A stretch of DNA of 29,811 nt from a bacterium (GTDB lineage: Bacteria; Hinthialibacterota; Hinthialibacteria; Hinthialibacterales; Hinthialibacteraceae), in the NCBI GenBank assembly GCA_963663405.2, contig CAXXSM010000054.1, forward strand, positions 1 through 29,811. Reading direction: 5' to 3'. The notes below the pieces were generated by a model, which saw nothing but the letters and a program-made list of their open reading frames with translations, was not told the DNA's origin and searched no databases. The first letter of the stretch is position 1. Each line of letters starts with the position of its first letter. A program made the translations under genes and the position numbers. Positions 1 to 29,811 of the stretch are shown here, in pieces.

Positions 1-507
1 AATCATCTCCGTCTTTCCCTGCGCCGCCCGCGTGGTATCATCAACGCCATTGGATTCGGACAGGGAAATAAATTGGAACACCTTAAGGGAGACCTAGTAG
101 AAGCCGTGTTCCAATGCCGCTATAACGAATATCAAGGAAGACGCGAAATCAACCTGTATCTGCTGGATGTGCGCAGCTGCGCTTCTGATGCGCCATCCAT
201 ACAAAGTCAAGATCGAAAAGGGGGGCCAAAAATGTCTTCTCTCGACCGCGCCGTATTGGGGAAAATCTACCGCCTTTTAATGGATTCTTCGCTCGAAGAT
301 GGGCGGCTGCCCCGGAAAGAAATTCCACTCCTGGCGAAATTGGCGAAAACTACTGTAGATAATATGGAAACCGCCTTGACAATCTTCGAGGAACTGGAAT
401 TTCTCACCCTGACGCCGGACCGGATCAACATGAAGAAGGCGCCGGAAAAAAAAGAACTCACCGAGTCTCCCACCTATCGTTCCATACAGCAAACAAACAA
501 CAAATAG
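1..507 (+). CDS. recJ: ssDNA-specific exonuclease RecJ, C-terminal part (truncated by window edge)
   Basis: Frame 1 is open from base 1: NHLRLSL...INAIGFG...VEAVFQCRYNEYQGRREINLYLLDVR matches the RecJ OB-fold pattern HLKL..AIGF..NxxxG...L.l.D. It is followed by a Firmicutes-like C-terminal extension (LTIFEELEF...KKELTESPTY). Confidence 0.85.
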   Translation, partial: NHLRLSLRRPRGIINAIGFGQGNKLEHLKGDLVEAVFQCRYNEYQGRREINLYLLDVRSCASDAPSIQSQDRKGGPKMSSLDRAVLGKIYRLLMDSSLEDGRLPRKEIPLLAKLAKTTVDNMETALTIFEELEFLTLTPDRINMKKAPEKKELTESPTYRSIQQTNNK

Positions 508-516
508 GAAAGTGAC

Positions 517-1263
517 GTGATCTATATTCTCCTGCCGGCTTATAATGAAGCCAACAACATCGGACCACTCTTACGGACAATCGAAGAAGAAACGCAGCGC
601 GCCGGTTCCCCCATCGTTCACGCTGTTGTGGTGAATGACGGCAGTACGGATTCCACAGGGGATGAAGTCCGGGCGTTTGAGGACGCCATAAAGGTTTCCC
701 TGCTGGAACATGATACCAATTGGGGACTCGGAGCGGCCCTTTTTACGGGGATTCAATATATTTTGAACCGCTGTGAGGATACAGACGAGATCATTACACT
801 CGACGCCGATGGCACACACCATCCACGTTATATATTCCAATTGGTGAAGCAGATCGAAGCGGGATACGATATCGCCGTCGCGTCGCGATACGCGCAGGGC
901 GGGAAAGAGATTGGAGTCAATTGGTACCGTAAACTTCTCAGCCACGGCGCGCGGAGGTTGTACGGATTCTGCTTCGCGGGCTGGCCCCTGCGGGATTTTT
1001 CCTGCGGTTTCCGGGCCATCCGGGCGGAAACGCTGCGCCGGACCGTAGACCAATGGAATGAGAAACTGTTCGAAACCCCCGGTTTCGCCTGCACGGGGGA
1101 ATTGATGCTGAAACTACTCGCGCACACCTCCCCCGAGCGCGTTACTGAGATTCCTTTCGAACTCCACTATGAATGCAAGGAAGGTGTCAGTAAAATGCCC
1201 GCTCTCAAAACGATCCTCGGCACATTAAAATTGTTGCTTAAAGCAAGAGAAGTTTTGAAATAA
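517..1263 (+). CDS. Glycosyltransferase family 2 (DPM1/polyprenol-phosphate glycosyltransferase-like)
   Basis: Motifs LPAYNEA, VVNDGSTD, NWGLGAA, the DAD (DxD) motif, ASRY..GG and DFSCGFRA; GTG start after GGAAAG. Confidence 0.9.
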   Translation: MIYILLPAYNEANNIGPLLRTIEEETQRAGSPIVHAVVVNDGSTDSTGDEVRAFEDAIKVSLLEHDTNWGLGAALFTGIQYILNRCEDTDEIITLDADGTHHPRYIFQLVKQIEAGYDIAVASRYAQGGKEIGVNWYRKLLSHGARRLYGFCFAGWPLRDFSCGFRAIRAETLRRTVDQWNEKLFETPGFACTGELMLKLLAHTSPERVTEIPFELHYECKEGVSKMPALKTILGTLKLLLKAREVLK

Positions 1264-1280
1264 TAGAACAGGAGTCTCCC

Positions 1281-1700
1281 ATGCAGATCATCACGAAGCG
1301 AATCAACGTCTCATCAAAAGGAAATACGGATATCATCGATCTTACGTCTCAGGCTGTACAGATCCTCCAGCAGAGCGGATTAAAGGAAGGTCAAATGACG
1401 GTCTTCGCCCCAGGCGCGACCGCCGCTGTCAGCACGGTGGAGTACGAGCCGGGCCTTCTGAAGGACATTCCAGAAATGCTCGACAAAATCGCCCCCCAAG
1501 GCCCGCCCTATCATCACGATCAAACCTGGCACGACGGCAACGGCCACTCCCATCTCCGCGCCACTCTCATGGGCCCTTCCATGACCATCCCCTTCGAAAA
1601 CGGCGCCCTCATCCTCGGAACCTGGCAACAGATCATCCTCCTCGATTTCGACAATCGCCAGCGTCAGCGGTCGATTGTTTGTCAATTGATTGGGGAGTGA
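1281..1700 (+). CDS. yjbQ: YjbQ/UPF0047 family protein (secondary thiamine-phosphate synthase family)
   Basis: IIDLT, GATAA, YHHD...NGHSHLRATLMGPS and LGTWQQI..DFD are the UPF0047 signature; AGGAG RBS upstream. Confidence 0.92.
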   Translation: MQIITKRINVSSKGNTDIIDLTSQAVQILQQSGLKEGQMTVFAPGATAAVSTVEYEPGLLKDIPEMLDKIAPQGPPYHHDQTWHDGNGHSHLRATLMGPSMTIPFENGALILGTWQQIILLDFDNRQRQRSIVCQLIGE

Positions 1701-1806
1701 TACGTTAATAAATCTTTCCTCCTATCCTCCGCATATAGTTCCATAAACATATCGTTAGACACTATCTTTTTAATAAATAGTAATCTCTCTAAAGAATATA
1801 TTCGGC

Positions 1807-1836
1807 TTGACATATCTATTTTACTTATGTTAAAAA
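1807..1836 (+). promoter_or_regulatory. Possible sigma-70 promoter for the LamG gene
   Basis: Perfect TTGACA at 1807-1812 and TG-n-TAAAAA (18-nt spacer) in an AT-rich spacer. The -10 element is weak. Confidence 0.4.
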
Positions 1837-1885
1837 GTAGACTTATTCTGCAATACATCCATATCATCTAGAGGAGAAAAAGAAG

Positions 1886-3286
1886 ATGAAGACTACGTTT
1901 TATCGAATCCTTGGGCTGGCTGTCTGTACAATGATGGCCTGCCTCCCGGGTCTCGGCGGATCTGCTTCTTTCGATTGATTTCGACGAGGGGAAGCGGTGG
2001 AACTGTCGCGTCAAGCGCAGGAGATCTGGTTGGCTCGCTAGGTAGAGTTGGCGCCGATCCGGATCTTGTCGCGGAAGTGAATGAAGACAGCGCATCTGGC
2101 GCCGCGGATGACAATTCGATCCATTTCCCAGGTGGAGATGGGCTCATCATGAGCGGGGATGATACCTCATTTGTGGATCTCATCTTAGGGCCAACGACAG
2201 TCGAAGCCTGGGTCAATGTCGATGAGTACGCCCAAGAATGGGAAGATATTTTCCGCCTTGAAAACACCTTGAAACTCGGTTTTCATAATGGAAGTATCGT
2301 CTTCACGACGTTAGGCGTCTACGATTATTTGAGTGAAGTGCCCGTTCCGGCTGGTGATTGGCATCATGTCGCCGTCGTGTGGGAACCCGGTGTTGGCGCC
2401 ACCTTCTATCTGGATGGCGTGGAATCCGCCTTTGTCGCGCATACCGGTTTAGCCCGTGATCCTGAAAACACCGACATCTCGATTGGATGGTCCCACGGAC
2501 AGACCAGCATGCTGATCGGTTCAATCGACCGTCTCCGTATGCATGCCGCGATGCTCGATCCAGCCGATTTGGATTCTGACGCCGCCAATCCGAAGGGCGT
2601 CTATGACTCCCACTGTCGTCGATTTAGGTCTCGACAGCCTGCCTTGCGCCGAACGCTGGTTCCGCGGGTCTTGAAGCGGATACGCTCCTGCGTACCGGTC
2701 TTCCCGAATTTGTGGCCGGAGCAACGGGTCAAAGCGGCGATTCCGCCCTCTCCTTCAATGGGATCAATTCCCGCGTTATCGTCCCGGATGACGACGGCGT
2801 GTTGCAGATTGAAGGAGACATGACGATTGAAGCGTATATCAAATGCGAAGGCGGTCAGCCCCAGGAACGTTCGATTCTTGTCGCGTATGGACTCCCCCAG
2901 GGTTATTCTTTCTCCATTCGTACTGAACGCTATCTTTTCGCAACCACGTATGGCATCAAAGACTTTGGTGAAGCAACCGACGCGATTATCCCCGATGACG
3001 GCGGTTGGCATCATGGCGCCGTCGTGCACGATAGCGCTGCTGGCGAAATGCGGTTCTACGTGGATGGCGAATTGAAGACCACGGTCGCATATACAGGGGG
3101 TATAATTGTTACGGAATATCAGCGCCTCTATTTGGGTATCGAAGCGAGCTACGACAATACTGCTTCAATCAATCCATACCTTGGTTCTCTCGATCGAGTC
3201 CGCATTTATAACGAAGTACTCGGCCCAGACCAGTTTGACATGGTTGAAAACCGCTTCCTCCGCTGGGGAATGGGATGTATTACTAA
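1886..3286 (+). CDS. Secreted protein with two LamG/concanavalin A-like domains (reconstructed across about six +1 frameshifts)
   Basis: RBS GAGGAG, then ATG at 1886 with signal peptide MKTTFYRILGLAVCTMMACLP. Then ADLLLSIDFDEGSG, LamG repeat 1 (TVEAWV, WHHVAVVW, FYLDG, GSIDRLR) and repeat 2 (TIEAYI, WHHGAVVHD, FYVDG, GSLDRVRIY). Deleting one base at about 1948, 1990, 2610, 2650, 3249 and 3273 joins ORFs 1975..2823 and 2712..3317 into one gene. The exact 3' end is inferred. Confidence 0.8.
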
Positions 3287-3344
3287 GAGAGAATCGATCT
3301 CCTATCCAACTGGATAGGAATTGATTTATTCGCAATGAAATGAT

Positions 3345-3380
3345 GATAGCTGGACCCTTATTGGCACAGCTATCTTTTTT
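3345..3380 (+). terminator. Rho-independent terminator between convergent genes
   Basis: GATAGCTG (3345-3352) pairs with CAGCTATC (3367-3374), followed by T6. A second hairpin TCCTATCC/GGATAGGA lies at 3300-3319. Confidence 0.65.
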
Positions 3381-3412
3381 GCTTTATAAAAGGAGAGGAA
3401 CGGAAACTACGC

Positions 3413-4778
3413 CTATTTTTCCCCTCTTGCCTTAGCTTCCGCTAATTGATGGACTTCTTGAACGATAATATCTTCAACATCCTCCGCCCACGGTCCGTGG
3501 AAATTATAGTAGACCATCGCGCCTTCTCCCTCATAGCCGCCTTCCCGCAGGACGCGCAGTGAAGGGATGTACGCGCAGACATCATTCGCGTAGCCGATAA
3601 CCCATGTGTTCTCCTCGCCGAATTGGTGTTTGAATAATAGGGAATAATCCACAACGACTTCCCCGCCCATCGCGATTATCATGAAATCGTCCCCCAACCG
3701 CCAGACTTGCAGGGGATAGGGATACTTGGTGGGGATTTCCCCTTTTTCATCCAGCGTAGCGAGCAGGCTCTTGGCACGGTATTGAATATACTTGTTATCG
3801 TTTTCCGCTTGTTTATAGAGTTCTTCTTTAGAGGGAGCTGGGGTGAGGTTTAAGTCAACCAAAGGAAAAAGCCGCCTTCAGCGGACCTTTCACTTCGCGC
3901 ATCGGATTGGCCAAGACGATTTGAACCGCTTTGCACAATGATTCACCATGCTGTTTCGCATGGATCAATTCCCGCCGTGGATTCGGATTCTGATCCCCGC
4001 CGCAACCGGCGAAGAACATCGCAATGGTTCCGGGATATGCCGCTTCCAGATCGGCCTGCGCGAAACCCGCATAATCCCCCGCAGAGTTGCATCGAACTTA
4101 GCGTTGTGTTATGACACGCGTAGCCGAACACAACCGCCATCATTTTTCCACTCTCTCCTACTACTTTCAGCGTGGGGACATCGGAATCGACCGGCCCGAT
4201 TGGATTGAGACCGATATTGATTCCTGCTTGGGAATACTGACGGCGGTTGATCGCGAAATGGGCTTCTCCATTGCCCCGGTAGATCTTCACTGGTTCCAGA
4301 TCTTCTAACGAATCAAGGATCACTTGAACGAGTTTGTCTTCTAACTGTTTTGTATACTCTTTCACAGTCTGTAAATGCTCAGGCGTGAGAGAATACATCC
4401 CCAGAAGCCGGTCATCGAGCACAGGACCGGAATGGGTATGGGAACAGGTCAGCATAATGGCCGCGCGGGGCAGTCCCGTCTTTTCTTTAATGCGGGAGGA
4501 GACCTTACGCGCGAGCGAAGCGGGGATGGTCAGCACATCGGCGGTGACAAAGACTGATCGAACGCCCTCCGCGCTTTCTAGCGCTAATGCTTTGGCGTAT
4601 AAATCGTGATATTTACCTTCGGAAGGGGGACGTCCGCGCCGCATAAACCAGCCATCCAAATGCCGGTTTCCGGCGTGATCACAATTTTTGCGGCGCCGGC
4701 CTTATAGGAATCCGCTCCGTTTGATTGAACCACGCAGGATACGATGAGTAGACTTGCCATGAGGATTCGGGTAACCAT
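3413..4778 (-). CDS. Secreted neutral/alkaline ceramidase-like amidohydrolase (reconstructed across four +1 frameshifts)
   Basis: Signal peptide MVTRILMASLLIVSCVVQSNG; AGAAKIVITP..WMAGYAAR; HDLYAKALAL; SHTHSGP; NRR; YACHNT; GDYAG; GCGGDQNP; GGEVVVDY; GYAND..YIPS...GGYE. ORFs 4584..4778, 3943..4659 and 3413..3862 are joined by single-base deletions at about 4646, 4627, 4078 and 3862. Confidence 0.8.
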
Positions 4779-4870
4779 GTCAATTCGCCTCCAGTTTGGA
4801 TTTACGATTCATTATACGGAAAAGCCGGTTGGAGTATAGATTCCTCTTAGATGGCGGAAACGTTTACTAT

Positions 4871-6208
4871 TCATGGGGCTTCAAAGATTTTCTTGCCTTC
4901 TACGAATACATATCGTGGTTCAAAGGTATAGTCATTCTCTCCTTCGATCAGGCGTCCGATTGTTAGGTCAGCGTCTTTACCAGGAGTGAGGGCGCCGGTG
5001 TGGGAATCACTTCCATCGAGAGCCGCCTGTGTTGTTGCGCAGAGATAGGAGGCTTTGACAATCGCTTGGTCGAGATCCATCGAGGGATGATTGAACCAAT
5101 GCCCTTGCACATCACGCGCAAACAGAGTGACGAGATTCGAGAAGGCGCGATCCATGGAAAGCAGACTGCTGCACAGTGTGTTCACTGGCGCAGGGACGCG
5201 AGAGCCATCCGGCTGAAGATACGACACCGTCCGCAACGAACGCCCTGTCTCGTCTGCGCGCGCAATGGTGGAACCGACCGTAAATTCATCCGATGGGATT
5301 TCATCAGGAACCGGAAAAATCGCGTCTGTGATTGTGATTATTGAATTCAATCCCCAGCGTTCTTCCGTTCGTTTGATGATATCCAGAACATATCGCCCAT
5401 CCACGTGTACCCGGTCAAGGATCAATTCCTTGACCATGGGAAGATTCATAGCGCCTTCGAACGCGCCGCCCCCATCAAACGGTTTGAACGATTGACCGGT
5501 CGGACCATTGGTGAAATGGACCATAAACCGAAGCCCAGAGTCTTCATACGCCCGGCGGAGCAAATCCGCATCCGCTTGTGTATGGCCGGCGCCAACCAAT
5601 ACACCCAATTCGTTTGCATGACGGATAATTTCCAGCGAAGCGTGTCCATAATCCGGAGCAATGTTCGCGATTCGGAGCGAGCCTGTGTCATGAAGGCGGT
5701 TCAGCGCGTCAACGCAATCATCACGGGTGGGGATTAAACAATATTCAACAGGTTGCGCGCCCCGGCACTCTTCATTGATGAATGTGCCTTCGACGTGCGT
5801 TCCCATCACTTTCGCGCCCACCCGTCCGTTTTTTCCTGAATCCATCCAAGAACGGACGCCTTCGCAATAGGCCGTCAGTTGTTCGAGCGGGCCGCCGAAA
5901 GTCGAAAGATACACCGCGGTAACACCCTGCGAAGCGAGAGATTGCGTCACGGTCCGGATACGCTCCATCCTCTGTTCGACAGACCAATCCTGCGCCGGAA
6001 GTTGACCGGTAATATCGTGGATATGCTGATCGCGGAAGCCGGGCAGGATATACAGCCCGCGAGCGTCAAGGGAGGAAGCGCCTGTTTCCGGCTTCTTATC
6101 GGTTATGGTTTGGATTAAACCTTTCTCGATCTGTATGAAATGGTCTCGCAGGATTCCAGTATTGGTTACGATGTTACCTTGAATAATTAGTTGGTCTTCT
6201 ATCGTCAT
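4871..6208 (-). CDS. nagA: N-acetylglucosamine-6-phosphate deacetylase-like amidohydrolase (divergent NagA family)
   Basis: PGFxDxHIH, HVEGTFIN...GAQP, IAPD, GHT, HFTNG, DxVHV, ITDA and a C-terminal G.L.PGKDADL follow the NagA motif order. Confidence 0.7.
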   Translation of the reverse strand: MTIEDQLIIQGNIVTNTGILRDHFIQIEKGLIQTITDKKPETGASSLDARGLYILPGFRDQHIHDITGQLPAQDWSVEQRMERIRTVTQSLASQGVTAVYLSTFGGPLEQLTAYCEGVRSWMDSGKNGRVGAKVMGTHVEGTFINEECRGAQPVEYCLIPTRDDCVDALNRLHDTGSLRIANIAPDYGHASLEIIRHANELGVLVGAGHTQADADLLRRAYEDSGLRFMVHFTNGPTGQSFKPFDGGGAFEGAMNLPMVKELILDRVHVDGRYVLDIIKRTEERWGLNSIITITDAIFPVPDEIPSDEFTVGSTIARADETGRSLRTVSYLQPDGSRVPAPVNTLCSSLLSMDRAFSNLVTLFARDVQGHWFNHPSMDLDQAIVKASYLCATTQAALDGSDSHTGALTPGKDADLTIGRLIEGENDYTFEPRYVFVEGKKIFEAP

Positions 6209-6466
6209 ATGTGAATCACCTATTATTATTTGTAGATCGTGCCTTAATCAGATTATTGCAGCGGCGCATAGAATCAAAACCCTTAACTTACTTTTCTTCC
6301 TTTCAAAGTGTAAATACCAGCCTAGGGGACTTTCGTGGATATAAGATTTGTGTTAACTTAGATAAAGTTCTATCTAGCGGAACAAAATTTCACTTTAGAA
6401 TAGGCGCGGCGGATTCCAAGGCGAGATGGTTTTTGGGATTGTCCGCCCTCAGAGGCAGGGGGAGTT

Positions 6467-7097
6467 ATGTCTACGCTTAAACAGGGTCCATTTTTCCTTC
6501 GTCGTTTTCAATCATTGCTGGGCATTATCCCAGTCGGCGTTTTCCTTGCCGAACATGCGTTTTACCAACAGCCTCGCATTTTTCTATGGCCCAGAGAAAT
6601 TCAACGAAGCCGTTGAATTTTTACAGAGCCTCCCATTCGTCACATTTCTTGAGATTTTCGCCATCGGTGTACCGATCCTGATCCACGCCGGGATTGGCAT
6701 CTACATTTGGATCTTCGGCGAAAGCAATGTGCAGCATTATGGTTATCTGCGGAATTGGCTCTATTCGCTTCAACGATGGACGGGGATTGTCGCGATCCTT
6801 TTTATCTTGTTCCACGTCTATAAACTGCGTATCGAGTGGACGTTCAATCCAGAGATTCATCATATCAATTTCGACTATGTGCAGGAATATTTCTCTCATA
6901 CCTGGCATGTGATCTTTTATTTCATTGGAGTCGCGGCTTCGGTGTTCCATTTCGCGAATGGAATTTGGAATTTCTTAGTCAAATGGGGCATCGCGATCGG
7001 CGAACAGGCGCAGACCGCGTCCGGGTATGTTTGCGCGGTCATTGGAATCGGTGTTTTCACATTTTTCATGCTTTCTCTCTATAAATTCAGTATCTAA
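6467..7097 (+). CDS. sdhC: Succinate dehydrogenase cytochrome b558 subunit (diheme, Bacillus-type); one +1 frameshift near 6561
   Basis: After RBS GGGGAG, ATG 6467 gives MSTLKQGPFFLRRFQSLLGIIPVGVFLAEHA, continuing as FTNS.. in ORF 6426..7097. Four heme-ligand His are present (EHA, IHAG, FHV, FHFANG), plus NWLYSLQRWTG. Confidence 0.9.
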
Positions 7098-7170
7098 AAG
7101 TTTCCTCCGAATGGCAGACCGGAGGAGAACGGGCGAAAGACAAATCAGTACGTAAGGGGGCATACCCATC

Positions 7171-9045
7171 ATGGCAAAACCGCGGTTTCTTGTCGTCGGC
7201 GGAGGCTTGGCCGGTCTGATGACCGTGATCAAACTCGCCGAAGCGGGACATCAAGTCGATCTCTTTTCCGTGGTCCCCCGTTAAGCGCTCACATTCTGTG
7301 TGCGCACAGGGGGGCATCAACGGAGCGGTGAACACGAAAGGGGAAGGAGATTCTCCCGACATTCACTTTTACGATACCGTCAAAGGCGGTGATTTTCTCG
7401 CCAATCAGCCACTCTGCAAAGATATGTGCTACCAAGCGCCCGCCATTATTTACTTGATGGACCGAATGGGCGTGACCTTCAACCGCACCAGTGAAGGGCT
7501 TCTTGATTTCCGCCGTTTCGGGGGCACTCTTTATAACCGCACCGCTTTTGCGGGTGCGACCACCGGTCAGCAATTGCTCTACGCGCTGGACGAACAGGTC
7601 CGCCGCTTTGAAGTCGATGGTCTCGTCAAAAAATACGAAAACATGGAATACCTGGGGATGGTCAAGGATTCGAACGGCTCCTGCCGTGGAATCGTTGCGA
7701 TCAACCTGGATACGATGGAGATTCAATCCTTCAAAGGCGATGCGGTGGCGCTGGCGACAGGCGGTCCCGGTTTAGTGTTTGGGCGTTCGACCAATTCAAT
7801 GATCAACACCGGCTCCGCCGCCGGGTCCGCGTACCGCGAAGGTGTGAAGTACGCCAATGGTGAATTTATCCAGATCCACCCCACGGCCATACCCGGTTAT
7901 GATAAGCTGCGCTTGATGTCAGAATCCGCGCGGGGCGAGGGAGGGCGCGTTTGGGTTCCGAAGAAAAAAAGGGGACACGCGTCCACCACGCGAAATCCCC
8001 GAAGAAGAACGCTGGTACTTCCTCGAAGAGAAATTCCCACGTTTTGGCAATCTTGTTCCACGTGATATCGCCGCTCAAGAAATATACGAAGTCTGCGTCA
8101 ACCAAGGATTGGGGGTCGGCGGCGGTAATATGGTCTTTTTGGACCTGACCCATATTCCACGCGAGGAACTCGATCGAAAACTCGCGGGGATCATGGAGAT
8201 CTACGAGAAATTCGCCGGAGACGACCCGCGCGATCTGCCGATGAAAATCTTCCCCGGCGTCCATTACAGCATGGGTGGCTTATGGGTGGATTATGAGGCT
8301 GACAGTCAGGGATTGCTGGAACGGACCAGCGCCCGTAATCATATGACTAATATTCCGGGTCTCTACGCGGTGGGTGAGGTGGATTATCAATACCACGGCG
8401 CGAACCGATTGGGCGCGAACTCACTTCTTTCCTGCCTGTTCGCAGGTCTGGTCGCCGGTCCAGCTATGGAAGTGTATTCGAAGAATCTCAATGGTTCTTC
8501 CGAGGATCAACCCGTAGGTATTTTTGAAGATGCCGAAAAGAAGTGGAAAGACCGTTTCGCGCAGATCGGTAAAATGGAAGGAAGCGAAAATCCATTTAAA
8601 TTGCACCAAGAGATGGGTGAAATGATGATCCGCACATGCACCATCGTGCGGCGGAATGAAGACTTGGCGAAAACGCTGGAAACATTGAAAGAATTCGACG
8701 AGCGCTGGAAGAACTGCAACGCGCTCGATACCGGCCAAGCCCGCAATCAGTCGATCCTGGGCATCAATCATCTGGATAATATGATCCAATTGGCGAAAGT
8801 GATGACCAAAGGCGCGCTTTTAAGAAATGAGTGCCGGGGCAGCCATCTCAAACCCGAATTCTTCCACGAACAGCCCAAAGATCAAAATTCGCCGGAATAT
8901 AAAGAGTACCTTGAGAAATGGAAAAAGAACAACGAGGAGTGGTTTGAAGACCACAATCGCCGAATATAAAGAGGTCGAACCGGAGATTACATATGAACCG
9001 GTTGACACCAGCCTAATCGAACCCGTGCCCCGCCGGTACGATTGA
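7171..9045 (+). CDS. sdhA: Succinate dehydrogenase flavoprotein subunit; three +1 frameshifts (about 7277, 7967, 8944)
   Basis: VVGGGLAGL Rossmann motif, FAD-binding RSHSVCAQGGING, QIHPT, SESARGEGG, VPRD, HYSMGG, HGANRLGANSL, RNECRGSH, ending VPRRYD. Confidence 0.95.
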
Positions 9046-9141
9046 CCTGCGCGGGATCTGTTATGAAAGCCCTTGGCATTGCATGGGAAGAGTGAATTCT
9101 TCTCACCAACAACAGAGAGAGAAGGCGGATAGGACTGAATC

Positions 9142-9890
9142 ATGGCCAAAATGATTGAACTGAAAATTAAACGCCAAATTGACGCGCAATCCGAGCCGTA
9201 TTGGGAAGAATTTCAAATTCCCTATCAGCCCAATATGAATGTCATCACCGTATTGCAGGAAATTCAACGCAATCCCGTTAACGCGAAAGGAGAGAAAACC
9301 ACACCCGTCGCCTGGGATTGCAGTTGCTTGGAGGAAGTGTGCGGCGCTTGTACGATGGTAATCAACAAGCAAACACGGCAATCGTGCAGCACTTTGATTG
9401 ATAATCTCGAACAACCCATCACGCTGGAAACCAATGCGGAAGTTCCCCGTCATTCATGACTTGGTGGTTAACCGTTCCCGCATGTTCGAAGCTCTCAAGA
9501 AAGTGCGCGCGTGGGTGGACATCGACGGGACCTACGATTTAGGACCCGGCCAGCGCCAGGCGCAAAGCGATCAAGAACAGATGTATGCCTTCTCGCGTTG
9601 TATGACTTGCGGTTGCTGTGTGGACGCCTGCCCGCAATACACTAAGGAAAGCCAATTTGTCGGTCCGGCCGCTCTCGGTCAGGTTTTCCTCTTCAATAAA
9701 AATCCCATCGGGAAATTTGTTGAGGATGTCCGCCTGCAATCCATCATGGGTGAAGGTGGGCATTCAGGATTGCGGCAACGCCCAGAATTGTGTTCGTGTT
9801 TGTCCTAAAGAGATCCCCCTAACTCGAGCCATTGCTAAACTCAACCGAGATACACTCAAACAAGCTCTTAAGGATCTCTTCGTGAATTAA
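9142..9890 (+). CDS. sdhB: Succinate dehydrogenase iron-sulfur subunit; two +1 frameshifts (about 9429, 9759)
   Basis: CLEEVCGAC...QSC (2Fe-2S), CMTCGCCVDACP, and CGNAQNCVRVCPKEI. Confidence 0.95.
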
Positions 9891-9914
9891 TCTTTGTGAT
9901 TCTCTTCACAGAAA

Positions 9915-9960
9915 AAATGAAAAACGGGAGCGCAAAAAGATTCGCTCCCGTTTTTCATTT
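9915..9960. terminator. Bidirectional rho-independent terminator
   Basis: 18-bp perfect inverted repeat AAATGAAAAACGGGAGCG / CGCTCCCGTTTTTCATTT with a 10-nt loop, between convergent sdhB and the 9995..11041 gene. Confidence 0.88.
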
Positions 9961-9994
9961 CAAATTATTAAATGTATTCTATGTGAATCTTTGA

Positions 9995-11041
9995 TCAATA
10001 CATCATCCATCCAGAGACACTGACTACTTCTTCTTCCACAAATTTAAGGATGCCGCGTGGGTAGTTGTGGAATCCACCGTCTCCCATGTCATTCCACGTG
10101 ATCAAGCCGATCCCTCTTTCATTATCGATAGCGTCTGTGTAACCACAGACGTTGAACAGCCATTCGTCACCTTCTTGGACGTATACGCCATTCTCATCTG
10201 GAATCATGATCAGGTTTTCGGCGAACATGTCCACATCTTCAATGACTTCTACATCCGGTAGAGCGGCCAAGCCGAGCTGCGAGTACGGAAACGCGATTTC
10301 CAGCACGGGAGAGGCGACAATGTCTTCTCCAAGAACAGCGCCTTCAATCAAATGCGGCAAAGCGGCCAGTAAAAGGGGTTTCACGCCCAATTCTTCCGCC
10401 AATACGGGATCGGAAGTTGGATCCCAACCACCTGGGGCATAAGATCCAGTAGTCCCTGTGTGGAAAAACGGCGGGCCTTCCGCGCCCCGGACACCAAAGT
10501 TGCCTTCATCCCAAACTTCACCATTTTCGTCAATATCCGCCTGGAGAGGAAAATAGCAGAGCTGGTAGGATGGTGAATCTCCTTCCTGATCGTTGAATCC
10601 ATCTCCCTCTTGCCAATCGGGTTCAAGAAAACATTCGAAATCGAGATTTTGTCCGACACCCCATCCCGCGTATCCTGTATCATCCGCTGCGAGAGGATCG
10701 ACGAGTACATCGGGATACGTCATGCCGTTAGGATTGAGGTAATTCAAGTCGGCGACCATCAGGAAATAGAAATAGTCATCATCCCAAAGCGCGCGCCAGC
10801 GCCAGTTGATATCGACTATTTCACCCTGATATTGCGCTAGACAGGCGCTGTGTCTCAAACCGTAGAAATCCCCCGTCCATGTCGAACCGGCCCATTCTTC
10901 CTCGGTATACTCCCCATCAATCACAGGAGGCGAGCCTGAAACCTTGTTCACTTCGTATTCCTTCGGCGGAGCCTGACAGAATACTGGAAGCGTAACAAAT
11001 GACAGAACAATGATACACAACAGCCAAACACGCATTCTCAT
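9995..11041 (-). CDS. Secreted acidic protein with an N-terminal CBM9/DOMON-like sugar-binding domain
   Basis: RBS AAGGAG before ATG 11041; signal peptide MRMRVWLLCIIVLSFVTLPVFC; PPVIDG..EEEW and WRALWDDDYFYF are CBM9-like; later LEIAFP; ends EEEVVSVSGWMMY. Confidence 0.65.
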   Translation of the reverse strand: MRMRVWLLCIIVLSFVTLPVFCQAPPKEYEVNKVSGSPPVIDGEYTEEEWAGSTWTGDFYGLRHSACLAQYQGEIVDINWRWRALWDDDYFYFLMVADLNYLNPNGMTYPDVLVDPLAADDTGYAGWGVGQNLDFECFLEPDWQEGDGFNDQEGDSPSYQLCYFPLQADIDENGEVWDEGNFGVRGAEGPPFFHTGTTGSYAPGGWDPTSDPVLAEELGVKPLLLAALPHLIEGAVLGEDIVASPVLEIAFPYSQLGLAALPDVEVIEDVDMFAENLIMIPDENGVYVQEGDEWLFNVCGYTDAIDNERGIGLITWNDMGDGGFHNYPRGILKFVEEEVVSVSGWMMY

Positions 11042-11109
11042 CTCTTTCTCCTTTTTTAATTGATTTCTTATGCGATCTTCACACAAGATAAAATATCAAA
11101 AGCTTCTTG

Positions 11110-11138
11110 AATTTACCATACTATCATCGTGTTTACAA
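11110..11138 (-). promoter_or_regulatory. Putative sigma-70 promoter for the CBM9-like gene
   Basis: Minus strand TTGTAA-17 nt-TAAATT with an extended -10 TG, about 70 nt upstream of the ATG. Confidence 0.5.
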
Positions 11139-11240
11139 GAAAAATTTTTATATTATTATTTAATTTATGTAGGAACAGTGTGGAGTCAGACATTTTTGTG
11201 AGATTAATAACAATGTTTGTGGAATAATCGAATCTTTCGG

Positions 11241-11260
11241 AGAGCGCGTTAGAGCGCGTT
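11241..11260. repeat. Perfect 10-bp tandem direct repeat
   Basis: AGAGCGCGTT twice, in an otherwise AT-rich intergenic region. Confidence 0.9.
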
Positions 11261-11278
11261 AAGGATTCATTTCTAGGT

Positions 11279-13333
11279 TTAGTGAGAATTCTGCTTCAAT
11301 TTCTTTATGCAAGTCACTTTATACTGCAGTTCGTCACGAGTGTTTACTTCACAAACACTGCCTTTTTTATAAGCGCGTTGAGCGTCTTCTTTTCGATTTA
11401 ACAATTCGTACATGAAACCTTGGTAGTAAAAAGAAGCGGGATGGGGATGTTCGGATTGCGTTAAGCGATCATAAATAGCGATAACGGTTTCTTGTTGTTC
11501 CGTCAATTGATCCTGTAGAATGACGTGCGCAGCCTCCAAATCCGGTTGACTTTGAACGAGTTTTTCAAGGACACTAAACGCCGTTGGATCGTCACTGGCG
11601 AATAATAGAAGGGTGTAATGCAAGAGGATTAATGAAGAATCCGGATCGAGATTCAATGCGGACTGCAAAGCGGATCGAGATTCTTCCAACCGGTTCAATT
11701 GGAATAGCAAAACACCCAGTTCCCGGTAGGCGTTCACATTTTTAGGATCGTCTTTGACTGAGTCTTTGAAATACGCGGCCGCCTCATCTGTTTTCTTTTC
11801 TTTCAAACAGATAAGTCCCATGTAATATTTCGCTACGGCATAATTCGCATTCAATTTCAAAGCTTTCTTGAACGATGCTTTCGCGCTTTCCAAATCTCCT
11901 CGATCTAGAGCGGCTTTACCCGTATCCAGATAAACTTCAGGAATCTCGATCTGCCCGAATCCATATCCCCCCATCATACCCATACCCATACCCATTCCCA
12001 TTCCTCCCGCTGGCGGCGCCATCCCATACATCCCCATCCCATACCCACCTACCGGAGGAGGAATTGGAGTGGGCACATTCAATGGACCGCCCAATAGGAC
12101 TTTGAATTCGTCCTGATAGTCTTGTTTGAAGGCTTTGGTCAAAGCCTGCCCCGGCGCGTCGCTGGGAACTGTTTCGTCCAACATGTATAGCAAAGTCGGG
12201 TAGACATCATAGATGGAAGCCTTGCTTTTTTCTGTAGCCGGTTCTATAGCGCCTCCCGCTAACAGGAGAAGCCCTTCTTTGACACGCAGGGAAGCGGGCG
12301 CCGTGCTCTCTTCAATATCTCCTGCAGCCGCTGAACGCAAGCCATAGCCGGACACCAGAACGAAATAATCGTCATCCGCATAAAAGTTGAGCAATTCTCC
12401 TATGATCCGGTCGGTATAGCGGTAGTAGTCTTCAATGATGGACTGATAGGCGCCGCGGAGTTCTTCGTTCGCCTTTTCCGGAGGGGTGAGTTGTTCTCGG
12501 ATGCGGCCGGTTCCTTCAAGATAGATCATCGCCATTTCGGGTTGACTGTTTCTCCACAGATTCTCCGCGATACGCCGGCAGGATTCAGCGGACGCAAGAG
12601 CGCGCTTAATTACACTGAATTGTTTTTGGTAATTCTCCTGCTCGCGTATGAGCGCCATTCTCTTTTCGCCGATAAACAACTCCACAGACGCGTCGGCGAT
12701 ATCCGAGGCGGTTAATAAATAAGAGGCGAGTTCATCTTGTAAAGATCCTGGATGGATCAGATTACCAGTGATATCAGAATCACCTACAGGGAAATCGTAA
12801 ATATACTGATCCGAGACTATAGAGCCATAAATGTATTCTACCGGCCATGTCCCCCACCAACCGATCACATCGACATTCCGGCCAAAAGAAGATAGGACAT
12901 TCCAGATCGCGGGAATGCGCCGATTTGCGCTGGAAACCACTGTCACGTCATGGATATCGGCGCTCACTTCCGAATCCAATATTCCGTGTACTTTCCGGGG
13001 ATAACCCGTAGCGATCGTCGTCCAAATGGAAGGCGCCAACAAGGGTTCTTCGGATTCCAAAATAAATCCTCTACCCTGTTTCAAAATGGATTCAATATGC
13101 GGCGCTTTCCCTTTTTCGATTAACGACAGTAGAAAGTCCCAATCTGCGCCTTCCAGACCTGCCACGAGAACGCGAGAACCTTCAAATGGATGATGCGTAG
13201 GCTGAACAGCGGCCATTGACGTTGGCGTTATCGTTGGCGCCGTGGGCGCTTGTGTTTTGGTACAGGCGCTTGCTAAAAGAGCTCCAATAAAAAGTACAAT
13301 CAACCAGTTACAATTTCGATAGGCGTTCTTCAT
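11279..13333 (-). CDS. Lipoprotein: alkaline-phosphatase-superfamily (type I phosphodiesterase-like) domain, Gly/Met-rich linker, TPR repeats; probably catalytically inactive
   Basis: Likely start MKNAYRNCNWLIVLFIGALLASA-C (lipobox), then a Thr/Pro tether. RVLVAGLEGADW, WTTIATG..HGI, PAIWN and WWGTWP give the AP fold. TPRs include GKAALDRGDLESAKASFKKALKLN and AYRELGVLLFQLNRLEESRSALQSALNLDP. The ORF is open upstream to 13597. Confidence 0.8.
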   Translation of the reverse strand: MKNAYRNCNWLIVLFIGALLASACTKTQAPTAPTITPTSMAAVQPTHHPFEGSRVLVAGLEGADWDFLLSLIEKGKAPHIESILKQGRGFILESEEPLLAPSIWTTIATGYPRKVHGILDSEVSADIHDVTVVSSANRRIPAIWNVLSSFGRNVDVIGWWGTWPVEYIYGSIVSDQYIYDFPVGDSDITGNLIHPGSLQDELASYLLTASDIADASVELFIGEKRMALIREQENYQKQFSVIKRALASAESCRRIAENLWRNSQPEMAMIYLEGTGRIREQLTPPEKANEELRGAYQSIIEDYYRYTDRIIGELLNFYADDDYFVLVSGYGLRSAAAGDIEESTAPASLRVKEGLLLLAGGAIEPATEKSKASIYDVYPTLLYMLDETVPSDAPGQALTKAFKQDYQDEFKVLLGGPLNVPTPIPPPVGGYGMGMYGMAPPAGGMGMGMGMGMMGGYGFGQIEIPEVYLDTGKAALDRGDLESAKASFKKALKLNANYAVAKYYMGLICLKEKKTDEAAAYFKDSVKDDPKNVNAYRELGVLLFQLNRLEESRSALQSALNLDPDSSLILLHYTLLLFASDDPTAFSVLEKLVQSQPDLEAAHVILQDQLTEQQETVIAIYDRLTQSEHPHPASFYYQGFMYELLNRKEDAQRAYKKGSVCEVNTRDELQYKVTCIKKLKQNSH

Positions 13334-13673
13334 TGATCTGTGTATTCGCTTCCTGCAGGATTTTCTGAATGATCGCGATGCGTTGTCTGTGTTTTTAATA
13401 ACAATATGATTAGTACGAATTATCTTGCGAATCTCATCATACAGATATTTCACACAGGGAAACCGCTCCAGTAATTGCAAAACAATAAATCCCTCACTGG
13501 ATCGAATCGGCTTACTAACATCACCGGGCGCAAGCATATGTACGGCGCGGTCGATCGCAGGAGAAATGGGCAGAGTGATTGTCTCGTCCCGTTTCACAGT
13601 TAGATCCGGATGAGAATCGACTTCGGCTCTACTCCCTAGTAGACGTTGAACCGGATAAATTGTTTTACAGTCT
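13334..13673 (-). pseudogene. Degenerate parvulin/PrsA-SurA-type peptidyl-prolyl isomerase fragment
   Basis: PAIDRAVHMLAPGDVSKPIRSSEGFIVLQLLER matches the parvulin C-terminal pattern (P.F..A...L..GevS.Pi.S..G..iikl.e). The N-terminal half is absent and an in-frame stop lies upstream. Confidence 0.5.
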
Positions 13674-14057
13674 TAGAGAAAACTTTCGGGAGTTCCGTTT
13701 TCAGGCAATAGAACGAATATGACTTTGTAAATGTCCACAGCGGTCCTTCTCAAAAAAAAACACTATTATCGTTCTCATCATTGACATAGATAGAAGCCCC
13801 AGTTGTACAGAATTCCAGCCCGGCGCGCGATCAGTTTTCTTTCTTTTTCAATCTTATCAGATTATAAAGAACAGCGCCTTGAAAACAACCAATCATGGGA
13901 AAACTTTACAAAGAATAAAAAAAGTATTTTAAAAATTTCCTTACAATTCCTTATTCCTTCCAAACTCTATAAATGATTCATTCTGACGCGCTAAAACGAA
14001 GGCGCGCAGGTATGAGCCAGCCAAAATGACATATCCTCTTTATGCTCACCAGACACA

Positions 14058-14070
14058 TAAAGCATTGATT
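14058..14070 (-). promoter_or_regulatory. IHF binding site
   Basis: Minus strand AATCAATGCTTTA is an exact WATCAANNNNTTR match, about 20 nt upstream of the sigma-54 -24 element. Confidence 0.6.
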
Positions 14071-14087
14071 TTAAACATTTTATAAAA

Positions 14088-14104
14088 TTGGCACAAATTA
14101 TGCT
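14088..14104 (+). promoter_or_regulatory. Sigma-54 (-24/-12) promoter of hsp20
   Basis: TTGGCACAAATTATGCT: GG (14090-91) and GC (14102-03) are exactly 10 nt apart, with a TGGCAC core. Confidence 0.75.
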
Positions 14105-14170
14105 ATCTTTGTTAAGCAAGTCATCTAACGAAGAAAAAAAGAGATGAAAGAGATCAAAAGGAGAAATACA

Positions 14171-14617
14171 ATGAAACTCGTTCCTCATAGCACACATTTC
14201 ACATTTAATCGGATTCCTGGTTTTGACGCGTTCGACCGTTTATTTGAACGTCCCTTTTTCGAGCGAAAGCCGGACAGTGGAGAAAGTACAATATGGTATC
14301 CCGCGGTTGATTGGAGTGAAACGGAAAATGGGTATCACTTCGCAGCTGACCTTCCCGGTGTCGCGAAAGACGATATCGAGATTTCTGTGAAGGAAGGCGT
14401 TCTGACTCTCCAAGGAGAGCGGAAATCGGAAACAAAAGAAACGGATAAGAAATTCAGCCGCGTGGAACGGTGGAGCGGGAAATTCTTCCGGCGCATCGCC
14501 CTGCCGAGAGATGTCGACAGTGGCAAAATCGAGGCCAGTTACGAAAATGGTGTCTTACAACTCCATGTTCCAAAAAGTGAAGAAGCCAAACCCCGGAAGA
14601 TTGAAGTCAAATTCTAG
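14171..14617 (+). CDS. Small heat shock protein, Hsp20/alpha-crystallin family
   Basis: PAVD..ET, ADLPGV.KDDIEI, LTLQGER, ERWSGKFFRRIALP, ASYENGVLQLHVPK and C-terminal IEV (IXI) motif; AGGAG RBS before ATG 14171. Confidence 0.96.
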   Translation: MKLVPHSTHFTFNRIPGFDAFDRLFERPFFERKPDSGESTIWYPAVDWSETENGYHFAADLPGVAKDDIEISVKEGVLTLQGERKSETKETDKKFSRVERWSGKFFRRIALPRDVDSGKIEASYENGVLQLHVPKSEEAKPRKIEVKF

Positions 14618-14698
14618 ACCGGTTCAAAACAGCGCAGTATAACCTTCCTAACAGGTTATCTCACCGCCACATTTCAACGGATCAATGACGTCCGTAGT

Positions 14699-14727
14699 TC
14701 CCCACTCTCCGGAGTGGGGATTTTTTT
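14699..14727 (+). terminator. Rho-independent terminator of hsp20
   Basis: TCCCCACTC-TCCG-GAGTGGGGA followed by T7. Confidence 0.88.
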
Positions 14728-14814
14728 GAATATTGTTGAGGAAACAATTGACTTTCAGGCGGTGTTGCGGCGTGAACGGAAGAATTTCGTGATTTTCACT
14801 TCCGCAGCGTTTAC

Positions 14815-16251
14815 TTACACTAACGAATAAATCCATTCGATCAGCCGCGCCGGAACGGTTCCCATCCATAACAGTAAAAGAGTTAACAATGCCAATGCGA
14901 AACAACTGGCCCAAGGGAGAGGGATATTCGCTTGGATTGCCGGACGGGTGTTTTCAGCGTTAGAAAACATCGTGACGATAATGCGGAGATAGTAGAACAA
15001 TCCGATGGAACTACTGAGCGCCAACACCAGCACAATCAACCATTCCGCGGAACGGACTCCCGCGGCGACAATATAAAACTTACCGATAAAACCACCAGTC
15101 AAAGGAATCCCCGCGAGGGAGAGAAGCGCAAATGTAAAAATCCCAGCGATCCAGGGCCGCCGCCAATAAAGACCAAGATAATCATCCAATTCTTCCGCCT
15201 CGGTCTCTTTGGTGGATAAGATACTGATAATCCCGAAGGCGATCAATGTCGTAATCATATACGCGGTGATATAGAAAATTCCAGCGGACGCAGCGATCGA
15301 ATTTACAGCGATTATCGTGACCAATAAATACCCCAGATGAGCGATGGATGAAAAGGCCAGGATGCGTTTGACATTATTCTGCATCAAGGCCAACCAATTC
15401 CCCGCCAACATCGAGACGATAGCGATTAGCGCCAACGAGAAATAGAGAATCGGCGCATTCGGAACATCAGCAGGCCTGAAATACCGCAGGACAACAGCAA
15501 ACATCCCACCTTTCGAAACAGTGGCGATGAACGCTGTGATTGGAGCGGCGGCGCCTTGGTAAACGTCCGGTGTCCATAGATGAAACGGAACGAGCGCGAG
15601 TTTGAATCCGACTCCCACCAACATCATGGCCAAGCCTGTCAATAAGATAACACTCGCTTCTGTTTTGCCTCCATTGAGAATCGTTGTGATTTCGCCGAGA
15701 TTCATCGTTCCCAAATCGGCATAGATCAATGCCATGCCAAATAAAAAGAAGGCGGAAGAGACAGAGGCGAGTATCAAATATTTAATGCCCGCTTCCAAAC
15801 AACGGATTTCTTTCCGTAAATAAGATATCAACCCATACAGTGAAATCGTAAGAATTTCCAATCCCAACAGCAGGGACGCAAAATGACTGCTGGCCGCCAA
15901 AACAGATGATCCCAGCGACGCCAGCAACATGAGCAAATAGAGTTCTTCCGGGTACTTCACATCTCTGCCATCCATATAATTGTATGTAAGAAGACACACG
16001 GACGCCGTGGCGGCCAGAATCAATCCCATAAAGTAAAACGCGAATCCATCCACCCGGATCAGCTCCGTGGCTTGTTGGGGAAGATAGCCGGTTACTAGAA
16101 AAAGAGAGAGAAACGCCGCGAATAAAACAGAAAGTGATAGTATGACCGTGAGTCGATGACAGCGATAGAAGGGAATGACCAGCATAACCAACACGGATCC
16201 GAAGGCAAGAATCATATAGGGAACAAGAGCGATCAGCGCCGAGGTGTTCAT
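14815..16251 (-). CDS. nuoN: NADH-quinone oxidoreductase subunit N
   Basis: LEAGIKY, GFKLALVPFHLWTPDVYQGA, NVKRILAFSSIAHLGY, SLAGIPLTGGFIGK; last gene of the operon. Confidence 0.96.
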   Translation of the reverse strand: MNTSALIALVPYMILAFGSVLVMLVIPFYRCHRLTVILSLSVLFAAFLSLFLVTGYLPQQATELIRVDGFAFYFMGLILAATASVCLLTYNYMDGRDVKYPEELYLLMLLASLGSSVLAASSHFASLLLGLEILTISLYGLISYLRKEIRCLEAGIKYLILASVSSAFFLFGMALIYADLGTMNLGEITTILNGGKTEASVILLTGLAMMLVGVGFKLALVPFHLWTPDVYQGAAAPITAFIATVSKGGMFAVVLRYFRPADVPNAPILYFSLALIAIVSMLAGNWLALMQNNVKRILAFSSIAHLGYLLVTIIAVNSIAASAGIFYITAYMITTLIAFGIISILSTKETEAEELDDYLGLYWRRPWIAGIFTFALLSLAGIPLTGGFIGKFYIVAAGVRSAEWLIVLVLALSSSIGLFYYLRIIVTMFSNAENTRPAIQANIPLPWASCFALALLTLLLLWMGTVPARLIEWIYSLV

Positions 16252-17789
16252 CGAATGCCTCCCCCTATATCAGAACTCAATGGTTGTGGTGGGAGATAAG
16301 AATAATGTTCAACTTCGTTTGGCAATAAGAGCAATCGATCGATGGTTGGCTGAACGGTATCTAAAACAGGTTGTGGATAGAGTCCCAAAACGATCAAAAA
16401 GAGAATCAAGGCGCCTACGATAATCCACTCCCGCATACATAAATCGTCAATCCGCCAGTTTTCCGTATTCGGTCCTAGAAAAACTTTCTGCATCAAGCGC
16501 AAAGAGTACACCGTGGCGAATACCAATCCAATTACGGACAATCCCGCCAAGACCATGCTGACTTGATATACGCCGATGAGAATTAAAAACTCGGCGACGA
16601 AATTCGCCAGCCCCGGCAGACCTAAAGAAGCCATGACAAACACCATCGTTACGCCCCCCATGCGCGGCGCGGCGGACCACAAACCGCCCATGCGATCCAG
16701 ATCGCGGGTATGCGTACGCTCGTGCAAGATCCCAGCCATGATAAACAAGGCGGAGGTGCTTAATCCATGCGCGATCATCTGCATGACCGTTCCCTGATAC
16801 GCCCACTCATTCATGGCAAATATGCCGAGTAAAACGAATCCCATATGACTGACGCTGGTGTACGCCACCAGACGTTTGAAATCCGTCTGCGCAAAGGCTA
16901 ACTTAGCGCCATATAAAATACCGATCGCGCCCAGTGTCATCGCATAAGGGGCCAGCGCTTCCGCCGCATTGGGGAAAATCGGTAGGACAAAACGCAACAG
17001 ACCATACGCGCCCGTTTTGAGAAGGAGCCCGGCCAATATCACGCTGCCGGCCGTCGGCGCTTCTGTATGCGCGTCAGGCAGCCATGTATGAATCGGCACG
17101 GCGGGCAGTTTAACAGCGAACGCTAGGACAAATCCCCACATCAACCACCAGGCCGTCCAACTATCCATATCCGTATGGATCAGGTCATTGTAGTTAAAGG
17201 TATAATCGCCTGTTGTTTGACCGTGAATAAAATAAACGCCTAAAATACCCAACAGCATCAACAGCCCACTTACTTGAGTGAAAATGAAAAACTTATAGGC
17301 GGCGTAGATCCGGTTTTCATGCCCCCAAACGCCGATTAGAAAATACATCGGCACAAGCATTAGTTCCCAGAAAAAGTAGAATAGGAATAGATCGAGCGCT
17401 AGAAACACCCCAACAATTCCTGCCAATACCCAGAGCAGATTTAGATGAAAAAAGCCTATACGCTCTGTGATTTCCTTCCAGGAAACGAGCACGGCGAGGA
17501 TTCCAAGGAACAACGTCAAGATCACCATCGTCAGGCTCAAACCATCAATTCCCAAATGAAATTCGATACCGAGTTGGGGAATCCACGGCGTTTTCCAAAC
17601 GGCGATCCAAGAATTGTTTTCCGTTGCCGGATCGATCCAAGTCCGCCCACAAATCGAAATCGCCAGCAGCAGGTCGATAACCAGAGCGCTTAGAGCGGTC
17701 CAACGGGCGTTTTGCGCATTCCAACGGCTGACCACCGCCGAAAGCAGGCCGCTAAGAAGCAAGATGAGAATCAGAAACAATAAAATCAT
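16248..17789 (-). CDS. nuoM: NADH-quinone oxidoreductase subunit M
   Basis: DGLSL, FWELMLVPMY, AVKLP.VPIHTWLPDAHTEAP, KRLVAYTSVSHMG; start ATG overlaps the nuoL stop (ATGA at 17786-17789). Confidence 0.96.
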   Translation of the reverse strand: MILLFLILILLLSGLLSAVVSRWNAQNARWTALSALVIDLLLAISICGRTWIDPATENNSWIAVWKTPWIPQLGIEFHLGIDGLSLTMVILTLFLGILAVLVSWKEITERIGFFHLNLLWVLAGIVGVFLALDLFLFYFFWELMLVPMYFLIGVWGHENRIYAAYKFFIFTQVSGLLMLLGILGVYFIHGQTTGDYTFNYNDLIHTDMDSWTAWWLMWGFVLAFAVKLPAVPIHTWLPDAHTEAPTAGSVILAGLLLKTGAYGLLRFVLPIFPNAAEALAPYAMTLGAIGILYGAKLAFAQTDFKRLVAYTSVSHMGFVLLGIFAMNEWAYQGTVMQMIAHGLSTSALFIMAGILHERTHTRDLDRMGGLWSAAPRMGGVTMVFVMASLGLPGLANFVAEFLILIGVYQVSMVLAGLSVIGLVFATVYSLRLMQKVFLGPNTENWRIDDLCMREWIIVGALILFLIVLGLYPQPVLDTVQPTIDRLLLLPNEVEHYSYLPPQPLSSDIGGGIR

Positions 17790-19669
17790 AGCAGTACCAC
17801 TAACGCGATTAAAATAATGGCCCCCACAGCGACGCCGGAGGCGTACCAACGAATATTCCCAGTCTGGGTTTGGCGCAAGGTCCAGTACAAGCCATAATTC
17901 ACCCAGGTAATCCATTGCGGGATGGCGTCGAACGCATCCTGTTTGTTCCAGCGCGCGGCGCAGACAAATGGCTGAATGAAGATCGCGTTATACAGATCGT
18001 CAAACCGCCAGCCGTGAAACCAGAAATTCCGCACGTTATTCAATAGGGGATATGTCATTAGGGCCTGCGGCATGTCCGGCTTTTTGTAATACGCCACATA
18101 CGCGAGATAAATTCCTCCAAACGTCACTGCCGCCGCGATCAGTTGCATCAACACTTCCAATCCCACAGAACCGCGCTCTTCCGCATGAGGCAAAGCGGTA
18201 TGGAGAAAACCGGAAAAAGGGGCGAATCCCCCAAGGGAATGCGGCATATCGAGGAATCCGGCGATCACGGAAAAAACAGCCAATATCACCAAAGGCGTTT
18301 GAATGCGCAAGCCCGGATACTGATGGATTTCTTTTTTCTGTTCACCAAAGAATGTGACAATAACCATGCGGGAAGAATAAACAGCGGTAATGAACGCCCC
18401 CAGAATTCCCGCCAGCCAAAGCCATCCGCTGCCGCTATCGAGAATCAAGGCGTTCCATAAGATAGCGTCTTTGCTGTAAAATCCGGCTGTAACCAATGGC
18501 AGCGCCGCCAGCGAGGCGGAGCCGATTAAGAAGGTCCAAAATGTTATAGGCAGTTTTTTATAAAGACCACCCATTTTAAACATATCATGTTCATGACTCA
18601 TGGCCATGATCACCGCGCCAGCGCTCAAAAAGAGCAGCGCTTTAAAAAAAGCATGGGTCATGAAATGGAACACCGCCGCCGACCAGGCCCCCACACCCAA
18701 AGCAAGGAACATATACCCGATTTGGCTGATCGTAGAGTAAGCGAGAACACGTTTAATGTCCCTTTGAACCAACGCGCTGCAACCGGCCACCAATAATGTG
18801 ATCGCTCCAACGATCGCCACAACCAGTTGGATCGAGGGAGCCAGTTCAAACAGAACATGCGTGCGGGCGATTAGATAAACACCGGCGGTTACCATTGTGG
18901 CGGCATGGATCAGCGCGCTGACTGGAGTTGGACCCGCCATAGCGTCTGGCAGCCAGGTTTGCAACGGTAATTGGGCCGATTTGCCAAACGCGCCGATCAT
19001 CAACATCAACGCCGCTGTAATGGCGGCGGTCGAGCCGGTTTCCCACCGCTTTGGCGCCAATTGTAAAATCTCTTGGATATGCAGCGTGCCGAAATGAGTA
19101 AAAAGCAAGAACAGTCCGATCGCCATAGCGGCGTCCCCCACGCGGGTGACAATAAACGCTTTTTGCGCCGCATGGCCGTTCGCCGAATCCTGATACCAAA
19201 ATCCGATCAAGAGATAACTGCATAAGCCTACGCCTTCCCAGCCGAGATACAGGAAGACAAGGTTGTCCGCCAATACCAATAACAACATCGACATGACGAA
19301 CAAATTCATATACGCGAAAAACCGGGCGTAGCCGGGATCCTCCGTCATGAATTCGGTGGAATACAAATGGATTAAAAATCCGACAAATGTCACAACCAAC
19401 ATGAAGATTACGGATAACGCGTCCAGATGTAGACCGATCGCTGGATCGAATCCTCTAACATCCATCCATGTCCATAAGACTTGGGTAAACTCCGTCTGAC
19501 CGGAATGCAGAAACGACACCGTCACCAGCAGGCTGCAAACCAGCGACAGCCCCATAGCCGTCAACGTGATGACAGCGATCGCTTTGCGGGTAAACGTTCC
19601 TCCCGCAAGCGCAAGAAGCAGGAATCCAATCAGTGGAAATGTGGGAACCAGCCAGAGCGTGTTTAGCAT
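17786..19669 (-). CDS. nuoL: NADH-quinone oxidoreductase subunit L
   Basis: WEGVGLCSYLLIGFW, GKSAQLPLQTWLPDAMAGPTPVSALIHAATMVTAG, HAFFKALLFL. Confidence 0.97.
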   Translation of the reverse strand: MLNTLWLVPTFPLIGFLLLALAGGTFTRKAIAVITLTAMGLSLVCSLLVTVSFLHSGQTEFTQVLWTWMDVRGFDPAIGLHLDALSVIFMLVVTFVGFLIHLYSTEFMTEDPGYARFFAYMNLFVMSMLLLVLADNLVFLYLGWEGVGLCSYLLIGFWYQDSANGHAAQKAFIVTRVGDAAMAIGLFLLFTHFGTLHIQEILQLAPKRWETGSTAAITAALMLMIGAFGKSAQLPLQTWLPDAMAGPTPVSALIHAATMVTAGVYLIARTHVLFELAPSIQLVVAIVGAITLLVAGCSALVQRDIKRVLAYSTISQIGYMFLALGVGAWSAAVFHFMTHAFFKALLFLSAGAVIMAMSHEHDMFKMGGLYKKLPITFWTFLIGSASLAALPLVTAGFYSKDAILWNALILDSGSGWLWLAGILGAFITAVYSSRMVIVTFFGEQKKEIHQYPGLRIQTPLVILAVFSVIAGFLDMPHSLGGFAPFSGFLHTALPHAEERGSVGLEVLMQLIAAAVTFGGIYLAYVAYYKKPDMPQALMTYPLLNNVRNFWFHGWRFDDLYNAIFIQPFVCAARWNKQDAFDAIPQWITWVNYGLYWTLRQTQTGNIRWYASGVAVGAIILIALVVLL

Positions 19670-19670
19670 G

Positions 19671-19979
19671 TTATCCTTTCAGTTGGTTCAATACATTCGT
19701 GTCCAATGTTTTTACTTTCTTAAACATTGCCAACACCAGGGCTAGGCCAACCGCCACTTCGGCGGCGGTGATGGCGAGGATAAACAAAAACATGATCTGC
19801 CCGCCGGCCTCGCCCCAGCGGGCGCCGGCGACGACAAACGCCAAACCGGCGGCGTTGAGCATGATCTCGATAGACATCAATAGAAAGATGATATTGCGCC
19901 GGACCAAAACGCCGGTTAAGCCAAGAACGAATAGGATACCGGCCAAGAGTAATCCGTGTTCCATGGGGATCTGCGCCAT
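19671..19979 (-). CDS. nuoK: NADH-quinone oxidoreductase subunit K
   Basis: RRNIIFLLMSIEIMLNA, GQ, AAEVAVGLAL. Confidence 0.97.
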   Translation of the reverse strand: MAQIPMEHGLLLAGILFVLGLTGVLVRRNIIFLLMSIEIMLNAAGLAFVVAGARWGEAGGQIMFLFILAITAAEVAVGLALVLAMFKKVKTLDTNVLNQLKG

Positions 19980-19990
19980 TCCATTGTCTC

Positions 19991-20500
19991 CTATTGTTGT
20001 TCGTCTGATGGCTGGGATTTGCGCCCTAAATGATAAGCCGCCACCAATCCGGCCAAGAGCAGGAACGAAGCCAATTCCACGCCCAGCATATACCGGCCAT
20101 ATAGCGCAACGCCGATTTCTTTCGGGCCTACAATGGTTTGTCCCAGTTCTTGATTGGGAGCCAGGGCCATGATGTATGTCAACTCAATCAACAAGATGGC
20201 CGCAATGAGAGAAGGGCCGATCCACATCTTACCGGATAGCAAATGGATTTCTTCCCCTATGGATTCCTTGCCCAGATTGAGCATCATGATGACAAAGATA
20301 AACAGAACCATGATGGCGCCGGCATAGACGATGATTTCCAGCGCGGCGATGAAAGGCGCTCCTAAGGTAAAGAACACAACCGCCAGTGAAAGCAGTGAAA
20401 CGACAAGGTAGAGAAGCGCATGGACCGCGTTTAACTGCGTAATCACCATCACCGTGGCGGCTACAGCAAGGATGGACGATAAGTAAAAAACAGCGTTCAT
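19991..20500 (-). CDS. nuoJ: NADH-quinone oxidoreductase subunit J
   Basis: HALLYL, EIIVYAGAIMVLFIFVIMMLN, VELASFLLL. Confidence 0.96.
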   Translation of the reverse strand: MNAVFYLSSILAVAATVMVITQLNAVHALLYLVVSLLSLAVVFFTLGAPFIAALEIIVYAGAIMVLFIFVIMMLNLGKESIGEEIHLLSGKMWIGPSLIAAILLIELTYIMALAPNQELGQTIVGPKEIGVALYGRYMLGVELASFLLLAGLVAAYHLGRKSQPSDEQQ

Positions 20501-20517
20501 GGTTTTTCTGTTCTTCC

Positions 20518-21045
20518 TTATGGAATTAAACTATGAATATCGACTGGGTCCTCTTCGTTTTCCGCTTCCCCTTTGTCCTTGCCGCCAATCGCCAAACCCG
20601 CGACGCGGTAAAAGTTGTATCCTGGATACTTTCCTTCACCGGAAATCGTTAAATCTTCTTTTTCGTAGACCAAATTATTCCGGTCGTATTCACACATTTC
20701 GAAATCCGGCGTCAACTGAATGGCGTAAGTCGGGCAGGCTTCTTCACACATGCCACAAAAAATACAACGGGAGAAGTTGATGCGGAAGAACTTGGGATAC
20801 CGCCGCCCGTATTCGTCTTCCGCCGCCTGCAAGGATATGCAATCGACCGGACAGGCCACAGCGCAGAGATGGCAGGCCACGCACCGCTCTTGACCGTCCG
20901 GATCGCGTGACAGAATAATCCGCCCCCGCCAACGCGGGGCAAGATAGGCTTTTTCTTCCGGATATTGGATCGTATCCCGCTTGCGGACCGTATGCTTTAA
21001 TACAATCCATGTGCTTTGCAGAATACTGAAAATTTGTCGAATCAT
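20518..21045 (-). CDS. nuoI: NADH-quinone oxidoreductase subunit I
   Basis: Two 4Fe-4S motifs: [14 protein letters not shown] and [13 protein letters not shown]. Confidence 0.97.
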
Positions 21046-21060
21046 TGTTTCCGCTTTCTC

Positions 21061-22014
21061 TTATTCCATAATCAGCACAATCGCCGCGGTAACCAGCAAA
21101 TTCACCAATGTAAGCGGCAATACGATTTTCCATCCCCATGAAATTAATTGATCGAATCGCGGACGGGGTAGAGTGGCCCGCATAAGAATAAATAGCACAA
21201 CGAAAAAAATGGTTTTCAAGAAAAACCAAGCTAAAGGCGGCAGGAAAGGACCGGACCAGCCCCCAAAAAACAAAATCACGATAAAGGATGAAATTAACGT
21301 TATGCCGAGATATTCGCCTACAAAAAACATCCCGAATTTCATTCCCGAATACTCCGCGTGAAATCCGGCGATGAGTTCACTTTCCGCTTCGGGCAAGTCA
21401 AATGGCAATCGGTGTGATTCCGCCAATCCAGCGAGAAGAAACATAACGAATCCCAAAAATTGGGGAAAGACAAACCACATCTCTTTTTGGGCTTCGATAA
21501 TTTCGGTTAACTGGAAAGAACCGGCCAGCATTACAACTCCCATGAGAGAGAGCCCCATGAAGACTTCATAACTCAGCATCTGCGCGGCGCTGCGCATGCC
21601 GCCCAATAGGGAATATTTATTGTTCGCCGCCCAGCCGCCTAGCACAACGCTGTACACTCCCATCGAAGACATGGCGAGAAAGAAGAGCAGGCCGATGTTC
21701 AGATCCGTGATCCATAAACCCGGCGCAAAGGGAACCACAGCGAACGATAACAATACGCTGATCATGATCACCATGGGCGCCAGGACAAAAACAAACTTGT
21801 CGGCAAAGGAGGGTACCCAATCTTCTTTGGTGAAGATCTTGATCATGTCAGCGATGGTTTGAAAGAAACCGAATGGCCCGACCCGGTTGGGACCATAGCG
21901 ATCCTGCCACAACGCCAGTAGCCGCCGTTCCAACCAAATCCACGTGGGCGGAGCGGCCATTACCACACCGAGTACGATCAACGGGAGGATAAATGTGTGA
22001 TAGAAGTCAATCAT
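21061..22014 (-). CDS. nuoH: NADH-quinone oxidoreductase subunit H
   Basis: ERR..QDRYGPNRVGP, QMLSYE, HRLPFDLPEAESEL, PRPRFDQ. Confidence 0.97.
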   Translation of the reverse strand: MIDFYHTFILPLIVLGVVMAAPPTWIWLERRLLALWQDRYGPNRVGPFGFFQTIADMIKIFTKEDWVPSFADKFVFVLAPMVIMISVLLSFAVVPFAPGLWITDLNIGLLFFLAMSSMGVYSVVLGGWAANNKYSLLGGMRSAAQMLSYEVFMGLSLMGVVMLAGSFQLTEIIEAQKEMWFVFPQFLGFVMFLLAGLAESHRLPFDLPEAESELIAGFHAEYSGMKFGMFFVGEYLGITLISSFIVILFFGGWSGPFLPPLAWFFLKTIFFVVLFILMRATLPRPRFDQLISWGWKIVLPLTLVNLLVTAAIVLIME

Positions 22015-24742
22015 GTGGGGAACTGATCCTCCCTTCTTTGACCATTCGTTTCACCGTGCCAAATAATGGAAACGCGGCGCCTTTCAATTGTGGCAATCCG
22101 GCTGGATATCCCGCAAGACCTGGCGGTATAGATATATCCAATTTTAGAGGAAATTCGATATCGGTTTCGATCCCTTCTATTTCGACAAGATCCCCTTCTT
22201 CAAGATTCATGGTTTCAGCCGTTTGGGGATGCATGGATAAATAAGGGATTGCCGCCAGTTGATGAATCCCTGGCGATTGAACGCTTAACTCTTCGGAACC
22301 AAAGATGTGATATAAGGGCACAAAGAGAACGCCTTCTTCTGTAGCCTGAAACGTGTCCGGTATGGAATGGAAATACGCGGGAGCCGCCGTTTGATTGGAC
22401 TCGATCAATCGTTTCCCTGGATCGCCGCCCCGCAAAGGGCCGTCCACTTCGCTTTGAAATTTGTTCACTGATTGGATGGAATTCCATCCCGGCGCCCAGA
22501 AGGAATGAATCAACGGCGCCGGTGGGACACCTGTATACCCTTCCATAGAGAAGGCCAGCGGAGAATCTACATCATCTTTCGGTTTTGGCTCATGAATCTC
22601 TCTATGAGCGTTTATAGCGGTGCGGCCGCTATAGCGATACGTCTGCCGGGGGATTTTTTGCCCGGCGGCCCGGTAGTCCGCGGTTGGGGCGATGTCTTTG
22701 ACCGGCTGGAATTGAGGGAACTCACTTGATAGCGCGCTGATCACGTCATCCAATCTATTCCAGCGGCGCAGAGTATCGTTTTGGATTGGCTCCATCGCGC
22801 GCAACCAGCGCCAGCTGTCCTGGATATCTCCTTCCGGAATGAATACTTGATAATATCGCTGCGCGCGGCCTTCTTGATTGACAAACGTTCCACTCCCTTC
22901 CGCGAAAGTGGAGGCAGGCAAGACTAAGTCCGCCCGTTCGGTTGTTGAATGGGTCATATGATCCAAGACGATAATCGTTTCCGCTTTGTTGAGCAGCGCG
23001 TCAATGTCTTGTTGCGAGCCTCGCCGGTAGAGATCATTTTCGAGAATAATCACCGTATCCGCATGGCCAGCGTCCAATGTTTGATTCGCGCTCCGCAGCG
23101 ATTGATTCGTCAAAAGAGCCAAGCCGAAACTATTGCATTCCATCATAGAGTACGCCAGCTGGACATCGGTCTTCTTTTTCTGCAGCGCCCAAGCGGCATT
23201 CGCGGCGCTTTCCACGACCTCCCGGTTTAAACTGCAGCCGCTGATTATAAGCGGCCTATCCGCTTGGAGCAGGGCCTGCGTGATTTGTTTGACAAGGGCC
23301 TCTTCTTCATTCGTCATGCCTCCAACGGGCGGAGCGCTCGAATCCAAAGCATGAGCGATGGCGTATCCCAAACGCGCGATATCGCCTGGGGCGGCGTGAA
23401 GGCTTTCCTGGGCGATTGTATCTAACTTCGTTTCCGCGGCCGTGAGAACAAACAATGGGCCTTTCTTGTCTTGAATGGCGTTGTGGACAGCGGCGTCCTG
23501 CCAATCGGGAATTCCCACACTGCGTGAAATCTTGCTAGCTTGGTTCCGAACCGCTTGCCGGACCGCCAAAGCCATCATTGGGGCGGTGTTGGTTAGATCT
23601 TCGCCCAGTATCAACACCGCGTCAGCCTTGCGTATATCCTGCAGTGATGGCGATCGAACTGGGCCGTTTTGAAAAATGTCGATTATGGTTTGCTGAATTT
23701 GAAATTCATTATCATCAACACCGGCGAAGAAATTCTCTTTTCCCACCAGTTTCCATAGCGCGTAATTGGATTCCAGCGGCGCTCTCGGCGAACCGATACC
23801 GATGAGCCCACGGCTATGAGTTGCTATTTGCTCGAGCTGCTGTTTCGCTTCTTCCATTGAAATGGAAACGAATCTCTTTTCTTTTTGATGGAGCATCGGA
23901 TGACGCGCGCGATTCTCATGATTGACAAATTCGTAGCCATAACGGCCCCGGTCACATAGAAAGTACTTGTTGATTTCTCCGTTGTACCGGTTGCGAATCC
24001 TGCGCAGCGTTCCATACCGTTCGCCTGGAACGGTGTTGCATCCCACCGCGCAATGGACGCATACGGAAGGAGCGGTTTGCAGATCCCATTTCCGGGTGTA
24101 ATGCTGCTTCAAGGTTTTATCGGTAAAAACCCCGGTCGGGCAGATCTCCACAAGATTGCCGCTAAACTCATTCTTGAAAGGACCGTCTTCAAACCGCCCG
24201 AAATAGATGCGATTGTGGGCGCCAAAATGGTGTAAATCATCTCCCCCCGCGTAATCCGTGTAAAAGCGCTCACAACGATAGCATTGGATGCAGCGGTTCA
24301 TTTCATGGTTAATCAAAGGGCCCAGATTTTGGTTGCGAAACGTGCGCTTTTTAAAGCGATATTCCCGGTAGTTATGGCCTGTCATGACGGTCATATCCTG
24401 CAGGTGGCATTCACCGCCTTCATCGCAGATGGGGCAGTCATGCGGGTGATTCACCATCAGGAATTCCAATATTGATTTGCGAAACGCGGTCACTTCTGGA
24501 TCATGAATGGAAAAACGGGTTCCATCCTGGACAGGTGTCATGCACGACATGACGATTTTACCCTGTGTGTCGTGTTCGTCTTTGAATTGTTTGACCGCGC
24601 AGAGACGGCACGATCCGGCCGAACCCAATGCCGGATGCCAGCAGAAGTAAGGGATATCCAGTCCTTTGGATAACGCCGCCTGCAACAGGTTCAGCTTCTC
24701 ATCCATTTCGTATGCGATGTTATCGATATAAACCGCCGCCAA
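22007..24742 (-). CDS. nuoG: NADH-quinone oxidoreductase subunit G (long form with the N7 cluster motif)
   Basis: FCWHP..GSCRLC, HPHDCPICDEGGEC, RCIQCYRC, CVHCAVGCN...LCDRG (N7); TTG start after a GGAG RBS. Confidence 0.96.
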   Translation of the reverse strand: MAAVYIDNIAYEMDEKLNLLQAALSKGLDIPYFCWHPALGSAGSCRLCAVKQFKDEHDTQGKIVMSCMTPVQDGTRFSIHDPEVTAFRKSILEFLMVNHPHDCPICDEGGECHLQDMTVMTGHNYREYRFKKRTFRNQNLGPLINHEMNRCIQCYRCERFYTDYAGGDDLHHFGAHNRIYFGRFEDGPFKNEFSGNLVEICPTGVFTDKTLKQHYTRKWDLQTAPSVCVHCAVGCNTVPGERYGTLRRIRNRYNGEINKYFLCDRGRYGYEFVNHENRARHPMLHQKEKRFVSISMEEAKQQLEQIATHSRGLIGIGSPRAPLESNYALWKLVGKENFFAGVDDNEFQIQQTIIDIFQNGPVRSPSLQDIRKADAVLILGEDLTNTAPMMALAVRQAVRNQASKISRSVGIPDWQDAAVHNAIQDKKGPLFVLTAAETKLDTIAQESLHAAPGDIARLGYAIAHALDSSAPPVGGMTNEEEALVKQITQALLQADRPLIISGCSLNREVVESAANAAWALQKKKTDVQLAYSMMECNSFGLALLTNQSLRSANQTLDAGHADTVIILENDLYRRGSQQDIDALLNKAETIIVLDHMTHSTTERADLVLPASTFAEGSGTFVNQEGRAQRYYQVFIPEGDIQDSWRWLRAMEPIQNDTLRRWNRLDDVISALSSEFPQFQPVKDIAPTADYRAAGQKIPRQTYRYSGRTAINAHREIHEPKPKDDVDSPLAFSMEGYTGVPPAPLIHSFWAPGWNSIQSVNKFQSEVDGPLRGGDPGKRLIESNQTAAPAYFHSIPDTFQATEEGVLFVPLYHIFGSEELSVQSPGIHQLAAIPYLSMHPQTAETMNLEEGDLVEIEGIETDIEFPLKLDISIPPGLAGYPAGLPQLKGAAFPLFGTVKRMVKEGRISSPHD

Positions 24743-24769
24743 AACGTTACTCCGTTTCTTGGGATTGTA

Positions 24770-26026
24770 TCACTCTGCGATCAACGATTCGAAATCTTCA
24801 CGAAAATATTGAATCGCGCTTTGCAGTGGGGCTATCGCGCCCGGGGCCAGCGCGCAAAAGGTATTGCCCGGCCCTAAGAGTTTGCATTGCCTTTCCAACC
24901 ACTGAATATCGGTCTTCTTACCCTTGCCGGACGCAATAGCATGAACCACTTTCTCTATCCAAGGCAATCCCTCCCGGCAAGGAATACACCAGCCGCATGA
25001 TTCCTGCGCGAAAAAATGCATGAGATTTTTCATCATGCCGACGACACTGGTCTGGTCGTCCAAAACAATCACCGTGCCGGTCCCCAACCGAGTTCCGGCT
25101 TTGTTCATGGTGATAAAATCCATCGGTAAATCTAAATGTTTTTCCAACAAGAAACCTGTGGAGGCCCCGCCGGGCAACGCGCCGCGGAACGTATATCCAT
25201 CGCGCATCCCACCGGCATGCTCTTCAATGAGTTCGCGCAAAGTCGTTCCCATCGGGAGTTCCCACGCGCCGGGATTGTTGACGTTTCCACTCACTCCATA
25301 GATCTTGGTTCCCCCATCGCCGGTTTTGCTCAGCGATTTAAACCAATCCGAGCCATTGTTGATGATGTGAGGCACGTTGCAGACGGTCTCCACATTATTG
25401 ACAATGGTGGGTTGGCCAAACAATCCGGATGTTTGGGGGAATGGGGGTTTGGCGCGTGGCATGGAAGGTTTTCCCTCCAGCGCATTCAATAATCCCGTTT
25501 CTTCTCCACAAATATATCGTCCAGCGCTGCTATGGAGGTGCAGCTCCAGCGAGTAATTCGAACCGAGAATGTTCTCCCCTAAATAGCCGGCTTGATACGC
25601 TTCCTGTATCGCGGCCCCAATCAAACGGGCGCTCTTACGATAAGCCCACCGTAAAAAGATATAGGCGATATTCGCTTCAATGGCGTAGGAACAGAGAATG
25701 GCGCTTTCGATTAACTGGTGAGGATCCCCCTCCATCAAGAGACGATCTTTGAACGTCCCCGGTTCCATTTCGTCACCATTCACAATGAAATATTTGGGAT
25801 AGGGCGCGTCATCGCCGAGAGGGACAAATCTCCACTTGAACGCCGTTGCGACACCCGCCCCGCCACGGCCAAGCAGATTCGCTTTCTTCACTTCTTCCTG
25901 CACTCCGCGTGGAGTCATTGTGAGCAAGGCTTTTCGCAACGCTTGATAGCCTCCGGCTCGCTCGTACTGTTCGAGATTCAGCGGAGCCTCTCCCTGGCGG
26001 ATATTTTGCGTCAATGGGCGTTCCAT
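24770..26026 (-). CDS. nuoF: NADH-quinone oxidoreductase subunit F
   Basis: GRGGAG, NGDEMEPGTFKDR, GRYICGEET, NNVET, ESCGWCIPCREG...CAL. Confidence 0.96.
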   Translation of the reverse strand: MERPLTQNIRQGEAPLNLEQYERAGGYQALRKALLTMTPRGVQEEVKKANLLGRGGAGVATAFKWRFVPLGDDAPYPKYFIVNGDEMEPGTFKDRLLMEGDPHQLIESAILCSYAIEANIAYIFLRWAYRKSARLIGAAIQEAYQAGYLGENILGSNYSLELHLHSSAGRYICGEETGLLNALEGKPSMPRAKPPFPQTSGLFGQPTIVNNVETVCNVPHIINNGSDWFKSLSKTGDGGTKIYGVSGNVNNPGAWELPMGTTLRELIEEHAGGMRDGYTFRGALPGGASTGFLLEKHLDLPMDFITMNKAGTRLGTGTVIVLDDQTSVVGMMKNLMHFFAQESCGWCIPCREGLPWIEKVVHAIASGKGKKTDIQWLERQCKLLGPGNTFCALAPGAIAPLQSAIQYFREDFESLIAE

Positions 26027-26028
26027 TC

Positions 26029-26499
26029 TTAACGTCCCTTATACGTCTCTAAAATTTCGTCTACTTTTTCCGGTGTCAGATTGTGATACAACTCTTCTTC
26101 AATCATCATGGCTGGCGCGTGATCGCAGCACCCCAGGCAGGGGATTGGCAGCAAGGTGAACAATCCATCCTCCGTCGTCTCTCCAAATTGAATGCCCAGC
26201 CGCTTTTGCAAATGCCGGTAGATTTCTTCATACCCTAAGATCCAGCAACTCACACTGTCGCAAAGATAAATGACATTCCGGCCTACCGGTTTGCGGAAGA
26301 TCAAATTATAAAATGTGGCGACTTGCTCCACCTGAGCGGTAGGCATTTCTAAAAATTCCGCCACATCCCGCACAGCTTCGTCACTGACCCAGCGGCGATG
26401 GTGATTGACCACTTTCAGCGCGTCGATACACGCATGCTGTTTTCGTGGATAGGCGTGAAGAGCCTCTTCAATTTCTATGCGTTCTTGTTCGGATAACAT
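26029..26499 (-). CDS. nuoE: NADH-quinone oxidoreductase subunit E
   Basis: VATFY, CDSVSC and CLGCCDHAP (2Fe-2S). Confidence 0.96.
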   Translation of the reverse strand: MLSEQERIEIEEALHAYPRKQHACIDALKVVNHHRRWVSDEAVRDVAEFLEMPTAQVEQVATFYNLIFRKPVGRNVIYLCDSVSCWILGYEEIYRHLQKRLGIQFGETTEDGLFTLLPIPCLGCCDHAPAMMIEEELYHNLTPEKVDEILETYKGR

Positions 26500-26510
26500 C
26501 CACTTGTTTC

Positions 26511-28274
26511 CTAGCGGTCTACATCCGCCAATACAAAATCAACGCTGCCGAGGATCGCCAGCAAATCGGATATCATATGGCCCCGGCTGATATCGGGAAC
26601 CATCTGGATATGCGCGAATGAAGGAGCCCGGATCCGTGTGCGATACGATTGCGCGCCTCCATCGCTGATTAGATAATAGCCATTATTGCCCTTTGTGGCT
26701 TCAATCCCGACAAAGCCTTCGCCTTCCGGAATCACCGGCCCCCAACTGACATGGACAAAATGGTTGATCAGCGTTTCGATATCTTTCATCGTATGGTTTT
26801 TCAGCGGCGGCGTGGTTAAGGGGTGATCGGATTTATAGGGCCCTGCGGGCATATGATTCAGACACTGCTCGATAATGCGCAGGCTTTGCCGCATCTCTTC
26901 GATACGGACTTCCGCACGGGCGTAACAGTCACCTTCGTGGGCGATGGGGACATCGAATTCGAACTGTTCGAATCCAGAATACGGGCGCTTCTTTCGAAAA
27001 TCCCACTCAAAACCAGTGGCGCGCAATCCCGGCCCTGTAACCCCCCATTCGATCGCTTCCTCGGTATCATAAGCGCCAATGCCTTTAGTGCGCTGCTGGA
27101 AGATCGTATTTTGCATCACTAATTTATCGTATTCATCCAACTTCGTTGGAAACATCGTAATAAATTCACGGATCAGCTGATCCCATCCTTTGGGCAAATC
27201 CTGCGCGATTCCACCGATGCGGAACCAGTTGGGATGCATCCGGGCGCCGCAGACCGCTTCCACAATGTTAAAAATCCGCTCGCGATCGGAAAACATATAA
27301 AACACGGGAGACAGTTGCCCTATATCCTGCGCGAAGGTTCCATACCAAACCAAATGGCTGGCGATGCGGAACAGTTCGGACATCATGATGCGGATCACCT
27401 TCACCCGGTCCGGTATCTCGATCCCCGCGAGCTGTTCCACCGCCATCACATACGGAAAATTATTCATCACCCCGCCCAGGTAATCCACGCGGTCGGTGTA
27501 AGGGATATAGCTATGCCACGTCTGCCGTTCGCCCATTTTTTCGGCGCCGCGATGGTGAAAACCGATCTCCGGTATGGCGTCGATGATTTCTTCGCCTTCA
27601 AGTTGGATCATAATCCGCAGGATGCCATGCGTGCCCGGATGCTGTGGCCCCAAATTAAGGAACATGAATTCCGAATCTTCGCTCTGCCTGGCCATCCCCC
27701 ATTCTTCCGGATTAAATTGCAGAGCCTCTTGTTCGCGTTCTTGTTTTTCGGCGGATAATTCGAAAGGGCCGATTTCCGTGCCACGAGCGGGGTAATCTTT
27801 ACGCAACGGGCGGCCCTGCCATGTGCGGGGCATTAAAATGCGCTCTAAATGAGGGTGGTTATCAAACGTGATACCGAACATATCCCACACTTCGCGTTCA
27901 TACCAATTGGCGTTGATCCAAAGATCGGTGATGCTGGGAAGCGAGGGATTGGTTTCTTCGAGCGCTGTTTTGATCCGGATATCTTCATTCCGTTCGAAAG
28001 AAAGCAGGTGATAGACTACAGTGAATCCACCAGTTGAGAGTTCAGGTTTATGTTTGCGCGTTCGTTCGTCGATGGCGGTGAGATCGTATAACATGCGATA
28101 CTGCAAGTTTTCATCCCATTTTAAATAACGTAAAACTTCTTTGACCCGGCCTGGTTCCACCCAAAACGTGGGAATCCCATCCCGCGTCTCTTGTTCTCCT
28201 CGCACGGCGTCAGTGAAATGTTTTTGAAGTATATTCTTTATAGCGCTCGCCTTCGCTGTCATAGTGTTTATCAA
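26511..28274 (-). CDS. nuoCD: NADH-quinone oxidoreductase fused subunit C/D
   Basis: NuoC part ([21 protein letters not shown]) fused to NuoD part ([23 protein letters not shown], terminal DVDR). Alternative ATG start at 28262. Confidence 0.96.
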
Positions 28275-28277
28275 TAT

Positions 28278-28937
28278 CTACACCTGGTCCGGTGTTCGTA
28301 ACAAGGTCGTTTTGATTCGTTCTTCACGATGCAAATCGCGCTGACTGGGCTTTTCCCCTTTGATTACGCCTTGCGGGCCGGCCCACCAGCAGAGCGGGCG
28401 CCGTTCTTTTCCCACCGATTCGCGCAGCAGCGTAAGCCCTTGCATAAAAGCGTCCGGTCGCGGCGGGCATCCGGGGACATATAGATCCACCGGCAGGAAT
28501 TTATCCACTCCTTGGACGACACTGTATATATCGTACATTCCACCCGAATTCGCGCAGGATCCCATGGAGATCACCCAGCGTGGTTCCAGCATTTGGTCGT
28601 GCAACCGGCGGATTACAGGAGCCATTTTGATGAACACCGTCCCAGCGATAATCATGACATCCGCTTCCCGTGGCGTGCCGCGCACGACTTCGGCGCCGAA
28701 ACGGGAGATATCGTATTTACTCGTGAAACTGGTGGCCATCTCCACAAAGCAGCACGAAAGACCGAAATGAAACGGCCACATTGAGTTTTTTCGTCCCCAG
28801 GCGATCAGATCCTGCAACCGGGCGAGTATCAATGATTTCCCCACCGTTTCCTGAAACGATCCATCCCCATTCGTTCCGACGGTAAAAGAAGTCTCGTTGG
28901 GATGTACGTCTGACGGTTTACTGAACCACCACCGCAT
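28278..28937 (-). CDS. nuoB: NADH-quinone oxidoreductase subunit B
   Basis: [26 protein letters not shown]; ATG at 28937 follows an AGGAG RBS just after the nuoA stop. Confidence 0.96.
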
Positions 28938-28941
28938 GGGA

Positions 28942-29364
28942 CTACTCCTTTTGACTTGTTCTTTGTTTTGCAAGAAATTGTTTTGTGCGTCCTTTGCGTT
29001 GATTGAAGATATGCAACGCTCCGCTGCCCCATTCGTACATCAGCGCAGCGGTCAAGATTAGGATAAACACACCAGCTACAGCGAAACCTGTCCATCCCGC
29101 TTCACGCACAGCGACAGACCAGGAGAATAAAAACACCGCCTCCAGATCGAATATGACAAATAGAATGGCGATAAGATAAAACTGAGAGGAAAACCGCATC
29201 CGGGCCATCCCGGTTGTTTCCACGCCCGATTCGTAGGGTTCATGTTTTTCCGCGCTTTGACGCGATTCCCCTAGAAGATACGAAAGCAACATGATTGCGC
29301 TCACAAGGCCTGTTACCGCGGCGCCATATACAACAAAAGACCATTCGATATTGGATTGTTCCAT
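28942..29364 (-). CDS. nuoA: NADH-quinone oxidoreductase subunit A
   Basis: [28 protein letters not shown]; ATG at 29364 after AGGGAAG. Confidence 0.95.
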
Positions 29365-29716
29365 ATGATCTTCCCTGAAAACAAAATATAAAATTAGATT
29401 ATACAACAAGAGAACCGATTCTAAATGGAAAATTTTCTGAAGTGCAGATGTTTAAGAAAATAATGGTTTTTTGATTCGCTCTCAATGAACCTGAGGTTTG
29501 ACTTTAACATGTTATGCGTATTTTTAAAGAATGGAAACGTCGAATAGGAATTACTCACACTGGATAAGCCTATTTTCTTTTTTAAAAACCAGGAAGGTAT
29601 AGTCTTAAAACTTCAATCTGATTCTGGATGACTTCTATTTTCAATCATTAAAAGAGAAAAAAGATGTAAATTCCTATGTTAAATGTTTACCCTATTTACA
29701 AGACGTATAAGAATTT

Positions 29717-29809
29717 TCACGCAAACATATAAATCCCTCCATCCCCCGAAGCGATAATAAGCCGTCCCTGGGGATCAAACGCGGGTTGGCAGCGGATCGC
29801 CCGGTCGGC
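29717..29809 (-). CDS. C-terminal end of a PQQ-like/BamB-type beta-propeller protein (truncated by window edge)
   Basis: Minus strand ADRAIRCQPAFDPQGRLIIASGDGGIYMFA-stop resembles a PQQ-like blade (I..sPa.d..G.l.vgs.DG.ly). GC-rich coding-like sequence ends at the AT-rich nuo upstream region. Confidence 0.5.
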   Translation of the reverse strand, partial: ADRAIRCQPAFDPQGRLIIASGDGGIYMFA

Positions 29810-29811
29810 TT

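Follow-up and report, generated by a model that had tools for sequence, protein, structure and literature searches.

Which proteins a bacterium displays at its surface is determined by C-terminal sorting signals, and to our knowledge all those catalogued so far are folded domains or tripartite signals held in the membrane. In the type IX secretion system (T9SS), the substrate of PorU is a folded domain that PorV presents to it. Dockerins are calcium-binding modules of about 60-70 residues. Type I secretion (T1SS) substrates such as the metalloproteases and HasA have an acidic residue and then hydrophobic residues at the extreme C-terminus, and do not carry an N-terminal signal peptide. The T9SS C-terminal domain (CTD) is described, in the part of the report available to us, as a folded Ig-like beta-sandwich (PMC11285876). 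The tripartite signals are characterised, in the accessible part of a preprint, by a motif near the C-terminus that occurs in many copies per genome, on signal-peptide proteins and in restricted lineages, and that is followed by a transmembrane helix and an Arg-rich cluster (bioRxiv 10.1101/2023.06.07.544157).

We analysed a window of 29,811 nucleotides (the whole of the stretch under study, contig CAXXSM010000054.1) from a genome of the family Hinthialibacteraceae. The tail of one secreted protein encoded there is, in our judgement, quite likely to represent a short linear tag for sorting or anchoring, used at protein C-termini throughout an uncultured diderm phylum. The tag is probably an undescribed address or anchoring label. 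The features of its gene are as follows.

9995..11041, minus strand: gene of an exported protein with a CBM9 fold, the tag carrier (open reading frame listing, AF2 model, Foldseek)
10970..11041, minus strand: Sec-type signal peptide of about 24 residues, ending ..FCQA (sequence; the cleavage site is our own reading)
9995..10027, minus strand: C-terminal tag, last ten codons plus stop (translation, tag matrix)

Translation of the open reading frame (ORF) at 9995..11086 on the minus strand gives the C-terminus ...VVSVSGWMMY-stop, exactly as in the preliminary description of this DNA, and the Sec-type signal peptide claimed there is borne out by a textbook N-terminus and by a helix at residues 2-22 of the AF2 model. 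The model (mean pLDDT 87.9) has the CBM9 structures 7nwn and 1i82 as its top Foldseek matches (E 1e-7, target TM-score 0.64). Pfam CBM9_1 scores 17.2 bits (E 0.005), below its 23.4-bit cut-off, and membership of CBM9 is thus established by fold and weakly by sequence. The last strand of the CBM9 fold spans residues 331-336, and with pLDDT values under 50 at residues 344-349 the tail is predicted to lie outside the fold, unstructured and free of it. On a tag matrix built from this genome the tail scores 22.1 bits, the highest value among the 1340 stop-adjacent 10-mers in the window. Tryptophan is found at -4 in 31 of 36 CBM9-like homologues, and W346 and M347 are invariant across 21 aligned sequences of the family. 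The pattern first proposed, S(-8)..W(-4)-M(-3)..Y(-1), holds at this C-terminus as a family-specific version, but the general consensus differs from it.

That consensus is [T/V](-9)-[P/S/A](-8)-[V/I](-7)-x-[D/N/E](-5)-W(-4)-x-[L/V/I/M](-2)-[Y/F/H](-1)-COOH, with which a terminus mentioned in the preliminary description, 'V.dW.LY', agrees. The CBM9-like tail is not a private match with a LamG protein of the same window; it is one copy of a genome-wide tag. Enrichment at protein C-termini, the check that had been proposed, was found: of 28,461 ORFs, 104 terminate in the strict motif where its frequency at internal positions would predict 1.15, and counts fall to 13, 5, 3, 3, 0, 1 and 1 when the window is slid inward by one to seven residues. 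Scores of at least 10 bits on the tag matrix were reached by 141 of 5,499 ORF termini, 99 of which formed its training set, compared with 3 of 109,980 internal 10-mers. About 2% of the large ORFs in the phylum carry the tag. Across 144 tagged proteins the last residue is Y in 86, F in 30, H in 22, R in 4 and Q in 2; the first two together account for 116 and, with H, for 138. Some homologues have an acidic residue appended past the tag, so a terminal aromatic carboxylate may not be strictly required. The linker before the tag is short and acidic or proline-rich, and it varies among orthologues while the tag is kept. The codons that encode the tag differ from gene to gene, which together with the invariant W346 and M347 points to selection at the protein level.

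The tag is associated with export. Signal-peptide-like N-termini were called in 85 of 99 tagged ORFs versus 2246 of 5383 untagged ones (Fisher p 3e-19), by a crude heuristic that 42% of the untagged ORFs also pass; this is the association that the earlier reading had predicted. The carriers belong to unrelated domain families: among 40 tagged proteins searched, Pfam identified Beta_helix, Laminin_G_3, LRR_4, CBM9_1, GH5 Cellulase, Sulfatase, LTD, CotH and 3keto-disac_hyd, and 20 of the 40 had no Pfam family at all. Neither Pfam (40 tagged proteins) nor NCBIfam (41) has a model over the tail, so that no existing family model in either collection removes its novelty. The tag was found on none of the eight ORFs in this genome with at least four CxxCH motifs, the putative multihaem cytochromes.

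The phylum, Hinthialibacterota/OLB16, comprises 35 genomes in one class, and the earlier attribution of such termini to OLB16 fits the label borne by the records. Its members are polysaccharide-degrading. The coding pattern of the tag is enriched in most of the 31 phylum genomes examined, in line with the proposed phylum-wide presence. In all 18 genomes of the same family there were 18-47 matches per genome, against 1-9 for a reversed-pattern control; outside the family, within the phylum, the picture is mixed. In the tag-poor genomes G027 and G022 the few matches are mostly real tagged proteins; two of three ORFs have a signal peptide, and the third, of 173 aa, is without one. Thirty other genomes, assembled independently, also have the tag, as do public protein sets, where the named tagged homologues are labelled only Hinthialibacter, Omnitrophota/Omnitrophica or 'bacterium'. 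Enrichment, the link to export and phylum-wide presence support the reading as a short lineage-specific secretion or surface-anchoring tag, and from these sequence patterns we infer its role in sorting.

The tag resembles the LPXTG/sortase, PEP-CTERM/exosortase, GlyGly-CTERM/rhombosortase and MYXO-CTERM/myxosortase signals in being a recurrent, lineage-restricted C-terminal motif on signal-peptide carriers. However, tagged proteins stop four residues past the tryptophan with no transmembrane segment after the motif, and no enrichment of K or R was seen over the last 16 logo positions. With the protein ending four residues after the invariant tryptophan, there is no membrane-held tail on which an intramembrane protease could act, which excludes such an enzyme as the reader of the tag. 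Like the T9SS CTD, the tag lies at the extreme C-terminus of many proteins per genome that are Sec-exported and mostly glycan-active or adhesin-like; in addition, PF18962 occupies the same position in homologues of tagged proteins, and the genome encodes PorU-like C25 peptidases. In contrast to the folded CTD of about 70-100 residues, it has about ten residues and is predicted to be unstructured. TIGR04183/PF18962 gave no match in this 82% complete genome or in the control genomes, nor among the tagged proteins searched (41 with NCBIfam, 40 with Pfam). SprA_N (PF14349) was likewise without a match in the genome and the controls, and the silence of the controls makes both of these genome-wide negatives weak. 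PorV (NF033710) had no match in the genome, again at 82% completeness. The claim that the tail is distinct from LPXTG, PEP-CTERM, GlyGly-CTERM and the T9SS CTD is supported by the lack of a transmembrane segment, of a basic cluster and of a TIGR04183/PF18962 match. With an acidic or amide residue just before a closing W-x-L-Y, the tag resembles the T1SS motif, but 85 of 99 carriers have the signal-peptide-like N-termini that T1SS substrates do not have. Docking would be compatible with a free peptide, and dockerin PF00404 takes the same C-terminal position in 4 of 120 beta-helix homologues, although the tag has about ten residues and not the 60-70 of a dockerin.

The position of the tag in homologues is informative. 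Among 120 beta-helix/choice-of-anchor-Q homologues, 8 end in the tag, 4 in PF18962 (T9SS CTD), 4 in the dockerin and 2 in a hydrophobic-plus-basic tail. Among 120 CotH homologues, 79 are tag-terminal, in another 13 the tag is followed by one or two additional residues, and 4 have PF18962. In one tagged protein of 655 residues the NCBIfam model choice_anch_Q covers residues 596-639 and the tag follows directly. Judging from these homologues, the tag takes the place of the T9SS C-terminal domains, dockerins or membrane-anchor tails of other lineages. A ten-residue tag without a membrane segment implies that the principle of recognition must differ from the catalogued types. In the portions of the literature that we consulted on Hinthialibacterota/OLB16, C-terminal sorting, choice-of-anchor and Omnitrophota secretion signals, we found no description of such a tag, and 'C-terminal' has no occurrence in the part available to us of a paper on Hinthialibacterota (PMC9324843). 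The tag thus offers a simple rule to predict the surface and secreted proteome of the phylum, and a synthetic peptide of it could serve as bait in a hunt for its reader.

After Sec export, the free unstructured tail would be recognised at the outer membrane or in the periplasm; as its reader we propose a dedicated receptor or an enzyme that processes the tail, which would send the protein to the surface or exterior of the cell and perhaps hold it there. With low confidence, and by analogy, we regard a pair of exported PorU-like C25 cysteine peptidases as the best candidate and as a concrete enzyme family for this search; like PorU, they could remove the tag and link the protein to a glycan at the surface. 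There are three C25 genes in this genome. Two of the proteins match the PorU model NF033707 with 221.9 bits (E 1e-65, profile 122-766) and 185.4 bits (E 1e-54, profile 137-733), both below its curated cut-off of 420 bits, and are hence called PorU-like. Such matches were found in 35 of 35 phylum genomes, with two or more in 31. Both types have N-terminal signal peptides, and H515 and C554, which we take to be the catalytic residues of the C25 family, are invariant. The genes are neighboured by those of a TPR protein, Wzy_C and GT4, and in some lineages they adjoin O-antigen-ligase-like and glycosyltransferase genes.

What connects the tag with the C25 peptidases is analogy and their joint presence in the phylum. 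The C25 genes do not adjoin tagged genes, and they are kept in tag-poor genomes, so there is no contrast of presence and absence. The action of T9SS PorU on a folded domain presented by PorV, neither of which was found here, also counts against a C25 reader. No conserved internal match to a tag-like strand was found inside the C25 proteins (best at most 9.5 bits, unconserved), and a complex prediction of PorU-like residues 14-686 with residues 24-349 of the mature CBM9-like protein scored 0.00, which gives no answer either way. The 853 ORFs that lie no more than 4 kb from one of 144 tagged genes include no family clearly associated with the tag; the single standout (p 3.5e-9) is a huge single-linkage cluster of multidomain proteins and is uninterpretable. 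We offer as a tentative and rather doubtful possibility that Hinthialibacterota have a T9SS-independent surface sorting system, in which a free-ended peptide of nine to ten residues would be the entire signal and would be cut and glycan-attached by PorU-like C25 transpeptidases, with the glycan supplied by the neighbouring ligase and glycosyltransferase genes. If true, such a system would count as a minimal relative of attachment in the T9SS; the PorU-like link, if it holds, would connect the T9SS attachment step to a simpler, possibly older system.

The tag could instead be a linear type II secretion (T2SS) targeting signal, read by a periplasmic T2SS component before export through the GspD secretin. 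The genome has nine Secretin-family matches, eight of them above the cut-off; one of the nine is a GspD-type secretin that combines an N0 domain with three Secretin_N domains. This secretin lies in a cluster of prepilin-like ORFs and ATPase- and platform-sized genes (putative roles, by our reading), and the carriers are folded glycan-degrading or glycan-binding proteins of the type that T2SS exports elsewhere. An ORF of 183 aa adjoins the secretin gene. Nevertheless, we consider this explanation unlikely: the ten PDZ-containing ORFs that we found include no GspC-like protein, nothing ties the tag to the secretin cluster, and we know of no linear T2SS signal in any organism.

PDZ domains bind hydrophobic or aromatic C-termini, and the motif is strictly terminal and hydrophobic or aromatic, so the tail might be a site for periplasmic PDZ proteases of the S41 or HtrA type, serving maturation or quality control and not sorting. 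The genome encodes four HtrA-type proteases, two S41 peptidases and one M56-PDZ-S41 fusion. Such proteases are, however, ordinary housekeeping types in most bacteria whereas the tag is lineage-specific, and a degradation signal on more than 140 stable secreted enzymes is hard to explain. The replacement of known anchoring modules by the tag in homologues also argues for sorting rather than turnover, and we therefore find the protease site very unlikely. As candidate readers the PDZ proteins were set aside, all ten PDZ ORFs being ordinary (HtrA, S41, M61, RseP, the M56-S41 fusion and beta-helix-PDZ).

A beta-signal for BAM or TAM, which closes a beta-barrel protein with an aromatic residue and has hydrophobic residues alternating at -3, -5 and -7, would account for the Y or F that ends 116 of 144 tagged proteins, and the genome has just two Omp85-family genes, BamA-like and TamA-like in size. 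The logo largely refutes this idea, which we find hardly credible: positions -3 (S/E/A) and -5 (D/N/E) are polar, -6 is not glycine, and instead of barrels the carriers have soluble domains of lectin, enzyme and repeat types. That the shared ending arose by chance, composition or assembly artefact has a negligible probability and is already refuted for the tag as a whole, for although the assembly has many single-base frame errors and the tail of the LamG protein needs two corrections to reach 5.9 bits, there are 104 motif-ended ORFs where 1.15 are expected, and the same tag, with codons that differ between genes, recurs in public protein sets and in 30 further genomes that were assembled independently.

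The second protein of the window for which this ending had been claimed is encoded by a broken gene.

1886..3286, plus strand: double-LamG gene, in at least three reading frames in the assembly (frames, Pfam, intact orthologues)
3240..3286, plus strand: tail of the LamG gene, tag-like only after two base removals (read-through, 5.9 bits, orthologue position)

Its product has two Laminin_G_3 (PF13385) domains (E 2.7e-20 and 1.6e-18; 73.5 and 67.8 bits). In the same window sdhA and sdhB are likewise split across frames, so single-base assembly errors are common here. Public read contigs (one run, depth 2) span window positions 1989-2232, 2281-2432, 2447-2610 and 2784-3105 in the LamG region, and 3106-3400 is uncovered. 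If one base is dropped in the A run at 3247-3250 and one in the G run at 3272-3274, the frame reads through to a stop at 3284-3286. On the tag matrix this tail scores 5.9 bits versus 22.1 for the CBM9-like tail; W(-4), M(-3) and Y(-1) are present, and V/I(-7) and L/V(-2) are absent. The LamG half of the original observation therefore stands in part: the match is weak and needs two frame corrections, but orthologues bear the tag at that very spot. They are intact in five genomes of the same family (476-686 aa). In these five nearest orthologues (50-55% identity) and six more homologues the tag directly follows a conserved ..QFDxV.., with tryptophan at -4 in 10 of the 11 and a single extra residue in the remaining one.

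We identified a C-terminal tag of about ten residues, [T/V]-[P/S/A]-[V/I]-x-[D/N/E]-W-x-[L/V/I/M]-[Y/F/H]-COOH (positions counted from the C-terminus), which is almost certainly a real feature of this genome. Two genes in the window bear on it:

9995..11086, minus strand, Met start at 11041: CBM9-like protein, tail ...FVEEEVVSVSGWMMY-stop
1886 to ~3290, plus strand: double Laminin_G_3 gene (LamG protein), split over at least three frames in the assembly

Translation of the CBM9-like reading frame gave the ending reported in the preliminary description, ...FVEEEVVSVSGWMMY-stop, and the classical Sec-type signal peptide that had been claimed, from the Met at 11041. The CBM9_1 match in Pfam is below threshold; an AlphaFold2 model made with 21 homologues has high confidence (mean pLDDT 87.9) and is structurally closest to the CBM9 modules 7nwn and 1i82 (E ~1e-7). 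In this model the last strand spans residues 331-336, residues 344-349 have pLDDT below 50, and the prediction leaves the tail outside the fold. All 21 aligned sequences share W346 and M347, with a variable linker, and tryptophan stands at -4 in 31 of 36 database homologues of the family, three more of which carry the motif plus one or two extra residues. Directly upstream, on the same strand (11279-13597, minus), lies a gene for a 772-aa protein in which a type I phosphodiesterase/alkaline-phosphatase-like domain is joined to a TPR repeat block; the two genes may form one operon.

The genome (8.44 Mb, 170 contigs, 82% complete) was scanned as 28,461 stop-to-stop ORFs of at least 80 aa, with expected counts taken from the internal frequency of the same pattern. 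In this proteome-wide scan of C-termini, a step proposed in the preliminary description, W-x-[LIVMF]-[YF] ended 129 ORFs against 10.3 expected, and the stricter [VI]-x-x-W-x-[LIVMF]-[YF] ended 104 against 1.15. Strict counts dropped to 13, 5, 3, 3, 0, 1 and 1 as the pattern was moved inward by one to seven residues, so the motif belongs at the extreme C-terminus. It favours long ORFs: 57 of the 2,595 with 300-600 aa end in it, as do 32 of the 899 that are longer, compared with 4 of the 20,508 with 80-150 aa. The linker preceding it is rich in E, P and G.

Residue counts by position in the 104 ORFs ending in the strict motif
-9: T 55, V 30
-8: P 29, S 22, A 19
-7: V 83, I 21
-5: D 27, N 19, E 13
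-4: W 104
-2: L 71, V 18
-1: Y 76, F 28

A ten-column matrix built from the 99 tagged ORFs of at least 200 aa gave 10 bits or more at 141 of 5,499 termini in that size class, the 99 training termini included, and at 3 of 109,980 random internal 10-mers. Once shadow ORFs were removed, 144 of 6,634 ORFs (median length of those tagged 442 aa) carried the tag, with Y (86), F (30), H (22), R (4) or Q (2) as last residue. A minority of homologues have one or two residues after the tag, usually Asp or Glu (..W-x-L-Y-D/E, ..W-A-L-M-E/D); among them are members P0160, P0202, P0204, P0205, P0208, P0209 and P0270-P0274 of the homologue set and, in the CBM9-like family, P0018, P0033 and P0034. These extensions, together with the 22 His endings, indicate that the last position is more tolerant than W(-4).

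Enrichment among signal-peptide proteins, which the preliminary description had put forward as a check, was observed: by a simple and loose heuristic, 85 of the 99 tagged ORFs have a signal-peptide-like N-terminus, compared with 2,246 of 5,383 untagged ORFs (odds ratio 8.5, p 3e-19). The N-termini show a clear M-K/R, hydrophobic core, A-x-A pattern, and the tagged ORFs that fail mostly look truncated. Pfam families were sought in 40 tagged proteins (the first 40 of the 80, out of 99, that are no longer than 720 aa); half have Beta_helix, Laminin_G_3, LRR_4, CBM9_1, GH5 Cellulase, Sulfatase, LTD, CotH or 3keto-disac_hyd domains, and the other 20 have no Pfam family. The tail lies outside every Pfam family in these 40 proteins and every NCBIfam model in 41, so that the database check likewise returned no existing model, and in one beta-helix protein an NCBIfam choice-of-anchor Q domain (residues 596-639/655) ends directly before it. 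No published description of the tag was found in a literature search that mostly stopped short of full texts.

The LamG tail that had been claimed appears when two bases are removed and is absent from the assembly as it stands. Dropping one base of the A run at 3247-3250 and one of the G run at 3272-3274 opens a read-through to a stop at 3284-3286, and this tail is a weak copy of the tag (5.9 bits, against 22.1 for the CBM9-like tail). The only public run holding the region yields depth-2 contigs reaching no further than 3105. The read-through is supported by homologues that end in the tag at the same place: the five closest orthologues (intact ORFs of 476-686 aa in genomes of the family, at 50-55% identity) and six more homologues, in all 11 of which it directly follows a conserved ..QFDxV.. 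motif and in several of which W-M stands at -4/-3. It is also supported by the succinate dehydrogenase/fumarate reductase genes of the window (6426-9890, plus), which are likewise broken across several frames: FAD_binding_2 is divided between two ORFs (profile 40-291/309-414), and overlapping ORFs encode the Fer2_3 and Fer4 parts of the iron-sulfur subunit. This pattern points to single-base assembly errors rather than pseudogenes. Elsewhere in the window (14815-19669, minus), three consecutive Proton_antipo_M genes (478, 555 and 627 aa) are of the ordinary complex I/Mrp antiporter type.

Comparison with known anchors suggests what the tag replaces. Among 120 homologues of one tagged beta-helix/choice-of-anchor-Q protein, eight end in the tag, four carry the T9SS C-terminal domain PF18962 (one is named as a Zixibacteria T9SS sorting-domain protein), four carry dockerin PF00404, and two have a C-terminal hydrophobic stretch with basic residues after it. 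Of 120 CotH homologues, the tag closes 79 outright and is followed in 13 others by one or two residues, usually acidic; PF18962 is found in four, and the proteins of a group labelled Planctomycetota have no tail at all. The tag therefore fills the slot held elsewhere by surface sorting or docking modules, and a sorting or anchoring role is likely. Several of the beta-helix homologues (P0061-P0063, P0092, P0115, P0123, P0138), one labelled Anaerolineae, share a different tail, ..[LVF]-Y-L-P-[LV]-V-x-[RK]-G-[YA], which may be another uncatalogued C-terminal signal.

The distinction from known sorting signals drawn in the preliminary description stood. The tag resembles the T9SS C-terminal domain in cargo type and position, but it is no folded domain and matches none of that domain's models. 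Like tripartite sorting signals it is lineage-restricted, present in many copies and terminal, but it lacks the transmembrane helix and Arg cluster that these have (bioRxiv 10.1101/2023.06.07.544157), or any other membrane segment or basic cluster. A beta-barrel signal does not fit, as positions -3 and -5 are polar, nor does a type I secretion signal, as the carriers have signal peptides.

The tag was traced through 31 of the 35 species genomes of the phylum in the collection, all of one class, with a degenerate DNA pattern for V-x-x-W-x-L-[YF]-stop and its reverse as control. Matches numbered 57 against 8 in the source genome and 18-47 against 1-9 in 18 of 18 same-family genomes. Other families were mixed, with clear excesses (18 against 0, 17 against 6, 35 against 3) and weak examples (4 against 4, 2 against 0, 1 against 0). 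In the two tag-poorest genomes the three matches inspected end ORFs in the tag; two of these are long with a signal peptide, and the third is 173 aa with none evident. Records of tagged CotH homologues bear the names Candidatus Hinthialibacter antarcticus and Hinthialibacter sp., and orthologues occur in MAGs labelled Candidatus Omnitrophota. One of these, isolate SURF_12, has been assigned to OLB16 = Candidatus Hinthialibacterota (PMC9324843).

The tail is predicted to lie off the fold, has no membrane segment or basic cluster and is bound to the end. The simplest reading is recognition of a linear peptide, which would take place after Sec export through a soluble or outer-membrane receptor or enzyme. 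Three C25 peptidases are encoded in the genome, and for two of them, both with signal peptides, profile matches indicate a similarity to the T9SS sortase PorU that reaches far past the catalytic domain (NF033707: E 1e-65 over profile 122-766 and E 1e-54 over 137-733, each under the curated cut-off). The long paralogue is ~1,820 aa, broken once in the assembly, and the short one 1,307 aa. H515 and C554, which we take to be the catalytic pair of the family, are invariant in ten orthologues. PorU-like matches occur in 35 of 35 phylum genomes, with two or more in 31, and ORF sizes suggest that both types are present per genome. In same-family genomes a TPR protein gene follows the long paralogue; in two genomes of another family the genes after it, all on its strand, are TPR, Wzy_C (O-antigen-ligase-like) and GT4 glycosyltransferase. 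Two further families have GT4 genes near it as well. In the four loci inspected within the family, a polytopic membrane protein gene lies face to face with the short paralogue; the nearest Atlas clusters of its product have PMT_2 in ~37% of members, and this identity is only a lead. By analogy, such a context would fit PorU-like enzymes that cleave the tag and attach the cargo to a surface glycan. The C25 genes do not adjoin tagged genes, and no tag-like strand was found inside the C25 proteins. The pair is a phylum-wide candidate for the reader of the tag, a lead that is rather unlikely to prove correct. The third C25 peptidase (contig C92, 26471-37256) has a gingipain-type propeptide and, read through one frame break, runs on into a giant protein that has FG-GAP, beta-helix and DUF5123 regions; the fusion is ~3,600 aa long.

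Neighbourhoods of tagged genes held no clearly enriched family. SprA_N and T9SS-type cargo domains were not found in the genome, a weak negative as no control genome matched, and PorV was not found in this 82% complete assembly. There are two Omp85 genes and nine Secretin-family matches, eight above cut-off, one of them a GspD-type secretin preceded by ORFs with prepilin-like N-termini and by ATPase- or platform-sized genes:

Contig C29, 1151-13825: T2SS-like cluster, GspD-type secretin with N0 and three Secretin_N domains

PDZ proteins, considered as readers, are all of ordinary types. An unusual 1,122-aa fusion of a BlaR1-type M56 peptidase, a FliF-C-like region, a PDZ domain and an S41 peptidase is encoded on contig C132 (84155-87523), and a CBM9-like paralogue lies ~4 kb from its gene.
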